64,000 nucleotides of DNA, taken from an uncultured Bacteroidales bacterium (GTDB lineage Bacteria > Bacteroidota > Bacteroidia > Bacteroidales > ML635J-15). The notes under the pieces are model-generated. The model saw only the letters and a program-made list of their open reading frames with translations, was not told the DNA's origin and searched no databases. Positions within the stretch are counted from its first letter, which is position 1, and every line of letters starts with the position of its first letter. The translations under genes were made by a program, and so were the position numbers. Positions 1-64,000 of the stretch are shown here, piece by piece. The stretch spans positions 9,135 to 73,134 of the forward strand of contig CAJOIT010000003.1 in the NCBI GenBank assembly GCA_905234755.1, read 5' to 3'.

Positions 1-244
1 GAAATATAATGTCGTCGTAAGTTCCAAGTTCCAAAGCGTAATCTTTGTTGTTTAAATCAAGTTCAACCAATTTGCCATCAGTAGATTTGGACTCAGAAAT
101 CATTTTATTCAAAAGCAATGATTGTATCACAGTGCTTTTCCCAGCAGAATTGGCACCTGTCAGAAGCGTAAGATTGTTTATATGAACCTTTGTGTTTTCT
201 CTAAAACACTTAAAACCTTCTATGCTTAATTTTATTTTTTTCAT
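1..244 (-). CDS. P-loop (AAA_15/AAA_21-like, SMC/ABC-type) ATPase, N-terminal fragment; the gene runs off the left edge
   Basis: Manual minus-strand translation from the ATG at 244 gives MKKIKLSIEGFKCFRENTKVHINNLTLLTGANSAGKSTVIQSLLLNKM... The Walker A motif GANSAGKST sits about 30 aa from the N-terminus, as in ABC/SMC-like defence ATPases. The gene starts 3 nt after the DUF262 stop. It is absent from the ORF track because there is no stop in the window. Confidence 0.6.
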   Translation of the reverse strand, partial: MKKIKLSIEGFKCFRENTKVHINNLTLLTGANSAGKSTVIQSLLLNKMISESKSTDGKLVELDLNNKDYALELGTYDDIIF

Positions 245-247
245 TAT

Positions 248-1591
248 TTATAGTAAATCTATTAGTTTTTGTTTCAATGTTGCAAAAACATAGTTAATAT
301 TCTTTTTGTTGGTTGTACTCCACGAGATTGCTTCGTTGAGGTATTCATCGTGTGCTATCAAATCAGTCAATTTATCAGTCAAATTTATATCAACAGTTGA
401 AACTCGGTTTTGTTCTGCAAATTTTGCCAAGAGAACACTAAGCACCAGCATTAGGGATTTGTTGATTGATAGTTTCTTATTCTGATTATGGGATACTTTT
501 CTAAAAGCATATTCTCCAAATAGTTGATATGCAAGATTCATACTTTTTTTGTAAGCCTCCACATACATACTCAATTCATTTTCAGATTTTCGGTTCAACT
601 CTTCTACACAAGAGTCCAAAGTCCTTTTCATATCGCCGTCGTAATTGCCGATATATGATTCTTCCGAATACTGATTATAGAAGTATATGAATCGCAATGC
701 AGATTCTTGCGCCGCCATACGGGTATCCTTGACACTGCCACAGGTGGCTTTCTTGAATTCGTCAGAATTTACCATATTGTATAAAGTGTCTTGAAGTGGT
801 GTTCTAGCAAGGCAGTTCCTTATTTCTTGATCGTTGAGTACTTTGCCGCCGGTGTTTAATCTTCTGAACAAATCATATTTTAGTTGTGATGGAGAGCGGT
901 AGTCTATCACAAAGCAAGTAATCTGTGTCTGTTTGAATCGCCGTAGTTGCAAACTTGGTAAGTTGAGTTGAGTATATTTTTTGCCATTGCAATAATCGAA
1001 ATACTCCATATTGCATAACGAAAAACGATCTTCCATAAAATCCTTAATCGTGCTGATACGTTGGAGACCATCGACAATTGTCAGGCGACCATCGTTGTAT
1101 TGGCTCAGATATATTGTAGGCAAAGGCAATCCCAAAAAGATAGATTCTATCAAACGACTTTTGCGGGTTCTGTCCCAAATAAAGTTGCGCTGAAATCTCG
1201 GGGCAATTTCCAAGTCTCCATCATTGACCATCTGCACCAATTGCGTGATAGTAAAATTTTTGGGTTCAACAAAAATATCCTTAGGTCCGTAGCCTGGTTT
1301 CTTTGGACTGCGTGCTATTTCTTCTGCATTTGTTTCAAACCCTTGAACATTAGCACTAATCCACTCTTCGGATAAGCCAACCATACGTTCTTCAATGATG
1401 TCGTCAGACTCCTCGAAGTTTGGTTTTTCAATGACAAAAACATCATTTTCGTCTCGCACTATCTTAAACTCTTTAGTGTCGCTATTTTCAGAAATGCCTT
1501 TGAGATAGAATTTCCCATCGTTTTCTTGCAGAGCAAAAGTGGTTTCACTTATATCACCTTTAAGCGTAAAATTAACCTCTAACTGAGCCAT
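248..1591 (-). CDS. DUF262 (ParB/sulfiredoxin-like, GmrSD N-terminal type) domain protein with an unassigned N-terminal domain of about 105 aa
   Basis: 447 aa. It carries the DUF262 signatures ...APRFQRNFIWDRTRKSRLIESIFLGLPLPTIYL...IVDGLQRISTI (FQR...W and DGxQR motifs). I recognise no HNH/DUF1524 motif in the C-terminal half. The gene has its own TAaaTTTG box upstream. Confidence 0.75.
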   Translation of the reverse strand: MAQLEVNFTLKGDISETTFALQENDGKFYLKGISENSDTKEFKIVRDENDVFVIEKPNFEESDDIIEERMVGLSEEWISANVQGFETNAEEIARSPKKPGYGPKDIFVEPKNFTITQLVQMVNDGDLEIAPRFQRNFIWDRTRKSRLIESIFLGLPLPTIYLSQYNDGRLTIVDGLQRISTIKDFMEDRFSLCNMEYFDYCNGKKYTQLNLPSLQLRRFKQTQITCFVIDYRSPSQLKYDLFRRLNTGGKVLNDQEIRNCLARTPLQDTLYNMVNSDEFKKATCGSVKDTRMAAQESALRFIYFYNQYSEESYIGNYDGDMKRTLDSCVEELNRKSENELSMYVEAYKKSMNLAYQLFGEYAFRKVSHNQNKKLSINKSLMLVLSVLLAKFAEQNRVSTVDINLTDKLTDLIAHDEYLNEAISWSTTNKKNINYVFATLKQKLIDLL

Positions 1592-1616
1592 TTTTTTGTT
1601 TTTATTAATACTGTTG

Positions 1617-1624
1617 CAAATTTA
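1617..1624 (-). promoter_or_regulatory. -7 promoter box (TAaaTTTG) for the DUF262/ATPase pair
   Basis: The minus strand reads TAAATTTG, which matches the Bacteroidota primary-sigma -7 consensus TAnnTTTG. It lies 26 nt upstream of the ATG at 1591, in the 72-nt gap after hsdS. Confidence 0.5.
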
Positions 1625-1663
1625 CTAATGTTTTTGATTGATAAACAATATTTTTATCAAAAA

Positions 1664-2905
1664 TTACACTCCCATTTCTCCCTCTATCAACCTTGGCAGC
1701 AACCTGTCTCTTGCTTCCGTCAGAAGACGAATTTGAGACTGTAAGTTTTTAATGGTTGAAAACAATGGCGAAATTACACAATCGAATTTTATAAGGATTT
1801 CAGAACTTGGCATTACAAAGGGCATATTCTTGATTATTGTTGAATTAACAGCTTTGGATATTCCTGATGTATTACCTAAAGAATCATAATGATAGTTCTT
1901 TAGATACAAAAAAGTATAGCATCTCCAATTATCGTCTTTTTTCATGAAATGAGCAATTGCTTCATTGGTACAAACTGGAATATCTGCAATAGAAACCCTT
2001 CCAACTGTCAATTTAAAGCTAAGAAGTATAGTTCCTTCAGGTACAATTCTGACATTATATTTTGCACATGCTTCCTTTGTGAGTTTTTCGCTTGTTGTAT
2101 TTACATATGTTGCATCTTTCATATCAGTTATTGATACCCATGGAATATCCATATGATTAGTTGAAAACCATTCCTTTTCGGCTCTTGGAGGTGTCTTTCC
2201 TATTGACATGTCAAAGAAATCAATAGCTTTCTTCTTCTCCCATCCCTCCGGCACACCGTCCACAATTTTCGTGCTCTCATATCCAGGGAATCGCAAATCG
2301 ACAAACCATTCCTTGTAGAGCCGCTGTGCCGCTTCCTCCAAAAGTTTTATCTGCTTCTGGTAGTTCTCTATCAGGGCGTCGTAGCGGGATAGGATGGTGG
2401 CAATATGAACCTGATAATCTATTGGGGGCAATGGAAACGGGTAATCTTTTATAGCGCTAATAGCTATTCGCATTTGATTTGCTGCGCCCTTTCCTCTCAT
2501 TTGAATATAGTTTTGAAACAGATAATATTTTGAATAATAGCCAAAATACAACTGGTTCAAGACATTCGTGTTTTTAGATCTAATACAGACAGCATTTTGA
2601 TTCAAATAATAGCCCACGACAGCTGAATTAACGATAATTGAACGACCTGCCGAAGAGTTAACTAAATTAGGATGAGATCCTACCGTAGCTATTATTACAT
2701 CATTTAATTGCAGTTCATTTTGGGAATATTTATGTTTTGATGAATAAGGCAGATAATTAATGTCATCGAGCACAAATCCAGAATTTTTGCAGTTGGTAAC
2801 TTTTAAAACAGGAATGCCTTTCGGTACATATTCTTTATCACTCCACGCACCTCCGTTTATAAAGTCGCAGAGATCTCCCAACATTACTTTCTTCCACTCG
2901 TTCAT
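1664..2905 (-). CDS. hsdS: Type I restriction-modification specificity subunit HsdS (two target-recognition domains)
   Basis: 413 aa. Two TRD-like halves are separated by a conserved coiled-coil spacer (ENYQKQIKLLEEAAQRLYKEWFVDLRFPGYE) and followed by a C-terminal spacer (LQSQIRLLTEARDRLLPRLIEGE). Its ATG overlaps the upstream gene's stop (ATGA). Confidence 0.9.
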   Translation of the reverse strand: MNEWKKVMLGDLCDFINGGAWSDKEYVPKGIPVLKVTNCKNSGFVLDDINYLPYSSKHKYSQNELQLNDVIIATVGSHPNLVNSSAGRSIIVNSAVVGYYLNQNAVCIRSKNTNVLNQLYFGYYSKYYLFQNYIQMRGKGAANQMRIAISAIKDYPFPLPPIDYQVHIATILSRYDALIENYQKQIKLLEEAAQRLYKEWFVDLRFPGYESTKIVDGVPEGWEKKKAIDFFDMSIGKTPPRAEKEWFSTNHMDIPWVSITDMKDATYVNTTSEKLTKEACAKYNVRIVPEGTILLSFKLTVGRVSIADIPVCTNEAIAHFMKKDDNWRCYTFLYLKNYHYDSLGNTSGISKAVNSTIIKNMPFVMPSSEILIKFDCVISPLFSTIKNLQSQIRLLTEARDRLLPRLIEGEMGV

Positions 2906-4068
2906 TTCAACTCCTCCTTCAGTTGTTTCTTCCTCAGTTCCAGTTCGGCCACGGTGCGGTCAACGACCTCCCTCAGTTGGTAAGATGCTACACCCAGGGG
3001 CTTGTTAATGTCTTTGAGCGACCATTCCACGATGGTTTTCTTGGCTGTCTTGCAGATAACCAAACCGACGGAAGGGTTGTCGCCCTCGCCACGAAGCAAC
3101 TCGTCGGCAGCGGTAACGTAAAAATTCAGTTTCCCGGCAAACTCAGGCTCAAACTTCACGGCTTTCAGCTCGATGATAACATAGCGTTTCTGCGGGATAT
3201 GATAAAACACCAAGTCTGGAAAGAAGGTGGTTTCGTCGTCCATGCGCAACTCCATCTGTCGTCCTACAAATGCGAAGCCTTTGCCCAACTCCAAAAGGAA
3301 ACGGGTGATGTTATTGACAAGCGCTTCCTCCAAATCATGCTCGTCATACTTGGCTTTCATCGTCAGGAACTCGAAATTATACTCATCCTTCAGCATTTCC
3401 TTGGCCAATTCGCTTTGTGGTGCAGGCAAGGTCTTGTCGAAATTGGTGATAGCAGCGCCTTGCGACAGATAGCGTTTGGCAGCCATCTGGTCTTCGAGCC
3501 AATTGCGGCTCCAGCCTTCTTCGGCTACCTTATTTATGTAGAAAATCGCCTCCTCTATAGATTGGCTTTTGGTAAAGATTTCCACATGATGTCTCCAAGG
3601 AATTCTACCAAAGATTTCTGGCATTTCTAATTGGTCACCAAGTTGGTGACTTTTTTCTACAGACTCCATTTGGTCACCAAGTTGGTGACTTATTTGAGAT
3701 CCTCTAATTTGGCCAGCAACTTGCTGACTTTTTGTAATATTCTCATAATAAAACGAATACCAGCGCTTCATATACTTAACATTGGTATCGGAGAAGCCCG
3801 TTTCATTAGGGAAGGCCTGACGCATATCGAGAGCAAACTGCTTCACTACTCCTGCGCCCCAACGTTCTTCTGCACGCAGTGCCACCAAATCACGACCAAT
3901 GCTCCAATAAAATTCAAGCATTGCCGTATTCACACGAATGGCTGCCTTTATCTGACTTTGGTGGAAACGCGCCTTTACATCAGACAGCCATTTCACATAT
4001 TCATTGTCGGCAATCGTATTGTCGCGATATACAAATGTCGGTTCGTTCTTTGTTTCTTTCTTTTTCAT
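2902..4068 (-). CDS. DUF1016 / YhcG-like PDDEXK-fold nuclease family protein, inserted between hsdM and hsdS
   Basis: The N-terminal YhcG-like helical region reads YVKWLSDVKARFHQSQIKAAIRVNTAMLEFYWSIGRD. The C-terminal PD-(D/E)xK core reads FFPDLVFYH...YVIIELKAVKF. The ATG at 4068 gives an ATGA overlap with the hsdM stop. The ORF-track start at 4083 is a GTG. Confidence 0.8.
   Translation of the reverse strand: MKKKETKNEPTFVYRDNTIADNEYVKWLSDVKARFHQSQIKAAIRVNTAMLEFYWSIGRDLVALRAEERWGAGVVKQFALDMRQAFPNETGFSDTNVKYMKRWYSFYYENITKSQQVAGQIRGSQISHQLGDQMESVEKSHQLGDQLEMPEIFGRIPWRHHVEIFTKSQSIEEAIFYINKVAEEGWSRNWLEDQMAAKRYLSQGAAITNFDKTLPAPQSELAKEMLKDEYNFEFLTMKAKYDEHDLEEALVNNITRFLLELGKGFAFVGRQMELRMDDETTFFPDLVFYHIPQKRYVIIELKAVKFEPEFAGKLNFYVTAADELLRGEGDNPSVGLVICKTAKKTIVEWSLKDINKPLGVASYQLREVVDRTVAELELRKKQLKEELK
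3631..3691. repeat. Two copies of the 21-mer TTGGTCACCAAGTTGGTGACT inside the DUF1016 gene
   Basis: Identical 21-mers start at 3631 and 3671, 40 nt apart. Each contains the near-palindrome GTCACCAA-G-TTGGTGAC. They encode the duplicated SHQLGDQ peptide. Confidence 0.75.
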
Positions 4069-5873
4069 TTCAACTCCTCCCACGCCTTTTGTATCTCGTC
4101 CATCAGCACATTGGCTTCTTTGTTAAGCTGTGCCAGTTCGGAGTGAATTTCGTTCATGCGCTCGTGGAAGTCAACGCCGTCGTCTTCCTGCTCGGCTACA
4201 CCGACATAGGCACCGGGTGTGAGCGAGTAGTTCTTTTCCTCTATCTCTTGTATGGTGGCAATTCGGCATAGTCCCGGAATGTCGTTGTAGGTGCCGTCTT
4301 CGCCAAATTTGTCGGTGAGCCATTTGCGCTGTCGGGCAGTTTCGAGAGTTTCTTCAAGTTTTTCCGTGAGTTTGTTCTGTTCGGCTTCGATGCGCTTTTT
4401 GTCCTTGCGTGGTGCATCGGCAATAATTTGCTTGGCTTCGGCCTTATGCTTCTGCAGGGCTTTTTCGGCAGTTGCTACGGTTTGTGCGCCCAAGGCCTTG
4501 TTGTAGTCGGTTAGCAGTTGCATATATTTGTTGCGCTCGCCACGGTACAGGTGTACTATTGCCTGCAGATTGCGCAACTGCCACTCTGTCCATTCGTTCA
4601 GGGTGCGGTCAACCACGGTGTAGTAGTTGCGGGCATCAATGAAAAGAACCTTGTCGCGGATGTCGGCATTCTTGTTGCGGTCGAAGAACCATAGCGAACA
4701 TGGTAGCGAGAGCGTGTAGAAAAAATTGTTGCCCACGCTTACCATCACGTCCACATCGCCAGTACGCACAAGCTTTTCGCGGATGTCGCGGTCCTTGTTG
4801 GCGCTGTCGGTTGCCGAACTTGCCATAACAAAGCCTGCGCGTCCGTGGTCGTTAAGGTATGCGTAGAAGTAACTAATCCATAGATAGTTGGCGTTACCCA
4901 CTTCCTTGGTCTTTGCGTTCACGCCTGGCAGTCCAAATGGCAGACGCCCTGCCGCCAATGCCGATTCGGACTTGACCTTATCGACATTGAAAGGCGGATT
5001 TGCCATTACATAGTCGCACTTTCCTGCCAGATTGTGGGTGTCGTGGTAGAATGAGTTGGCTTCGTCGCCCGAAATTATCTTTCCGTTGAGCCCGTGTACT
5101 GCCATGTTCATAAGGCAGAGTTGAGCGTTGTATTCTACTTTTTCCTGTCCGAAGAAAGTCATCTGGGTGTTGGCGTTCATTCCGTTTTGGTTCACAAAGT
5201 CGCCAGTCTGCACAAACATACCGCCACTACCACAGGCGGGGTCAAGCATAACGCCCTGTGTGGGTTCCAAAACATTGACAAGCATTTTTACCAGCGACTT
5301 TGGCGTAAAGAACACACCGTCGTCGCTTGCAACGGCCTTGGCGAACTTTGAAAGGAAGTATTCGTATATGCGCCCGATAATGTCGCCGCCAACTTCATCT
5401 ATCGTCTTGTTGTTGAAAATACGGAGCAGTTCGCGCAATAGGTCGTCGGCAAACATTGTATAGTTTTTGGGCAGTACGCCTGCAAGTTGAGTGCTTTGGT
5501 CTTCAACTAACTGCATAGCGTTGTTTACTGCTTCGCCCAGCGAATTGATGTCTTGTCCGTCCTTTGTCTTTAACTTTGCCTCTATGATGTTGTCGGGCAA
5601 ATTTACCAGATATGCGAACTGCGCCTCTTGTGGCAGATATAGTGCGCTTTTGGCAGCAAAGTCGCTTGGCTCGACGGGCATTACGCGCCCACCACGTTTT
5701 GGGCGGTTTTCCAGAATTTCCGCCTCTACCATCTTGTAGCGACTATACGCGTATCGCAGGAAAAGAAGTGCCAGTACTGGCATACAATATTGACTGCTTG
5801 TAAGTTTGCTTCCTTGTCGCAGCAAATCTGCCGATTCCCACAATTCCGCTTCGAGTTTTCTAATGTTTATCAT
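4065..5873 (-). CDS. hsdM: Type I restriction-modification DNA methyltransferase subunit HsdM (N6-adenine)
   Basis: HsdM N-terminal region: LWESADLLRQGSKLTSSQYCMPVLALLFLRY. AdoMet motif: LDPACGSGGMF. Catalytic motif: NPPF (MANPPFNV). The start is set at MINIRKLE (ATG at 5873), 40 nt downstream of a TAtcTTTG box. The ORF-track extension to 6029 overlaps the promoter and the NUDIX remnant. Confidence 0.9.
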   Translation of the reverse strand: MINIRKLEAELWESADLLRQGSKLTSSQYCMPVLALLFLRYAYSRYKMVEAEILENRPKRGGRVMPVEPSDFAAKSALYLPQEAQFAYLVNLPDNIIEAKLKTKDGQDINSLGEAVNNAMQLVEDQSTQLAGVLPKNYTMFADDLLRELLRIFNNKTIDEVGGDIIGRIYEYFLSKFAKAVASDDGVFFTPKSLVKMLVNVLEPTQGVMLDPACGSGGMFVQTGDFVNQNGMNANTQMTFFGQEKVEYNAQLCLMNMAVHGLNGKIISGDEANSFYHDTHNLAGKCDYVMANPPFNVDKVKSESALAAGRLPFGLPGVNAKTKEVGNANYLWISYFYAYLNDHGRAGFVMASSATDSANKDRDIREKLVRTGDVDVMVSVGNNFFYTLSLPCSLWFFDRNKNADIRDKVLFIDARNYYTVVDRTLNEWTEWQLRNLQAIVHLYRGERNKYMQLLTDYNKALGAQTVATAEKALQKHKAEAKQIIADAPRKDKKRIEAEQNKLTEKLEETLETARQRKWLTDKFGEDGTYNDIPGLCRIATIQEIEEKNYSLTPGAYVGVAEQEDDGVDFHERMNEIHSELAQLNKEANVLMDEIQKAWEELK

Positions 5874-5912
5874 AAGATTTGTGTTAAACCTATCTTTCAA
5901 ATTACAATAGCG

Positions 5913-5920
5913 CAAAGATA
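5913..5920 (-). promoter_or_regulatory. -7 promoter box (TAtcTTTG) for the hsdM operon
   Basis: The minus strand reads TATCTTTG, 40 nt upstream of the hsdM ATG at 5873. Confidence 0.55.
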
Positions 5921-5960
5921 GTGTTTTATTGCAGAAAATAAAAGGTAAGTAGTAAATAAA

Positions 5961-6311
5961 TTGAAGATATGTTCTGGTCGTTGGGATTTGCCCAAAGGCT
6001 GGCTCGAAAAAGGCGAAACTCTTGACCAATGCGCTGTGCGCGAGGTCTGCGAGGAGTGCGGACTCAATTCTGCCGACATTATGAACGAAGGCAAACTAAT
6101 CACAACTTACCATATTTATCCTTTCAAGGATGGCTTTGCGCTAAAGGTTACTCATTGGTATAGAATGAAATATATAGGTGCCGGCACAACCAAACCTCAA
6201 ACCGAGGAAGATATAACCGAGGTGAAATGGGTAAGCGAAAGTGAGATGGAGGCGGTGAAGAGAAATAGAAAGATAGATTTTTTGCATAATTTGTTGTATG
6301 TAACAAAATAA
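5961..6311 (+). pseudogene. NUDIX hydrolase, N-terminally truncated remnant
   Basis: The Nudix box GRWDLPKGWLEKGETLDQCAVREVCEECGL starts at residue 6 of the open frame. It normally lies about 30-40 aa in. The frame opens at a TTG directly after a TAA stop, there is no ATG start, and all upstream frames are closed. Confidence 0.6.
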
Positions 6312-6339
6312 ATCATATATTTGCCGAAAATATTGTGTT

Positions 6340-8766
6340 ATGAAAAGATTCTTGTTGGCAGTCATTGCTTGTATATTTTGCGGTTTAGTTTGCGCGCAGA
6401 GCGATTATTCTGTACGCGCAGAATTTATAGGACAGGGCATAGGTACATATTATGCTGGGGAACAGCATTATCAGCAGTTGGATAGCATTGTTGTTGTAAA
6501 CCATACAAAGAATTGGGAGCGAACTATCGAGTATCCTGATACAATTCTTATTGCTAGGTATCATGGTACAGGCGCTATTGAACAAACTTCAACCGTCAGC
6601 GATGCTCTTTCGCAAAATGTTCCCAATCCGTTTGATGGAGAAACCGAAGTCGAATTGTATGTCGCTGAAAATAACAAGGTTTTGCTACAGGTGTATGACA
6701 TGGTAGGAAAGCTTTATGTGCAATATGAGGAATGGCTTTCAGCAGGAATGTACCGTTTTTCAATTAGCCTGTCGATGGCTCAGGCATATTTGCTTTCGGC
6801 AAATGTTGGAAACAAGTCGTATTCCATAAAGATGGTAAATCTTGGCAAAGGAGGCGGGAATGCTATCTCTAATCTCGGTTCGGTTGTTCCCAAATTGACA
6901 ATTGATAACGGAAATGCTCAAAACGAAACATTAAGTATATCCGACAGCATGTCGTATGTTGGCTACACGACCTACAATGGTGATGTATATGAAAGCAGAC
7001 AACTGAGCAAACTATGGTGTGCAGGAGTCGATACCTTGTTTTTCGATATTCCATATTGCAATGACAAGACCACTTTGCTTCGTATTCAAGACTGTGTGCC
7101 GTATTCGTACAATGGTCAGACATATTCAGAAAGCGGTCACTATGTGCTTGAGGAGCTGCAATCTGTATGTGGTGCCGACAGCATTGTGGAATTGGATTTC
7201 CGCATTGGCGGACAAATTGAGACGGAATTTTACATTGAGACAAACGATGGTGAGTACCAATGGGGCGACACATTACTGAGGGACAGTGGCATTTATCGCC
7301 GTCAATTTACTTCGGTACACGGTTGCGACAGCATTGTCACTCTATATTTGACATTGTATGTGAACGAAAGAACGATTTCTTGCAGATTTTCTGGTATTGG
7401 AATAAGTACGATAGATGAAATGGAAAGGCATTATCAGCGGTTGGACAGCATATCAATAACTAATGAGCGAAATCATTTGCAATGGATGATGCACTATCCA
7501 GACACAACACTTACTACGGTAACTGTTCAAGATAAGCTGACTGTTGTTAATGAAAATGGTGTGCCATTAATATATGGAGCCGATGATATTATCATAAAGG
7601 GGTACACAACATTTAGGGGAGTAGTGTTTGAAAGCATGGAGATTAGGCAGATGATGCACCTTTATATGGATTCAGTATTATATTTCCATATCCCGTATTG
7701 TCGCGACAAGATTATTGCGTATGATATTCATGATTGTGAACCTTTTACTTATCATGGGCAAACATATTCGGAAAGTGGTCATTATGTACTTGAGGAACTC
7801 GAAACCGCTTTGGGGTGCGACAGCATTGTGGAATTGGACTTGACTATAGGCGATTTTGCTTTCAATGAAATTGAAATATACACATGCGATGAGTCGTATC
7901 AGCTCGATGATACTTTGATTACGGAAAGCGGCATATATCGTCGTCATTATACTTCAGTGCATGGTTGTGACAGCATTGTGGCGTATATTGTTTCACTTGG
8001 CAACGGATTTACCGATGAGCGAGATGGCAATACCTATTGTACCGTGCAGATTGGCGACCAAGTGTGGATGACTGAAAATTTAAGGTATCTGCCGAATGTA
8101 AATTCAATAAGTAGCATGTCCGAAAATTATTATAATAGGTGGGATGATACAGTGCGATGTTTCGTATATGGATACGATGGTACTGATGTGGAAGAAGCTA
8201 AAATGACAGACAATTATACAAAATACGGAGTGCTGTATAATATTTCTAATGTGTTGTGGGGTGAGGGTGATTATTATATTGGTGATTCGCTTGTGAGGGT
8301 AGACACGCTATGTCCTGCGGGATGGCATATACCTACTGACAGCGAGTGGACTAAGATGGAAGTTTTCCTAGAAAATAACGGATATAATTTTGATGGATAT
8401 ATAGATACTGATAACGATAGGGAAACGCATAATGTTATAGCGAAGCCGTTGGCATATACATCCGACTGGACTGTATGCAACGAAAGAAATACTGTAGGTT
8501 GGTTGCAGAATAAGAATAATAAAAGTCATTTTAGTGCATTGCCTGGCGGTTGGGCGAATGTTCAGACAGGAGTTTATGTCGGACTACATGATTTTGGCTG
8601 TTGGTGGACTAAAACTATGGATAGTAGTTTTCATTTCGATGAGAATAATAATATGGTATTCACTAGATTTTTTAGGAGATTGGATTTTGATTCGTCAAGC
8701 ACATTAAGGGAATCTATAAATCTATGTAAATCAGCTATGAGTGTAAGGTGTATAAGGGATTATTAA
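6340..8766 (+). CDS. Secreted mosaic surface protein: signal peptide, internal T9SS CTD-like segment, duplicated Cys-containing modules, C-terminal Fibrobacter-succinogenes-major-paralogous (FISUMP) domain
   Basis: Signal peptide: MKRFLLAVIACIFCGLVCAQ. Residues about 90-168 match a Por_Secre_tail pattern (QNVPNPFDGETEVELYV..VLLQVYDMVGKLY..LSAGMYRFSISL..SYSIKMV). Modules are duplicated 214 aa apart (..NGQTYSESGHYVLEEL...CDSIVELD..). The C-terminus carries FISUMP motifs (DERDGNTYCTVQIGDQVWMTENL, CPAGWHIPTDSEW, ALPGGW). Confidence 0.75.
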   Translation: MKRFLLAVIACIFCGLVCAQSDYSVRAEFIGQGIGTYYAGEQHYQQLDSIVVVNHTKNWERTIEYPDTILIARYHGTGAIEQTSTVSDALSQNVPNPFDGETEVELYVAENNKVLLQVYDMVGKLYVQYEEWLSAGMYRFSISLSMAQAYLLSANVGNKSYSIKMVNLGKGGGNAISNLGSVVPKLTIDNGNAQNETLSISDSMSYVGYTTYNGDVYESRQLSKLWCAGVDTLFFDIPYCNDKTTLLRIQDCVPYSYNGQTYSESGHYVLEELQSVCGADSIVELDFRIGGQIETEFYIETNDGEYQWGDTLLRDSGIYRRQFTSVHGCDSIVTLYLTLYVNERTISCRFSGIGISTIDEMERHYQRLDSISITNERNHLQWMMHYPDTTLTTVTVQDKLTVVNENGVPLIYGADDIIIKGYTTFRGVVFESMEIRQMMHLYMDSVLYFHIPYCRDKIIAYDIHDCEPFTYHGQTYSESGHYVLEELETALGCDSIVELDLTIGDFAFNEIEIYTCDESYQLDDTLITESGIYRRHYTSVHGCDSIVAYIVSLGNGFTDERDGNTYCTVQIGDQVWMTENLRYLPNVNSISSMSENYYNRWDDTVRCFVYGYDGTDVEEAKMTDNYTKYGVLYNISNVLWGEGDYYIGDSLVRVDTLCPAGWHIPTDSEWTKMEVFLENNGYNFDGYIDTDNDRETHNVIAKPLAYTSDWTVCNERNTVGWLQNKNNKSHFSALPGGWANVQTGVYVGLHDFGCWWTKTMDSSFHFDENNNMVFTRFFRRLDFDSSSTLRESINLCKSAMSVRCIRDY

Positions 8767-9479
8767 TTCTTGTATCCTTCCTCAATTTTCCTTATCACAT
8801 CAATTTTGCCGACATCTAGGACTTTATTGTTGTCGTGAATGTATCCGCCGATGGGTTCTGTTTTCGATATTTTCAGCAGTTCGGGGATGATTGGGAAGGA
8901 GCCCTCGTTGTCGATGAGGTCGAAAATGCGATAGTTGCAGACATATATTCCGCTGAAAGCCATTTCGTTGTAGCAGTCGCGTTCGATGGTGATTATTGAC
9001 TTGTCGTTCTTAAGGTCGCGCCATCCGCAAAGGCGGTTTTCTGTGTCGAAAAGCAGATGCTTCGAGCTTTCGCGGTGCATTACGGCAAGTGTCGCCACAT
9101 TTTGCGTTGAGCAATGGTGGTAGTACAATGCTTTCAGGTCGAGGTCGGAAAAAATGTCGACATTGTGAACCAGAAAGTTGTCGCCATCCTTGAAGAACCG
9201 CTTGACATTCTTTAGTCCGCCGCCAGTGTTCAGCAACAAGTCACGCTCATCTGAAATCTCTATTTGTACGCCGAAATCGTTTTTTTTCACAAAGTCTATA
9301 ATCTGTTCGGCAAAATGGTGAACATTAACAACTATGTAGTCGACACCAAAACCGCGAAGTTTTTCTATCTGGTGTTGAATCATTGGTTTTCCGCTGATTG
9401 GAACCATTGCTTTGGGCATGGTGTTGGTCAGCGGTGCGAGACGGGTGCCGAGTCCGGCAGCGAAAATCATTGCTTTCAT
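8763..9479 (-). CDS. Sugar-phosphate nucleotidyltransferase family protein (MurU / mannose-1-P guanylyltransferase-like)
   Basis: The N-terminal MKAMIFAAGLGTRLAPLTNTMPKAMVPISGKPMI is the canonical G-x-G-T-R-L NTP_transferase signature. 238 aa. Confidence 0.8.
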   Translation of the reverse strand: MKAMIFAAGLGTRLAPLTNTMPKAMVPISGKPMIQHQIEKLRGFGVDYIVVNVHHFAEQIIDFVKKNDFGVQIEISDERDLLLNTGGGLKNVKRFFKDGDNFLVHNVDIFSDLDLKALYYHHCSTQNVATLAVMHRESSKHLLFDTENRLCGWRDLKNDKSIITIERDCYNEMAFSGIYVCNYRIFDLIDNEGSFPIIPELLKISKTEPIGGYIHDNNKVLDVGKIDVIRKIEEGYKN

Positions 9480-9529
9480 TTGCGAAAATTTTCCGCAAAG
9501 GTAAAGAAAAATTAATGATTCAAGAGGTC

Positions 9530-9578
9530 AAAACGGAATGTCATCCTGAACTTGTTTCAGGATCTGATTCCGTTTTTT
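9530..9578 (-). terminator. Hairpin terminator / REP-like element (GAACTTGTTTC family, copy 1)
   Basis: AAAACGGAAT...ATTCCGTTTT forms a 10-bp outer stem, and ATCCTGAA/TTCAGGAT forms an inner stem, with T/A runs on both sides. It lies 29 nt downstream of the stop of the 9607..10095 gene. Confidence 0.65.
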
Positions 9579-9606
9579 AGGTGGGCAGTTTGAAGTTTTT
9601 CTCCCG

Positions 9607-10095
9607 TTATTCCTTCTGCTTTTCAATTGTTTCCTTGTATTTCTTAATGTCTGCCACATCACGGACTGTACGAAAATCTGTTATTGACCAGTCGTACTCC
9701 AATTCTTCTTTGCCCGATTCGTTGGTGACGAGTTTCGCATTTTTGTACGAAAGAGTTATGTACTTGTACTTGAATTCTCCGCTGGTTTTTCCTTCCGTTA
9801 AATCATCTAGAATCTGGACCTCCATAAGTACGGTGGCGTCGAGTATCGATTTTTCAAAGGTGCTTTGTGGCTGGTCGTATGTCCAAGAAGGAGGGCATTG
9901 CTCGTGACCTTTGCCTGTGCATTCCAAATATGTAAGTCTTCGATACGAATCATATTCTGCAATAACTGTTTTGTATGTTACTTCCTCCGTGAATTTGTTG
10001 CACTTGCCACCTTCAAGGTGTACAGTTAACCCTTGTGCGTTTGCTGCCGAAATACTAATAATCGCAATGATTATTGCTACAAAAAGATTTTTCAT
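9607..10095 (-). CDS. Hypothetical secreted protein
   Basis: 162 aa with a signal peptide, MKNLFVAIIIAIISISAANAQ. I recognise no family. A strong hairpin terminator follows. Confidence 0.5.
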   Translation of the reverse strand: MKNLFVAIIIAIISISAANAQGLTVHLEGGKCNKFTEEVTYKTVIAEYDSYRRLTYLECTGKGHEQCPPSWTYDQPQSTFEKSILDATVLMEVQILDDLTEGKTSGEFKYKYITLSYKNAKLVTNESGKEELEYDWSITDFRTVRDVADIKKYKETIEKQKE

Positions 10096-10192
10096 GTTAG
10101 ATTCCCTATTTTATCGTTAAACTTTTGAATATTATCGGTGACAAATATAATGCATTTGTTTAAAGCATGCATACTTTTTCTGGAAAAAATCA

Positions 10193-10226
10193 AAAATCGT
10201 AAATCGTACTTCGTAAATCGTAAATA
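10193..10226 (+). repeat. 34-bp AATCGTAAAT promoter module (trxB copy)
   Basis: AAAATCGTAAATCGTACTTCGTAAATCGTAAATA ends 5 nt before the -7 box. Confidence 0.7.
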
Positions 10227-10231
10227 TTTTT

Positions 10232-10239
10232 TATCTTTG
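10232..10239 (+). promoter_or_regulatory. -7 promoter box (TAtcTTTG) of trxB
   Basis: TATCTTTG lies 28 nt upstream of the trxB ATG and is preceded by the AATCGTAAAT repeat module. Confidence 0.6.
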
Positions 10240-10266
10240 CCGAAATTTGAGTTTAATTAAAAGAAT

Positions 10267-11199
10267 ATGACAGAAAAAGTTAAATGCCTGATTATAGGTT
10301 CAGGTCCTGCTGGTTTCACGGCAGCAATATATGCATCGAGAGCAAATTTAAGCCCAGTTGTATACGAAGGTTTGCAGCCGGGCGGTCAGTTGACAATCAC
10401 TACCGAAATAGAGAATTTCCCGGGTTATCCAAATGGAGTTACCGGACCCGAAATGATGAATCAGCTTCGCGAGCAGGCAAAGCGCTTCGGCACTGATGTT
10501 CGCAGTGGTATTATTACCGAGGTTGATTTTTCTCACCGTCCTTTCCATGTTGTTGTTGACAATGGCGATGAAATCGATGCTGAAGTTGTGATTATTGCTA
10601 CTGGTGCAACAGCCAACTATCTTGGACTTGAGTCGGAGCAGAAACTCAAGGGCTTTGGCGTGTCGGCTTGTGCTACCTGCGACGGATTTTTCTATCGCAA
10701 GAAGGATGTCGCAGTAGTTGGTGGTGGCGATACTGCTGCCGAGGAAGCAACATATCTCGCAGGCATTTGCAACAAGGTTTACATGATTGTTCGTCGTGAC
10801 GAACTTCGTGCATCAAAGGCAATGCAGCAGCGCGTAATGGAAAATCCGAAAATCGAAGTGCTTTGGAACTGCAATACCAAGGAAGTCCTTGGCAACGAGA
10901 TGGATGGTGTAACTGGCGCTCGTCTGCTCAACAACAAGACCAACGAGGAAAAGGTAATCGATATTAGCGGTTTCTTTGTTGCTATTGGTCATACGCCTAA
11001 CACAAAGGTATTTGCAAAGTACATCGACCTTGACGAGAAGGGATACATAAAGACCGTTCCGGGTACGGCTAAGACAAATGTTCCTGGTGTGTTCGCTTGT
11101 GGCGATGTTCAGGATCCTAATTACCGTCAGGCAATTACTGCTGCCGGCTCAGGATGCAAGGCTGCTATTGATGCGGAGCATTTCCTGTTGGAATACTAG
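10267..11199 (+). CDS. trxB: Thioredoxin-disulfide reductase
   Basis: FAD motif GSGPAG, redox-active CATCDG, NADPH motif GGGDTAAEEA, and a C-terminal GDV..YRQAITAAGSGC pattern. 310 aa. Confidence 0.95.
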   Translation: MTEKVKCLIIGSGPAGFTAAIYASRANLSPVVYEGLQPGGQLTITTEIENFPGYPNGVTGPEMMNQLREQAKRFGTDVRSGIITEVDFSHRPFHVVVDNGDEIDAEVVIIATGATANYLGLESEQKLKGFGVSACATCDGFFYRKKDVAVVGGGDTAAEEATYLAGICNKVYMIVRRDELRASKAMQQRVMENPKIEVLWNCNTKEVLGNEMDGVTGARLLNNKTNEEKVIDISGFFVAIGHTPNTKVFAKYIDLDEKGYIKTVPGTAKTNVPGVFACGDVQDPNYRQAITAAGSGCKAAIDAEHFLLEY

Positions 11200-11222
11200 A
11201 AATATAAATTGTTGTAATATTT

Positions 11223-11260
11223 ATCCTGCCGTGCTTTGCGCGGTAGGATTTGTTCTTTCT
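11223..11260 (+). terminator. Intrinsic terminator of trxB
   Basis: ATCCTGCCG / CGGTAGGAT form a 9-bp stem with one G-U pair. TTTGTTCTTTCT follows. The element starts 24 nt after the trxB stop. Confidence 0.6.
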
Positions 11261-11450
11261 GATTTGTAACCTTTAGCTCGTTGCCAATGGCAACAATCCG
11301 AAAGTTTTGAATATTAGCATTTGTAATGCGTAAATATTTACAGCAGTCGTCAATAGTCGGCTGCTGTTTTTGTTTTGTGCTACTTCATTTATCGGATTGC
11401 AAATATCCAAAATGTTATATTGAAATAATTCGTATTTTTGCCCAAAAACA

Positions 11451-12098
11451 ATGACTAAGAGAGAAAGATACGAAAAGGTTCTTGCTTGGTTCAAGCAGAA
11501 TATGGGCGAGGTGGAGACTGAATTGCATTACGGCAGTCCATTTCAGTTGCTTGTGGCGGTGATGTTGTCGGCTCAATGTACCGACAAGCGCGTAAATATG
11601 GTAACGCCAGCGTTGTTTGAGGCATATCCCGATGCACAGTCGATGAGCAAGGCAACTGAGACGGAAATTCTGTCGTATGTCAAGTCGGTGACATACCCCA
11701 ACGCTAAGGCGAAACATCTGCTCGAGACTGCAAAAATCGTAGCCGAAAGTTATGGCGGCGAAGTTCCTGACGATGACAAACTTTTGCAGAAATTGCCAGG
11801 CGTTGGTCGTAAGACTGCGCACGTGGTTCAGGCTGTGCTTTATAATCGTCCCGAAATGCCCGTGGATACGCATGTTTTCAGGGTGTCGGCACGCATAGGG
11901 TTGACGACCAATGCAAAAAATGTGCTTCAGACCGAAAAACAACTCGTAAAACACATTCCCAAGGCCGACATTCCCGATGCTCACCACTATCTGATACTCC
12001 ACGGAAGGTATGTTTGCACGGCTCGCTCTCCAAAGTGTACATCATGCGGAATATCAGCATATTGTGCGTTTTATCAACAAAATACTAACATTGGTTGA
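11451..12098 (+). CDS. nth: Endonuclease III (DNA glycosylase/AP lyase)
   Basis: HhH-GPD motif LPGVGRKTA plus a C-terminal 4Fe-4S cluster loop, CTARSPKCTSCGISAYC. 215 aa. Confidence 0.9.
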   Translation: MTKRERYEKVLAWFKQNMGEVETELHYGSPFQLLVAVMLSAQCTDKRVNMVTPALFEAYPDAQSMSKATETEILSYVKSVTYPNAKAKHLLETAKIVAESYGGEVPDDDKLLQKLPGVGRKTAHVVQAVLYNRPEMPVDTHVFRVSARIGLTTNAKNVLQTEKQLVKHIPKADIPDAHHYLILHGRYVCTARSPKCTSCGISAYCAFYQQNTNIG

Positions 12099-12143
12099 AA
12101 TTTGGATACTTATAATTATTTTCGCGACCGAGAATTTTGAGTT

Positions 12144-13922
12144 ATGGAGAAAGATATAGTAAGGTATATCGGAGAGGTATTGTCCGATTTGTATGTTGTT
12201 GATTCAAAGTCGGTAACAATCTCGTTAGAAAGAACAAAACCTGGAATCGACGGCGATTTCACGGTTGTTGTTTTCCCGTTCACGAAGTATAGCAAGAAGA
12301 GTCCTATGGATACCGCCAAGGAAATTGGCGTGTCGTTGAAGGCTCGTTGCGAGGACATTGATTCCTACAATGTGATTCAGGGATTCTTGAATATTACAAT
12401 GACGCACGAATATTGGTTGAAGCGACTTAACAATCTTGCAGCACCGGCAAAAAAGAAGGACACTTCCAAGAAGCCGTTGATAATGGTTGAATTTTCGTCG
12501 CCAAATACCAACAAGCCATTGCATCTTGGTCATTTGCGTAACAATTTCCTCGGTGATTCTGTATCGCGCATTATAAAGGCAGCTGGAAACAATGTCATGA
12601 AGGTTAACCTTGTGAACGACAGGGGAATCCATATTTGCAAGTCGATGATTGCTTGGCTGAAGTGGGGCAACGGCGTTACTCCCGAATCGGCAGGCAAGAA
12701 GGGCGACAAACTTGTTGGCGACTTTTATGTGCTTTTCAGCAACAAGTACAAGGAAGAAATTGCTGCGTTGAAAGCAACTGGACTTAGCGATGAGGAAGCC
12801 GAGAAGAAATCAGCTCTCATGGCAGAAACTCGTGAAATGCTTCAGAAGTGGGAGGCAGGTGACGAGGAAGTTCGCCGTGTATGGAAGATGATGAACGAAT
12901 GGGTTTATGCTGGTTTCGATGAGACTTACAAGAAAATCGGCATTTCATTCGATAGAATATATTATGAATCACAGACTTATCTGCTTGGTAAGTCGATAGT
13001 GCAGAAAGGTCTCGACCGTGGCGTTTTCGTCCGCGATGCCGATACTTCCGTATGGATTGACCTTACAAACGAAGGACTCGACCGCAAAATTTTGCTCCGC
13101 AGCGATGGTACGACAGTTTATATGACTCAGGACATTGGTACTGCTGCTCAGCGTTTCGATGAATATCATCCCGATAAATTGATATATGTTGTTGGTAATG
13201 AGCAAGATTATCATTTCGCAGTGCTGAAGAAGGTTGTTCAGCGTTTGGGCGAGGACTACTACGACAAGATTTTCCATCTTTCGTATGGTATGGTCGAACT
13301 TCCCGAGGGCAAGATGAAGTCGCGCGAAGGTACTGTTGTAGATGCTGACGACCTTGTTGCCGATATGATTGAAACTGCACGCGCAATTTCCGAGGAAAAC
13401 GGTAAGCTTGGCGATTTGAGCGAAGCAGAACGCAACCGCATAATTGAGATGATTGCAATAGGCGCACTCAAGTATTTCATTCTCAAGGTTGACCCGAAGA
13501 AGCAGATGGTTTTCAATCCTAAGGAATCCATCGATTTCAACGGAAATACTGGACCTTTCATACAATACACACACGCACGTATTTGCTCGATACTGCGTAA
13601 GGCAAAAGAGCAGAACATCAATCTTACGAAGCGCATTTCCGAGGATGTTCATCTGCTCGACAAGGAGGTAAGCATTATTTCCAACTTGTGTTCGTTTGAC
13701 AAGGTTGTCGAAGAGTCGGCCAAGAAGTTTGACCCGGGACAGGTTGCCAACTATGTATACAATCTTTGCAAGGAGTTCAACCAGTTCTACCACGACTATT
13801 CAATTCTGAACGAAAACGATCCTAACGTGATTCTGCTCCGTCTGCGCTTGTCGCAGCAGGTTGCCAAGACCATAAAGGAAGGCATGGGATTGCTCGGAAT
13901 CGAAGTTCCAGAAGTAATGTAG
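12144..13922 (+). CDS. argS: Arginine--tRNA ligase
   Basis: Class I HIGH-type motif SSPNTNKPLHLGHLRN, KMSK-type KMKSREG, and a C-terminal DALR-like anticodon-binding region. 592 aa. Confidence 0.95.
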   Translation: MEKDIVRYIGEVLSDLYVVDSKSVTISLERTKPGIDGDFTVVVFPFTKYSKKSPMDTAKEIGVSLKARCEDIDSYNVIQGFLNITMTHEYWLKRLNNLAAPAKKKDTSKKPLIMVEFSSPNTNKPLHLGHLRNNFLGDSVSRIIKAAGNNVMKVNLVNDRGIHICKSMIAWLKWGNGVTPESAGKKGDKLVGDFYVLFSNKYKEEIAALKATGLSDEEAEKKSALMAETREMLQKWEAGDEEVRRVWKMMNEWVYAGFDETYKKIGISFDRIYYESQTYLLGKSIVQKGLDRGVFVRDADTSVWIDLTNEGLDRKILLRSDGTTVYMTQDIGTAAQRFDEYHPDKLIYVVGNEQDYHFAVLKKVVQRLGEDYYDKIFHLSYGMVELPEGKMKSREGTVVDADDLVADMIETARAISEENGKLGDLSEAERNRIIEMIAIGALKYFILKVDPKKQMVFNPKESIDFNGNTGPFIQYTHARICSILRKAKEQNINLTKRISEDVHLLDKEVSIISNLCSFDKVVEESAKKFDPGQVANYVYNLCKEFNQFYHDYSILNENDPNVILLRLRLSQQVAKTIKEGMGLLGIEVPEVM

Positions 13923-13942
13923 TGTTATAATGTTATATATTT

Positions 13943-13979
13943 AAATCCCCAATGTTTTTTCAAGCATTGGGGATTTTTT
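13943..13979. terminator. Bidirectional terminator between convergent argS and the aldehyde dehydrogenase gene
   Basis: AAATCCCCAATG ... CATTGGGGATTT form a 12-bp perfect stem, flanked by an A-rich 5' side and a T-run 3' side. Confidence 0.75.
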
Positions 13980-13984
13980 GTGTC

Positions 13985-15355
13985 TTATTTCAAGAACATC
14001 CTTATCAACTTGTCTTTCCAACTGGTATATGGTTGGTAGCGCATTGAAATGTCGATCCATGTGTATTTCTTTACCACAGATTTGGCATGGCTGAATGTCT
14101 CGAATGTCTTTTTGCCGTGGTAACTGCCCATACCGCTGTTGCCTACTCCGCCAAATGGCAGGTTGGTTGTTGCAATGTGTATGATGGTGTCGTTTACGCA
14201 TCCGCCACCGAATGGCACTTCGCGCAGAAAATGCTTTTCGACTTTCTTGTCGCTGGTGAAAAGATAGAGAGCCAACGGCTTTGGTCTGCTTCTGATAAAA
14301 TCGGCGGCTTCGGTTGAGTTGGCAATGGTAATTATCGGCAGAACTGGACCGAAAATTTCTTCCTGCATAACAGCATCATCGGGTGTGACGTTGTCGAGAA
14401 TTGTCGGCTCTATTTGCAAGGTTTCGGCTTTCAAGTGACCGCCAAAAACTACTTTTTCTTTTGTTATCAATCCAGAAACGCGGTCAAAATGCTTCTGGTT
14501 AACCATTTTGCCGTAATCCTTGTTGGCAAAAATGTCCTCACCGTACATCTTTATGGTTTCTTCTTTCAGAAGTTTTACAAACTCATCGTGAACAGACTTT
14601 TCAACAAGTACATAGTCGGGAGCAATGCAGGTTTGTCCGCAGTTGAGGAATTTGCCGAAAGTTATGCGTCTCGCTGCAATGCGCAGGTTGGCGGTATGGT
14701 CGATTATGCATGGCGATTTTCCACCAAGTTCCAGTGTTACCGGTGTTAGGTGCTTTGAGGCCTTTTCCATGACAAGTTTTCCGACAGTTACTCCACCCGT
14801 GAAGAAAATGTAGTCGAACTTTTGTTCCAAAAGGTCGGCATTTTCGGCACGTCCTCCAGTGATTACTGCAACATATTGCGGGTCAAAGGTTTCTGAAATC
14901 AGTTGGTGTACAACTCTTGATGTTTCAGGCGAATATGCCGATGGCTTTACCACTGCACAGTTTCCTGCGGCTATGGCACCGATGAGCGGTTCGAGCGTAA
15001 GCAGTACTGGGTAGTTCCACGGCGACATTATCAGCACCACTCCGTATGGTTCCTGCACTATCATGCTCTTGGCGTGGAAGTTGGTAAGCGGTGTGCATTT
15101 GCGCTTTGTGCGAGCCCACGAGCGCAGATGTTTTCTGAAATGTGTTATCTCGGCGAGTGTAAGCCCGACTTCGCACATGTATGATTCGGATGCCGACTTG
15201 CCCAGGTCCATCTTGATTGCTTCAAGTAGTTCGGTTTCGTGTTTTTTTATTGCTTGTTTTAGCTTGTCAAGTGCTTCAAGCCTGAATTTTATGTCGAATG
15301 TTCTGCCTGTTGAGAAAAATTTTCTCTGAGCTTCAACTGTCTGTTCTATGTTCAT
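13985..15355 (-). CDS. NAD(P)+-dependent aldehyde dehydrogenase (ALDH3-like family)
   Basis: ELGGKSP glutamate motif, catalytic Cys region FLNCGQTCIAPDY, and a C-terminal FGGVGNSGMGSYHG. 456 aa. Confidence 0.9.
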   Translation of the reverse strand: MNIEQTVEAQRKFFSTGRTFDIKFRLEALDKLKQAIKKHETELLEAIKMDLGKSASESYMCEVGLTLAEITHFRKHLRSWARTKRKCTPLTNFHAKSMIVQEPYGVVLIMSPWNYPVLLTLEPLIGAIAAGNCAVVKPSAYSPETSRVVHQLISETFDPQYVAVITGGRAENADLLEQKFDYIFFTGGVTVGKLVMEKASKHLTPVTLELGGKSPCIIDHTANLRIAARRITFGKFLNCGQTCIAPDYVLVEKSVHDEFVKLLKEETIKMYGEDIFANKDYGKMVNQKHFDRVSGLITKEKVVFGGHLKAETLQIEPTILDNVTPDDAVMQEEIFGPVLPIITIANSTEAADFIRSRPKPLALYLFTSDKKVEKHFLREVPFGGGCVNDTIIHIATTNLPFGGVGNSGMGSYHGKKTFETFSHAKSVVKKYTWIDISMRYQPYTSWKDKLIRMFLK

Positions 15356-15381
15356 TTCGTGATATTTTTTGCAAAGTTACT

Positions 15382-16596
15382 TTAATTTTCAGCATTTCCC
15401 GTTTTCCCAAGATAATACAATCTTTCCAGTTCCTTTTTATCCATGAGTTTGGGAACAGGGTAGGTGGGGTTTGCCTCCGCATCAGCGTGGGCAGCCATTT
15501 CGGGAATATCCTCGTAACAGATACCATCAATAACGCGAGGAATATTCATCTTGTCGTTCATCTCCTGAATCCAGTCGATGAAAAGTTTTGCGGTTTCCTC
15601 GTCGCTATGACCATCTGCAATAACTCCCGATTTACGCGCCAATCTTGCCAATTTCTTATATACGCATTCTCCGTATTCGCGCAGTATAATTGGCATAAGC
15701 ACCGAATTGGCAAGTCCGTGAGGCGTTCCGTATTTTCCGCCAAGCGAATGTGCTACAGCATGAATGTACCCGACATAACTCATCGAGAATGCCAATCCGG
15801 CGCAGAATGAAGCGCGAAGCATGTTTTGACGAGCTTCGGTATCGTTTCCATTGGTGTATGCTCGATATAGATACTTATGTATCAGTCGTGTGGCTTCTTC
15901 GGCATTGGCTGCAGAGGTTTTGTTTAGCGAGCGACCAATGTATGCTTCAACTGCGTGAGTAAGTGCATCCATGCCTGTGGTTGAGGTCATTCTCTGCGGC
16001 AATCCGGTTGTGAGCGTGTAGTCGTGAATTGCGTATGGCGGAATCAAGCAGAAATCGCTAATTGGGTATTTGTAATTCTTTTGGCTATCGGTGATTACGG
16101 TAGTAACAGTTGCTTCGCTACCAGTCCCTGCGGTTGTTGGGATGGCAACAATCAATGGCAGTTTCTTGTGAACTTTCAGTATTCCGCGCATTTGTGGAAT
16201 TTGCTTGTTGGGTTTTGCTATGCGTGCTGCAGCTGCTTTCGCGCAGTCCATTGCAGAACCGCCACCTAGAGAAACAAATCCTTGTGCTCCTGTTTTTAAA
16301 TAAATATTGCGCACTGTTTCGACATTTTCGATTGTTGGATTTGGGACTGTGTCGGAGTAGGTTTTGAAATTTATTTTTTCCGAGGCAAGCACATCTTCGA
16401 TGCGTTTGGCGAGTCCAGCTGAGACAAGTCCTTTGTCGGTTACAAATACAACCTTGTTAATGTTGTTTGCGCGTAAAATTTCTGGAATGTCGTTTATGCT
16501 TTCCTTTACGACTGGGTCTTTGTATGGTAGCAGGGGCTGTGCAATGTGAAATGCTGCCTGATAAGTCCTGCACCAAGTTTTTCTTAAAATGTTCAT
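15382..16596 (-). CDS. Iron-containing (group III) alcohol dehydrogenase
   Basis: Fe-ADH motifs GGGSAMDCAKA and the His-rich metal site (THAVEAY..., HAVAHSLGGKYGTPHG). The start is set at MNILRK (ATG at 16596). The ORF track extends to 16641. Confidence 0.85.
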   Translation of the reverse strand: MNILRKTWCRTYQAAFHIAQPLLPYKDPVVKESINDIPEILRANNINKVVFVTDKGLVSAGLAKRIEDVLASEKINFKTYSDTVPNPTIENVETVRNIYLKTGAQGFVSLGGGSAMDCAKAAAARIAKPNKQIPQMRGILKVHKKLPLIVAIPTTAGTGSEATVTTVITDSQKNYKYPISDFCLIPPYAIHDYTLTTGLPQRMTSTTGMDALTHAVEAYIGRSLNKTSAANAEEATRLIHKYLYRAYTNGNDTEARQNMLRASFCAGLAFSMSYVGYIHAVAHSLGGKYGTPHGLANSVLMPIILREYGECVYKKLARLARKSGVIADGHSDEETAKLFIDWIQEMNDKMNIPRVIDGICYEDIPEMAAHADAEANPTYPVPKLMDKKELERLYYLGKTGNAEN

Positions 16597-16704
16597 GCGT
16601 TTTTCCTTTTTCAAAAATCGCCGCAAAGAAATGGCAAACAAAAGTCATGTGGTTAAAAATGTGGCAATGGCTTGTGTTTAGTGGGCGTTAGCTTGGTTTT
16701 GTGG

Positions 16705-16779
16705 GGCGAAATTTCGGTATGTGGGACGAAAATAAAATGCCGATATCCTTCTGGGATGTTTGCGAGTGGCGAAATTTCG
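16705..16779. promoter_or_regulatory. Pair of GTGGCGAAATTTCG sites (10-bp palindrome CGAAATTTCG) upstream of the adh-aldh unit
   Basis: GGCGAAATTTCG occurs at 16705-16716 and 16768-16779, exactly 63 bp apart. Both copies have GTG on the 5' side and (G)TGTATG on the 3' side. They lie about 110-180 bp upstream of the Fe-ADH start. Confidence 0.4.
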
Positions 16780-16843
16780 TGTATGCATGCAAATGGTTTG
16801 CAATAAGACAGGTCTTCTGCAAGACAGATAGACCTTCTGTCTT

Positions 16844-17926
16844 TTATTTCCAGTTCAAATCTATGTATGTTGGGAGATGGTCGCTGTAACCGCCGTCGTA
16901 CTTGTAGCCGATGTAGGTTCTGTAAACTTGTTTTCCTGTGTATCCCTCGTCGGGTTTCAGCATGAAATCGGGATTGTATATGTGAGCATCGTCCTTGGTG
17001 GTATGAATGGCGTTTGTAGTGTCGAGCAGTGCGCCCGAAACTATCACTTGGTCGAGAATTCCCCATTGCCCGTGGAACTTGTGAGTGCCCAACTTTTTTA
17101 CTTCCTGCAGATAATACGAAAGATTGTAAAGTTTGTCGCTCTTAATGTTGTCAAATTCAGTCTCGGTTTTCAATCCGTGGATTAGGCTCTTGTCGGTTGG
17201 ATAGTCGTTAAGGTCACCGACAATTACAATGTTTGCATTCTTGTTGGTCTTGAAAATCGAATCGGTGGTATGTTTTACAATTCCTGCCACGAAAATCCTC
17301 TTTTCTTCGGTCTCCATTTGTCCGCCCCAGCGTGAAGGCCAGTGGTTTACAAATATATGCAAGGTGTCGTTGCGATTGGTCGTGCCTTTTACATAAAGAA
17401 TGTCGCGGGTTGTTCCTGTACCTATGTTTGCTGGATATTTCACAGGAATGAAATTCTCGGAAATAGGGGAGAAGAATCTCTTTCTGTACATTAGTGCGAC
17501 ATCTATTCCGCGGGCATCTGGCGACTCCTTGTGTATTATGCGGTAGTCGGAGTTGCGAAGAGGTGTCTTGTTTATCAAGTCCTCGACAACCTTGCGATTT
17601 TCAACCTCGCTAAGCGCCACTATCTGAGGCAGTTCCCAGCCACCAGCACCAATGATAACTTTAGACAGATTAGAAAGTTTTGTGCTATAGCGGTATCCTG
17701 TCCAGAATTTTGCTCCCTGCGGAGTGAACTCATCGTCCTTGGTGTCAGGATTGTCAATGGTGTCGAAAAGGTTTTCGGTATTGAAGAACATTATCCTGTA
17801 CGAATCGCGGACAAGTTGTTCGTTGAACTTGTCGCTTGCGCTATCTTTGCTCGTCTTGCACGAAAATGCAAGCAATATTGCAATAGCTAAGGCAGATGCG
17901 ATTATGGCTAACTTCTTCATTTCCAT
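16844..17926 (-). CDS. Endonuclease/exonuclease/phosphatase (EEP) family lipoprotein
   Basis: Lipoprotein signal (LLAFSC). EEP motifs: FFNTENLFD, ALSEVEN, VNHWPSRWGG, GDLNDYP, GYSDHLP. An alternative start at 17920 would give an ATGA overlap with the upstream stop. Confidence 0.8.
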   Translation of the reverse strand: MEMKKLAIIASALAIAILLAFSCKTSKDSASDKFNEQLVRDSYRIMFFNTENLFDTIDNPDTKDDEFTPQGAKFWTGYRYSTKLSNLSKVIIGAGGWELPQIVALSEVENRKVVEDLINKTPLRNSDYRIIHKESPDARGIDVALMYRKRFFSPISENFIPVKYPANIGTGTTRDILYVKGTTNRNDTLHIFVNHWPSRWGGQMETEEKRIFVAGIVKHTTDSIFKTNKNANIVIVGDLNDYPTDKSLIHGLKTETEFDNIKSDKLYNLSYYLQEVKKLGTHKFHGQWGILDQVIVSGALLDTTNAIHTTKDDAHIYNPDFMLKPDEGYTGKQVYRTYIGYKYDGGYSDHLPTYIDLNWK

Positions 17927-19440
17927 ATAAAGAATTTTGATTCTGTTTCCTCTTCGGGAACATATTCGTATGCTCCAATGTCGGGCTTGCCATCGAATGT
18001 CATTCTGTTTGTGCCGTCATGGTCTTCTGGTTGAATGCTTTCCGAAATAGATACTTTCGCCCTATCCCTTGCAGCTGACACCTCTAATATATTATATAGG
18101 TATGGTTTTGTCGTGGATGCAAATTTGGGATCTTCGTTGAAAATGTTGTCTACGAACGATGAGGGAGCGGACTGTGTTAGAGCCGAGCTGTTTTCGTATT
18201 TAATAAGGCAGTTGTCGAACAGAACATTTGCAGATGCTCCACTGACGAAATCGAAACCGATTTCCTCTTTATTGTAGCCGTATATTATGCAGTTGGCGAA
18301 GTATGCTTCGGTAAGGTCGCGGTATGAGGTCTGAATGTTGCCGTTAGCATCGCGATATTCGTAATAGTTGTTAAGCGAAAGTTGCGGGTTTTGTCGTACG
18401 CCAACCGAATAGTTTGCCATTGTACAATGAATGAAGGAATATTTTCCACCAATCCAGCAGGCGACAGTGTATTGCGAGCTATTGGCGAATACGCAGTTTT
18501 CGGCTTCAACATGAGCGCCAAGTGCGTAAAGTCCAGCAATCTTGCAATTTTCGATGTTGGTATTCCTCATTTTTAGGGTTGGTGCATCTGCGGTAACAAC
18601 CGAGTCGACCTGCACGCCAATAAGAGCGTTGGTAATGTCGGTGTTGTTGAATTCATTATAGCGTGAGCCGGCGAGAAGGTGTATTCCTCCGTAAATTCCG
18701 CGGGTATTTCCATGTTCGTCCTGCAGGTATGCGCCCCATTGTCCGGGCGTGTAGCGGTAGTATTCTTCGAGGCGGTCGCCAGTGAATGTTACGCGGTTGC
18801 CGATTTCGCCAAGCGATTTAAGCGTTCCTTTTACAAATAGGCTCGACTTGTTGTGAAAATAGATTTTTGCTCCCGGCATGACGGTAACTGTGACAAGTGT
18901 GTCAATCATCGCAGAGTTGTAAATTAGCACAGGTTTGTCGGCATTCCATATCGTGTCCTGTGTTATCATTTGTCCGTTCAAAAGGGTTACATTTTGACCG
19001 AATGCAACAAGGTCAACATCTTGTGTGTTTCCGTTTGATTCGAAAATTATGGAATCTTGTTCAACAAGGTCATCTGTTCCGGGGTTTATGGTAACCTCTA
19101 CGAATATGAATATTGAATCGCCAGGTGCAAGAGAGTAGTTTTCTAGTTTGAAATCTTTGTTTGCAGCTAGTCCGTCAATGTTCAATCTGTATTTTGAAGA
19201 ACTTCCGCGGGCAAGGTATATCTTGTCGATGTTGATGGACTTGTTTTTGTTGGAATTCTTGACGATGAGGTATTTTGTAGTGCTTCCAATGCCTGTGAAA
19301 ATTGTGTCAAACTGAACTGTATCGGACGAAAAGATAAGTTTGTCGGCTGGGTCTTTGGTGAATATGTCTTTTCGGCATGAAGAAAATAACGCCGATATTG
19401 CTATCAGCGCCATTGTAGTTATTGTCAGCAGTTTGTTCAT
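17917..19440 (-). CDS. Lipoprotein with right-handed parallel beta-helix repeats
   Basis: Signal and lipobox MNKLLTITTMALIAISALFSSC. It has repeated N-x-x-I/F-x-N-C turns (NTNIENCKIAG, AENCVFANS, FIHCTMANY, FANCIIYG, FDNCLIKY). The ATG at 19440 is preferred over the TTG at 19455. Confidence 0.55.
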   Translation of the reverse strand: MNKLLTITTMALIAISALFSSCRKDIFTKDPADKLIFSSDTVQFDTIFTGIGSTTKYLIVKNSNKNKSINIDKIYLARGSSSKYRLNIDGLAANKDFKLENYSLAPGDSIFIFVEVTINPGTDDLVEQDSIIFESNGNTQDVDLVAFGQNVTLLNGQMITQDTIWNADKPVLIYNSAMIDTLVTVTVMPGAKIYFHNKSSLFVKGTLKSLGEIGNRVTFTGDRLEEYYRYTPGQWGAYLQDEHGNTRGIYGGIHLLAGSRYNEFNNTDITNALIGVQVDSVVTADAPTLKMRNTNIENCKIAGLYALGAHVEAENCVFANSSQYTVACWIGGKYSFIHCTMANYSVGVRQNPQLSLNNYYEYRDANGNIQTSYRDLTEAYFANCIIYGYNKEEIGFDFVSGASANVLFDNCLIKYENSSALTQSAPSSFVDNIFNEDPKFASTTKPYLYNILEVSAARDRAKVSISESIQPEDHDGTNRMTFDGKPDIGAYEYVPEEETESKFFIWK

Positions 19441-19475
19441 GTGAATAAAACGCAATTTTCGTTACGATATTGCAT

Positions 19476-22046
19476 TTATTTCAGCAAAAATACTGTACCT
19501 TTCTTTTCGTGTGGTTTTCCTGTGAAGTCGAGGAACTTGCAAACCCAGTTGTATGCACCTGTTGTAGCTATTTTGTCGCCCTTGAAGATACTTCCGTCGT
19601 TTGTGCCATCCCAAGCCATGCTTTGTGGCGATTCCATGTCGAATGTTGTTGTCTTGAACATTCTTTCTCCGTAACGGTTATATACGGTAAGTTCGAAATT
19701 CTTTTTGTCAATGCCGTTTCCGCTGATATAGAAGAAGTCGTTGTCTCCATCGCCGTTAGGTGTGAATGCTGTTGGTGCATAGAATGTATATACATCTGTA
19801 ATGCTGAATTTCTTATATGCGGTATCGACGCATTGGTGCTGGTTCTTTGCGACAAGCATAGCGGTGTAGTCACCTGCTTTTTCGTAAGTGTGAATTTGTG
19901 TTTCGTTTGACCAGATGCTTGTGTTTCCATCACCGAAATTCCACAGGTATGTTGTTCCGCCTTCCGAGTAGTTGATGAACTTTATTTCGGTTGTCAGTAC
20001 GGTTGTCAAGTCTGGGTCAACTACAAATTCTGCTCTTGGCTCATCGTAAATGACAATCATGTTGTTCTTGGTCTTGGTGTTGCTGCAACCAAAATCTGAT
20101 GTTACGGTAAGTGAAACATTGTAAGAGCCTGTTTCGTCGAAAGTCTGCTTAGGATTCTTTACCGATGATGTCCTTTCGTTTCCGAAATCCCACAGATAGG
20201 TTTGGTTTGCACTTTCATCGGAAATTTCGTAGAACTGGAATGTTCCAGGAGGACATGAAGCCGACTTGTCGGAATAGAATCCTACATCGGGCAACGGGTG
20301 AACGAGGGCGTATACGGAGTCTCGAGCAGTAGGTGAGCCACAAGCATCGCTGACGGTGAATGCGTAGAATCCAGTTTCGGGTGCGTATATGCTGCATGGT
20401 GTCGTTATGATTCCATATTCGTCAGATGTTATTTTATATGGTCCGCCGTTGCCTCCTGTAATTTCGACATTAAACACAATCTTGTCACCCTTGCATATTT
20501 CATCGTTTTCTTGTGTGACGGAAGTTATTTCGATTGGAGAGTTTACATTGATGACCATTCGCTTCTGAGCGGCAGTACAGCCGTGTACATCAGTTACATC
20601 AAGAGTATAAGTTGATGTAATAGTTGGAGATGCGTTAAAGTTGTGACCATACCAAACGAAATCATCCGGGCCTCTCCATACAAATTCGTAAGGACCTTCG
20701 CCACCAGTAGCATTTGCATAAACATGAAGGGTTTCACCTATGCAGATTGTGCCTCCGTTTGGTATTGGGTCGGTTACATAAATTGCTTGTGGCTGGTCAA
20801 CGAATGCTGTGCCTGTATGTGTACAACCATTAGCATCGGTAACGGTTACAGTATGGTATCCAGCGCCCATGTTTGCGTGTGCTGTTGTTTGTCCGTCGTC
20901 CCAAAGGTAGTAGTAGTCTTCGCGTCCGCTCGATAATTGTACCCCGCCAGTGACATCAGCCTGAACGAAACCATCGTTATATCCGAAGCAGGTTGCCGGA
21001 CCAGCAAGAGTCGCTACATACATGGTATCTGGTTCTGTAATAACAAAGGATGCGCTTCCTGTACAATTGTACAAGTCTGTGACACTTAATGCGTAACTTC
21101 CTGCACAAAGGTTTTCTATGTAGTCGGTATTGCTGTTCCATGTGTAAGTGAACGGAGGGATACCACCATGTATGTTAAGTTCTGCCGAACCGTTGCATTC
21201 TCCATGACACAATATGTTGTGAATTATAGGATTCATTTCTATTGGCTGGCTGACAATGATTCTTGTTGTTTGCGGAGCATTTGTACAGCCGTTAGCATCG
21301 GTGACAGTTACCGTGTAGGCAGTTGTTGAATCTGGGGATACTATTCTGTTGAAAATGCCTGTTGTGCCATCGTCCCACTCGTAGGTGTATGGCTGGGTTC
21401 CGCCAGTAGCTGTTGCTGTTATGGTAGTTTCGGTACCTCGGCACATTCCTTGGTTCGGCGAAATTGTGTACATGAATCTTGTCGGTTCTACTATCGATGC
21501 GGCAGCTCTTGCTGTACACTGGTTGTCATCTGTTACAGTGACAGAGTAAGTGCCGGGAACAAGGTTTGTTATGGTTTCGCTATGCATAGTTGTTGACCAG
21601 TTGTACGAAAATGGACCAGTTCCGCCGTTGACATTGGCGGTCATTGTGCCGTCATTAAAACCGTAGCAGGTAACATCTGTCTTTGAGAGGCTTACATTCA
21701 CGGCTGGAGCTTGAAGAATTTCAAAGTTCTTGGATTTTGAGCAGGCGTTGTAGGTGTCGGTAACGGTAACTGAATATTGTCCCGAATTGTAGATTGGAAT
21801 TACCTGCGAAATTTCGCCGGTTGACCATTCGAACCAGAAAACATCGTTGTTTCCTCCGCCTCCATGTATGATGTTTACCATGGCAGTTGACTCCGCGCCG
21901 TCACAAATGACATCGTTGTGCGTTACAGTGAACTCCAATTCCTCGTCTGTGCAGGTGCGTCTTACAGGTTGCTGCGCGTATGCGTAATCTGCTGATATGT
22001 AGCAGATTAGTGCGAGCAATATGATGATAACCTTCTTCATATTCAA
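19476..22046 (-). CDS. T9SS type-B cargo: SprB-repeat / PKD-domain adhesin-like protein with a gliding-motility-associated C-terminal domain
   Basis: Signal peptide. Repeated CxGxxDG...GGxxPFxYxW modules of SprB-repeat type (CYGFNDGTMTANVNGGTGPFSYNWS, CHGECNGSAELNIHGGIPPFTYTWNS). Two PKD-like units (YLWDFGNE...GSYNVSLTVTS, YLWNFGDGNT...GDYTAMLVAKN). The last 100 aa or so match the type-B CTD pattern FTPNGDGDNDFF...VYNRYGERMF...WDGT...G.YNWV....KKGTVFLLK. Confidence 0.8.
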   Translation of the reverse strand: MNMKKVIIILLALICYISADYAYAQQPVRRTCTDEELEFTVTHNDVICDGAESTAMVNIIHGGGGNNDVFWFEWSTGEISQVIPIYNSGQYSVTVTDTYNACSKSKNFEILQAPAVNVSLSKTDVTCYGFNDGTMTANVNGGTGPFSYNWSTTMHSETITNLVPGTYSVTVTDDNQCTARAAASIVEPTRFMYTISPNQGMCRGTETTITATATGGTQPYTYEWDDGTTGIFNRIVSPDSTTAYTVTVTDANGCTNAPQTTRIIVSQPIEMNPIIHNILCHGECNGSAELNIHGGIPPFTYTWNSNTDYIENLCAGSYALSVTDLYNCTGSASFVITEPDTMYVATLAGPATCFGYNDGFVQADVTGGVQLSSGREDYYYLWDDGQTTAHANMGAGYHTVTVTDANGCTHTGTAFVDQPQAIYVTDPIPNGGTICIGETLHVYANATGGEGPYEFVWRGPDDFVWYGHNFNASPTITSTYTLDVTDVHGCTAAQKRMVINVNSPIEITSVTQENDEICKGDKIVFNVEITGGNGGPYKITSDEYGIITTPCSIYAPETGFYAFTVSDACGSPTARDSVYALVHPLPDVGFYSDKSASCPPGTFQFYEISDESANQTYLWDFGNERTSSVKNPKQTFDETGSYNVSLTVTSDFGCSNTKTKNNMIVIYDEPRAEFVVDPDLTTVLTTEIKFINYSEGGTTYLWNFGDGNTSIWSNETQIHTYEKAGDYTAMLVAKNQHQCVDTAYKKFSITDVYTFYAPTAFTPNGDGDNDFFYISGNGIDKKNFELTVYNRYGERMFKTTTFDMESPQSMAWDGTNDGSIFKGDKIATTGAYNWVCKFLDFTGKPHEKKGTVFLLK

Positions 22047-22293
22047 ATGTATAAAGTTACACTTCCTTTTAAGTGAGCAAACATATAATTTTTTTTTGAA
22101 ATATGGAACAAAAAAATGTAAAAAATTGTGCCATAAATCTTTATGTTAGTAACGAAGATAATTTTTTCGGGTTGCCTTTTCTAATATACAAATGGTGAAG
22201 TATTGTGTAATTGTTTGTGTATTAGTATTTTTGAGTGAATGAAATCTGCTCTTTTTTTTGTGCGTATTGGGGTGTAATATTTTGAATCAGTCT

Positions 22294-22327
22294 AAAATCG
22301 TAAATCGCCCTTCGTAAATCGTAAATA
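22294..22327 (+). repeat. 34-bp AATCGTAAAT promoter module (trkH copy)
   Basis: AAAATCGTAAATCGCCCTTCGTAAATCGTAAATA differs from the trxB copy at 2 positions (32 of 34 match) and has the same spacing to the -7 box. Confidence 0.7.
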
Positions 22328-22332
22328 ATCCT

Positions 22333-22340
22333 TATCTTTG
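22333..22340 (+). promoter_or_regulatory. -7 promoter box (TAtcTTTG) of trkH
   Basis: TATCTTTG lies 48 nt upstream of the trkH ATG. The same 34-bp module sits upstream of it as at trxB. Confidence 0.6.
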
Positions 22341-22387
22341 CAAATTTATTATGCAATGTGCATTTTTGTGCATTTTGACTTAATGCG

Positions 22388-23884
22388 ATGAAAAAGAAGA
22401 TTATAGGACAGAATCTTGTGATAGTTTCGATACTGATGCTGGCATCGGCATTCGTTGCGCTGTACTATAATGTCAACTATGGCGAGAAGGATTTTATTCC
22501 TTTGCTGGTTCCAGCGCTTGCAACTTTTGCCATAGGATTCATCCTGTTTTTGCTTGGTCGTAAGACTTCAAAAAAAATTCGCAAGGAGGATAATTTCTTT
22601 ATTGTTACGCTTACTTGGTTGATTCTCACTATACTCGGAATGGTTCCTTATCTTATGTGCGGAACTTTCGACAAGGTTTCCGATGCGTTTTTCGAGACAA
22701 TGTCGGGATTTACAACCACGGGTGCGACTGTGATGACAAACATCGATTCGCAACCGCATGGAATACTTTTGTGGCGTAGCATTACTCAATGGCTTGGCGG
22801 ATTGGGCGTTATCGTGCTGACAATGGCATTTTTCTCGCAGAAGAACAAGGCACACGAAACTCAGTTATTTTCAGCAGAATCACCTGGTATTGAGGTGGAT
22901 AAACTTGGTTCGCGAATTCGTAATACAGCACAAAAGTTGTGGGTTATCTACATAGTGCTTACTGTGCTTTGCTTCGTGGCATACTATCTCGGTCCGATGA
23001 ACCTTTTCGATGCCGTCTGCCATTCGATGACAACGGTTGCGACAGGCGGTTTCAGCACGCATCAGGCAAGCATCGGCTACTGGGCATCGCCGTACATTGA
23101 ATATATGTGTACGCTGTTCATGGCAATGTGCGGACTTACGCTGGCTCTCTACTATTTTCTAATTGTGGGGCGATTCAAGGCTTTCCGCCAGAACGAGGAA
23201 ATGCGCTGGTACTTTGGTATAATCTTTTTCGGAGTGGCACTTTTCATGTTACTGTTTTACTCGCTGGAATACACTACGGTGCTTACTGCCGAACAGCTTT
23301 CATCGTTTCCAATGGGCTTCGAGGAGACTTTCCGAGCATCGTTGTTCAATGTGGTGGCAATAATGACATCGTCGGGATATCAGGCAAGTTGTTTCGACTA
23401 TGTTGCTTGGGGACAGGCGTTTATAATTCCTACGGTGCTTCTTATGGCTGTAGGAGGATGTTCGGGTTCTACTAGTGGCGGTATCAAGGTTTCGCGTGTT
23501 GCGATAGCAGTAAAAAACCTTATTGCAGACCTAAAGCGCCAGCTTCATCCGCAGGCTGTTATTCCGGTAAAGATGTCGAAGCGTTCGTTAGAGCAGACAA
23601 CAGTAATGCGTGTTATGGCATTCATAATGATGTATATAATCACCGTTTTGGTCGCCACTTTATTGCTCACTTGTTTGGGTATGGACTTTACAAGTTCGTT
23701 TGTGTCCTGCGTTTCGGCAATGAGCAATATAGGTCCTGCCTACGGAATGACTGGTCCCGCAACGACTTTTGCTGCAATTCCAGATGTTGCCAAGTGGATT
23801 CTTTCGGGCATGATGCTTGTCGGCAGGTTGGAAATCTTTACCGTACTGCTTTTGTTTACAAAGGAATATAAGGTTACGAAATAA
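22388..23884 (+). CDS. trkH: TrkH-family potassium uptake membrane protein
   Basis: 498 aa polytopic protein with repeated pore-loop motifs (SGFTTTGATV, ATGGFSTH, TSSGYQA, SNIGPAYG). Confidence 0.9.
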   Translation: MKKKIIGQNLVIVSILMLASAFVALYYNVNYGEKDFIPLLVPALATFAIGFILFLLGRKTSKKIRKEDNFFIVTLTWLILTILGMVPYLMCGTFDKVSDAFFETMSGFTTTGATVMTNIDSQPHGILLWRSITQWLGGLGVIVLTMAFFSQKNKAHETQLFSAESPGIEVDKLGSRIRNTAQKLWVIYIVLTVLCFVAYYLGPMNLFDAVCHSMTTVATGGFSTHQASIGYWASPYIEYMCTLFMAMCGLTLALYYFLIVGRFKAFRQNEEMRWYFGIIFFGVALFMLLFYSLEYTTVLTAEQLSSFPMGFEETFRASLFNVVAIMTSSGYQASCFDYVAWGQAFIIPTVLLMAVGGCSGSTSGGIKVSRVAIAVKNLIADLKRQLHPQAVIPVKMSKRSLEQTTVMRVMAFIMMYIITVLVATLLLTCLGMDFTSSFVSCVSAMSNIGPAYGMTGPATTFAAIPDVAKWILSGMMLVGRLEIFTVLLLFTKEYKVTK

Positions 23885-24031
23885 ATGTTGAATCATTAAA
23901 TTATTGAATCTTCAAATCATCGAATTATCAAATTATCAAATCATTAAACCCATAAACAACATCAAACAACCAGAAACCTAGAAACCAGAAACTTTTAAAT
24001 ATTAAATCGTTAAATCATTAAATTTTTGAAT

Positions 24032-24460
24032 ATGAAAAACATAACATTACTTTTAATTTGCGCGCTTTCGTTTTCCGCTTTCGCTTTTGCCGACAACGAC
24101 AAGCCTGCCAAGGTTGAGGATATGCCTATGACCGCACAGGAATTCCTGAAGACTTACTTCCCGAAGGAAAAAGTTACTTCTGTAATGCTGGACGAGAAGG
24201 ACGGTGACTACGAGGTAAAACTTGAAAACGGTGTGAAGATTGAGTTCAACAAGATTGGCTCGTGGATGGAAATCGAAGGTCATGTCGCACTGCCGAAAGG
24301 TATCGTAAGCAGCAATATTTACGACTATGTATCGCATAACTACAAGAAAACCAAAATTTTCAAGATTGAGCGCGACAAGAACGGCTTTGAAATCGAACTC
24401 AACACCAATGTCGAATTGCAATTCGACCTCAATGGAAATTTTGTAAAGGAGAAAAAATAG
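24032..24460 (+). CDS. PepSY-like (DUF2874-type) periplasmic protein
   Basis: Signal peptide plus two repeats of the ...YEVKLENGVKIEFNKIGSW.EIE / ...FEIELNTNVELQFDLNGNFV pattern typical of Bacteroidales PepSY-like proteins. The ATG is at 24032; the track start is a TTG. Confidence 0.65.
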   Translation: MKNITLLLICALSFSAFAFADNDKPAKVEDMPMTAQEFLKTYFPKEKVTSVMLDEKDGDYEVKLENGVKIEFNKIGSWMEIEGHVALPKGIVSSNIYDYVSHNYKKTKIFKIERDKNGFEIELNTNVELQFDLNGNFVKEKK

Positions 24461-24466
24461 TCGTTT

Positions 24467-26053
24467 ATGAAAAATATTTTTCTGCTTGCACTGCTTTTCC
24501 TGCTTTCGCTATGTGCGTTTGGACAGGATGAAGAATTTATAGGAGGAAATTGTACCAGCATAATGGTCGGCAAAAAGGCATCTGCCGATGGTTCGGTAAT
24601 CACTTCGCATACTTGCGATGGTCGTTATCGCACATGGATGACGATTGAGCCGGCAGCAAACTACAAGGATGGCGCAACCCACAAGGTTTACAAGGGAACA
24701 ATGCATACCAAAAGCCGTAGCGATACTGTTGGCGTAACTCTCGCTGGCGAAATTCCACAGGCAAAGCATACTTACGCTTACCTTAATACCGCATACCCGT
24801 GCCTCAACGAAAAGCAGCTTGCAATAGGAGAGACCACTTTTTCTGGTCCCGATACCCTTGTTAACAGCAAGGGTATGTTCATGATAGAGGAACTTGAGCG
24901 TGTTGCTCTTATGCGTTGCACTACAGCCCGCGAAGCAATAAAACTCATTGGTAGTCTTATTGCTGAATACGGCTATGGTGATGGTGGCGAGTGCATTACT
25001 ATTGCCGACAAGAACGAGGTTTGGCAGATGGAGATTCTTGGCGAAGGTCCTGACAAAATAGGTGGCGTATGGGCAGCAAAGCGTATTCCCGACGACCATG
25101 TCGGCGTATCGGCAAATATTGCAAGAATAGGGCAGATGGAACGCAACAATCCAGACTATTTTATGGCATCCGACAATGTTGAGGATGTAGCCAAGAAGTA
25201 CAATCTCTGGGACGGAAACGAGCCGTTTGTTTTCTGGAAGGCTTTTGCTTCGTCGTATGGTGCAGGAAAGAATTTCAAGGAACGCGAATACTTCATTCTC
25301 AGTAGTTTGGCTCCATCGTTAGGACTTAGCATGGATATGGACGAACTGCCATTTTCTGTGAAGCCTGACGAGAATGTTGATGTACGCAAGGTAATTGAAC
25401 TTTTCCGCAGTACATACGAAGGTACCGACCTCGACATGACTCGCAATGTTCGTATGCTTACCAAAAAACGCCTTGATGACGGCACTATGGTTGACGATAC
25501 TATTGTAAGCCCTATTGCAAATCCGTGGCTTGGTACATATATGCGCAACACATTGAATTTTATTGCTCCCGAAACTGTAACATTCCAGCGTACAGTGGCC
25601 GTGGCATGGTGCTCGTACTCGCATATAATCCAGTTGCGCAGTTGGTTGCCCGACGAGGTTGGCGGCGTTTGCTGGATGTCTGTTGACAACCCTGCGCAGA
25701 CACCGCGAGTTCCAATTTTCTGCGGAACAACCGCATTGCCAAAGGCTTACGATGTATGTGGACAAAAGCAACTCGATGACAATTCTGTTTTGTGGACATA
25801 TCGCAAAGCCAATAAGTTGGCAACTGTTGCTTGGCAGCAGACAAAATTGATGTTGGGAATATCCTTGAGAACCTGTGAGGACAAGGCCTTTGAAGGTTTG
25901 AAGGACTTGGAGAAGAAGGTTTCCGACAACGGCAATGCAAAGAAGTCGGCCAAGTTGCTCAATGCCTACACCGAAGATTGTTTTTCAAAGTCCCGCGATG
26001 AATGGAAGAAATTGGAGGAAAGATTGTGGCTGAAGTTCGGAATGGGATTTTAA
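24467..26053 (+). CDS. Peptidase family C69 dipeptidase
   Basis: A signal peptide is followed by the N-terminal nucleophile context GGNCTSIMVGKKASADGSVITSHTCDG. 528 aa. Confidence 0.85.
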   Translation: MKNIFLLALLFLLSLCAFGQDEEFIGGNCTSIMVGKKASADGSVITSHTCDGRYRTWMTIEPAANYKDGATHKVYKGTMHTKSRSDTVGVTLAGEIPQAKHTYAYLNTAYPCLNEKQLAIGETTFSGPDTLVNSKGMFMIEELERVALMRCTTAREAIKLIGSLIAEYGYGDGGECITIADKNEVWQMEILGEGPDKIGGVWAAKRIPDDHVGVSANIARIGQMERNNPDYFMASDNVEDVAKKYNLWDGNEPFVFWKAFASSYGAGKNFKEREYFILSSLAPSLGLSMDMDELPFSVKPDENVDVRKVIELFRSTYEGTDLDMTRNVRMLTKKRLDDGTMVDDTIVSPIANPWLGTYMRNTLNFIAPETVTFQRTVAVAWCSYSHIIQLRSWLPDEVGGVCWMSVDNPAQTPRVPIFCGTTALPKAYDVCGQKQLDDNSVLWTYRKANKLATVAWQQTKLMLGISLRTCEDKAFEGLKDLEKKVSDNGNAKKSAKLLNAYTEDCFSKSRDEWKKLEERLWLKFGMGF

Positions 26054-26055
26054 TT

Positions 26056-26104
26056 AAAGTTGAAAGTTAAAAGTTAAAAGTTAAAAGTTGAAAAGGTAAA
26101 AAGC
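26056..26104. repeat. Heptamer tandem repeat (AAAGTTR)x5 plus two degenerate units
   Basis: AAAGTTG AAAGTTA AAAGTTA AAAGTTA AAAGTTG AAAAGGT AAAAAGC begins 2 nt after the C69 dipeptidase stop. Confidence 0.7.
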
Positions 26105-26198
26105 AAAACAGCGAGACAGCAAAACAGACATGGCTGTTAGCCTTTAAGCCCGTTAGTCTGTTAGTCCACAACCATAAACTCAGAAACGCCGCAGGCAT

Positions 26199-26227
26199 AG
26201 AACGGCGCAGCCCTCAACGAAGTTAAA
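26199..26227 (+). repeat. 29-bp dispersed repeat, copy 1 (AGAACGGCGCAGCCCTCAACGAAGTTAAA)
   Basis: It matches the reverse complement of 29549-29577 at 28 of 29 positions by direct comparison. Confidence 0.7.
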
Positions 26228-26278
26228 CTCAGAAACATAGAAACGGGCTTTAGCCCACAGAAACCAAAAACTTACATT

Positions 26279-26956
26279 ATGCGAATTGACATTATAACCG
26301 TTTTACCAGAAATTCTTGATGGTCCGCTGAACAATTCGATTATCAAGAGGGCTACCGACAAGGGAATTGCCGAAGTGCATATACACGATTTGCGCGAATA
26401 TGGGCTTGGTCGTCACAAGCAGGTCGATGATTACGCTTTTGGCGGAGAGGCTGGCATGGTGATGATGATAGAGCCAATCTTCAATTGTATCAATGACTTG
26501 AAGAAACAGCGCAACTACGACCTTGTAATCTACACATCTCCTGATGGCAAGCCGTGGAAGCAGAAGGAAGCCAACCGCATAAGCATGATGGAGAACATTA
26601 TTATCCTATGCGGACATTACAAGGGTATCGACTATCGCATTCGCGAACACCTTATCGATGAAGAATTTAGCATTGGTGATTTTGTGCTTACCGGTGGAGA
26701 ATTGGCAGCAGCAATGATGTGTGATAGCATTATCCGCGTGATTCCTGGCGCAATAGGTGACGAACAGTCGGCCTTGTCCGATTCGTTTCAGGATGGACTT
26801 CTTGCACCACCTGTATATACGCGCCCTGCAGAGTTCAACGGCTGGAAAGTGCCGGACATTCTGCTCTCTGGCAACTTTGCCAAGATAGACGAGTGGAAAG
26901 AGGAACTCGCCTACGAACGCACAAAGGCACTGAGGCCGGATTTGTTGGAGGAATAG
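26279..26956 (+). CDS. trmD: tRNA (guanine37-N1)-methyltransferase
   Basis: [11 protein letters not shown]..., [11 protein letters not shown], and [21 protein letters not shown] (SPOUT knot). 225 aa. Confidence 0.95.
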
Positions 26957-26961
26957 AAAAT

Positions 26962-26991
26962 AAAAAATCCACCGATTGGTGGATTTTTTTT
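26962..26991. terminator. Bidirectional terminator between trmD and the convergent small lipoprotein gene
   Basis: AAAAAATCCACC GATT GGTGGATTTTTTTT is a perfect stem with an A-run and a T-run on either side. Confidence 0.8.
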
Positions 26992-27010
26992 GTCTTTTGT
27001 TTGTTTTGCT

Positions 27011-27232
27011 CTACTTGTCATAGCAATCAAGTCCACTTTTTCCAAAATAATAGTTGCAGTATCCAATATCTGCGCAATCTGAAACCCCGTATTCTTCAGG
27101 GGTAGTTGTAAAACTATTAAGAATTGTACCTTCGCTCCAATTGTCGCAAATACATTTTTGACTTCTTGAGCATGAAGTTGATAGCAACGCCAAGGATGCT
27201 AATGAGATGATAATGAGTAAAAGTTTTTTCAT
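27011..27232 (-). CDS. Small Cys-rich lipoprotein, hypothetical
   Basis: 73 aa with a lipobox (LLSTSC) and 6 further Cys residues. A TAtcTTTG box lies 47 nt upstream. Confidence 0.45.
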   Translation of the reverse strand: MKKLLLIIISLASLALLSTSCSRSQKCICDNWSEGTILNSFTTTPEEYGVSDCADIGYCNYYFGKSGLDCYDK

Positions 27233-27278
27233 ATTATTACTTTTTAGTTAATAAATTTTTAATGTTGGATTTATGTGG

Positions 27279-27286
27279 CAAAGATA
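27279..27286 (-). promoter_or_regulatory. -7 promoter box (TAtcTTTG) of the small Cys-rich lipoprotein gene
   Basis: The minus strand reads TATCTTTG, 47 nt upstream of the ATG at 27232. Confidence 0.45.
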
Positions 27287-27322
27287 ATAAATTTTTCCTA
27301 TCAAAGACATATTGTTGTAGTT

Positions 27323-27844
27323 TTATTTTATCCTATCTCCACAAAATTCCCTTCTTCCGCATTTCTCGCAGTGTGTACCCATCCAAACATTGTCGAATTG
27401 ATTGATTGCAGATTCAACGATTTCGGGGTCGTTAGTGAAAATTCCTGCCTCGAAGTTGCGTTTTTGTGGACTTTTCATGCCGATGCCTGCACCAGTAAGG
27501 TTTGCAGAACCAATGTATGCGCTCTCCATGTCGAAAATCATAATCTTGAAATGTACACGCGGACAAAGTACACGTTCTAGGTTGGTGCGTAAGATAGGGT
27601 AGCGGTCGAAGTCGGTGCGGAAATTTTCACCTGGTTCCTTGGCATGTATAAGTCGTATTTCAACTCCTTTTTTCAGCAGCGAGGCAAGTATGCCAAGCAT
27701 TGGCACAACATCGTTTCCCTGCTTTATGTACAAATCCTTGATGTCGGCAGTTCCAATCCAAAGGGTACGCTTTACGGTTATGAGCTTTGAAAGCACCTCG
27801 GTGTAGTGCTGTTCATTGGCTATGTATTTCAGAAATGGTGACAT
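27323..27844 (-). CDS. Phospholipase D-like (single HKD motif, Nuc-like) protein with a C-terminal Cys cluster
   Basis: HxK(x)4D motif in VHFKIMIFDMESAYIGSANLT. The C-terminal HCEKCGRREFCGD looks like a zinc-ribbon element. 173 aa. Confidence 0.7.
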   Translation of the reverse strand: MSPFLKYIANEQHYTEVLSKLITVKRTLWIGTADIKDLYIKQGNDVVPMLGILASLLKKGVEIRLIHAKEPGENFRTDFDRYPILRTNLERVLCPRVHFKIMIFDMESAYIGSANLTGAGIGMKSPQKRNFEAGIFTNDPEIVESAINQFDNVWMGTHCEKCGRREFCGDRIK

Positions 27845-27853
27845 AAATTTGTC

Positions 27854-28333
27854 TTAACCCAACAATGCCTCAATGTCCTTTTCTATTTTTCGAGGTGCTT
27901 TGGTTGGTGGGTAGCGTTTGATTTTTGTGCCATCGCGTGAAATGAGGAACTTGGTGAAATTCCATTTAATTTTTCTGCTGAGGAAACCTCTTGCTTCTTC
28001 TGTCAGATATTTGAAAATTGGATGTGCGTTTTCTCCATTGACATCTATTTTCTTCATTATTTGGAAGGTAACGCCATAGTTCAGTTGGCAGAAACTTGAT
28101 ATTTCGTTGTCTGTACCTGGGTCTTGGTGTGCAAACTGGTTGCAGGGAAATCCGATGATTACCAATCCATTGTCCTTGTATTTCTGGTTAAGTTCTTCCA
28201 ATCCAGCGAATTGCGGTGTAAATCCGCATTTGCTTGCTGTGTTTACAATCAGTAGGACTTTTCCGCGAAACTGTCCGAAATCTAGTTCTTTGCCGTTGCT
28301 GGTTATTGCTTTGTAGTCGTATATTCTTGCCAT
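27854..28333 (-). CDS. Glutathione peroxidase
   Basis: NTASKCGFTPQ (catalytic Cys), GFPCNQF, and WNFTKFL motifs. 159 aa. Confidence 0.9.
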   Translation of the reverse strand: MARIYDYKAITSNGKELDFGQFRGKVLLIVNTASKCGFTPQFAGLEELNQKYKDNGLVIIGFPCNQFAHQDPGTDNEISSFCQLNYGVTFQIMKKIDVNGENAHPIFKYLTEEARGFLSRKIKWNFTKFLISRDGTKIKRYPPTKAPRKIEKDIEALLG

Positions 28334-28394
28334 ATTTAATTGTTTTCGCTGGCAAATATAACATTATTTGTAATAAACTATTGTTTTTGGAAAC

Positions 28395-28420
28395 AAAAAA
28401 GGGAGAACAAATGCTCTCCC
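28395..28420 (-). terminator. Intrinsic terminator of gap
   Basis: The minus strand reads GGGAGAGCATTTGTTCTCCCTTTTTTGTTT. It has a 6-bp GC-rich stem plus a T-run and starts 24 nt after the gap stop. Confidence 0.6.
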
Positions 28421-28443
28421 TTTACAATACTATGAAAAACACT

Positions 28444-29451
28444 TTAGAATTTCAACTTTTCGATGAGTTCAGCAACGCGGTTTGAATAACCCCATTCGTT
28501 GTCGTACCATGTCAAGGTCTTCAACAAGCGGCCCTTAAGCATAGTTGACTGAGCGTCGAAAATTGACGAATGTGAGTTGTGAACGATATCGATTGATACG
28601 AGAGGTTCTTCTGAGTATTCGATGATACCCTTCATTGGACCTTCAGCAGCTTTCTTTATTGCTGCGTTAACTTCTTCGATAGTAACATCCTTCTTCAACA
28701 AGCAAACGAGGTCAACTGATGAACCGGTTGGGGTTGGTACGCGAACTGCCATACCGTCGAGTTTGCCATTGAGAGCTGGGAGAACCTTACCTACAGCCTT
28801 TGCAGCACCAGTAGTGGTAGGAATCTGCGAAACAGCGCATGAACGAGCTCTTCTGAGGTCTTTGTGTGGACCGTCGAGAACAATCTGGTCGTTGGTGTAC
28901 GAGTGGATTGTAGTCATAAGACCGTATTCAATGCCGAAGTTGTCGTTGAGAACCTTTGCAATAGGAGCGAGGCAGTTGGTTGTGCAGGAAGCGTTCGATA
29001 CGCACTGTACATCCTTTGTGATAACTTCTTCGTTAACACCGAGAACAACCATTGCATCAATGTCGTCCTTTGCTGGAACGGTAAGGATAACCTTCTTTGC
29101 ACCGTTCTTCAGGTGGTCGCGGTAACCGCCCTTAGGACTTTCCTTGCTGGTGAAAAGACCAGTCGATTCGATAACTACGTCTGGAGTTTCCGGCCAAGGA
29201 ATGTTGGCAGGATTTCTTTCAGCACTAATCTTAATTTCCTTGCCGTTTACGATGATGGCGCTGTCGTTGTAGGAAACTTCCTTGTCGAACTTGCCCTGAG
29301 TCGAGTCGTACTTCAGCAGGTGTGCCAATGTTTTGGTATCAGTAAGGTCGTTGATACCGATAATTTCTATATTGTCGCGTCCGAATGCAATCTTGAATAC
29401 ATTACGACCGATGCGACCAAAACCGTTAATTGCTACTTTTATTTTAGCCAT
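28444..29451 (-). CDS. gap: Type I glyceraldehyde-3-phosphate dehydrogenase
   Basis: NGFGRIGR Rossmann motif, active site SNASCTTNCLAP, and WYDNEWGYSNR at the C-terminus. 335 aa. Confidence 0.95.
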   Translation of the reverse strand: MAKIKVAINGFGRIGRNVFKIAFGRDNIEIIGINDLTDTKTLAHLLKYDSTQGKFDKEVSYNDSAIIVNGKEIKISAERNPANIPWPETPDVVIESTGLFTSKESPKGGYRDHLKNGAKKVILTVPAKDDIDAMVVLGVNEEVITKDVQCVSNASCTTNCLAPIAKVLNDNFGIEYGLMTTIHSYTNDQIVLDGPHKDLRRARSCAVSQIPTTTGAAKAVGKVLPALNGKLDGMAVRVPTPTGSSVDLVCLLKKDVTIEEVNAAIKKAAEGPMKGIIEYSEEPLVSIDIVHNSHSSIFDAQSTMLKGRLLKTLTWYDNEWGYSNRVAELIEKLKF

Positions 29452-29476
29452 AATATTTATTGTTTTTAAATTTCTG

Positions 29477-29484
29477 CAAAGTTA
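29477..29484 (-). promoter_or_regulatory. -7 promoter box (TAacTTTG) of gap
   Basis: The minus strand reads TAACTTTG, 26 nt upstream of the ATG at 29451. Confidence 0.5.
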
Positions 29485-29548
29485 TTAAATAAAGTATTAG
29501 GTGTGCCAAATTTTTGAAGATATTTTTTTGTTGTTTATAAGTTTCTAA

Positions 29549-29577
29549 TTTAACTTCGTTGAGGGCTTCGCCGTTCT
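29549..29577 (-). repeat. 29-bp dispersed repeat, copy 2 (inverted)
   Basis: TTTAACTTCGTTGAGGGCTTCGCCGTTCT is the reverse complement of the 26199-26227 element with one mismatch. The flanks share CTGTTAG and CAGAAAC words. Confidence 0.7.
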
Positions 29578-29640
29578 TGTTTCTGTTTCGGCTAACAGGC
29601 TTGCAGGATAACAGCCAAAGCAGGGACGCGTCATGGCATT

Positions 29641-29670
29641 TGTAGGCTCGCAATGCATTGCGAGCCTACA
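29641..29670. repeat. 30-bp perfect palindrome (TAGGCNCGCAATG family, copy 1)
   Basis: TGTAGGCTCGCAATG|CATTGCGAGCCTACA, in the divergent gap/lipoprotein intergenic region. Confidence 0.75.
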
Positions 29671-29709
29671 GCATTGTCCTCCCCCCATTGAAGAAATCGT
29701 AAATTTCAT

Positions 29710-29717
29710 TACCTTTG
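29710..29717 (+). promoter_or_regulatory. -7 promoter box (TAccTTTG) of the lipoprotein / radical SAM / cupin operon
   Basis: TACCTTTG lies 26 nt upstream of the ATG at 29743. AATCGTAAAT sits 5 nt upstream of the box. Confidence 0.55.
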
Positions 29718-29742
29718 CACTTTGTAATAATATTGCACGACT

Positions 29743-30303
29743 ATGAAAATTCTAAAGAAGACTTGGATTGGCATACTTGCGCTTGCTACTGCGGTGGTGG
29801 CGGCTTGTACGGCTACAAAGCGCACTCCTGAAACAACAGATACTGCTGAGCCACAACCAACTGACAATGATAATCTTAGTGAAAACGATGAGTTGACTGT
29901 TCCCAAGGATTCGATAAGTGCTCGGCATGCTGAGTTGCAGTCGCGTCTCGAGAGTTTGCGAGCTACAATCAAGGACCGTGAAATGTCGTGCGTTTATGGT
30001 TCTCCAGAGGTTCTTCAGCAATATAGTGCCACTACGCGAGCTATGCGTCATGAGGCTGACTCTTTGCAGAATGAATTGTTGAATATGCTACAATCGGAAA
30101 AGAACACTCTTAAGGAACGCTTGGATGCTATAGATGAGACTGTTAATGCTCGGTCTGGTGCTAAGGTTTACGGTCCGCCCGAGATGATTAATAAGTATAA
30201 TAATCGTACCAACAGTTTGCGCGAAAGTCGTGATTCGCTTCAGAACGAGATTGACAAAATCGACAGAGAAATTTACAACATTAATAATAGTAGCAAGCAA
30301 TAG
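29743..30303 (+). CDS. Lipoprotein with two VYG(S/P)PE...DSLQNE repeats (radical-SAM-associated lipoprotein candidate)
   Basis: Lipobox AVVAAC, then a low-complexity acidic linker. Repeats lie at residues about 83-111 (CVYGSPEVLQQY...EADSLQNEL) and 141-170 (KVYGPPEMINKY...SRDSLQNEI). The stop overlaps the start of the radical SAM gene (TAGTG). Confidence 0.7.
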   Translation: MKILKKTWIGILALATAVVAACTATKRTPETTDTAEPQPTDNDNLSENDELTVPKDSISARHAELQSRLESLRATIKDREMSCVYGSPEVLQQYSATTRAMRHEADSLQNELLNMLQSEKNTLKERLDAIDETVNARSGAKVYGPPEMINKYNNRTNSLRESRDSLQNEIDKIDREIYNINNSSKQ

Positions 30304-31376
30304 TGTCGGAGTTATCCTTATACAAACGGCTTTCGCTTGAATTGAACCGCGCAGTGCTTTCGCTTCGTGCCGATGAACATCATCTTCACCAACTTTTCTG
30401 GGAATGTACTTTGCGGTGTAATCTTAATTGCCGTCATTGCGGAAGCGATTGCCGTGTGGTTTCGCAACAGCAAGATATGCCTCTGGATGATTTTTTGAAA
30501 GTCCTTGATGACATAAAAGCGCATGTTGCTCCATACGACATTATGGTGATTACCACTGGAGGCGAACCGCTTATGCGTGCTGACATTGCTGAATGCGGTC
30601 GTGCTATTACCGAGCGCGGATTCATCTGGGGCATGGTGACAAACGGAATGCTGCTCACCGAGGAAAAATTAAATGAGCTTGTGCGTAACGGTCTGCGCTC
30701 CATCGCGATAAGTCTCGATGGTTTTGCAGATGACCACAACTGGATGCGAGGCCATGCTGATAGTTTTGCAAATGCTATGCGAGCAATTGAGGCGCTGAAA
30801 AAACAAAATGGTCTTGTTTGGGATGTTATCACTTGTGTGAACAAGCGCACAATAAAGTATTTGCCAGAGTTTCGTAATTTCTTGATAGAAAACGGAATAC
30901 GCAAATGGCGGTTGTTCAGCGTATTCCCATCGGGTAGGGCGGCAGATGATCCTGAGTTGCGCCTGAGTAACGAGGAATTTGTGCAGATGATGGATTTTAT
31001 AAAGTTAACTCGTCTCGAAGGCAAAATAGATGCAAGTTATGCCTGCGATGGTTTTCTCGGTCGCTACGAGGGCGAGGTTAGGCGCAAGTATTTCAACTGC
31101 AGTTCGGGCGTGAATGTTGCCTCCATTCGTGCCGATGGGGCGATTTCGGGTTGTCTGAGCATACGCAGCGACTACAATCAGGGCAATATATACACCGATT
31201 CGTTCTGGGATGTGTGGGAAAATCGTTTCGAGAAGTTCCGCAATCGCAAATGGATGCGCACTGGCGACTGCAAGTCGTGTAAGGTATGGCGCTTCTGTCA
31301 GGGAAATGGCATGCATCTTCGTGATGAAAATGGAGAGTTGAAGATGTGCCAGTATCAGATGATAAATGGAAAATAA
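30303..31376 (+). CDS. Radical SAM protein with a SPASM-type C-terminal Cys-rich domain
   Basis: CxxxCxxC cluster motif CNLNCRHCGSDC, then TTGGEPLMR. The C-terminal auxiliary-cluster cysteines are CSSG...GCLS...GDCKSCKVWRFCQGNG. GTG start at 30303. Confidence 0.85.
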   Translation: MSELSLYKRLSLELNRAVLSLRADEHHLHQLFWECTLRCNLNCRHCGSDCRVVSQQQDMPLDDFLKVLDDIKAHVAPYDIMVITTGGEPLMRADIAECGRAITERGFIWGMVTNGMLLTEEKLNELVRNGLRSIAISLDGFADDHNWMRGHADSFANAMRAIEALKKQNGLVWDVITCVNKRTIKYLPEFRNFLIENGIRKWRLFSVFPSGRAADDPELRLSNEEFVQMMDFIKLTRLEGKIDASYACDGFLGRYEGEVRRKYFNCSSGVNVASIRADGAISGCLSIRSDYNQGNIYTDSFWDVWENRFEKFRNRKWMRTGDCKSCKVWRFCQGNGMHLRDENGELKMCQYQMINGK

Positions 31377-31378
31377 AT

Positions 31379-31831
31379 ATGGATTATAAGCATTATATTG
31401 AAAAACTAGGCCTTATGCCTCATCCCGAGGGTGGATATTACCGTCAGGTGTACGGCAATGATGAGAATGGTGAAAAGCAAATCTCTACCATATATTATAT
31501 GCTTTGTGGCGATGAATTTTCGGCTTTCCACAAGTTGCACGGCATGTCCGAAATCTGGTATTACCATGCTGGCGAGTGCCTCGACATATATGTTATTGAT
31601 GCAAAGGGCGAACTTGTTGTTCATCATTTGTCCGCAGATGCCGAAATGCAGGTTGTAATTGAACCGGAACAATGGTTTGCTGCAGAATTGCCTTGCAAGA
31701 AGGGTTTTTCTCTTGTCGGATGCGCGGTGGCACCTGCATTTAAATTTGAGAATTTCGAACTTGCGAAAAAGGAAAAACTTTTACGAGACTTCCCACAGCA
31801 TGGCGCATTGATAGAAAGGTTGTGCAGATAA
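31379..31831 (+). CDS. Cupin (DUF985-like) protein
   Basis: L.PHPEGGYYRQVY N-terminal signature followed by WYYHAGE. The ATG at 31379 lies 2 nt after the radical SAM stop. Confidence 0.7.
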   Translation: MDYKHYIEKLGLMPHPEGGYYRQVYGNDENGEKQISTIYYMLCGDEFSAFHKLHGMSEIWYYHAGECLDIYVIDAKGELVVHHLSADAEMQVVIEPEQWFAAELPCKKGFSLVGCAVAPAFKFENFELAKKEKLLRDFPQHGALIERLCR

Positions 31832-31862
31832 GATTTTCTTTTTCTATTTGCTGATAAAGAAA

Positions 31863-31870
31863 TATCTTTG
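31863..31870 (+). promoter_or_regulatory. -7 promoter box (TAtcTTTG) of the VanX-like dipeptidase gene
   Basis: TATCTTTG lies 24 nt upstream of the ATG at 31894. Confidence 0.55.
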
Positions 31871-31893
31871 CGCTCAAATAAAAACGAACAGTC

Positions 31894-32670
31894 ATGAATA
31901 AAAAAAGTTTACTTTATGCAATTGTTGCACTTGCAATGAGCATGTTGGTTTTGTCGTGCCAGAACAAGGAAAATGCTAGTGTAGCAGAACCTCAAACCGA
32001 AATTAAGGAAGAAGTTACAACTGTTGAAACAACTACAGCAGATACTCCAGTCTCAGAGGCATCTAAGAATGGTTTTGTAGTTGTTACCGATGTTGTCCCC
32101 GATGCAATTCTCGAAATCCGCTATTTCAGCACATTCAACTTTATGGGTGTGCGTGTCGATGGCTACAATGCTCCGATAGCATATCTTACAAAGGAAGCAG
32201 CCGACAGCTTGAAGGCCGTTAGCGATGATGTGAAGGCAATGGGATACCGCCTGAAAATATTCGATGCTTACCGTCCTCAATGTGCTGTAGATCATTTTGT
32301 TCGCTGGTCGCATGAAGCATCAGACACTCTTATGAAACGCTATTTCTATCCCGATATTGACAAGCCTCGTCTTTTCGAAGAAGGTTACATAGCAAAGAAA
32401 AGCAGACATACCTGTGGCTCTACAATTGACCTGACGCTTTTCGACATGAACACCGAAAAGGAGGTTGACATGGGTTCTCCGTTCGATTGGCTAGGCGAAG
32501 AAAGTCATCCCGACTATGCTGGCGTAACTCCCGAGCAGCACAAGAATCGCATGATTTTGCGTGATGCAATGGTTCGACATGGATTCAGAGGTATTAGCAC
32601 AGAGTGGTGGCATTTCGTTCTCAAGAACGAACCTTATCCTGATACATATTTTACATTCCCGATAGAGTAG
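31894..32670 (+). CDS. D-alanyl-D-alanine dipeptidase (peptidase M15D, VanX-like), exported
   Basis: Signal/lipobox LVLSC. VanX-type motifs: FDAYRP, SRHTCGSTIDLTL, EWWHF. Confidence 0.8.
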   Translation: MNKKSLLYAIVALAMSMLVLSCQNKENASVAEPQTEIKEEVTTVETTTADTPVSEASKNGFVVVTDVVPDAILEIRYFSTFNFMGVRVDGYNAPIAYLTKEAADSLKAVSDDVKAMGYRLKIFDAYRPQCAVDHFVRWSHEASDTLMKRYFYPDIDKPRLFEEGYIAKKSRHTCGSTIDLTLFDMNTEKEVDMGSPFDWLGEESHPDYAGVTPEQHKNRMILRDAMVRHGFRGISTEWWHFVLKNEPYPDTYFTFPIE

Positions 32671-32694
32671 GAAAGGTAACGCTGTGCGTTTTCT

Positions 32695-32745
32695 AAAAAA
32701 GGAATGTCATGCTGAAACAAGTTCAGCATGACATTCCTTTTTTTT
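32695..32745. terminator. Bidirectional hairpin terminator / REP-like element (GAAACAAGTTC family, copy 2)
   Basis: AAAAAA GGAATGTCATGCTGAA ACAAG TTCAGCATGACATTCC TTTTTTTT has a 16-bp perfect stem. It lies between the convergent VanX-like and HD genes. Confidence 0.8.
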
Positions 32746-32778
32746 GTTTCTTGGCTCAAAGGCTTGATGCCATAATAT

Positions 32779-32811
32779 TTAGTAGGCACGCAATCATTGC
32801 GTGCCTACTAA
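32779..32811. repeat. 33-bp palindrome (TAGGCNCGCAATG family, copy 2)
   Basis: TTAGTAGGCACGCAAT C ATTGCGTGCCTACTAA. It shares the core of copy 1, with a compensatory T:A to A:T swap in both arms. Confidence 0.75.
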
Positions 32812-32881
32812 TTGTTAATTGTTCTTTATAAATTATTCATTATCGTCATCGAGAAACCAGAAACAATCAAACTAGAAACAT

Positions 32882-36257
<3,376 letters not shown>

Positions 36258-36269
36258 ATGTATTCCAAT

Positions 36270-36302
36270 GTTCAATGTTTTACTCGAACATTGAACTTTT
36301 TT
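36270..36302 (+). terminator. Intrinsic terminator of the GH97 gene
   Basis: GTTCAATGTT ... AACATTGAAC form a 10-bp stem followed by TTTTTT. The element starts 13 nt after the stop. Confidence 0.75.
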
Positions 36303-36304
36303 CT

Positions 36305-36312
36305 TACCTTTG
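36305..36312 (+). promoter_or_regulatory. -7 promoter box (TAccTTTG) of the M23 peptidase-dxr unit
   Basis: TACCTTTG lies 19 nt upstream of the ATG at 36331, right after the GH97 terminator. Confidence 0.5.
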
Positions 36313-36330
36313 CATCGCAAATGTTTCTGT

Positions 36331-37170
36331 ATGGCAGAAAAGAAAAAACATAAGTTATGGGCTTGGCTCACTCGACCTTACCAGTTGGTGATATACCGCG
36401 ATGGCAATTTCGAGGTGTTGAAGAAAATTCACATGAACAAAATGGCATTTTCGCTGGTCATTGTGGCTATGTTCGTGATTTTCTTTGCAATAATATCGCT
36501 GCTTGTTGTCTATACGCCACTGAAATATTTGGTGCCGGGCTATCCCGACAGGCAGACACTTGAGCTTATATACAAAAATGCCGAGCGTGTTGACAGTCTT
36601 TCGGCGGAACTTGATGCCCGCGAGGAATACCTGAACATGATTCGCGATATTATTTTCTCTGAAGTTCCTGTTGATGCTGACTTTGTTGTGCCAGTAGGAA
36701 ACTTGACTGAAGAGCAGATTCGCGAGTTTAATGACCCTACAAAGCCTCGTCAGCGTTACGATGATTCCGAAAATGTGAATGTTGTAAGCAAAAATGATAT
36801 TGTACCTAGCCTTTTTGTACCGATGAGGGGTGTTATTACGAATGGCTTCGACAAGGTGCATAGGCATTTTGGAATCGATATTGCGCCGACTGCTGATGTG
36901 GCGGTTTTTGCAGTTTTGCCCGGAATTGTAATCGAAAGCAACTATACGATAGAAAACGGCTACTCCGTGATTCTCCAGCATGCCAACGGCATTTTGTCGG
37001 TTTACAAGCATTGCGAGCAACCTGCTGTAGTTGAAGGTCAGAAAGTTCGTCAGGGCGAGCAGATTGCTGTGTATGGTAACTCTGGTGAAAATACAAGCGG
37101 ACCGCATCTGCATTTCGAGCTTTGGCTCAACGGTGAACCATTGAACCCAACCGAATACATTGAATTTTAA
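36331..37170 (+). CDS. Peptidase M23 family (LytM-type) membrane-anchored metallopeptidase
   Basis: One N-terminal TM segment. M23 motifs: HFGIDIA..., GNSGENTSGPHLHFELW. The ATG at 36331 lies 19 nt after a TAccTTTG box. Confidence 0.85.
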   Translation: MAEKKKHKLWAWLTRPYQLVIYRDGNFEVLKKIHMNKMAFSLVIVAMFVIFFAIISLLVVYTPLKYLVPGYPDRQTLELIYKNAERVDSLSAELDAREEYLNMIRDIIFSEVPVDADFVVPVGNLTEEQIREFNDPTKPRQRYDDSENVNVVSKNDIVPSLFVPMRGVITNGFDKVHRHFGIDIAPTADVAVFAVLPGIVIESNYTIENGYSVILQHANGILSVYKHCEQPAVVEGQKVRQGEQIAVYGNSGENTSGPHLHFELWLNGEPLNPTEYIEF

Positions 37171-38342
37171 TGGAACAAAAACGAAAAAACATAGCGATTC
37201 TCGGCTCTACGGGTTCAATTGGAACTCAGGCACTGGATATTATACGCGACTATCCCGACAAGTTTTCTGCCGAGGTGCTTGTTGCCAATAATAATGCACA
37301 ATTGCTTATAAGTCAGGCTCGTGAGTTTGAACCTAATTTTGTCGTCATTGCCAACAAGGAGAAATATCCCGAAGTGCGCGATGCTCTTGCCGATTTGCCG
37401 ATAAAGGTTTTCGCTGGTGCCGAATCCATACTCGATGTTGTGGCTATGGACTGCGTTGACATGGTTTTGGCGGCTATGGTCGGTTTTGCAGGACTTATGC
37501 CCACAATCAAGGCAATTGAAGCAGGCAAAGTGGTTGCGCTTGCAAACAAGGAGACGCTTGTGGTTGGCGGTAGCATTATTTGCGACAAACTCAAGGAAAG
37601 TCAGTCGGCTTGCATTGTGCCTGTGGATTCCGAACATTCGGCAATTTTCCAGTGCCTGCGTGGTGAGAATATTGATGATGTTGAAAAACTGATTCTTACA
37701 GCATCTGGAGGCCCATTTTTCGGGAAGGATGTTAATTTTTTGAAAGATGTTACTGCATCACAGGCTTTGAATCACCCTAATTGGAAGATGGGGAGCAAGG
37801 TGACAATCGATTCTGCATCGCTGATGAACAAAGGCTTCGAGGTCATCGAGGCACACTGGCTGTTCGGCATTCCTGCCGACAGGATTGAGGTGCTTGTGCA
37901 TCGTCAGTCGATTGTGCATTCCATGGTCGAGTTTTCCGATGCGTCCATAAAGGCACAGATTGGCGCTCCGAGCATGAGGATTCCTATACAATATGCCTTC
38001 GACTATCCGAACCGGTCATACTCACCAAAAAATCGTTTTTCGTTCCTCGAACATGGTTGCAACCTGACATTTGAAAAGCCAGATATTGAGACTTTCCGCT
38101 GTCTGCAGATTGCTTACGATTGTCTTTCGCAAGGTGGAAATGCTCCGTGTATAATGAATGCCGCCAACGAAATCGCAGTCGATGCTTTTTTGAAAGGTCG
38201 TATAGGTTTCATGCGTATTCCCGAAATCATTGAGTCAACTCTCGAAAAGTTGCCATTTGAAAGCAAAATCACAATCGAGTCGTGCTTTGCGACAGACAGA
38301 GAGGCTAGGGGAGAGGCTGAAGTACTTGTTCGAAAAAGTTAG
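37170..38342 (+). CDS. dxr: 1-deoxy-D-xylulose-5-phosphate reductoisomerase
   Basis: ILGSTGSIGTQALD NADPH motif, then PVDSEHSAIFQC and NHPNWKMG. TAATG overlap with the M23 gene. Confidence 0.95.
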   Translation: MEQKRKNIAILGSTGSIGTQALDIIRDYPDKFSAEVLVANNNAQLLISQAREFEPNFVVIANKEKYPEVRDALADLPIKVFAGAESILDVVAMDCVDMVLAAMVGFAGLMPTIKAIEAGKVVALANKETLVVGGSIICDKLKESQSACIVPVDSEHSAIFQCLRGENIDDVEKLILTASGGPFFGKDVNFLKDVTASQALNHPNWKMGSKVTIDSASLMNKGFEVIEAHWLFGIPADRIEVLVHRQSIVHSMVEFSDASIKAQIGAPSMRIPIQYAFDYPNRSYSPKNRFSFLEHGCNLTFEKPDIETFRCLQIAYDCLSQGGNAPCIMNAANEIAVDAFLKGRIGFMRIPEIIESTLEKLPFESKITIESCFATDREARGEAEVLVRKS

Positions 38343-38345
38343 CGA

Positions 38346-40301
38346 TTACTCAACACTTACAACCTTAAATTCTGTACGGCGGTTTTGCGCACGACCTTCT
38401 TCGGTGTCGTTGGTGGCAACCGGAACCGAGAAATCATATCCGCTGTACGACAGGCGTTCCTTTGCAATTCCTTGCGAAACGAGGTAGTTGTAAACCGATT
38501 TTGCACGGTTTTCCGAAAGCGTTTTGTTGTATGCCTTTGTACCTACATTGTCGGTGTGACCGCCGATTTCTATCTTCATCTTCGGATTTGCGTTCATGTA
38601 TTCCACAACTTTGCCAAGTTCGGTGTACGAATCGGGTAGGAGGTCGTAGCTGTCGGTCTTGAAGAAAATGTTTTTCAAAACTACGGTAACGCCCTTTTCG
38701 ATAGGTTGCAGCGGAATGTTCATGATGTACGGTTCTTCGGGATGCTCAAGGTTGGTGAGCGAAAAGTTTTCGGAGTAGAAAAGGTAACCCTCGCGCGAAA
38801 CATTGAAGGCGTAGTCCTTATCGATTGGCAGGCAGACCATATATTCGCCAGTGTTTTCCTGCGAATACATGTCAACAACCTTTTCACCGCTCTCAATATC
38901 AAGCATTTCGCATTTTGCTTTCAGTCTTTCGTTTGTTTTTGAGTCGTAGATGTAGCCTTTAACATAAGTTACAGTCACAGGCTTAACCTCTGGAGGAAGT
39001 TCAAAGCCAAAAATGTCGAGATCACGCTTTGTGCCCGATGACGAAAACATTGCAAGGTCGCCTTTTGCGTTTACAATCAAACTTCTTTCTTCACCAAGCG
39101 TATTTATCGGATAGCCAAGGTTTTTCGGCTTCGACCAAGTTTTGCCTTCGTCCTCGGTTTTTGATACGAACAAGTCGTAGCTACCAAGTCCGGGATGACC
39201 TTTCGAGGCAAAATACAAGGTCTTGCAGTCGGGATGTATGAACGGAGAAATGTCTTCGTAAGGAGTGTTCACTTTTCCTCCTAGGTTTTCTGCTGGCTTC
39301 AATGCATTGCCCTTGTTGTCGATTTGTACGCGCCAGATGTCGGTCTTGCCGAATCCGCCCGAACGCGACGATGAGAAATACAAATATTTCCCATCAGACG
39401 ACAGCGATGGGTTGCTTTCCCAGAATTCTGTGTTAACCGAACGCATGTTCTGAGGTTGCGACCATTGTTTGCCTTGCCAGAACATTATGTACAAGTCGCA
39501 GCTTCCCTTGCCGTCGGGACGATTACAAGCCGTTATGACACAAGTTTTTCCATCGGCAGAAATACATTGCGCACCTTCGTTAAGCTCGGTGTTGATTCTT
39601 CCGGGAAGCGGTGCGCCTGAATCGTATTTGCCAGTTTGCGGATTGCGGTAGGCGTAGAACAAATCCTCATGCATATTGGATTGGTTACGAGACGGATTGT
39701 TGGGATTGAGAGGAATTTGCCGTGTAAATACCAGCATTTCCTCGTCAGCCGAAAGAGACGGCCAGTACTCGTCCCATTGAGAATTTATCTTGCCAACGCT
39801 CTGTGGTCGGAAATTCACAGGATTACGCACTGCGCTATCCGAAAAAGTTATGAATTCGCGCAATCGGTTTGTGTCATATTTCTTGTAAACATTCAAATCG
39901 GCATTTTCATAAAAGAAGTCTATGTATTTTTTTGCAGAAGCATATTCGCCGATGCCGTAGTTGTGCATTGCAAGCTTTAGAGTTATGCCGTAGTCGAAAT
40001 GTGGGTCCAGGTCAACAACCTTTTCGTAGAACTTTATGGATGTCTTGATGTCGCCAAGAAAATCGTAGATTTCAGCCTTCAGCATATAAGGTTCAATGAA
40101 CATAGAATCCTTTGCAATTGCGTTGTCGGCTTCCTGCAAGGCGAATTTGATGGTCTGGTCGGTTTTTCCGTTCTGGTAATATGTGACAGCTTTTTCAAAA
40201 CACTTTATAGCCGCCTTCGACTTTGTGTGATATTCCTCGTTCTGCGAAAATGCAAGTCCGCACAATAGCGAAAATGCCAATATGCACAATAATTTTTTCA
40301 T
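38346..40301 (-). CDS. OmpA-family protein with N-terminal TPR and WD40-like (TolB/PD40) beta-propeller region
   Basis: Signal peptide MKKLLCILAFSLLCGLAFSQ, PD40-type repeats (SLSSDGKYLYFSS), and a C-terminal OmpA peptidoglycan-binding motif (GHTDNVGTKAYNKTLSENRAKSV...NRRTEF). Confidence 0.85.
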   Translation of the reverse strand: MKKLLCILAFSLLCGLAFSQNEEYHTKSKAAIKCFEKAVTYYQNGKTDQTIKFALQEADNAIAKDSMFIEPYMLKAEIYDFLGDIKTSIKFYEKVVDLDPHFDYGITLKLAMHNYGIGEYASAKKYIDFFYENADLNVYKKYDTNRLREFITFSDSAVRNPVNFRPQSVGKINSQWDEYWPSLSADEEMLVFTRQIPLNPNNPSRNQSNMHEDLFYAYRNPQTGKYDSGAPLPGRINTELNEGAQCISADGKTCVITACNRPDGKGSCDLYIMFWQGKQWSQPQNMRSVNTEFWESNPSLSSDGKYLYFSSSRSGGFGKTDIWRVQIDNKGNALKPAENLGGKVNTPYEDISPFIHPDCKTLYFASKGHPGLGSYDLFVSKTEDEGKTWSKPKNLGYPINTLGEERSLIVNAKGDLAMFSSSGTKRDLDIFGFELPPEVKPVTVTYVKGYIYDSKTNERLKAKCEMLDIESGEKVVDMYSQENTGEYMVCLPIDKDYAFNVSREGYLFYSENFSLTNLEHPEEPYIMNIPLQPIEKGVTVVLKNIFFKTDSYDLLPDSYTELGKVVEYMNANPKMKIEIGGHTDNVGTKAYNKTLSENRAKSVYNYLVSQGIAKERLSYSGYDFSVPVATNDTEEGRAQNRRTEFKVVSVE

Positions 40302-40373
40302 ACTAATACAATAACAAAAAACAAGCCGAGAAAAAATCCCGACTTGCAAATATAATAACTTTTATGGAACTAA

Positions 40374-42284
40374 TTACAAACCTTTGTCCATCGTCAAGAG
40401 GAACTCCTCGTTGGATGCAACCTGAGGCAGACGGGTGCGGATGAATTCCATTGCTTCCACCGAATTCATGTCGGCAAGGAACTCGCGCATTACCCAAAGT
40501 CTGTTTACAAGGTCTGGATTTACGAGCAAATCCTCGCGGCGAGTGCTCGATGCGGTAACATCGACAGCAGGGTAAATTCTGCGGTTCGACAACTTGCGGT
40601 CGAGCTGGAGCTCCATGTTGCCTGTACCCTTGAATTCCTCGAAAATCACATCGTCCATCTTGGAGCCAGTTTCAGTAAGTGCTGTTGCAAGTATGGTGAG
40701 CGAACCGCCGTTTTCGATGTTACGGGCAGCACCGAAGAAGCGTTTCGGTTTGTGCAATGCGTTTGAATCAACACCACCCGACAAAACTCTACCCGATGCA
40801 GGTGCAACTGTGTTGTATGCACGAGCCAGACGGGTTATGGAGTCGAGCAGAATCACAACATCGTGACCGCATTCAACCATGCGCTTTGCTTTTTCAAGAA
40901 CAATGCTTGCAACCTTTACATGGTGGTCGGCTGGTTCATCGAAAGTTGATGCGATAACCTCGGCGCGAACATCACGAGCCATGTCGGTAACTTCCTCCGG
41001 ACGCTCATCAATAAGCAATATAATAAGGTAAACCTCTGGGTGATTGTCTGCTATTGCATTTGCTATTTCCTTAAGCAACACTGTTTTACCAGTTTTTGGC
41101 TGAGCAACAATCAAACCACGCTGACCTTTTCCGATAGGAGTGAACAAATCTACAACTCGTGTCGATAGGTTTGCATGTCCCTTGCCTGTAATGTTGAACT
41201 TTTCGGTTGGGAACAATGGTGTCAGGTGGTCGAAAGGAATCCTGTCGCGAACAAGCATTGGGTCAAGTCCGTTAATCTTTATGACCTTTGTCAGCGGGAA
41301 ATACTTTTCGCCTTCCTTTGGTGGTCTTACTGTTCCTTCGATAGTATCACCTGTCTTTAGACCGAACAATTTTATCTGCGACTGCGAAACATAAACATCA
41401 TCTGGAGAATTCAAGTAATAATAATCTGATGAACGCAGGAATCCGTAGTTTTCGGGCATAATTTCAAGTACGCCAGTTACTGTAACTATTCCTGAGAAAT
41501 CGTAGTTCGGCTTTTGTTCTTCCGTATTATGAACTTGCTGAGCATTTTGTTGCTGGCGATCCATGTCAAACGACAGTTGTTGAGCCTTTTGCTGCTGGTC
41601 GTTTCTGCCATTGTCATTGCGCGGAGCGCCATTGTTGTTGCGTTGCTGGTCGTTGCGCTGAAATTGCTTCCTGAAATCTTGGCGATTTTGCTGATTCCTG
41701 TCGTTTTCGGTGCGATTGTCGTTTTGTTGTTGTGGAGCAAATGTTTCTACTCTTGGAGCAGTTGGCTCATTTTCTGTAAATCTTGCGACTGGTTCAGCAG
41801 CTGTCTGCGCCTTCTGATTTTCCTGATTGTTGAATACCAATTTGGCGGCAGAACCATTTTCATCCAAATGTGTTGTCATTATCGGCGACTGAATTCTTGC
41901 CCTGCGCTGACGCCTTCTCGGTTCAGATGAATAATCATCAGTAGCAATAGGCTCATCCTGATTTTCAGCAAGAAATTCGCTGGCACTCTCTACAGCGCTT
42001 GAAATCCGTGGCGGACGACCGCGTCTTGGCCTTTGTTCATTATTTTCTGTTCTATGATTATGCTTGATATTGACATCTTTCAGCGGAGCCATTATATCGG
42101 TAACGCCAACCAACGAATCGTCATCATCATCGTCATCTTCACCGAAATCAGGGTCTTCCGTATCCTGTATCCTTCTAATCAAATCTTGTTTTCTAAACGC
42201 TTCCACTCTCTTGATACCCAAACCTTTGGCATATTCTCTCAATTCGGGTAGCAACATGTCGTTCAACTCTGAATAACTTTTCAT
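40374..42284 (-). CDS. rho: Transcription termination factor Rho with an N-terminal insertion domain of about 220 aa
   Basis: The N-terminal Rho_N helix bundle is followed by an acidic, Arg-rich and Q/N-rich insertion. Then come the OB/CSD ([14 protein letters not shown]), Walker A (AQPKTGKT) and the rest of the RecA-type core. 636 aa, against roughly 420 aa for minimal Rho. Confidence 0.95.
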
Positions 42285-42450
42285 TTTAAAGTTAGTTACA
42301 AAATATTTTTAATTAAAATTTGTGAAATCAAATAATATCATTTATCAAAGTTACCAATTCCAAAACCTTACAAGCGGTCGAACAGATATTTCTTTTTGTG
42401 ATTTTTAATCTTCAGAAATGAATTGATACCTTATCAAATCAATTGCAGTG

Positions 42451-42458
42451 CAAAGATA
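42451..42458 (-). promoter_or_regulatory. -7 promoter box (TAtcTTTG) of rho, implying a leader of roughly 160 nt
   Basis: The minus strand reads TATCTTTG, 167 nt upstream of the rho ATG at 42284. Confidence 0.45.
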
Positions 42459-42655
42459 TATCTTTTTGTGCAGATGCAAGCAATTCGGATAGATTTTTTT
42501 TCACAGGAACAATTTGCTTTAAAGTGTTATGATGCAAAGTCTTATCCTATTTATCAACATGGCATATCTTTCAATGCAAACCTTTGCAGGTCGCGTCAAC
42601 TCTAAGTTTTACGGCAAAATTCAAGCTGTAGCGCCTGAATTTGCCGTTTGCATTG

Positions 42656-45088
42656 CTATCTAACTTTTGCGCCGAGTTCCTTCTCGTAGAACATTATCAG
42701 CTTTTGCATTATCTTGTCGATCTGCTTGTCGGTCATGGTTTTTTCCGTGTCCTCGAGTTCGAAGCTCAAAGCGTAGGAAATCTTGCCCGGCTCAAGGTTC
42801 TTGCCTTCGTAAACATCGAATAGACCGACCTCGACAATATGCTTAGGTTCGGTGCGCTTTGCAACTTCCTCGAGCTGTGCGTAGGTTACCGACTTGTCGA
42901 TAAGTAAAGCGAGGTCGCGGCGAACGCGTGGGAACTTCGATATTGGCTGATATGCAATCTTGTGAGTCTTGGCAAATTTCAGGAGTACATCCCAATTGAT
43001 TTCAGCATAGAATACATCCTGTGCAATGTCCATCTTCTTGAGCAAATCCTTCGAAACAACTGCGATGCGAGCCACTTCCTTGTCCTTCAACTTGAACGAC
43101 TGGAAAGTGCTGAATTTTTCGTCAGACGAAACCTCAAACTTCAATGCAGACATATCAATGCCAATCTTTTTCAGCACTGCTGCCACGCCCGACTTCAGCA
43201 TGAAGTAGTCGGTTGGATTGTCCTTCAGATTCCAGCTCAACTGGTTGCGTTTACCGGTAATCCACATTCCAAGATACTGAGTTTCGCTGTATGCTGTAAT
43301 GTCCGAAACCTGCTTTTCTGCATTATAATAATAGGTGCGACCGAACTCGAAGAATTTCAAGTCACCGTTCCTGTAATTAAGGTTTGCCTTTATGCTGTTG
43401 AGACCTCCGAAAAGCAATGACGGACGCATAACATTGAGTTCGCGGCTCAATGGATTGTAAATCTTCACTATGCGGTTTGCGTATTCGCTGTTTTCGGCAA
43501 TGTCGTCTGCTGAAATCATCGAGAGGCACATAATTTCGGTGTAGCCGATTCCTGTAAGCACGTCCGAAACAAGATTCATCATCTTTTGCGGTTCTGGCTT
43601 TTCGGGATAGTTGATGCTGAACGAAATATGATTCGGAACCTCGATGTTGTTGTATCCGTAAACTCTCATAATGTCCTCAACCACATCGGCTTCGCCAGTG
43701 ACATCCACCCTGTAGGTTGGGATTTCGAGCTTCAAAGTGCGGCCTTTGTCCTCCAAAATCTTCATGTCGAGCAAACCGATGATTTCGCGGATGCGGTCTT
43801 CGGGGATTTCCTTGCCGATAAGGGCGTTACCACGGTCGATGTTGTATTCAACGATTGCCGGTTCTATTTTGTTAGGATATACATCCACGATTTCCGATGC
43901 GATACGACCGCAGCCCATTTCAACGATTAAGCTGGCGGCACGGCGCAAAGCGTAAGGCACCATATTGATGTCAACTCCACGCTCGAAATGGAAGGATGCA
44001 TCGGTCTTAAGTCCGTGGAACTTGGAAGTTCTGCGGATTGAAACAGGGCTGAAATATGCTGCCTCGATGAAAACATTTTTGGTTTCGTTGGAGATTCCCG
44101 ACTTTTCTCCACCGAATACACCACCTATGCACATTGGCTCCTCGGCATTGCAAATTATAAGGTCGTTTGCCGACAACTTGCGTTCTACACCATCGAGAGT
44201 AACGAATGGTGTGCCTTCGGCAACATTCTTAACGATAATCTGTTTGCCTGTAATCTTGTCGGCATCGAATGCGTGAAGCGGATTTCCTGTTTCGTACAAT
44301 ACGAAGTTGGTGATGTCCACGATGTTGTTTATAGGATTCAAGCCGACCGATTTCAAGCGGTTCTTGAGCCATTCGGGAGATTCCTGCACCTTGACATCGG
44401 TAAGGCAGATGCCCATATAACGGCGGCAAGCATCGGTATTTTCGATTTTTACATCGATTTTTATCTCATTTTTCGGATTTTCTGTGATTTCAGCCTTTGG
44501 AATATTGTATTTTATTCCCTTTACGGCTGCCACATCGCGGGCTGCGCCAATGTGCGAAGCACCATCTATGCGGTTTGGAGTGATGTCGATTTCGATGGCG
44601 GTATCGTTTTCCACCTTGAAATATTCGGCAGCGGGCGTACCCACCTTTGCATCGGCTGGCAGAACCATGATTCCGTCGTGCGAAGTGCCGATATTCATTT
44701 CATCCTCGGCGCAAATCATACCTTCGGATGGTTCACCGCGAAGTTTCGACTTCTTGATTTCGAACACGCCGTCCTTTGTGTAAATCTTGGTGCCTATGGT
44801 AGCCACGACAACTTTTTGTCCAGCAGCCACATTTGGTGCACCGCACACGATATGCAAAGGTTCGTCACCGCCGACATTTACTGTAGTAACGTGCAGATGG
44901 TCGGAATTCGGATGAGCAACGCAGGTAAGCACTTCGCCTATTACGAAGCCCTGCAGTCCGCCTGGCACCGACGAAACCTCTTCAGTTCCATCAACTTCCA
45001 GTCCAACGCTTGTTAATATTGCAGCCAGTTCTTCCGGCGATTCGTCAAACGACACATAGTTCTTAAGCCAATTGTATGAAATCTTCAT
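42656..45088 (-). CDS. pheT: Phenylalanine--tRNA ligase beta subunit
   Basis: MKISYNWLK start, tRNA-binding OB domain (GFVIGEVL.C..HPNSD.L), and B3_4/B5/FDX-ACB architecture. 810 aa. Confidence 0.95.
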   Translation of the reverse strand: MKISYNWLKNYVSFDESPEELAAILTSVGLEVDGTEEVSSVPGGLQGFVIGEVLTCVAHPNSDHLHVTTVNVGGDEPLHIVCGAPNVAAGQKVVVATIGTKIYTKDGVFEIKKSKLRGEPSEGMICAEDEMNIGTSHDGIMVLPADAKVGTPAAEYFKVENDTAIEIDITPNRIDGASHIGAARDVAAVKGIKYNIPKAEITENPKNEIKIDVKIENTDACRRYMGICLTDVKVQESPEWLKNRLKSVGLNPINNIVDITNFVLYETGNPLHAFDADKITGKQIIVKNVAEGTPFVTLDGVERKLSANDLIICNAEEPMCIGGVFGGEKSGISNETKNVFIEAAYFSPVSIRRTSKFHGLKTDASFHFERGVDINMVPYALRRAASLIVEMGCGRIASEIVDVYPNKIEPAIVEYNIDRGNALIGKEIPEDRIREIIGLLDMKILEDKGRTLKLEIPTYRVDVTGEADVVEDIMRVYGYNNIEVPNHISFSINYPEKPEPQKMMNLVSDVLTGIGYTEIMCLSMISADDIAENSEYANRIVKIYNPLSRELNVMRPSLLFGGLNSIKANLNYRNGDLKFFEFGRTYYYNAEKQVSDITAYSETQYLGMWITGKRNQLSWNLKDNPTDYFMLKSGVAAVLKKIGIDMSALKFEVSSDEKFSTFQSFKLKDKEVARIAVVSKDLLKKMDIAQDVFYAEINWDVLLKFAKTHKIAYQPISKFPRVRRDLALLIDKSVTYAQLEEVAKRTEPKHIVEVGLFDVYEGKNLEPGKISYALSFELEDTEKTMTDKQIDKIMQKLIMFYEKELGAKVR

Positions 45089-45108
45089 CGTAAATCAATT
45101 TTGGGTTG

Positions 45109-45116
45109 CAAAGATA
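45109..45116 (-). promoter_or_regulatory. -7 promoter box (TAtcTTTG) of pheT
   Basis: The minus strand reads TATCTTTG, 21 nt upstream of the pheT ATG at 45088. Two AAAATCGTAAAT copies precede it in that orientation. Confidence 0.6.
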
Positions 45117-45122
45117 CAATAT

Positions 45123-45149
45123 TATTTACGATTTTGGATTTACGATTTT
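45123..45149 (-). repeat. AAAATCGTAAAT direct repeats (pheT promoter copy)
   Basis: The minus strand reads AAAATCGTAAATCCAAAATCGTAAATA. This is followed by ATATTG and then TATCTTTG. Confidence 0.65.
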
Positions 45150-45337
45150 GGATTTTTTTAACCCAAACTCCATGCAAATTTTTAACAATCAAACATTTTT
45201 TCTAATACATCTCCATCGCATATTCTTCGGCCTTATTCAACAGCGAGATGAAGCGCTAGTTTCTCAAAAGTCTGCAATTTTGTCATGTTTTGTCGCATGG
45301 CAGAATTTTTGAAAGGGTGGGGTGTCATTTTATTTTA

Positions 45338-45979
45338 ATGGATATGGAAAACGATAACATACAGGAAGAAAAGAAAGTGGAAGAAGCGACAGAAAATGTT
45401 GAAAATAAGGAAGTAGAAGCAACAGAGGAGAATGAAGTTCAGACTTCGGAACCTGAAAAAAAGGAAGATGCAGAACAAGAACACGGCAAGAAGAAAAAGT
45501 CGCGTTTCGGATTTTCTGACAGGAAATTGAAGGAAGAATTGGCAGAGTCGAATCGCAAATTGGAGGAACTTCAGGACAAATATATGCGTCAGGTGGCAGA
45601 GTTTAGCAACTTTAAGAAGCGTACCGCCAAGGAAAAACTGGAACTTCGCGAAAGCGTGAAGGCTTCGATGCTGCATGACTTTTTGCCAGTAATTGATGAC
45701 ATTGACCGCGCGATGGAGCATCTGTCAAGTTCCGACATCGAGGCTACAAAGGAAGGCGTAAAGTTGATTTACCAGAAGTTTATGGATTATCTGAAATCGC
45801 AGGACTTAACCGAAATTCAGGCTTTGGGCGAGGATTTCAATACCGACTTTCACGAGGCTGTCACACAGTTCCCAGTCGAGGACGAGGCCAAGAAGGGAAA
45901 GGTTATCGATGTTATTCAGAAGGGCTACAAGATTAACGACAAGGTTGTAAGGTATTCAAAGGTTGTCGTAGGTCAGTAG
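45338..45979 (+). CDS. grpE: Nucleotide exchange factor GrpE
   Basis: An acidic N-terminus is followed by the coiled coil [22 protein letters not shown] and a C-terminal beta domain (H.A......G.V..V.QKGY). It lies directly upstream of dnaJ. The start is set at the ATG at 45338. Confidence 0.9.
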
Positions 45980-45989
45980 GAGGTTTTAT

Positions 45990-47162
45990 ATGGAAAAGAG
46001 AGATTATTATGAAGTGCTTGAGGTCGCCAAGAATGCGACACCCGAGGAGATAAAGAAAGCATACAGAAAGAAAGCTATTCAGTATCACCCTGACAAGAAT
46101 CCTGGCGACAAGGAAGCCGAGGAGAAGTTCAAGGAGGCTGCCGAGGCATACGAGGTGCTTAGCAATCCCGACAAGCGTGCCCGTTACGACCAGTTCGGAC
46201 ATGCAGGCGTTGGCGGAGCTGGCGGATTCGGCGGAGCTGGTGGCTTCTCGATGGAAGATATTTTCACTCGTTTCGGCGATGTGTTCGAAGGCGCTTTCGG
46301 CGGTGGCTTTAGCAGTTTCTTCGGAGGCGGTGGCAGTCGAAGTGGCGGTGGCAGGCGCGTTGTAAACCGTGGCACAAACCTGCGTGTTACTGTAAAGTTG
46401 ACACTCGAGGAGATTGCAAACGGTACTACCAAGAAGATAAAGGTAAAGAAATATGTTCCTTGTTCGGCTTGCCACGGTACAGGCGAAAAGGACGGCAATT
46501 CGAGCACAACATGTCCGACTTGTAACGGTCGTGGCGTGCAGACGCGCGTAATGCATACGATGCTCGGTCAGATGCAGACAAGCTCAACCTGTTCAACCTG
46601 TGGTGGTTCTGGCAAGGTCATCAAGGAAAAATGTACTTCGTGCTATGGCGAGGGAATAGTTTCTGGCGAGGAAACCATCGAACTGAAAATTCCTGCAGGC
46701 GTGTACGAGGGAATGCAACTTTCGATGGAAGGCAAGGGAAATGCAGCACGGCATGGTGGCATAAACGGCGATTTGCTCATTGCAATTCAGGAAATCGAGC
46801 ATCCGGAACTTAAGCGCGATGGAATAGACCTTATTTATAATTTATATATAGGTATTCCCGATGCAATTTTGGGTTGCAGTGCCGAGATTCCGACCATTGG
46901 CAACAAGGTGAAGATAAAGGTGGAGCCTGGAACTCAATCTGGAAAGATTTTGCGACTTAAGGGCAAGGGCTTGCCCGACATAAATGGCTATGGTCACGGC
47001 GATTTGCTTGTCAGGATAAATGTTTTCATACCGAACGATGTAAGCAAAGAAGACAAGAAATTGCTGGAACAGATGCGTGAATCGGAGTCGTTTAACCCGC
47101 AAAGCAAGCGTAACGAATCGTTCTTTTCAAAATTGAAGAGTGCGTTTCGTAATATGATGTAA
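45990..47162 (+). CDS. dnaJ: Molecular chaperone DnaJ
   Basis: J domain (DYYEVLEV...YHPDKNPGD), G/F-rich linker, and four CxxCxGxG zinc-finger repeats. 390 aa. Confidence 0.95.
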
Positions 47163-47270
47163 AAATTATGTCTATAAAATTATGTCGTAAGTATTATATT
47201 AAAAAACTTTTCAACTGACATGCAATAAAAAATATTCCATTGCGTTTTATGAGAGTTTTTAAACTTTATG

Positions 47271-47278
47271 TATTTTTG
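47271..47278 (+). promoter_or_regulatory. -7 promoter box (TAttTTTG) of porV-ispF
   Basis: TATTTTTG lies 18 nt upstream of the porV ATG. Confidence 0.5.
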
Positions 47279-47295
47279 CGACAAAATATTCTAAT

Positions 47296-48630
47296 ATGAT
47301 AAGAAGAATTTCGTTTCTGACAATAATTGTTGTACTGGCAAGTACAAGTTTGTTTTCTCAGACAATTGGTGGTGGTGGAAATGGTCAAGGTGCAGATGTT
47401 AATGTAGATGGTCGTGATGGACGACATACGGCGAATACAATTTCCACAGCAGTATCTTTCTTGAATATAGCACCTGATACAAGGGCTGGTGCTCTTGGTG
47501 ATGCAGGTGTAGCAACAAATCCGGATGGAAATTCGCAGCATTGGAATCCATCAAAGTATGTGTTCATTGAGAACGATTTTGGAGTATCGCTGTCATATAC
47601 CCCATGGCTTAGGGCTTTGTCGTCGGATATGAACTTGGGATATGTTGCAGGTTATTACAAGTTTAATCCGCAGAACGCAATCGGAGCTTCTTTGCTCTTT
47701 TTCGATCTCGGAAGTATGACATTCAAGGATGTGTATAATAATACATTGGCAACATTCCGTCCCCGCGAATTTTCTCTTGATATTTCGTATGCCCGTCTGC
47801 TGGCAAAGAATTTCTCGGGTTCGGTAGCAATGAGGTTCATATATAGCAACCTTACTGGAGGTATGGATGTCAATGGTTCTCCGTCAAAGGCTGGTACATC
47901 GGTTGCTGCAGATGTGTCGTTCTACTACAAGAACGATGACATTATGACAGGAAATTTGAAGTCGTCAGTTATGTGGGGTATGAACATCTCAAACATAGGT
48001 TCAAAGATTTCGTATACAGATACCCAGAAGCGCGATTTCATTCCTACTAATTTCCGTACTGGTGTAGGCTATATGTTGAGCTTTGATGAGCATAATGACC
48101 TGTTGTTCACATGTGATTTCAACAAGTTGCTCGTACCGACACCTCCGTCATATTATGGTGTTGGCGACACTTTGCCTGATGGCTATGTCGTTCCTGTTGG
48201 TGAAGGCCAAAAATACATAAAGTACGGTAAGGATCCTAATATTTCGGTTCCTGCTGCCTTGTTCACATCATGGTGGGATGCACCAGGTGACGAGGATGCG
48301 TTTATGGTAAACGGAAAGCCTTCGACATTCCTTGAAGAACTTGCCGAGATAACCTTGTCGGTAGGACTTGAATATTGCTATTCGAAGCAGTTTGCTGTTA
48401 GAGTTGGATATTTCCACGAACATGCATACAAGGGTAACCGTAAGTATTTCACAGTAGGTGCAGGATTGAGACTCAATGTTTTCGGACTTGACTTCGCATA
48501 TCTTATTCCAGTAACTCAGGCAAATCCATTGCAGAATACGCTTCGTTTTACTTTGACTTTCGACTTTGGCGGAATGGCAAAGGAACAGCGTGATGCAAAG
48601 AAGGCTGAAAAAGAAGCAAGGAAGTCGTAA
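47296..48630 (+). CDS. porV: Type IX secretion system outer-membrane protein PorV (LptO)
   Basis: A signal peptide is followed by the conserved N-terminal block NTISTAVSFLNIAPDTRAGALGDAGVATNPDGNSQHWNPSKY. I recognise this as PorV-type. The beta-barrel-like remainder ends ...LRFTLTFDF. Confidence 0.75.
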   Translation: MIRRISFLTIIVVLASTSLFSQTIGGGGNGQGADVNVDGRDGRHTANTISTAVSFLNIAPDTRAGALGDAGVATNPDGNSQHWNPSKYVFIENDFGVSLSYTPWLRALSSDMNLGYVAGYYKFNPQNAIGASLLFFDLGSMTFKDVYNNTLATFRPREFSLDISYARLLAKNFSGSVAMRFIYSNLTGGMDVNGSPSKAGTSVAADVSFYYKNDDIMTGNLKSSVMWGMNISNIGSKISYTDTQKRDFIPTNFRTGVGYMLSFDEHNDLLFTCDFNKLLVPTPPSYYGVGDTLPDGYVVPVGEGQKYIKYGKDPNISVPAALFTSWWDAPGDEDAFMVNGKPSTFLEELAEITLSVGLEYCYSKQFAVRVGYFHEHAYKGNRKYFTVGAGLRLNVFGLDFAYLIPVTQANPLQNTLRFTLTFDFGGMAKEQRDAKKAEKEARKS

Positions 48631-49109
48631 TGTACAGGATAGGAATAGGTTACGATGTTCATAAATTAAAGGATGGTTTGGATTTCTTCTTGGGAGGAAT
48701 CCAAATTCCTTATAATAGGGGTTGTGTGGCGCATTCCGACGGCGATGTGCTGATTCATGCAATCTGTGATGCCTTGCTGGGCGCTGCCAACTTGCGCGAC
48801 ATCGGCTATCATTTCCCCGACAGTGACCCGAAGTACAAGGGTATCGACAGCAAAAAACTTTTGAAGGAAACTTATCGTCTTGTAAAAGAAAAAGGCTACG
48901 AAATAGGCAATATTGACTCGGTAATTTCTTTGCAGAAGCCCAAGGTGAAGGATTTTATTCCCGCAATGCAAAAAACGCTTGCCGAAGTCCTCGGAATCGA
49001 CGAGTCACAAATTTCGGTAAAGGCAACTACAACCGAAGGTCTCGGCTTCGAAGGTCGCGAAGAGGGGATAAGCGCGCAGGCAGTCGCGATGATAAGGAGG
49101 CAAAGCTAA
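48630..49109 (+). CDS. ispF: 2-C-methyl-D-erythritol 2,4-cyclodiphosphate synthase
   Basis: RIGIGYDVHKL, AHSDGDVLIHAICDALLGA, and GDIG.HFP..DPKYKG.DS motifs. TAATG overlap with porV. Confidence 0.95.
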   Translation: MYRIGIGYDVHKLKDGLDFFLGGIQIPYNRGCVAHSDGDVLIHAICDALLGAANLRDIGYHFPDSDPKYKGIDSKKLLKETYRLVKEKGYEIGNIDSVISLQKPKVKDFIPAMQKTLAEVLGIDESQISVKATTTEGLGFEGREEGISAQAVAMIRRQS

Positions 49110-49384
49110 AGGACTTGCAGTCGAGCGGGCTAAAAGTCTAACAGTCTTGCAGTCGAACCGGCTAAAAGACTAAACGCCAACCTTTAGCTCGCGCAAGCAA
49201 TTTCAAACACTCTCAAATCATCAAATATTCAAACCACCTCAAACAATCTCAAACCATTTCAAACATAGAAACTCAGAAACCATAAAACCATAAACTGGCG
49301 TCAGCCATTGAAACTTTTTCATTTTCTCCCTTGCCGTATTATTTTTTTTGTATATATTTGCAAAATTGTATAAATAGGTTAAGT

Positions 49385-50440
49385 ATGAGAATTAGTATCA
49401 GAACTTTTGTCAAGTTTATGGCTATATGCCTTGTCGTTTGTTGTACAACAGTGTTCGTGTCGCAGGCGCAGACAGTTGGCGGTTTGGTTTTATATCCGGA
49501 AAGTGTGGAGACATTGCAGGATAATCCTACAAATTATGATGACCCATTGGTTAATGGTAATGGTATAAATATTCCAGGTGCAGCCGAGACGGAAAACAAT
49601 TTTACCGTTCCAGATAAGGATTTCCAGTATGGGGTATCGGCAGAAGCAGGTTTTAGTGCTATGAGTAAGTACTTGAACATTCCTTTGTCGATAGGCTACA
49701 AAGGAGTTTCTCTTACAGTTGCAATACCGTTTTATATTCAGAAAAAGGCGAAATATTCGCATGGATATGTAGCTGCTTACGGTGGTTTGGGCGATATTAG
49801 TGCAGAAATCTCTTACAAGTATCAGTCACAGATGTTCTTCGAGGCTGTGTCGGCAACAGTTTCGTTCCCGACAGGAAATCAGAATAGGACAGTAAAGGGT
49901 TACATTGTGCCGATGGGTACGGGAAGTTTCGACTACATATTCTCGAACACATTTCAGTATAGACATGCTTATTTCCGCGTGTACAACAATTTGTCGTACC
50001 GTTTAAGCGGAAAGTGCAAGCGCGACCTTACATTGTCGGTTCCGTATTATGACAATGAAAATATTCTGCGCTCAGGTAACGAAATGATAAATTATGTGAC
50101 ATCTAACGGAAATTTCCTGTCATGCAACACTTCGTTCGACTATCCTGTATTGAGCTGGATGTCGTTGCATGCTGGTTTCGCAGTAATGAACAGTTCGGCT
50201 GGAACAATTTATCATAAGCATACATATTCATGGAATGATGATGTGTACGAGTTCCCGACATCAAAATCAAATCAGGCATATACATCCATTGATGTAAGGG
50301 CTGCAATTGCATTCTCGTACTGGGGCATCGACCTTATGTGCGTGTTCGCTCAGCCTGTTTATGTAAAGACTGAAAATCAAAACATTAAGGATAGCCAGAA
50401 GTTTAATTTTTACATCAAGTTGTCTAAGAAAATATTCTAA
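49385..50440 (+). CDS. Putative outer-membrane beta-barrel protein, hypothetical
   Basis: Signal peptide ending VSQAQ. The body has alternating aromatic/hydrophobic beta-strand-like patterning and ends in a terminal Phe (..KKIF). The ATG is at 49385; the track start is a TTG. Confidence 0.5.
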   Translation: MRISIRTFVKFMAICLVVCCTTVFVSQAQTVGGLVLYPESVETLQDNPTNYDDPLVNGNGINIPGAAETENNFTVPDKDFQYGVSAEAGFSAMSKYLNIPLSIGYKGVSLTVAIPFYIQKKAKYSHGYVAAYGGLGDISAEISYKYQSQMFFEAVSATVSFPTGNQNRTVKGYIVPMGTGSFDYIFSNTFQYRHAYFRVYNNLSYRLSGKCKRDLTLSVPYYDNENILRSGNEMINYVTSNGNFLSCNTSFDYPVLSWMSLHAGFAVMNSSAGTIYHKHTYSWNDDVYEFPTSKSNQAYTSIDVRAAIAFSYWGIDLMCVFAQPVYVKTENQNIKDSQKFNFYIKLSKKIF

Positions 50441-50443
50441 GAT

Positions 50444-52744
50444 ATGAAAAGGAATTTATTTCTTGTAATTATTGCGATTCTGTCGTTGGCATTCATTAAC
50501 GGGTGTCATAAGGATCCGCTGGATATGGGAAAGGTTGGTTTTTTACGCCTTGAGGTAAGAAAAGGCTACAAGATCATAAACAAGGGAGCTGTCGAATCGT
50601 TTTATGCAACAGTTACAGTGGCGTATGCAAACAACGAAGAGATTGTCTATAATTGTTTGTTTACCGATCCGAGCAATACTGGCGTTTATTCAAACGACCT
50701 TAACGAAGGCGACAGACTGTATGTTCGTAAGGGCGAGGAATTTCGCCTTATAATCGAGGCCGATATTGATGGTTATCATGTAGTCGGTGAATCTGGAACT
50801 GTTGTGTACTCAGACGACATGGATTTGACAACCGTGGAGATTGTTCTTCGTGCGGGACAGACGCGAATTGCAATATATACGCCTAAGGATGATGAAATTT
50901 TTGGCAATTATGTCGTTGCATACGGAGAAATCCTCGAAAATATAAGCCAGAATCCTATTCGTGAAGCTGGTATTATGTGTGTGCCTAAGTCGGTATATGA
51001 TACATACGAATCTCCAGATGCTTTTACTTTCGATAATGAAATTAATAGTAGCGACTGGATAACCGAATATTATTTTTCTGGAAGTCATGATGAAGAGAAT
51101 GTGTCAGATATAACAAAGTTTTCAGTTGTTCTCAGAGGCCTTGAGTCAAATACAAGGTACTGCATGAGGGCTTTCACTTTCTCGGAGGGTGATTCTTCAT
51201 TAAATTATTGCTATAGTAGGATAGTTGAATTTTCAACAAATAACAATGTGGCTCATGACATAAGCGTTGTAACTAATGATGCCGACAATGTTACAATTGA
51301 AAGCGTAGATGTTGCAGGTCGTGTAGTTCTGCTTGACGGAAATTCGGCTGATAGCGTGGTGGAGAAAGGTTTTGTTTTCGATACATACGACAATTATGTT
51401 GCAAATTCATCAAATCTCGACTATTATCGTAACAATTCGTTTACATATCCTGCAAACGAAGTCACAATGCAGGGTGATGATGTTATAGTGTTTAGTTCTA
51501 CTGTAGAGGGATTGCAGGAAGGCGGTACTTATGTATTCCGCGCATACGCAATTTTCCGCGACCAGCCATATTATGGTGCAGTAAAGATGTTCGCTGTTCC
51601 TCAGGATCCAGCAAACATAATGATACAGGCCGATGAAGTTTCGTCAGTGCTGACTTCTGCGTATGTTGATTTGCAAGGCTCTATAATCAACGATGCAGGT
51701 TACGAATTTTCGGAACTTGGCTTCAGGTATGTATTCGTTGATGCAGGAACAACTCCACCAACAAGCTTAAGCGCTCTTACAGAAACTGCAAGAGGTTCTG
51801 TTGTTTCGGGAAGATTCTCGTCGAGAGTTAATCTGCCGATAGTAAATAAGGTCATGTATTATTCACCTTACGCTATTACAACTACGGGTTACACTGCATA
51901 CGGCGATATGTCATCTGCTGTGTCTATCGAACCAGCAAATGTACCAAGCGTATCGCTGCAACAGGGTAACTTGAGCGCTCGTACAACCCATTCGTTGACA
52001 GTATCATGCTATGTGGATGCAAACGGCAGAAGCGATTGCGAATGTGGTATTGTATATGCAATTGACACGACCGACCATGCATCATACGATACGGTAAAGA
52101 AGGTTTCTTCATCGAGCGGAACAGAGGAATTTGTTCTTAACGGACTGAGAAAGGGAACTGAATATTCATATTGGGCATACATAAGGGTAGTTGATGAATT
52201 TATAACAACGAATGTTTATACTGCATATACCTTGCAGGAGGGTGACACAGGCCCAGGTGGTGGTATAATCTTCTATGCTGACGATGCAAATGGATTTGCC
52301 CTTGAATATTACACTTCAGCGGGAATGGGTCCTGAGCAGGAAGCTGGTGACTCTGCTGTATGGGGTTCAACTGCTGGTATTGCCTTGAATACCGATGCTC
52401 CAAGTTCGATAACTGTTTCGGGTAGAACAAATACTGAAGCTATTGTAAGTTATCATAATTCAATCGGATATACAGGCGAATATGCAGCACTCAAGTGCTA
52501 TCAGTCAGCACAAGGTGGTAAGTCCGACTGGTATCTGCCGACAGCTGTAGAGATGCAGGCCCTGTTAGATTATTTGAATGATAGCGATGGCCGATTATAT
52601 TCGGAACAGGGAGGCTTCTGGACATCTGATGAGCAGAATGCTGGAAATGCAGTAGCATTTGTGGAAAATGCAAACTATGATTTGGTACAAGGAACAGAGT
52701 CGAAGGATATTCTGTTGAGCTTTGTCCAGATAAGAAGATTTTAA
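50444..52744 (+). CDS. Large surface lipoprotein with a C-terminal DUF1566/Lcl-like domain
   Basis: Lipobox AFINGC. Long beta-rich repeats resembling Ig/FN3 folds. The C-terminus has GPGGGIIFYADD... and DWYLPTAVEMQALLDYL motifs. It starts 3 nt after the barrel gene. Confidence 0.6.
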   Translation: MKRNLFLVIIAILSLAFINGCHKDPLDMGKVGFLRLEVRKGYKIINKGAVESFYATVTVAYANNEEIVYNCLFTDPSNTGVYSNDLNEGDRLYVRKGEEFRLIIEADIDGYHVVGESGTVVYSDDMDLTTVEIVLRAGQTRIAIYTPKDDEIFGNYVVAYGEILENISQNPIREAGIMCVPKSVYDTYESPDAFTFDNEINSSDWITEYYFSGSHDEENVSDITKFSVVLRGLESNTRYCMRAFTFSEGDSSLNYCYSRIVEFSTNNNVAHDISVVTNDADNVTIESVDVAGRVVLLDGNSADSVVEKGFVFDTYDNYVANSSNLDYYRNNSFTYPANEVTMQGDDVIVFSSTVEGLQEGGTYVFRAYAIFRDQPYYGAVKMFAVPQDPANIMIQADEVSSVLTSAYVDLQGSIINDAGYEFSELGFRYVFVDAGTTPPTSLSALTETARGSVVSGRFSSRVNLPIVNKVMYYSPYAITTTGYTAYGDMSSAVSIEPANVPSVSLQQGNLSARTTHSLTVSCYVDANGRSDCECGIVYAIDTTDHASYDTVKKVSSSSGTEEFVLNGLRKGTEYSYWAYIRVVDEFITTNVYTAYTLQEGDTGPGGGIIFYADDANGFALEYYTSAGMGPEQEAGDSAVWGSTAGIALNTDAPSSITVSGRTNTEAIVSYHNSIGYTGEYAALKCYQSAQGGKSDWYLPTAVEMQALLDYLNDSDGRLYSEQGGFWTSDEQNAGNAVAFVENANYDLVQGTESKDILLSFVQIRRF

Positions 52745-52761
52745 GTTAATATACTATGCAT

Positions 52762-52800
52762 AATAAGGGGCTGTCCAGCAAGACAGCCCCTTATTCTTTT
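52762..52800. terminator. Hairpin terminator between the convergent DUF1566 lipoprotein and ACP genes
   Basis: AATAAGGGGCTGTC CAGCAA GACAGCCCCTTATT form a 14-bp perfect stem followed by CTTTTT. Confidence 0.75.
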
Positions 52801-52833
52801 TGCATCCCAACCACTATTTGTTGTTATTATTGG

Positions 52834-53067
52834 TTATTGTTGTTTGCTCTTCAGTATGTCGTATATGTCCTGAACAGTTTTCATTTTTTCGATTTCGGCA
52901 TCGCTGATTTCAATGTCGAATTGTTCTTCCAGATCAAGTACAATGTCAACAACACGAGCTGAATTTATTTTCAGGTCGTCTTTTAGGTTCATTTCAGGTT
53001 TGAATTTATCCCAAATCTTGTCGTCAAAAGTGTACTTTTTCAGTATTTCTATGATTTTCTCTTCCAT
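52834..53067 (-). CDS. Acyl carrier protein-like (phosphopantetheine-binding) protein, orphan
   Basis: 77 aa. The ACP helix II context is DLKINSARVVDIVLDLEEQFDIEISDAE, with Ser in an NSA rather than DSL context. It starts 7 nt after the uvrA stop. Confidence 0.6.
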   Translation of the reverse strand: MEEKIIEILKKYTFDDKIWDKFKPEMNLKDDLKINSARVVDIVLDLEEQFDIEISDAEIEKMKTVQDIYDILKSKQQ

Positions 53068-53074
53068 GATTTTC

Positions 53075-55867
53075 TTATATGAAATTATGCAATATTTTTC
53101 CAGTAACTGATTCCTTGCATTTCAGCAAGTCGGCTGGTGTGCCTTCAAATACAAGATTTCCACCGTCTTTTCCGCCATCTGGACCGAGGTCGATAATCCA
53201 GTCGGCAAACTTTATGACTTCGGGATTATGCTCGATTATTATTAGTGTATGACCTTTCTGGCGCATGATTTCCATGGCTTTCAGCAATTTGTTGATGTCG
53301 TGGAAATGCAGACCGGTGGTAGGTTCATCAAAGATGAAGATTGTCGGTTCTGAATTTTCCATGCTGAGGAAGGTCGCCAGTTTGATTCTTTGGCTTTCGC
53401 CACCGCTGAGCGTACTTGATGGCTGTCCCATTTTCAGGTAGCCAAGTCCTACATTTAGGTAGTTTTGGAGCAGGGAAACAATGTTCTTTTCCAACTTGCC
53501 ATCTCCTTGTGCGAAAAAGTCAACGGCTTCCTTTATGCTCATTTCCAGAATGTCGTATATGTTCTTGTCGCGGTACTTTATTTCCAGAATTTCGTCCTTG
53601 AATCGTTTGCCGTTGCATGCTTCGCATACAAGGTGAATATCCGACATAAACTGCATTTCAACCGTTATTTCGCCTTCTCCCTGACATACTTCGCAGCGTC
53701 CGCCTTCGGTGTTGAATGAAAAGTGCGATGCCTTCAAACCATTTAGTTTGGCGGTCTTTTGCTCTGCGTAAAGTTTTCGTATTTCATCAAATGCCTTGAT
53801 GTAAATTGCGGGATTTGAACGACTTGATTTTGCAATTGGATTCTGGTCGACATATTCAATGTTCTTAATCATTTTTATGTCGCCCGAAATTTTGTCGAAG
53901 TCGCCTGTTTTGTCTGCCGAAACGCCAAGTTCGCGGCGTATGGCAGGGTAGAGGATGCCTTTTACAAGACTTGTTTTTCCCGAACCGCTAACGCCAGTGA
54001 TGACCGTAGCCACATTGAGCGGGAAAGTTACCGTAATGTTCTTCAAGTTGTTAAGGCGGGCACCTTCTATCTTAATGGAATTTCGCCATTTCAGAGGACT
54101 ATCATTCTTGGGATTCTGCAGTTCGCCACGAAGATATTTTGCTGTAAGAGTATCTGCTTTTACCAGTTTCTTTATATCGCCTTCGAAAACAACTTCGCCA
54201 CCAAATTCTCCAGCAAGCGGACCTATGTCGATTATGTGGTCGGCAGCGCGGATTATCGCTTCGTCGTGTTCTACAACGACAACTGTATTTTTCTTGTCGC
54301 GAAGTTTCTTAAGTATTGTTATGAGGTTCTGTGTGTCGCGTTCGTGCAAGCCAATGCTAGGTTCGTCGAGTACATACAGTGAACCAACAAGTCCTGAACC
54401 GAAAACTGTAGCCAAACTCATGCGCTGAGATTCTCCGCCCGAAAGTGTTGATGCAGAACGGTTTAGTGTCAAGTATCCAAGACCGACTTCCATCATCGAT
54501 TCCAACCTGACGCGTATTTCTTCACGCAAGCGTGAAGATGCCTGTTCGTCAAATTCATTTAGTACCAGATTGTTGAAAAAAGCAACGAGTTCGCTTATTG
54601 GCATGTCGATGAGGTCGCCAATGTTTTTTCCGTTGATTTTGACATAAAAAGCTTCTTTTTTCAAGCGTTTGCCATGGCAGTCGGGACAAGTGGTTTTGCC
54701 TCTGTATCTTGATATTAGCACACGGTTTTGGATTTTGTACTTCTGTGTTTCAAGATATTCGAAGAAATCACGGATTCCATATATTCCATGAGCCTTGTCG
54801 CCGTTCCATAATATGTCTTTTTCATCGTCAGTCAACTGATAATAAGGGCGATGTATTGGAAATTTGATTTTTGCGCTGTTAATCATGAAGTCGTGATTCC
54901 ATTGCTTCATGACATCGCCGCGCCAGCAGAAAACGGCGCCATCGTAAATGCTCATGCCTTTGTTTGGAATCACTAGGTCTTCATCGATGCCGAGAATTTT
55001 TCCAAAACCTTCGCAGGTAGGACATGCCCCTATGGGATTGTTGAAACTGAACAGGTTGACTGTCGGTTGCTCGAATGTTATGCCGTCGGCTTCGAAGCGG
55101 TTGGAGAATGAATGTTGTATTAGCGTTTCGCCATATTCGTAGACAAAGCATTCGCCTTTACCCTCGAAAAATGCTGTCTGCACGGAGTCGGCTATTCTTC
55201 CGACAAGTGTTTCTTCAGGTTTCACGGTAAGGCGGTCGAGGACGATATGTATTGTTTCGTCCAATCCCTTTACATCGGTTATTTCATCGGTGCGTTGCAT
55301 TTCGCCGTTGCTGACGAATCTTGTATAGCCTTGCTTGGCAATAAGCGAAAGTTGTTCGCCTTTCTTTTGCTTTGTGTTGAATGTATACGGGAAGCATATA
55401 AGCACCTTTGTGCCTTCTGGCATCGATGTTATCTTGTTGATTACATCGTTGGTGCTGTGGCTTTTGACTTCCTGTCCCGATATTGGTGAGTATGTTTTCC
55501 CGATTCTGGCGAACAAAAGCTTCAAGTAATCGTAAATTTCGGTTGATGTGCCGACAGTGGAGCGTGGATTTCGGGTGTTAACCTTTTGGCGGATAGCGAT
55601 TGTTGGCGGAATGCCATCGATGAAATCGACTTCGGGCTTGTGCATCTTGCCTAAAAACTGTCGGGCATACGATGACAGGCTTTCCACATATCTGCGTTGA
55701 CCTTCGGCAAAAAGTGTGTCGAATGCTAATGATGATTTTCCCGAACCCGACAGCCCTGTTATCACAACGAGTTTGTTGCGTGGTATTTCAAGGCTGATGT
55801 CCTTTAAGTTGTTTACTTTTACGCCTTTCAGCGTGATAAATTCCTTGTCTGCCATTTCCTTCGCCAA
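53075..55867 (-). CDS. uvrA: Excinuclease ABC subunit A
   Basis: Two ABC ATPase modules (GLSGSGKSSLAFDT, GVSGSGKTSL), LSGGE signatures, and zinc modules (CPTCEGFG, CPDCHGKR, CEVCQGEG...CEACNGKR). 930 aa. Confidence 0.95.
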   Translation of the reverse strand: MAKEMADKEFITLKGVKVNNLKDISLEIPRNKLVVITGLSGSGKSSLAFDTLFAEGQRRYVESLSSYARQFLGKMHKPEVDFIDGIPPTIAIRQKVNTRNPRSTVGTSTEIYDYLKLLFARIGKTYSPISGQEVKSHSTNDVINKITSMPEGTKVLICFPYTFNTKQKKGEQLSLIAKQGYTRFVSNGEMQRTDEITDVKGLDETIHIVLDRLTVKPEETLVGRIADSVQTAFFEGKGECFVYEYGETLIQHSFSNRFEADGITFEQPTVNLFSFNNPIGACPTCEGFGKILGIDEDLVIPNKGMSIYDGAVFCWRGDVMKQWNHDFMINSAKIKFPIHRPYYQLTDDEKDILWNGDKAHGIYGIRDFFEYLETQKYKIQNRVLISRYRGKTTCPDCHGKRLKKEAFYVKINGKNIGDLIDMPISELVAFFNNLVLNEFDEQASSRLREEIRVRLESMMEVGLGYLTLNRSASTLSGGESQRMSLATVFGSGLVGSLYVLDEPSIGLHERDTQNLITILKKLRDKKNTVVVVEHDEAIIRAADHIIDIGPLAGEFGGEVVFEGDIKKLVKADTLTAKYLRGELQNPKNDSPLKWRNSIKIEGARLNNLKNITVTFPLNVATVITGVSGSGKTSLVKGILYPAIRRELGVSADKTGDFDKISGDIKMIKNIEYVDQNPIAKSSRSNPAIYIKAFDEIRKLYAEQKTAKLNGLKASHFSFNTEGGRCEVCQGEGEITVEMQFMSDIHLVCEACNGKRFKDEILEIKYRDKNIYDILEMSIKEAVDFFAQGDGKLEKNIVSLLQNYLNVGLGYLKMGQPSSTLSGGESQRIKLATFLSMENSEPTIFIFDEPTTGLHFHDINKLLKAMEIMRQKGHTLIIIEHNPEVIKFADWIIDLGPDGGKDGGNLVFEGTPADLLKCKESVTGKILHNFI

Positions 55868-55999
55868 AAATTTTGCAAAGTAAGCAATTTTTTTGCGAAT
55901 AGTTTTCTACTATTTATTGTTTATCTTCAAATGGAGTCAATGAATTTGGAAAAAGGAAGCGTTTGTACAATTGGGCATTGTCCATTATCGTTGTTCCAG

Positions 56000-56068
56000 A
56001 TGCTGAAACAAGTTCAGCATGACACTGGAGGGGGATTTGAAACAAGTTCATCATGACACAGGAGGGGG
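56000..56068. repeat. Tandem pair of GAAACAAGTTC-family hairpin elements (copies 3a and 3b)
   Basis: Copy 3a reads ATGCTGAAACAAGTTCAGCATGACACTGGAGGGGG. A degenerate second unit, ATTTGAAACAAGTTCATCATGACACAGGAGGGGG, follows directly. They lie between the esterase-LysM stop and the uvrA promoter. Confidence 0.7.
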
Positions 56069-56137
56069 CAGAAAAAGTTTCTGCATTACACTGGTCGGAG
56101 GGGAGGGACATATCAATTATCAATTGTCCATTGTACA

Positions 56138-57118
56138 TTACTTTAGATATATTTTCTGTCCAATCTGCAGTATGCTTGTTTCGCTGAGGTGGTTTATCTG
56201 GCAGAGCTTTGCAACAGAGGTGTGGTACATTCTTGCAACATGGCTTAGTGTATCGCCCTTCTTGATAATGTAATATTCTGCATTCGGATCATCGGGAACA
56301 TACGAATATGCCTGTGGATTAGGGTCGATAACGGTGAAATGGTTGCTACTCTTGTCGAGGTTTTTGTAAGCGAGTTCCATAGTGGCGTTGTCGATGTGTA
56401 CATCTTTGTGAACCTGCCGTGCAGAGTCGGAAAGCGAGTGCGAGAAAAGCCATTCGTAGGTGTCGGGCAAGTAGAACATTCTTGCCAGACGGCTGTGATT
56501 TACACCGCTTAGCCTGTCGAAAATCAGGCGTGATGTGTCGCCGCACTCTATCATCTTGTCAACAACTGCCTGCGACTGGCTAACACCAACTGCTTTGTCG
56601 GCTGTACCATGCATTATCCAGAGCGGGACTTCGTTTAGTCCACAGTATTCTTTTAGCGTTCCGCCGCCACAGAGTGCCATTGCTGCTGCAACTTTTTCGG
56701 GGTATGTGCCGACAAAATCAATTGTGCCGTATCCACCGAGGCTCATTCCGAGAACATATAGACGATTCGTGTCGGTGCGGTATTTTTCTGTAGTCCAGTC
56801 GATTATCTTCATTATCTTTTCTGGTTTCCAAGCATCGCCTGGGTTTTGCGGTGCTACTACGACAGCGTTTATTTTTCTACCCATTAGAAGGGCATCGAGC
56901 GGACCATAGCGGCGAACCATCGATAGGTTTCTTCCGCAGAGGCTTCTTCCGTGGAGGAAAAGCACTGTCGGTGTGGTTGCGTTTATAGAATCGTAACATT
57001 CGGGCAGATATACCCAGAAATTGTAGCTTCCTTGCACAGAATCGCGGAAAGCCATCAGCTTTTGCGAACTTGCATAAAACGGAATGAGTATCAATATTGC
57101 AACGATTATCTTTTTCAT
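56138..57118 (-). CDS. Alpha/beta hydrolase (esterase/peptidase S9-like) fused to a C-terminal LysM domain
   Basis: Signal peptide, nucleophile elbow GMSLGG, then HG..D. The C-terminal LysM is YYIIKKGDTLSHVARMYHTSVAKLCQINHL.....LQIGQKIYL. Confidence 0.75.
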   Translation of the reverse strand: MKKIIVAILILIPFYASSQKLMAFRDSVQGSYNFWVYLPECYDSINATTPTVLFLHGRSLCGRNLSMVRRYGPLDALLMGRKINAVVVAPQNPGDAWKPEKIMKIIDWTTEKYRTDTNRLYVLGMSLGGYGTIDFVGTYPEKVAAAMALCGGGTLKEYCGLNEVPLWIMHGTADKAVGVSQSQAVVDKMIECGDTSRLIFDRLSGVNHSRLARMFYLPDTYEWLFSHSLSDSARQVHKDVHIDNATMELAYKNLDKSSNHFTVIDPNPQAYSYVPDDPNAEYYIIKKGDTLSHVARMYHTSVAKLCQINHLSETSILQIGQKIYLK

Positions 57119-58707
57119 TTGATTGAAAGTTTATAAATGTTAGTGCCTCTCGAACCAATCGCAACATGATTGTCAATGATTATCGGTGATGATTCGAAAT
57201 TGATTCCTATAAGTTTGGTTAGCAGGAATTCTCCTGTTTTACCATCAATTATGTATGCGTGTCCTACGCAGTCGAATGTCAGTACAAACATTTTGCCCTC
57301 GTTGTTGGTGATTGCAACTGGTGACGACCAAGCGTAGTGTTCAAGTTTCTTTGTGTATGCGATTTCGCCTGTTTCTTTTTTCAGTGCGCAGAAAATTCCT
57401 GCTGCTGGTGGGTCGTTGGTGCAGATGTTGCTGAAAAGCAAGTCTGAGCAGTCGCCAGTGCCAAGAAGCATTGTGGAGTACATTCCACCATCGAAATGCT
57501 TGTCGCCAAGTGTCATTTTCTTGCACTCTATTTTTTGTTCCCAGATGCGTTCTCCTGTCAGAGCGTTGAGTTTTACGAGGTATGAAATGCCTTCGTAACC
57601 TTGCCTGTCCATTTCGCAACCCGAATAGAGATATGGGATTCCGTCTTCGATTTCGAGGACTGGTGTCGCATCTGTGTCATCGTGATTATCGTAGTGCCAT
57701 ACTGGTTTTAGGTTGTTCAGGTTGATGCACAATATGTTGCCGTGGTTGTCGGTAGTATAGCCATAGTTTTTGTAAACCGCCATTGATGACTCCATTCCGC
57801 CTGCGCTGTCGTCGGTTTTCTTGTACCGGAGTGTCGAGTGCAGGTTTATTTTTCCTTTTTCGCGTGTATATTTGTAAACGGTTCCGTTTTCGCCGATGCG
57901 GAAAAGGAATCCGCCAACAACGAGCGGAGATGCGTCGTATGCGCTCCAGTTGCGCCATGCATTAGGGTCTTCGGGGAAAAAGTCGGAAATCTTGTGGTCG
58001 AAAAGGTCAACCACCATTGCGCCTATTGGTCGTCTGCGCGGGATGCCCTGTCCGATGTAGAGGTTGCCGTTTAGGTCGGGGTCGAGCATGGCTGTGCCTT
58101 TTATTGGGTTCAGCACATCTATTGGCTTGCGTGACATTTTGCCAGTTTCGTAGTTTATAAAATACAGCTTTCCGCACAGTGAGCAGACCATGATTTCCTT
58201 GTCGCCAAAGTTTTCCGTTAGCGAATCGTTTGTTTCGTGGAACTTTTGCATCATGCTGTCGCTCCATTCTACATAGAGAGGCTGACCTGTCCATCCGCTT
58301 CCGCCGCCCCATGTACCGAAACTTGTTTTGGTGGTGTCGTAGCTTGTCTCGAATGCCCAATCGATGTCGATGTCGGTGGGAATGCTGTCGATGTGACCGA
58401 CAAATGCTGCGTTACGCAAAGGATTGCCTCGGAATGTGAATATTCCCGGAGTTTCGCTATATGCGTCTTCGATGTTGGAAAGTTCACCCGAGGTTATGGT
58501 GTCGAAGATTGTGATGTCGTATTTCAGGTTTGCGACAGAAGGGTAGATGGTGTCTGGAAACGGTATTGTTGATTCGTCAACTGCTTGCGGAACGGTGTCG
58601 CATTCGGGTGTTTCTGCGTTTTCGTTTTCCGTTTTGCCGTTGCACGATTCAAGCAAGCATATTGCTACACAAGTTATTGCCGTAAATAATATAATTATGC
58701 GTTTCAT
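57115..58707 (-). CDS. Lipoprotein with a PQQ/BamB-like beta-propeller
   Basis: Lipobox LLESC. Repeated W-containing blades (VWHYDNHDD, RIWEQKIE, ...). The ATG at 58707 lies 33 nt after a TAtcTTTG box. ATGA overlap with the downstream esterase gene. Confidence 0.5.
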   Translation of the reverse strand: MKRIIILFTAITCVAICLLESCNGKTENENAETPECDTVPQAVDESTIPFPDTIYPSVANLKYDITIFDTITSGELSNIEDAYSETPGIFTFRGNPLRNAAFVGHIDSIPTDIDIDWAFETSYDTTKTSFGTWGGGSGWTGQPLYVEWSDSMMQKFHETNDSLTENFGDKEIMVCSLCGKLYFINYETGKMSRKPIDVLNPIKGTAMLDPDLNGNLYIGQGIPRRRPIGAMVVDLFDHKISDFFPEDPNAWRNWSAYDASPLVVGGFLFRIGENGTVYKYTREKGKINLHSTLRYKKTDDSAGGMESSMAVYKNYGYTTDNHGNILCINLNNLKPVWHYDNHDDTDATPVLEIEDGIPYLYSGCEMDRQGYEGISYLVKLNALTGERIWEQKIECKKMTLGDKHFDGGMYSTMLLGTGDCSDLLFSNICTNDPPAAGIFCALKKETGEIAYTKKLEHYAWSSPVAITNNEGKMFVLTFDCVGHAYIIDGKTGEFLLTKLIGINFESSPIIIDNHVAIGSRGTNIYKLSIK

Positions 58708-58739
58708 CGCAATCAAAACCTCAATTCAAAATTAGGGCG

Positions 58740-58747
58740 CAAAGATA
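58740..58747 (-). promoter_or_regulatory. -7 promoter box (TAtcTTTG) of the propeller-lipoprotein/esterase operon
   Basis: The minus strand reads TATCTTTG, 33 nt upstream of the ATG at 58707. Confidence 0.5.
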
Positions 58748-58934
58748 AGGAAAAATGGAGAAATGGCAAAATCGCAGGTTTGTCGGTTTCTATGTGCGAC
58801 AAATATTCGAGTTGTGGTTATTGTGTAATTCGGTGAGTAAAAGAGTTTTATGTTATAAAAAATACGATTTGCTCATTGCTTCAAAATTTGTAAAAAAAAT
58901 TAGAAAAACTTGTTTGTTATAAAAAGTTTTTTGT

Positions 58935-58942
58935 TATCTTTG
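58935..58942 (+). promoter_or_regulatory. -7 promoter box (TAtcTTTG) of the glycogen-cluster operon
   Basis: TATCTTTG lies 20 nt upstream of the ATG at 58962. Confidence 0.55.
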
Positions 58943-58961
58943 TAGGGTAACTTTTCGATTT

Positions 58962-60905
58962 ATGGGATATATTAGTTTTGACAAGAACCAACTGGTAAAT
59001 CTTGAGTATTCGCTCAAGCGTGAACTTATCCGCACAAGCCGAAGCGGTGCTTACGCAAGTTCCACCATAATAAACTGTAACACAAGAAAATACCACGGTC
59101 TATTCATCTGCCCGATGGAAGACATTGATGGCGATAACCATGTGCTGATTTCGTCGCTCGACTTGGCGGTTGTGCAGCACGATGAGGTGTTTCACCTTGG
59201 CGTTCACAAGTATCCCGATGGCGTGTATTTCCCAAAGGGACACAAGTATTTGCGCGATTTCCAGATTGAAACTATTCCGTATTTCATCTATCGCGTAGGC
59301 GGTGCGATGCTGAAGATGGAGCGAATTCTTAGCGATGACGACCGCATTATGCTGAAATACACTTTGCTCGAGGCTAATACCGAGACAAAGTTGCGTTTCC
59401 AGCCGTTCTTGGCATTCCGAAATGTACATAAGTTGAGCAAGGCAAATTTCTTCGTAAATACGAAATATATCCCTGTAGAAAACGGAATTAAGTTGAGAAT
59501 GTACGATTCGTACAAGTATCTGTATATGCAACTTTCGAAGAAATGCGAGTATGTTCACGTGCCCGACTGGTACTACAACAACGAGTACATTGAGGAGCAG
59601 GAGCGTGGCTACGACTACCGCGAGGACTTGTATGTGCCCGGATATTTCGAAGTGCCGATAAAGAAGGGTGAAACTGTGATTTTTACCGCTGCGTTGAGCG
59701 AAATGGCACCTTCAAGCATATCGCGTAAGTTTAATACAGAGTTGGCAAAGCGTTCGCCACGCAACAACTACGAGGAATGTCTGCGCAGTGCTGCCCAGCA
59801 GTTTATCTGCAAGCGCAACGGCAAGACCGAAATCGTTGCTGGTTATCCGTGGTTTGGTCGTTGGGGACGCGACACTTTCATTTCGTTGCCGGGACTAACT
59901 CTTCATGCTGGCAATGCAAAGGCTTGCCGCGAAGTTCTTGACACAATGTCGTCGGAAATGAAGAACGGTCTGTTCCCGAATATCGGTGCAGGCGATGATG
60001 CTGCATTGAATTCGGTTGATGCTCCATTGTGGTATTTCTGGGCATTGCACGAGTATGCAAATGTGCTTCCAGATCGCAAGCAGATATGGCAACTTTATGG
60101 CAAAAAGATGAAATCGGTGCTTGATGCCTATCGTAACGGCACAAGTTTCAATATAAAGATGCACGACAACGGCTTGATTTGGCAGGGCACACAAGGCAAG
60201 GCTCTCACTTGGATGGATGCCGTAGTGAACGGAAAGCCTGTAACTCCGCGAATGGGTTTTGCTGTTGAGATAAATGCCTTATGGTACAATGCAGTAATGT
60301 TCTCGCTTGAATTGGCAGCCGCTTGTGGCGATGCAGAGTTCATTGAAAAGTGGAAGGACATTCCCGAAAGGACAAAGGCATCTTTCCTTGCTATGTTCTG
60401 GGATGCAAACCGCGGTTATCTTGCCGATGTCGTAACTTACGATTACAGTGATTTTTCGGTTCGTCCTAACCAGATATTCGCTTGTTCGTTGCCATACACG
60501 ATGGTTACAGTTGATATGGCGGCATCTATTCTCGAAAAGGTTCAGTCCAGGTTGCTGACACCAAAGGGATTGCGTACTTTGTCGCCCGATTCGCCTGACT
60601 ACAAGGGTGTTTATTTCGGAAATCAGGAACAGCGCGATTCGGCTTACCATCAGGGAACCGTTTGGCCGTGGTTGCTCGGTCATTTCTGCGAAGGTTTGCT
60701 GAAGGTTTACGGAAAGCAGGCTTTGCCACAGGTTACCAAGATTGCTTGGGGCTTCGAGGAAGATATGACAATTGCTGGTATCGGTAGCATTTCCGAAATT
60801 TACGACGGTGACCCGCCATACAATCCGCGTGGTGCAATAGCACAGGCATGGAGCGTTGCAGAGGTGCTGAGAATTTTGTCGTTGATAAAGAAGTATGACA
60901 AGTAA
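58962..60905 (+). CDS. Glycogen debranching enzyme-like protein (GDE N-terminal domain plus amylo-alpha-1,6-glucosidase domain)
   Basis: GYPWFGRWGRDTFISLPGL and QAWSVAEVLR motifs typical of the GDE_C (alpha/alpha)6 barrel. 647 aa. Confidence 0.8.
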   Translation: MGYISFDKNQLVNLEYSLKRELIRTSRSGAYASSTIINCNTRKYHGLFICPMEDIDGDNHVLISSLDLAVVQHDEVFHLGVHKYPDGVYFPKGHKYLRDFQIETIPYFIYRVGGAMLKMERILSDDDRIMLKYTLLEANTETKLRFQPFLAFRNVHKLSKANFFVNTKYIPVENGIKLRMYDSYKYLYMQLSKKCEYVHVPDWYYNNEYIEEQERGYDYREDLYVPGYFEVPIKKGETVIFTAALSEMAPSSISRKFNTELAKRSPRNNYEECLRSAAQQFICKRNGKTEIVAGYPWFGRWGRDTFISLPGLTLHAGNAKACREVLDTMSSEMKNGLFPNIGAGDDAALNSVDAPLWYFWALHEYANVLPDRKQIWQLYGKKMKSVLDAYRNGTSFNIKMHDNGLIWQGTQGKALTWMDAVVNGKPVTPRMGFAVEINALWYNAVMFSLELAAACGDAEFIEKWKDIPERTKASFLAMFWDANRGYLADVVTYDYSDFSVRPNQIFACSLPYTMVTVDMAASILEKVQSRLLTPKGLRTLSPDSPDYKGVYFGNQEQRDSAYHQGTVWPWLLGHFCEGLLKVYGKQALPQVTKIAWGFEEDMTIAGIGSISEIYDGDPPYNPRGAIAQAWSVAEVLRILSLIKKYDK

Positions 60906-60917
60906 AAAATATTGAAA

Positions 60918-61814
60918 ATGAATAATATAAGAAAATATATCATTCCGTTAGCAATAACATGTATGTTGTTATTGTTAATAAGTGGATGTAAGAAGCATGA
61001 AACATACATTGTAACATTTAATGCAAACGGCGGAACTGGGACAATGGAAGCACAGACTTTTACCGAGGGCGAGGCACAAGCACTTACGTGCAATGCGTTT
61101 ACCTACGATGGCTACACATTTAGCGGCTGGAATACCGTTCAGAGTGGTAGCGGAGCATCTTACACCGATGGACAGACTATAACAGCAACTGCTGATTTGA
61201 CTTTGTATGCGCAGTGGGCAAGCAATGGCACAAATCCGACACCTGGACAAGACCCTACACCCACGCCCGGGCAGCTGAACGGTCACGCATACGTTGACCT
61301 CGGTTTGCCAAGCGGTACGTTGTGGGCTACTTGCAATGTAGGAGCAGAAACTCCAGAAGGACATGGAAATTATTATGCTTGGGGCGAAACCGTGGAGAAA
61401 GAAATTTATAGTATTGATACTTATACATATTCTAGCACAACACTTTCTCCAAATGCTGATGCAGCTACTGCAAATTGGGGTTCAGGTTGGAGAATGCCAA
61501 CTAAAACAGATTTTGAAGAACTAATAGATAATTGTACAACGATTTGGACCACAAAGAATGGTGTTGACGGTCAGGTATATACAGGGAATAATGGAAATTC
61601 GATTTTCATTCCTGTAACAGGACAACGACGTGGTAGTGAATTCTATTTCCCTGAAATTGGTTGGTATTGGTCAAGTTCATATAGTGGGAACGATGTCGCA
61701 TGGTATTTTTCTATGGCTACAAGTGGAACTTGCTTAGGATGTAACAATGATTTCTACTTTTGTTACCTCGGGTTAACTGTCCGTCCAGTGTGTATGTTAA
61801 TTGAAAATAATTGA
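60918..61814 (+). CDS. Lipoprotein: Listeria-Bacteroides (InlB B-type) repeat plus a DUF1566/FISUMP-like C-terminal domain
   Basis: Lipobox LISGC. The YIVTFNANGGTGTM...YTFSGWNT......LTLYAQW repeat is followed by a Pro/Thr linker. The C-terminus has GHAYVDLGLPSGTLWATCNVGA, YYAWGE and GWRMPTKTDFEEL. Confidence 0.65.
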   Translation: MNNIRKYIIPLAITCMLLLLISGCKKHETYIVTFNANGGTGTMEAQTFTEGEAQALTCNAFTYDGYTFSGWNTVQSGSGASYTDGQTITATADLTLYAQWASNGTNPTPGQDPTPTPGQLNGHAYVDLGLPSGTLWATCNVGAETPEGHGNYYAWGETVEKEIYSIDTYTYSSTTLSPNADAATANWGSGWRMPTKTDFEELIDNCTTIWTTKNGVDGQVYTGNNGNSIFIPVTGQRRGSEFYFPEIGWYWSSSYSGNDVAWYFSMATSGTCLGCNNDFYFCYLGLTVRPVCMLIENN

Positions 61815-61853
61815 ATTAAGAATATAATTGATTAAGTAAAAAAATATACGCCA

Positions 61854-63134
61854 ATGAAAGTTTTGATGTTCGGCTGGGAGTTTCCCCCACATATTACCGG
61901 TGGACTTGGAACGGCCTGTTACGGCTTGACCAAGGGTCTTTCGCATTTCGGCACGGAAATAATATTCGTTGTCCCGAAGGCTTACGGCGACGAGGATCAG
62001 AACTATGTGTCGATACGCAATGCCAGCGATGCTGTAATTACCGAAAAGGATGTCAAGGAAACCAAGGTGTGGAAGAATTTCCGCTACATCGAGGTCGGTT
62101 CGCGCCTTATACCTTATATGGATCCCGAGGATTTTGCAAGGATGTACGAATCGAACATTCCTGGGGTTAAGATTTCAGAGAGTTTCCTCAATACCAAATA
62201 CACATTCTCCGGTTCTTATGGCCCTAACCTGTACGATGAGGTATCGCGTTATGCACTTATTGCCGGACACATAGCGGCACATAACGATTTCGATGTTATT
62301 CACGCTCACGACTGGTTGACTTATTTTGCAGGCGTTGCCGCCAAGAAGGTTTCGGGAAAGCCTTTGGTTGTGCATATTCATGCAACCGAGTTCGACCGCA
62401 GTGGCGAACACGTGAACCAGCACGTTTATGACATCGAGAGGGCTGGTATGGAGGCTGCCGACAAGGTTATCGCTGTCAGCAACCTTACGCGCAACATCGT
62501 CATCAACCGCTACGGCATAAGTCCCGACAAGGTTGTTACGGTGCATAATTCGGTGGAACCGATGTCGTTGCCCGAATTTACCTTGCACAAGGGCTTCCGC
62601 GAAAAGGTTGTAACTTTCCTTGGTCGTGTTACTTTCCAGAAAGGTCCCGACTATTTCATCGAAGCGGCAAAAAAGGTCATCGACCGCGACCCCAATGTGC
62701 GCTTCGTGATGGCTGGCAGTGGCGATATGCTCAACAAGATGGTGCGTCGTGTGGCTCAGCTCGGAATTGCAACAAAATTCCATTTCGCAGGCTTCTTGAA
62801 AGGCAACGAGGTATATGAAATGTTCGGTATGAGCGATGTGTATGTTATGCCGTCGGTAAGCGAGCCGTTTGGAATTTCGCCGCTCGAGGCAATGATGTCC
62901 GATGTGCCGGTAATCATTTCAAAGCAGTCGGGTGTTGCCGAGGTCTTGAAGCACGCCATCAAGGTGGATTTCTGGGATGTGGACGAACTTGCCGATTCAA
63001 TTTACGGAATGCTTCACTACGATGCGTTGTCGCAGATGTTCAAGAAGTACGGCAAGCAGGAAGTCGAAAATTTAAGGTGGGAAAATTCCGCCTACTATGT
63101 CAACGAGGTTTATAAAAGTGTTTGTGGATATTAA
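61854..63134 (+). CDS. Glycosyltransferase family 4/5-type (putative alpha-glucan/glycogen synthase)
   Basis: MKVLMFGWEFPPHITGGLGTA N-terminus, then GT-B C-terminal motifs (GRVTFQKGPDYF, PSVSEPFGISPLEAM). It lies between the debranching and GH57 genes. Confidence 0.8.
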   Translation: MKVLMFGWEFPPHITGGLGTACYGLTKGLSHFGTEIIFVVPKAYGDEDQNYVSIRNASDAVITEKDVKETKVWKNFRYIEVGSRLIPYMDPEDFARMYESNIPGVKISESFLNTKYTFSGSYGPNLYDEVSRYALIAGHIAAHNDFDVIHAHDWLTYFAGVAAKKVSGKPLVVHIHATEFDRSGEHVNQHVYDIERAGMEAADKVIAVSNLTRNIVINRYGISPDKVVTVHNSVEPMSLPEFTLHKGFREKVVTFLGRVTFQKGPDYFIEAAKKVIDRDPNVRFVMAGSGDMLNKMVRRVAQLGIATKFHFAGFLKGNEVYEMFGMSDVYVMPSVSEPFGISPLEAMMSDVPVIISKQSGVAEVLKHAIKVDFWDVDELADSIYGMLHYDALSQMFKKYGKQEVENLRWENSAYYVNEVYKSVCGY

Positions 63135-63145
63135 AGTTTAGGTAT

Positions 63146-64000
63146 ATGCGTTCAATTTGCTTCTATTTTCAGGTACATCAGCCGTTTAGATTGAAAAAGT
63201 ACAGATTTTTCGACATTGGCAACGACCATAGTTATTACAACGACTACGAAAACCGCACCATCATGCGCAAGGTGGCGGAAAAGTGCTATCTGCCAGCAAA
63301 CCAGTTGTTTTTGGACTTGGTCAACGAGTATGGCGATAACTTCAAGATTGCCTATTCGCTATCGGGTACGGTAATCGACCAGTTTGAGCTGTATGCCCCC
63401 GATGTGCTCGAAAGTTTCCAGAAACTTTTCGCAACAGGCAGGGTGGAACTTCTGGATGAAACATATTCGCACTCGTTGTCGTCGTTGAGGCATGAGGATG
63501 TGTTTGATTATCAGGTGAACCGTCACAGAAGGAAAGTGAAGGAACTTTTTGGTATCGAACCGAAGATTTTCCGCAATACCGAACTTATTTATTCCGACGA
63601 GATAGGCGAGAAGGTGGCAAAACTCGGCTACGAGGGAATGCTTACCGAAGGCGCGCGCCACATTATGGGTTGGAAGAGTCCGAACTACTTGTACTGCAAT
63701 GCGGTAAATCCAAAGTTGAAACTTTTGCTGAAAAACTTCAAGTTGTCCGATGATATTGCTTTCCGTTTCTCCAACTCGGCATGGGAAGAATATCCACTAA
63801 CCGCAGAAAAGTATGTCGCTTGGCTCAATGCGATCGACCCGAACGAGGAAGTTGTAAACTTGTTTATGGACTACGAAACTTTTGGCGAGCACCAGTGGAA
63901 AGAAACGGGAATCTTTGACTTTATGCGCGCATTGCCCGAAAAGGTATTCAAGTATTCAGACTTCCAGTTCCATACGCCAAGCGAGGTCGTAGCGATGAAC
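63146..64000 (+). CDS. Glycoside hydrolase family 57 protein (alpha-amylase/branching-type), 5' part; runs off the right edge
   Basis: Manual translation from the ATG at 63146 gives MRSICFYFQVHQPFRLKKYRFFDIG...YSLSGTVIDQF...DYETFGEHQW. This is the GH57 N-terminal pattern. The frame stays open to the end of the window, so it is not in the ORF track. Confidence 0.8.
   Translation, partial: MRSICFYFQVHQPFRLKKYRFFDIGNDHSYYNDYENRTIMRKVAEKCYLPANQLFLDLVNEYGDNFKIAYSLSGTVIDQFELYAPDVLESFQKLFATGRVELLDETYSHSLSSLRHEDVFDYQVNRHRRKVKELFGIEPKIFRNTELIYSDEIGEKVAKLGYEGMLTEGARHIMGWKSPNYLYCNAVNPKLKLLLKNFKLSDDIAFRFSNSAWEEYPLTAEKYVAWLNAIDPNEEVVNLFMDYETFGEHQWKETGIFDFMRALPEKVFKYSDFQFHTPSEVVAMN

What the first reader, a model, noticed from the sequence alone, without database searches (positions are those of the whole stretch)
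1..1660. DUF262 (ParB-like) protein plus P-loop ATPase pair with its own promoter, riding on a type I R-M locus: candidate uncharacterised defence module
- **Gene pair:** Directly downstream of hsdS there is a 72-nt gap containing a TAaaTTTG -7 box. After it comes a 447-aa DUF262 protein (FQRNFIW ... DGLQRISTI motifs). Three nt after its stop, a gene begins with a Walker-A N-terminus (LTLLTGANSAGKSTV) of the SMC/ABC-like AAA_15/AAA_21 kind. That ATPase gene runs off the window.
- **The DUF262 protein:** It has an unassigned N-terminal domain of about 105 aa. I recognise no DUF1524/HNH half in it, so it is not a canonical GmrSD/SspE-type fusion.
- **Known context:** ParB-like DUF262 domains and ABC-type ATPases are each recurrent parts of known defence systems (GmrSD, Dnd/Ssp; Septu, PARIS, Gabija, Lamassu). 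Type I R-M operons are known hosts for embedded guard genes (the PrrC/Rlo precedent).
- **Novelty:** I cannot place this specific two-gene architecture in a named system.
- **Composition:** The block looks more A+T-rich by eye than hsdM.
Basis: partly seen in the sequence, partly recalled or inferred. Interest (0 to 1): 0.75.

Follow-up and report, generated by a model that had tools for sequence, protein, structure and literature searches.

The report
Menshen antiphage cassette inside R-M operon
The DUF262 gene and the cut-off ATPase gene are the first two genes of a three-gene Menshen (NsnABC) antiphage system nested in a type I restriction-modification operon, which is a named system in a documented arrangement rather than a new defence module.

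Summary
A 447-aa DUF262 protein (248-1591, minus strand) lies 72 nt after hsdS. Three nt after its stop, a Walker-A ATPase gene begins and runs off the window.

The claim of novelty does not hold. PADLOC profiles assign the DUF262 protein to NsnA (E 2.7e-104, near full length) and the ATPase N-terminus to NsnB (4.6e-19).

A metagenome contig 99.98% identical to the window extends the locus:
- NsnB is intact (371 aa, AAA_15 + DUF3696, NsnB 9e-94).
- A third overlapping gene is NsnC (313 aa, 8e-50).
- Then come an HD-CE/GHKL/Fic gene, a Fic gene and hsdR.

This is a complete Menshen system (Millman 2022; dissected by Li et al. 2025, PMC12065111). That paper already describes three features seen here:
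- N-terminal sensor extensions of NsnA ("Type II" Menshen).
- Frequent occurrence in Bacteroidota.
- Linkage to type I R-M.

In 29 of 29 related Bacteroidota loci nsnB follows nsnA. A recognisable nsnC follows in most. The cassette also occurs alone among housekeeping genes.

The TAAATTTG box is present but not conserved in relatives. Interest is low.

The parts
248..1591 (-). nsnA: 447-aa Menshen sensor subunit (N-terminal extra domain + ParB-DUF262 + helical ParBDB domain)
   Evidence: PADLOC NsnA E 2.7e-104, aa 83-441 against profile positions 22-377 of 385. Pfam GmrSD_N 7.6e-24. AF2 model with mean pLDDT 84; best PDB fold match is BrxU (GmrSD family), followed by ParB CTPases and SspE.
1337..1591 (-). 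NsnA N-terminal domain (aa 1-85): five beta-strands followed by a long helix (aa 63-82); a clade-specific extra domain
   Evidence: Conserved across 40 full-length homologues at 53-82% identity. AF2 pLDDT 75-86. No Pfam family. Single-stretch matches that start at residue 1 are all to proteins carrying DUF262 or to short fragments. [quoted passage not shown]
812..1243 (-). ParB-DUF262 NTPase-like domain with motifs QRNFIW (1175-1192), DGLQR (1058-1072) and FRRLN (854-868)
   Evidence: All three motifs are invariant or nearly so in alignment A1.
251..811 (-). All-helical C-terminal domain of NsnA (ParBDB-type)
   Evidence: The model shows helices only from aa 254 to 442. The NsnA profile covers it to aa 441.
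1..244 (-). nsnB, first 81 of 371 codons: ABC-type ATPase, Walker A GANSAGKST at 131-157. The gene continues off the window.
   Evidence: PADLOC NsnB 4.6e-19 on the 81-aa fragment. The full-length gene in L001 (99.98% identical DNA) scores NsnB 9.3e-94 over profile positions 4-344 of 345, with Pfam AAA_15, AAA_21 and DUF3696. It has IVEN as Walker B, GFG in place of SGG, and ETHSEH, as described for NsnB.
1592..1663 (-). 72-nt hsdS-nsnA spacer with TAAATTTG (1617-1624) 25 nt upstream of the nsnA ATG; candidate internal promoter, no terminator
   Evidence: The fold z-score is 0.41 and there is no terminator-like site. The motif is absent from the 34-38 nt spacers of R-M-embedded relatives.
1664..2905 (-). 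hsdS (type I specificity subunit, two target-recognition domains)
   Evidence: Pfam Methylase_S 7.8e-33; PADLOC Specificity_I 6e-93.
2902..4083 (-). DUF1016/YhcG PDDEXK nuclease gene nested between hsdM and hsdS
   Evidence: Pfam YhcG_C 1e-53 and DUF1016_N 8.5e-31; PADLOC PDC-S02 6e-129.
4065..5873 (-). hsdM (probable start at the ATG at 5873; TATCTTTG box at 5913-5920, 39 nt upstream, is the candidate operon promoter)
   Evidence: Pfam N6_Mtase 2.7e-76 and HsdM_N; PADLOC MTase_I 7e-269, with the match starting at ORF aa 52. Coordinates.

Best explanation
The region holds nsnA and the 5' end of nsnB of a complete Type II Menshen (NsnABC) antiphage cassette. The cassette is nested between hsdS and hsdR of a type I R-M operon in a Bacteroidales genome.

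Proposed mechanism. It follows the model of Li et al. 2025, and apart from domain composition it is inferred, not shown:
1. NsnA senses invading DNA. It uses its ParB-like DUF262 NTPase domain (QRxxxW, DGxQR and FxxxN motifs), its helical DNA-binding domain, and an extra N-terminal beta-sheet-plus-helix domain.
2. NsnA signals to NsnB, an ABC ATPase. NsnB is predicted to form a tetramer that holds NsnC through its C-terminal DUF3696 helix.
3. ATP binding or hydrolysis by NsnB then activates or releases NsnC. NsnC is the two-domain effector: a Rossmann/PIN-like N-half and a small helix-plus-four-strand C-half with invariant His and Glu residues, most likely a nuclease acting on RNA.
4. Phage replication is stopped, possibly by abortive infection.

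The cassette is an autonomous, horizontally mobile unit. It is A+T-rich and is also found alone elsewhere. It is probably transcribed both from the hsdM promoter and perhaps from a weak internal promoter.
For: - Family assignment: NsnA 2.7e-104, NsnB 9.3e-94 and NsnC 8.2e-50, each near full length.
- Locus extension: L001 and L002 match the window at 99.98-100% identity and give the order hsdM-DUF1016-hsdS-nsnA-nsnB-nsnC-(HD-CE/GHKL/Fic)-Fic-hsdR.
- Operon signs: nsnA and nsnB are 3 nt apart, and nsnB and nsnC overlap by 14 nt.
- NsnB carries the diagnostic EN Walker B, GxG and DUF3696 features.
- Synteny: in 29 of 29 related loci with downstream DNA nsnB follows nsnA, and an nsnC-like gene is found by tblastn in 21. 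Five loci have the cassette alone among housekeeping genes. L004 and L008 have hsdS-nsnABC-hsdR.
- NsnC N- and C-halves recombine independently, for example 40% against 94% identity in P0129. This matches the polymorphism described.
- Literature: Menshen of Solibacillus silvestris protects against phage, and loss of the DUF262 gene abolishes protection. 15.5% of 1997 catalogued systems are from Bacteroidota, and 27.9% are linked to BREX, type I or type III R-M, or methylases.
Against: - No experiment exists on this locus or this subfamily.
- The sensor-transducer-effector order is a bioinformatic model. Li et al. could not predict an NsnA-NsnB contact.
- The fold class of NsnC here is unresolved: no PDB match below E 0.3, no Pfam hit, and only a sub-threshold EC042_2821 REase-like hit.
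- nsnC and most of nsnB are seen only in near-identical metagenome contigs, not in the window itself.
Confidence: 0.9

Rival explanations
1. A genuinely new two-gene DUF262 + ABC ATPase defence module that no named system accounts for.
For: NCBIfam has no model for NsnA or NsnC, and the sources call the homologues only 'DUF262 domain-containing protein' or 'hypothetical'. No Pfam family covers the N-terminal domain.
Against: All three genes give strong, near full-length matches to the Menshen profiles. A third gene is always attached. The architecture, including N-terminal extensions and R-M linkage, is described in PMC12065111.
Confidence: 0.02
2. A PD-T4-2, GmrSD/SspE or Dazbog-type DUF262 system rather than Menshen.
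For: PD-T4-2_A matches NsnA at 4.4e-42. There are weak SspE and type II REase hits. The best PDB fold hit is the GmrSD-family enzyme BrxU.
Against: NsnA scores about 200 bits higher than PD-T4-2_A. No PD-T4-2_B match appears among the 25 PADLOC families listed for the partner, which is an ABC ATPase; PD-T4-2 is tabulated with a HEPN domain. No DUF1524/HNH domain is present.
Confidence: 0.03
3. The cassette is a functional accessory of the type I R-M enzyme, in the way PrrC guards EcoprrI. On this reading it would be triggered when restriction is blocked, or would read methylation state, rather than acting as an independent system.
For: It is nested between hsdS and hsdR here and in L004 and L008. 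It directly follows hsdS in L009, and in L011 judged from the upstream sequence. There is no terminator after hsdS. Li et al. raise possible cooperation with methylases.
Against: Close relatives (54-61% identical NsnA, same N-terminal domain) occur as stand-alone three-gene cassettes among housekeeping genes with no R-M nearby. The experimentally validated Menshen was cloned as the three genes nsnABC (Fig. 1A). Embedding of unrelated known defence systems in type I R-M operons is common.
Confidence: 0.08

Closest known systems
Menshen (NsnABC), Type II as defined by Li et al. 2025 (PMC12065111); first validated in Solibacillus silvestris StLB046 (Millman et al. 2022, as cited there)
   Same: Three-gene order A-B-C. 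NsnA is ParB-DUF262 plus a helical ParBDB domain, with no DUF1524. NsnB is an ABC ATPase with EN Walker B, GxG and a DUF3696 tail. NsnC is a two-domain protein of about 300 aa with mosaic evolution. NsnA carries an N-terminal extra domain. The system occurs in Bacteroidota and is linked to type I R-M.
   Different: The S. silvestris NsnA has no N-terminal domain (Type I). Which of the 33 NsnA-N, 35 inPIN and 15 effector families this locus belongs to could not be checked, because the supplementary tables are not held. NsnC here gives no significant fold or Pfam match.
PD-T4-2 (Vassallo et al. 2022)
   Same: The DUF262 protein lacks DUF1524. PD-T4-2_A matches at 4.4e-42.
   Different: The partner here is an ABC ATPase plus NsnC. 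PD-T4-2 is tabulated with a HEPN domain. The score is much lower than for NsnA.
GmrSD / BrxU / SspE type IV restriction enzymes
   Same: Same DUF262 NTPase domain and following helical domain. BrxU is the best PDB fold match.
   Different: Those fuse DUF262 to a DUF1524 HNH nuclease in one polypeptide. Here the nuclease function is delegated to a separate protein through an ATPase.
ABC ATPase + effector systems: PARIS (AriAB), Septu (PtuAB), Gabija (GajA), HEC-03, PrrC/RloC
   Same: An AAA_15-type ABC ATPase predicted to hold and regulate a nuclease. NsnB matches HEC-03B at 4.6e-40, AriA at 2.5e-17 and GajA at about 1e-15. PrrC is the precedent for nesting in a type I R-M operon.
   Different: None of these has a DUF262 sensor subunit. 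The ATPase profiles score far below NsnB.

Membership tests
Menshen (NsnABC) | NsnA with a ParB-DUF262 domain carrying the QRxxxW, DGxQR and FxxxN motifs | tested here: met
   QRNFIW, DGLQR and FRRLN are present and conserved. Pfam GmrSD_N 7.6e-24. PADLOC NsnA 2.7e-104.
Menshen (NsnABC) | NsnA C-terminal helical ParBDB domain and no DUF1524/HNH nuclease domain | tested here: met
   The AF2 model is all-helical from aa 254 to 442. The NsnA profile is covered to aa 441. There is no DUF1524 hit.
Menshen (NsnABC) | NsnB ABC ATPase (AAA_15) with a C-terminal DUF3696 helix, encoded immediately downstream of nsnA | tested here: met
   In the window: 81 aa, NsnB 4.6e-19. In L001 (99.98% identical): 371 aa, NsnB 9.3e-94, AAA_15, AAA_21 and DUF3696 at 2.9e-09. 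EN Walker B and a GFG signature are present.
Menshen (NsnABC) | A third gene, nsnC, immediately downstream, with an N-terminal inactive PIN-like domain and a C-terminal effector (usually a nuclease) | tested here: inconclusive
   The gene is present, overlaps nsnB by 14 nt, and matches PADLOC NsnC at 8.2e-50 over its full length. It lies off the window. The model is confident (pLDDT 89.6) and has two domains, but the PIN-like and nuclease fold assignments found no significant PDB or Pfam match.
Menshen (NsnABC) | Conserved three-gene synteny across genomes | tested here: met
   nsnB follows nsnA in 29 of 29 loci. An nsnC-like gene is detected in 21 by tblastn, and ORFs of about 300 aa occupy the same position in the stand-alone loci inspected.
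Menshen (NsnABC) | Protection against phage that depends on the three genes | not testable with these tools
   Shown only for the S. silvestris system.
GmrSD / SspE type IV restriction | DUF262 fused to a DUF1524 (HNH-type) nuclease domain | tested here: not met
   No DUF1524 match. The SspE profile matches only 27 residues at E 8e-4.
PD-T4-2 | A DUF262 protein paired with the PD-T4-2_B partner (HEPN-type) | tested here: not met
   PD-T4-2_A scores 142 bits against 347 bits for NsnA. No PD-T4-2_B match appears among the 25 PADLOC families listed for the partner gene.
PrrC/RloC-type R-M guard | An ABC ATPase fused to an anticodon nuclease and dependent on the host R-M enzyme | tested here: not met
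   NsnB has no nuclease domain. The cassette occurs without R-M in L003, L006, L010, L012 and L015. Functional dependence on R-M is not testable here.

The most novel reading that the evidence does not exclude
The nesting between hsdS and hsdR recurs in this Bacteroidales clade. It could reflect real functional coupling rather than a shared integration hotspot. For example, the clade-specific N-terminal beta-sheet/helix domain of NsnA might read the methylation or restriction status of DNA, so that Menshen fires on phages that escape the type I enzyme. In addition, the N-terminal domain and the NsnC effector half might belong to families not yet among those catalogued for Menshen.
Probability: 0.1. 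Interest if true: 0.5.

Novelty: already known. Interest (0 to 1): 0.15.

Why it matters
The result matters little beyond correct annotation. The locus should be labelled Menshen (nsnA, nsnB, nsnC) rather than 'DUF262 protein plus ATPase'. NCBIfam has no model for NsnA or NsnC, so genome annotation will keep presenting such loci as unknown. The locus is a tidy example of a layered defence island built inside one type I R-M operon, holding DUF1016, Menshen, an HD-CE/GHKL/Fic protein and a Fic protein. Traces of stepwise insertion are visible. A Bacteroidales Type II Menshen with a compact N-terminal sensor domain could be a convenient subject for the still-missing mechanistic work on Menshen.

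Tried and rejected
- Extending further left than L001: a second look-up with NsnC returned the same two contigs. The sequence beyond hsdR and the >1 Mb source contig were not obtained.
- Assigning NsnC to a fold class. Foldseek against PDB gave nothing below E 0.3. BFVD gave one uncharacterised siphovirus protein at 3.4e-05. A profile search of PDB sequences gave nothing. Pfam on the two halves gave only a sub-threshold EC042_2821 REase-like hit at E 0.012. PHROGs gave nothing.
- Assigning the NsnA N-terminal domain. Pfam gave nothing. In Foldseek it attracted only insignificant SH2-like hits at E 0.2-0.6. An exhaustive phmmer search found 43 hits. Of the six checked with Pfam, the two single-stretch hits starting at residue 1 carry DUF262, and the four multi-stretch hits are DUF5122 beta-propeller proteins. 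I read the propeller hits as beta-meander resemblance, not homology.
- Matching this locus to the domain families of Li et al.: the supplementary tables are not held.
- A conserved promoter upstream of nsnA: rejected, because TAnnTTTG at a suitable distance occurs only here and in L017.
- A terminator or structured element in the 72-nt spacer: rejected (z = 0.41; no site).
- The sigma-70 scan is not appropriate for Bacteroidota and was not used as evidence.

Full report
**Observation.** The minus strand of window 1-6029 carries a tightly packed gene row:
- hsdM, 4065-5873/5915.
- A DUF1016/YhcG PDDEXK gene, 2902-4083.
- hsdS, 1664-2905.
- A 72-nt spacer, 1592-1663.
- A 447-aa ORF, 248-1591.
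- After the stop TAA and three bases (ATA), an ORF starting at 244 that runs off the window after 81 codons.

Pfam gives GmrSD_N/DUF262 for aa 117-260 (E 7.6e-24) with no DUF1524. For the fragment it gives AAA_15, AAA_23 and AAA_21. The block is A+T-rich: nsnA has 37.4% GC and the nsnB part 32.4%, against 49.5% for hsdM and 43.6% for the window. hsdS is equally A+T-rich.

**What it is.** PADLOC profiles place the 447-aa protein in NsnA (E 2.7e-104, aa 83-441 on profile positions 22-377 of 385). They place the 81-aa fragment in NsnB (4.6e-19). NsnA and NsnB are the first two subunits of the Menshen antiphage system.

An exact-protein look-up returned two metagenome contigs. L001 (15.4 kb) is 99.98% identical to the window over 6222 bases, and L002 is 100% identical. 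They extend the locus past the left end of the window:
- nsnB is intact: 371 aa, NsnB 9.3e-94 over the whole profile, with Pfam AAA_15, AAA_21 and DUF3696.
- It overlaps by 14 nt a 313-aa gene with no Pfam family. That gene matches PADLOC NsnC at 8.2e-50 over its full length.
- Then follow an 898-aa HD-CE + HSP90-like GHKL + Fic protein, a 386-aa Fic protein (PDC-S72, 4e-124), and hsdR.

The full NsnB sequence shows the peculiarities that Li et al. list for NsnB: Walker B IVEN rather than DE, GFG in place of SGG, and ETHSEH. The 'pair' is thus the first two thirds of a complete nsnABC cassette nested between hsdS and hsdR.

**Comparison with the literature.** Li et al. 2025 (PMC12065111) define the parts of Menshen as follows:
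- NsnA: an optional N-terminal sensor domain (present in 23% of systems, called 'Type II'), then ParB-DUF262, then ParBDB.
- NsnB: an ABC ATPase with a DUF3696 tail.
- NsnC: an inactive PIN-like domain plus a variable effector.

They catalogue 1997 systems, of which 15.5% are from Bacteroidota. They report that 27.9% are linked with BREX, type I or type III R-M, or methylases, and they show a type I R-M example. Anti-phage activity was shown for the Solibacillus silvestris system, and loss of the DUF262 gene abolishes it. Payne et al. (bioRxiv 10.1101/2024.01.29.577857) show that nesting of known and candidate defence genes inside type I R-M operons is common.

**The N-terminal domain.** Forty full-length homologues at 53-82% identity conserve it. 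AlphaFold2 models it as five beta-strands followed by a long helix at aa 63-82 (mean pLDDT 84 for the whole protein, 75-86 for this part). [quoted passage not shown] I could not check membership of a specific family, because the supplementary tables are not held.

An exhaustive phmmer search with aa 1-85 found 43 hits. The single-stretch matches that begin at residue 1 are to a known NsnA homologue (P0113), to two proteins that Pfam shows carry DUF262 (P0217, P0235), and to short fragments. The other hits are long proteins matched in several short stretches. Four of these were checked and all are DUF5122 beta-propeller proteins. I read that as beta-meander resemblance. The remainder of NsnA best matches BrxU (GmrSD family), then ParB CTPases and SspE.

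**NsnC.** The model is confident (pLDDT 89.6) and has two halves. The first is an alpha/beta N-half. The second is a C-half of helices followed by four strands, carrying invariant H268, E272, H280, E283 and H299. No significant PDB, Pfam or PHROG match was found. The nuclease or RNase assignment therefore rests on family context, not on a test made here. The two halves evolve as a mosaic: P0129 is 40% identical in the N-half and 94% in the C-half, while P0130 is 81% and 52%. This is the shuffling that Li et al. describe.

**Neighbourhood conservation.** A scan of one genome per species found 31 loci, all with taxonomic labels within Bacteroidota: Bacteroides, Prevotella, Paludibacteraceae, Muribaculaceae, Chitinophagaceae, Flavobacterium and others.
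- nsnB follows nsnA in all 29 loci that have downstream DNA.
- An nsnC-like gene is detectable by tblastn in 21 of them.
- L004 and L008 have hsdS-nsnABC-hsdR without the HD-CE and Fic genes. L009 has hsdM-DUF1016-hsdS-nsnA. L011 also follows an hsdS 3' end.
- L003, L006, L010, L012 and L015 carry the three genes alone among housekeeping or glycosyltransferase genes.

The cassette is therefore an autonomous mobile unit that repeatedly lands in R-M operons.

**Promoter claim.** TAAATTTG lies 25 nt upstream of the ATG. However, TAnnTTTG occurs 74 times in the window against 56 expected. It is absent from the 34-38 nt hsdS-nsnA spacers of the R-M-embedded relatives. It is found at a suitable distance in only one other locus. 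The spacer has no terminator and no significant structure. Read-through from the hsdM promoter is likely; a candidate box, TATCTTTG at 5913-5920, lies 39 nt before the probable hsdM start. An internal promoter is possible but unproven.

**Mechanism (inferred).** NsnA senses phage DNA. NsnB, an ABC ATPase, transduces the signal. NsnC, held through the DUF3696 tail of NsnB, is activated or released and degrades nucleic acid, probably RNA. Only the domain composition and the synteny are shown here.

**Verdict.** This is a correctly observed but already named system in an already described context. Novelty is 'already known' and interest is low. The residual novel possibility is functional coupling to the R-M enzyme, or uncatalogued N-terminal and effector domain families. 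I put this at about 0.1.

Noticed in passing
L001:8038-8085 and L001:12047-12092 (off the window, left of position 1): The 129-nt spacer after nsnC contains a near-exact copy of about the first 45 coding nt of hsdR (…GACTACAGCGAAGACAAACTGATACAGCAAAG.ACAGCC). The HD-CE/GHKL/Fic and Fic genes therefore look like a later insertion at the hsdR 5' end. Relatives L004 and L008 have nsnC directly followed by hsdR.
   Followed up: partly
L001:8152-10848 (off the window): An 898-aa protein combines HD-CE (aa 45-299), an HSP90/MORC-like GHKL ATPase (aa 367-483) and a Fic domain (aa 702-853). A second Fic gene (PADLOC PDC-S72, 4e-124) follows it. This is an unnamed candidate defence pair nested in the same R-M operon, and it is more obscure than the Menshen cassette.
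   Followed up: partly
window 6127-6267 and L001:15258-15398: The last 141 bases of L001, just after hsdR, are 100% identical to part of the NUDIX hydrolase gene that lies upstream of hsdM (window 5961-6311, + strand). The positions of the contig ends (k = 141) suggest a direct repeat of about 185 bp flanking the whole 15-kb R-M/defence island. This is consistent with insertion of the island next to or into the NUDIX gene. No integrase was seen.
   Followed up: partly
window 2902-4083 (-): A DUF1016/YhcG PDDEXK nuclease gene sits between hsdM and hsdS, with overlapping stop and start codons on both sides. It matches the PADLOC candidate family PDC-S02 (6e-129). L009 has a similar gene (27% identity) in the same position.
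   Followed up: no
window 5873-6029 (-): The mechanical hsdM ORF (TTG at 6029, 654 aa) is too long. Profile matches begin at ORF residue 52, and the probable start is the ATG at 5873. It is preceded at 39 nt by TATCTTTG (5913-5920), a Bacteroidota-type -7 box and the likely operon promoter.
   Followed up: partly
alignment A2 (NsnC homologues): The NsnC N-half (aa 1-145) and C-half (aa 206-313) have discordant identities across homologues: 40%/94%, 81%/52% and so on. This shows recombination between the two domains within this Bacteroidales subfamily.
   Followed up: yes
window 1337-1591 (-), NsnA aa 12-50: The N-terminal beta-strands give repeated weak matches (up to 12 stretches per protein, summed E down to 7e-18) to DUF5122 beta-propeller blade repeats in long secreted Bacteroidota-type proteins. 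This probably reflects a blade-like beta-meander rather than homology.
   Followed up: partly
window 248-1591 (-): NsnA matches PHROG family phrog_2598 (unknown function) at 1.6e-68 over aa 104-443, and NsnB matches phrog_21420 at 2.5e-40. Menshen-like genes are therefore also carried by phages or prophages.
   Followed up: no

Follow-up and report, generated by a model that had tools for sequence, protein, structure and literature searches.

Protein spliceases (PlpX, PcpX, RhaX; Morinaka 2018; Scott 2022) excise a tyramine equivalent, C8H9NO, from the Tyr of an X-Y-G sequence, which corresponds to a mass change of approx. -135.07 Da per site (PMC10533398). Their published recognition motif is X-Y-G with a free X (PMC11414181, PMC9811515), and they are able to act on internal loops of full-size proteins (PMC11414181, PMC10533398, PMC11626197). 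The native site of PlpA2, PIRPLYGLPI, contains L-Y-G-L-P.

The radical SAM (rSAM) family TIGR04133 and its lipoprotein partner TIGR04134 are hypothetical equivalogs of NCBIfam/TIGRFAMs without described function, and the searchable literature yielded neither biochemical data nor a function for the TIGR04133 family. TIGR04134 proteins are beta-rich, approx. 150 aa long, weakly similar to CarboxypepD_reg, and carry one E/M-Y-G-x-P sequence just past the lipobox. The anSME enzymes (AtsB, ChuR, anSMEcpe) are SPASM rSAM proteins which modify a short motif in a full-length, export-bound protein before its export and folding. Here an rSAM-lipoprotein pair of a rumen Bacteroidales bacterium is compared with these systems; the whole stretch of DNA analysed, 64,000 nucleotides, is referred to as the window.

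Results

Organization of the locus

The features of the locus are collected in Table 1. The genes, motifs, overlaps and the promoter-like hexamer were all found where the first-pass annotation of this DNA had placed them. The GTG start codon of the rSAM gene overlaps the stop codon of the lipoprotein gene (TAGTG), and this start is backed by an 88% identical homolog which has ATG at the same position (MGELSLYKRLSLELNR). Since the genes overlap or sit 2 nt apart, there is no room here for a small ORF of the Y-protein type. The TAnnTTTG motif is weakly enriched in the window (74 matches vs 56 expected); the divergent GAPDH gene likewise has a copy 26 nt away (29477, minus strand), and at 31863 another promoter-like motif precedes the M15 gene downstream. 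The neighbours of the pair encode GAPDH, glutathione peroxidase, a PLD-like protein, a cupin and an M15 peptidase.

Table 1. Features of the rSAM-lipoprotein locus; positions are those of the window.
Feature	Position	Strand	Remarks
Bacteroidetes-type -7 promoter motif TAnnTTTG (TACCTTTG)	29710..29717	+	26 nt upstream of the lipoprotein ATG
Lipoprotein precursor, 186 aa	29743..30303	+	Signal peptide with lipobox Cys22, acidic tether, three-helix bundle; proposed substrate
Signal peptide and lipobox MKILKKTWIGILALATAVVAAC	29743..29808	+	Conserved K-x-W-I feature; family alignment
Motif 1, V84-Y85-G86-S87-P88-E89 (VYGSPE)	29992..30009	+	First helix-helix hairpin loop; proposed modification site
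Motif 2, V142-Y143-G144-P145-P146-E147 (VYGPPE)	30166..30183	+	Second hairpin loop; proposed modification site
TIGR04133 radical SAM/SPASM enzyme, 357 aa	30303..31376	+	550.1 bits; proposed maturase
CX3CX2C radical SAM cluster motif (C39, C43, C46)	30417..30440	+	Invariant in family alignment
SPASM region, 7 Cys (C248, C266, C284, C323, C326, C332, C349)	31044..31349	+	Alignment
DUF985/Cupin_5 gene	31379..31831	+	PF06172, E = 7e-35; co-transcribed here, probable passenger of local synteny

The radical SAM enzyme

The rSAM protein is a true member of TIGR04133 (rSAM_w_lipo), with a score of 550.1 bits (cutoff 425, E = 1.8e-165) over profile positions 2-349 of 350; the model names rSAM_w_lipo and lipo_with_rSAM, given for this pair in the first-pass annotation, proved to be correct. 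Two Pfam domains scored above their cutoffs, PF04055 (86.6 bits) and the SPASM domain PF13186 (33.9 bits, cutoff 21.5), and residues 39-50 read CNLNCRHCGSDC. One helix only precedes the core of the enzyme, and an N-terminal RRE domain is not present. Foldseek and profile comparisons gave SkfB, anSME, SuiB and PqqE as the nearest structures; these closest solved relatives are without exception peptide- or protein-modifying enzymes. In the PDB the best single sequence match was BlsE, a sugar-nucleotide decarboxylase. TIGR04133 is an abundant family, with more than 8000 clusters of 90% identity below E = 1e-20 and matches in at least 583 species-representative genomes, and it occurs in Bacteroides, Phocaeicola, Prevotella, Alistipes, Parabacteroides and rumen Bacteroidales.

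For the comparison with PlpX, the sequence of the latter was taken from its genomic locus. BLASTP aligned the two enzymes over their full length (125 bits, E = 4e-37, 28% identity over 320 aa), while PqqE and SkfB reached 38 and 35 bits with the window enzyme. Among the peptide-maturase models the best one for the window enzyme was TIGR04103, the PlpX family, with 129.3 bits; it is not a member of that family, since the cutoff is 725 bits and PlpX itself scores 824. In the opposite direction TIGR04133 was the third best full-length maturase model of PlpX (148 bits), above MftC, PqqE and SkfB. Judged from these scores, the window enzyme and PlpX are related, yet belong to separate families, and PlpX is the characterised peptide maturase most similar to it. 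The models of AhbD (134 bits), NirJ (126 bits) and AhbC also stood among the top non-self HMMs of the window enzyme, at 120-134 bits, far below their own cutoffs of 500-650 bits. Homology alone does not single out splicing, because AhbD and NirJ score as well as TIGR04103 does and the latter score lies far below the TIGR04103 cutoff.

The cysteine patterns of the two families differ. CX2CX5CX3C is kept in PlpX, while TIGR04133 has lost its fourth Cys and gained an upstream one; in the window enzyme G336 stands in the place of the fourth Cys and aligns with C330 of anSME, which keeps all eight SPASM Cys. Because of this change the auxiliary-cluster environment differs between TIGR04133 and PlpX.

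The lipoprotein

The lipoprotein carries the lipobox VAAC and two repeats which start at S82 and A140, are spaced by 58 aa and share 15 of 31 positions. AlphaFold2 predicts a disordered acidic tether (aa 23-54) followed by a three-helix bundle (helices 55-81, 88-137 and 146-183; pLDDT >90 over aa 60-180). A conserved helix stands ahead of each VYG motif, and both motifs are placed in the hairpin loops of the bundle, that of motif 1 being 82-87, with YG in a tight turn and P-E capping the next helix. Y85, G86, P88 and E89 are invariant across 29 homologs. In a six-frame translation of the 64-kb window, counting segments of 50 aa or more, YG.P occurs five times, two of them in this 186-aa protein.

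Profile searches gave no Pfam or NCBIfam family match for the lipoprotein, and TIGR04134 (curated cutoff 39.8 bits) did not match it even at E = 10. Thus the family assignment of the first-pass annotation was borne out for the enzyme only: the lipoprotein is not a TIGR04134 member and has a different, helical scaffold. Its helical repeats hold two V-Y-G-x-P-E loops far from the lipobox, and it shares with the TIGR04134 proteins only the style of the signal peptide and the motif. The helical family is small (approx. 80 clusters, 1-3 repeats each), with W8 and C22 invariant; one-, two- and three-repeat forms exist, and 69 of 77 representatives carry 1-3 motifs. This two-site class is a partner family without an earlier model.

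Co-conservation of the enzyme and the lipoproteins

The survey from the rSAM side covered 80 Bacteroidales loci with a TIGR04133 enzyme. A lipoprotein gene was adjacent on the same strand in 77 of them, and a partner lay within 4 kb in 79. The adjacent lipoprotein contained YG.P in 72 loci, mostly at -20 to +40 nt from the rSAM gene, X-Y-G without the Pro in two, and MYATP instead of X-Y-G in one; in two further loci the adjacent partner was cut by the contig end. The partner lay 2.9-3.7 kb off in two loci and a single locus had none. X-Y-G, usually as X-Y-G-x-P, was therefore found in 74 of the 75 evaluable partners. From the lipoprotein side, the rSAM gene was adjacent in six of eight contexts. 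Exceptions occur on both sides: an orphan rSAM (L081) with 88% identity to the window enzyme, and helical lipoproteins without adjacent rSAM (P0058, P0043). The lipoprotein and the rSAM are strongly, though not absolutely, co-conserved, and the class of the partner follows the rSAM clade. The partner genes often stand in tandem arrays of 2-4, which resemble precursor arrays.

The partners fall on three unrelated scaffolds, namely the helical repeats, which have no TIGR04134 match, the TIGR04134 beta domain (80-129 bits, the Parabacteroides and Bacteroides loci serving as positive controls) and short Pro-rich peptides. All three share [VILME]-Y-G-x-P, in which Y and G are invariant and X is variable, being Val/Ile/Leu in the helical partners and Glu/Met in the TIGR04134 ones. 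The motif density was 10.7 per 1000 residues in the partners and 0.31 in the control ORFs, i.e. the other ORFs of the same loci, a 34-fold enrichment. The contexts of the motif differ widely: helical hairpins, Pro-rich tails and the N-termini of beta domains, and low-complexity partners of 55-100 aa keep only the 5-residue motif beside the enzyme, often in several copies. In the TIGR04134-type partners it lies 7-16 residues past the lipobox Cys among acidic residues, a surrounding which we take to resemble the lipoprotein export signal of Bacteroidetes. Cys stands two residues before Tyr in 31 of 93 motifs, and some partners have Gly right after Y-G (MYGGP). The Y-G motif is the only feature common to these otherwise unrelated partners, and the view that YG-P is the conspicuous candidate site is thus supported.

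The signal peptides have an unusual, conserved feature in common as well. [KRN]x0-2W[IVLY] was present in 56 of 98 partner signal peptides and in 2 of 86 control lipoproteins, the sequences being phylogenetically non-independent. This is compatible with recognition before the cleavage of the signal peptide, and the signal peptide with its K-x-W-I could possibly be a leader-like recognition element.

Discussion

Since the enzyme is nearly always found beside lipoproteins which share only this motif, it very probably modifies them at Tyr-Gly. Modification of the lipoprotein before its export is also probable. For an enzyme acting in the cytoplasm on an exported protein, a difficulty raised in the first-pass annotation, anSME provides the precedent, in agreement with the Foldseek and full-length profile similarity of the window enzyme to it. 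The anSME motif, (C/S)-x-(P/A)-x-R, and its target residue differ from X-Y-G-x-P and its Tyr, and translational coupling to one substrate gene, as seen for the window rSAM, is not usual among the anSME genes.

As a whole, we tentatively regard the lipoprotein and the TIGR04133 enzyme as a two-component protein-maturation system, most likely with splicease-type chemistry. We infer the substrate relationship, the pre-export timing, the chemistry and the role in physiology as follows. Through translational coupling the rSAM would be produced directly after the lipoprotein, and it would act in the cytoplasm on the still-unfolded precursor bearing its signal peptide. The invariant X-Tyr-Gly-x-Pro sites, later the two exposed hairpin loops of the folded bundle, would be modified, after which Sec would export the protein, Cys22 would be lipidated and the disordered linker of approx. 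30 residues would tether it to a membrane. The splicease reaction would excise the tyramine equivalent from Tyr and leave a reactive ketoamide. The product would thus display a ketoamide warhead at either end of the bundle, and could be e.g. a membrane-anchored covalent-reversible protease inhibitor.

Tyramine excision at X-Y-G was not considered in the earlier annotation and is added here as a candidate. By analogy with the spliceases it may be the most likely chemistry at Tyr-Gly, a plausible choice to be held with reservation. In both cases an rSAM/SPASM enzyme is encoded beside one or several substrate genes with one or several X-Y-G motifs of variable X, and, as in the binary splicease types, neither an RRE domain or protein nor a Y protein is found at the window pair. 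In the spliceases an activating helix is contributed by an RRE-like Y protein or by the leader of the substrate; the window lipoprotein has the helix ahead of each motif and an unusually conserved signal peptide. Besides the enzyme family and its SPASM Cys pattern, the differences concern the proposed substrate and its surroundings. The window lipoprotein has a Sec/SPase II signal instead of the Nif11- or NHLP-type leader of a RiPP precursor. Nif11 precursors, PlpY and a C39 ABC exporter are encoded at the plp locus, while the window locus is without leader protease or ABC exporter; its product would stay membrane-anchored as a structural protein and not be released as a peptide. When a natural fusion of rSAM and partner (P0145) was modelled with AlphaFold2, the YG segment remained undocked (pLDDT <50). 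Neither the Pro at the second position after Gly nor the Cys that often stands two positions ahead of Tyr is a known splicease requirement; both could mean another chemistry or simply reflect the structure of the loop.

It is a real possibility that the same enzyme acts on the same substrate and site by another radical reaction, which would give a rigidified or altered loop and not a ketoamide; the candidates are a crosslink centred on Tyr through a C-C or C-O bond, epimerisation at Calpha, beta-hydroxylation and thioether formation from the Cys at -2. The co-conservation and the motif point to the site, not to the reaction, and SPASM enzymes such as SuiB, SkfB, PqqE and anSME catalyse many reactions. 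Moreover, the Cys pattern is unlike that of PlpX, and the vacant ligand position of one auxiliary cluster recalls enzymes which bind their substrate at the cluster; the invariant Pro and the Cys at -2 in a third of the motifs fit in the same direction. However, the strictly invariant Tyr with the next Gly and a free preceding residue is the exact splicease signature, and PlpX is the nearest characterised peptide maturase. The thioether cannot be the conserved reaction, because the Cys at -2 is missing from most motifs, and the Gly after Y-G in MYGGP speaks against a three-residue cyclophane to the Cbeta of that residue.

Action of the rSAM on a non-protein substrate, a tetrapyrrole or another small molecule as in case of AhbD, NirJ and BlsE, with the lipoprotein as a linked binding, transport or sensing partner and Y-G-x-P as a structural or ligand-binding element, seems improbable. 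The scores of the models of AhbD, NirJ and AhbC equal that of the splicease model, BlsE is the best PDB match, and orphans exist among both the rSAMs and the lipoproteins. The likeness to BlsE is, however, confined to the N-terminal core, while the full-length matches are protein-modifying enzymes, and AhbD, NirJ and AhbC lie in heme or heme d1 operons, whereas the window pair has no tetrapyrrole context and a conserved, motif-bearing protein partner. Ligand binding could not explain why unrelated folds keep only a 5-residue motif beside the enzyme. A cytoplasmic enzyme and a mature lipoprotein outside the cytoplasm cannot cooperate after export.

Still less probable is a role of Y-G-x-P in sorting, processing or structure (as surface-export signal, protease site or helix-capping turn) unrelated to the rSAM, the gene adjacency being historical. 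The helix cap and tight turn of the AlphaFold2 model and the position of the TIGR04134-type motif close to the lipobox would suit such a signal; but the enrichment is specific to the rSAM-adjacent lipoproteins in comparison with the other ORFs of the same loci, the motif occurs in very different structural contexts, and the partner class follows the rSAM clade. The motif is also absent from the 86 control lipoproteins, by construction of that comparison.

The cupin had been annotated as the third member of a trio. Its ATG (31379) lies 2 nt past the rSAM stop without a promoter motif of its own, and it is found with the pair only in L001, L089 and L092, the closest relatives of the window, so that of the expected co-occurrence the lipoprotein-rSAM part stood and the cupin part did not. 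It is not downstream of the rSAM in 78 of the 80 genome loci, nor in L081-L086, L090 and L091; where it is missing, shikimate kinase or unrelated genes come after the rSAM. In L092 the rSAM and the cupin are split by a Fic gene, which lies on the opposite strand. Since the cupin is missing from the other loci and is separated by this insertion, its presence follows the GAPDH...M15 synteny local to one lineage and not the system, and it is not co-conserved with the pair. A three-component system in which the cupin carries out a second step (e.g. oxidation or isomerisation) is therefore very improbable and largely refuted by these comparative data, even if L001 and L089 repeat the arrangement of the window.

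The description of a radical SAM gene beside a lipoprotein gene is narrowed here to a precise hypothesis which is cheap to test: an X-Y-G-x-P site with a predicted change of approx. -135.07 Da for each. With some doubt, TIGR04133 could be a large, unrecognised branch of the protein spliceases, which in hundreds of Bacteroidales species of the gut and rumen would put alpha-keto-beta-amino acid (ketoamide) residues into exported lipoproteins; the maturase would also use the lipoprotein signal peptide for recognition, and the specificity of the resulting membrane-anchored covalent protease inhibitor, or reactive handle, would be set by X. If the chemistry differs, the system would still be a new protein modification at a defined site. 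If the splicease reading is true, the family would be a source of leaderless, naturally protein-directed spliceases for protein engineering, and backbone splicing would be a widespread modification of cell-envelope proteins in the gut microbiota, not just a feature of peptide natural products, with possible roles in protease resistance or inhibition and in covalent surface chemistry.

Organization of the gene cluster and family assignments

Direct reading of the sequence confirmed the three closely spaced plus-strand genes of the first-pass annotation (29743-31831), with positions and packing as claimed. The lipoprotein contains a pair of similar 31-aa segments, which begin at S82 and A140, agree at 15 of 31 positions and carry the motifs VYGSPE and VYGPPE; the stretches with the two VYG sites are REMSCVYGSPEVLQQ and SGAKVYGPPEMINK. 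The radical SAM (rSAM) enzyme contains CNLNCRHCGSDC and has a Cys-rich C-terminus, and a homolog of 88% identity has ATG at the position equivalent to its GTG start. A Bacteroidetes-type TAnnTTTG motif was found 26 nt upstream of the lipoprotein ATG, and a second copy precedes the divergent GAPDH gene, likewise by 26 nt. Since this motif precedes the lipoprotein gene and the M15 peptidase gene after the cupin has a separate one, lipoprotein, rSAM and cupin genes are most simply regarded as one transcription unit.

Features of the gene cluster and its surroundings in the window
Feature	Position	Strand	Remarks
Palindrome, perfect, 30 bp	29641-29670		TGTAGGCTCGCAATG/CATTGCGAGCCTACA, no spacer; GAPDH/lipoprotein divergent intergenic region, ~40 nt upstream of TAnnTTTG
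Lipoprotein precursor, 186 aa	29743-30303	+	signal peptide MKILKKTWIGILALATAVVAAC, lipobox Cys22, acidic low-complexity stretch
Signal peptide region	29743-29808		
rSAM gene	30303-31376	+	GTG start overlapping the lipoprotein stop (TAGTG)
SPASM region, rSAM aa 323-349	31269-31349		C-x2-C-x5-C-Q-G-N-G-M-H
Cupin gene	31379-31831	+	ATG 2 nt past the rSAM stop
TAnnTTTG of the M15 gene	31863-31870		
M15 dipeptidase	31894-32670	+	VanX-like D-Ala-D-Ala dipeptidase; lipoprotein-type signal (…MSMLVLSC)

The neighbouring genes are housekeeping ones (GAPDH, glutathione peroxidase, PLD-like protein, HD-domain protein), and the nearest genomic relatives are MAGs of uncultured rumen Bacteroidales (95% identity in L001; L and P handles denote loci and proteins of relatives, respectively). 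A role for the palindrome as operator or bidirectional structural element is conceivable. The M15 dipeptidase (PF01427, E = 2.7e-40; 203 bits against NF033115, under its cutoff of 320) lies in synteny with the cupin in L089, and elsewhere it has no link to the rSAM system.

The rSAM enzyme is a clear member of TIGR04133 'rSAM_w_lipo' (550 bits, cutoff 425) and also matches the Pfam Radical_SAM and SPASM families, while the cupin belongs to PF06172 (DUF985; E = 7e-35). Pfam and NCBIfam scans gave no family for the window lipoprotein, but sub-threshold, uninformative coiled-coil noise alone (SMC, Rad50, CdvA). The pair of TIGRFAMs models given in the first-pass annotation was correctly named, and its enzyme half applies; the lipoprotein half does not, since the window lipoprotein gave no hit to TIGR04134 'lipo_with_rSAM' at a threshold as loose as E = 10. 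As a positive control, this model scored 80-129 bits on rSAM-adjacent lipoproteins of Parabacteroides and Bacteroides.

A conserved trio including the cupin, as originally proposed, was not supported. Apart from the window, the cupin directly follows the rSAM gene in its nearest relatives alone (L001, L089); in L092 an opposite-strand Fic gene lies between the two, and in other loci a shikimate kinase or an unrelated gene is found downstream of the rSAM. On these comparative grounds the cupin was rejected as a third component. In the clade with helical partners, a shikimate kinase (PF01202) very often lies 3' of the rSAM gene, sometimes overlapping its stop (L003-L019, L082, L083, L085); the cupin takes its place in the window lineage, and this synteny has no evident functional link.

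Co-conservation of the rSAM enzyme and its partner lipoproteins

By ORF analysis we surveyed 80 loci with TIGR04133 relatives, taken from species-representative genomes and spanning Bacteroides, Phocaeicola, Prevotella/Xylanibacter, Alistipes, Parabacteroides, Muribaculaceae, Paludibacteraceae and rumen MAGs. The outcome of this co-occurrence check favoured the pairing of lipoprotein and rSAM: an adjacent same-strand lipoprotein with YG.P was present in 72 of the 80 loci, typically separated from the rSAM gene by -20 to +40 nt, upstream of it in most cases and downstream in some. Among the other loci, two had an adjacent partner with X-Y-G lacking the Pro at +2, one had an adjacent partner with MYATP, two had lost the partner N-terminus to a contig end, in two the partner was 2.9-3.7 kb distant, and one had no partner within 4 kb.

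The partners fall into several families rather than one. Helical repeat partners accompany enzymes at least 68% identical to that of the window. More distant enzymes have TIGR04134 beta-domain partners with one E/M-Y-G-x-P, 7-16 residues past the lipobox; Pro-rich peptides of 55-100 aa with one to three motif copies and a residual class of K/E-rich proteins (230-330 aa) also occur. All 93 motifs have the Tyr and the Gly, and nearly all have Pro at +2 after Gly; the residue before Tyr varies (V32, M22, E21, L9, I8). The motif density was 10.7 per 1000 residues in the partners versus 0.31 in long control ORFs of the same loci, a 34-fold difference.

When sampled from the lipoprotein side, the rSAM gene was directly downstream in six of eight contexts and not in the other two. 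The association is therefore very strong but, in view of these two contexts and the orphan rSAM gene of L081, not obligatory in cis. The orphan (L081, 3848-4921), 88% identical to the window enzyme, has neither lipoprotein nor cupin at its locus and adjoins a divergent HydF-like GTPase gene. At the P0058 locus (GCA_016648615.1) a shikimate kinase comes directly after a one-repeat lipoprotein with VYGSPE, the rSAM being absent there, and L087 has a two-repeat lipoprotein standing alone (2501-3067).

Tandem arrays, in which two to four differing YG-motif lipoprotein genes lie upstream of one rSAM gene, are frequent (L024, L028, L040, L065, L077, L015) and recall multi-precursor RiPP loci. In the metagenomic protein P0145 (508 aa) one ORF joins a TIGR04133 enzyme to a downstream TIGR04134-type partner, with the junction …CHLHKLF-TLLSGALVALGFTACDD…PLEYGSPSVEYRVKG…; this is either a true fusion or a frameshift/assembly artefact, and in the related genomes L021 and L061 a gap of 11-16 nt separates the two genes. 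The AlphaFold2 model of P0145 gave pLDDT < 50 for the linker with LEYGSP and no docking signal.

The helical lipoprotein family and its predicted structure

A word-indexed search yielded 62 relatives of the window lipoprotein, and a profile search run exhaustively over 1.84 billion representatives gave just 80 at E ≤ 1e-3, versus more than 8000 clusters for the rSAM enzyme. Family members have one, two or three repeats with the invariant core R-E-x-x-C-[VIL]-Y-G-[SPT]-P-E, and one to three YG.P motifs were present in 69 of 77 representatives. With the family alignment, AlphaFold2 predicted residues 60-180 of the window lipoprotein at pLDDT > 90, as three long antiparallel helices (55-81, 88-137, 146-183) preceded by a disordered tether (23-54). 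In the model each of the two hairpin loops, one at either end of the bundle, holds a VYG motif, the P-E capping the following helix. A Foldseek search of the model against the PDB returned nothing significant (best E = 0.1, generic helical bundles).

Proposed substrate, modification site and timing

Since the partner scaffolds are unrelated and yet keep the five-residue motif, in differing numbers of copies and beside a SPASM radical SAM enzyme, the Y-G motif is the candidate modification site, and we consider it quite probable that the lipoprotein is the enzyme's substrate, modified at this motif. The substrate pair suggested in the first-pass annotation thus gains support from adjacency and from the motif common to the partners. 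The full-length sequence and structure neighbours of the window enzyme are protein- or peptide-modifying SPASM enzymes (PqqE, anSME, SuiB, SkfB).

Because the enzyme is cytoplasmic and the motif lies in tight loops of a folded bundle, modification would take place on the lipoprotein precursor prior to Sec export, a timing which translational coupling would favour. The maturase anSME likewise acts on sulfatases ahead of export.

The partner signal peptides are unusually conserved in spite of unrelated mature domains (L001-L092 and the window), with K/R-x-x-W-[IL] in the n/h-region and, in the non-helical classes, LLGF-x-x-C lipoboxes. The pattern [KRN]x0-2W[IVLY] occurred in 56 of 98 partner signal peptides versus 2 of 86 control lipoproteins, counts which are inflated by shared ancestry. 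The partner signal peptide may double as a leader or recognition element for the maturase. TIGR04134-type partners have Asp/Glu-rich residues immediately after the lipobox Cys, a stretch which we take to resemble the Bacteroidetes surface-lipoprotein export signal.

Candidate chemistry

Radical SAM spliceases recognize X-Y-G, in which Tyr-Gly is invariant and the residue before it is free (PMC11414181, PMC9811515); they act on internal loops in full-size proteins, and 'binary' types without an RRE protein occur. The native site of the precursor PlpA2, PIRPLYGLPI, contains L-Y-G-L-P, and the partners carry X-Y-G-x-P. The sequence of its splicease, PlpX, was obtained from the Pleurocapsa PCC 7319 locus via the precursor PlpA3 and scored 824 bits against the splicease model TIGR04103. 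PlpX gave a full-length alignment to the window enzyme (125 bits, E = 4e-37, 28% identity), far above the scores of all enzymes with a solved structure (PqqE, 38 bits; SkfB, 35 bits). Among peptide-maturase models, TIGR04103 also scored best for the window enzyme, and PlpX reached 148 bits against TIGR04133, among the best full-length matches and above MftC, PqqE and SkfB. Splicing at Tyr-Gly is therefore a serious candidate, to which we give somewhat less than an even chance.

The main rival is another chemistry at the same Tyr-Gly. The window enzyme scores equally well against the tetrapyrrole enzymes AhbD and NirJ and falls far under the TIGR04103 cutoff. A derived SPASM feature common to PlpX and TIGR04133 was rejected, since PlpX has the canonical CX2CX5CX3C whereas TIGR04133 has a 4-residue deletion there and lacks the fourth Cys. 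The missing Cys aligns with C330 of anSME, a ligand of auxiliary cluster I; TIGR04133 has an invariant His338 after the deletion and an extra invariant Cys248 upstream. This suggests, at the level of the alignment, a rearranged or open coordination site of the auxiliary cluster. A thioether from the Cys at -2 was rejected as the conserved reaction, because only about one motif in three has this Cys.

The enzyme-lipoprotein pairing was already captured by two curated HMMs without assigned function. The splicease survey of Scott and colleagues in Chem reportedly comprises 27 characterised and 939 predicted systems from 189 genera. Our literature search retrieved no paper on TIGR04133/TIGR04134 chemistry, although the family may already be predicted in that survey (Scott et al., Chem 2022), and none tying spliceases to lipoproteins or Bacteroidales. 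New here are the helical partner class containing the window lipoprotein, X-Y-G-x-P as the sole common denominator across the partner classes, the exclusion of the cupin from the system and the explicit splicease hypothesis. The latter predicts a mass shift of about -135.07 Da at each VYG site, testable by mass spectrometry. The rSAM-lipoprotein system, as yet uncharacterised, occurs widely among Bacteroidales of the gut and rumen.
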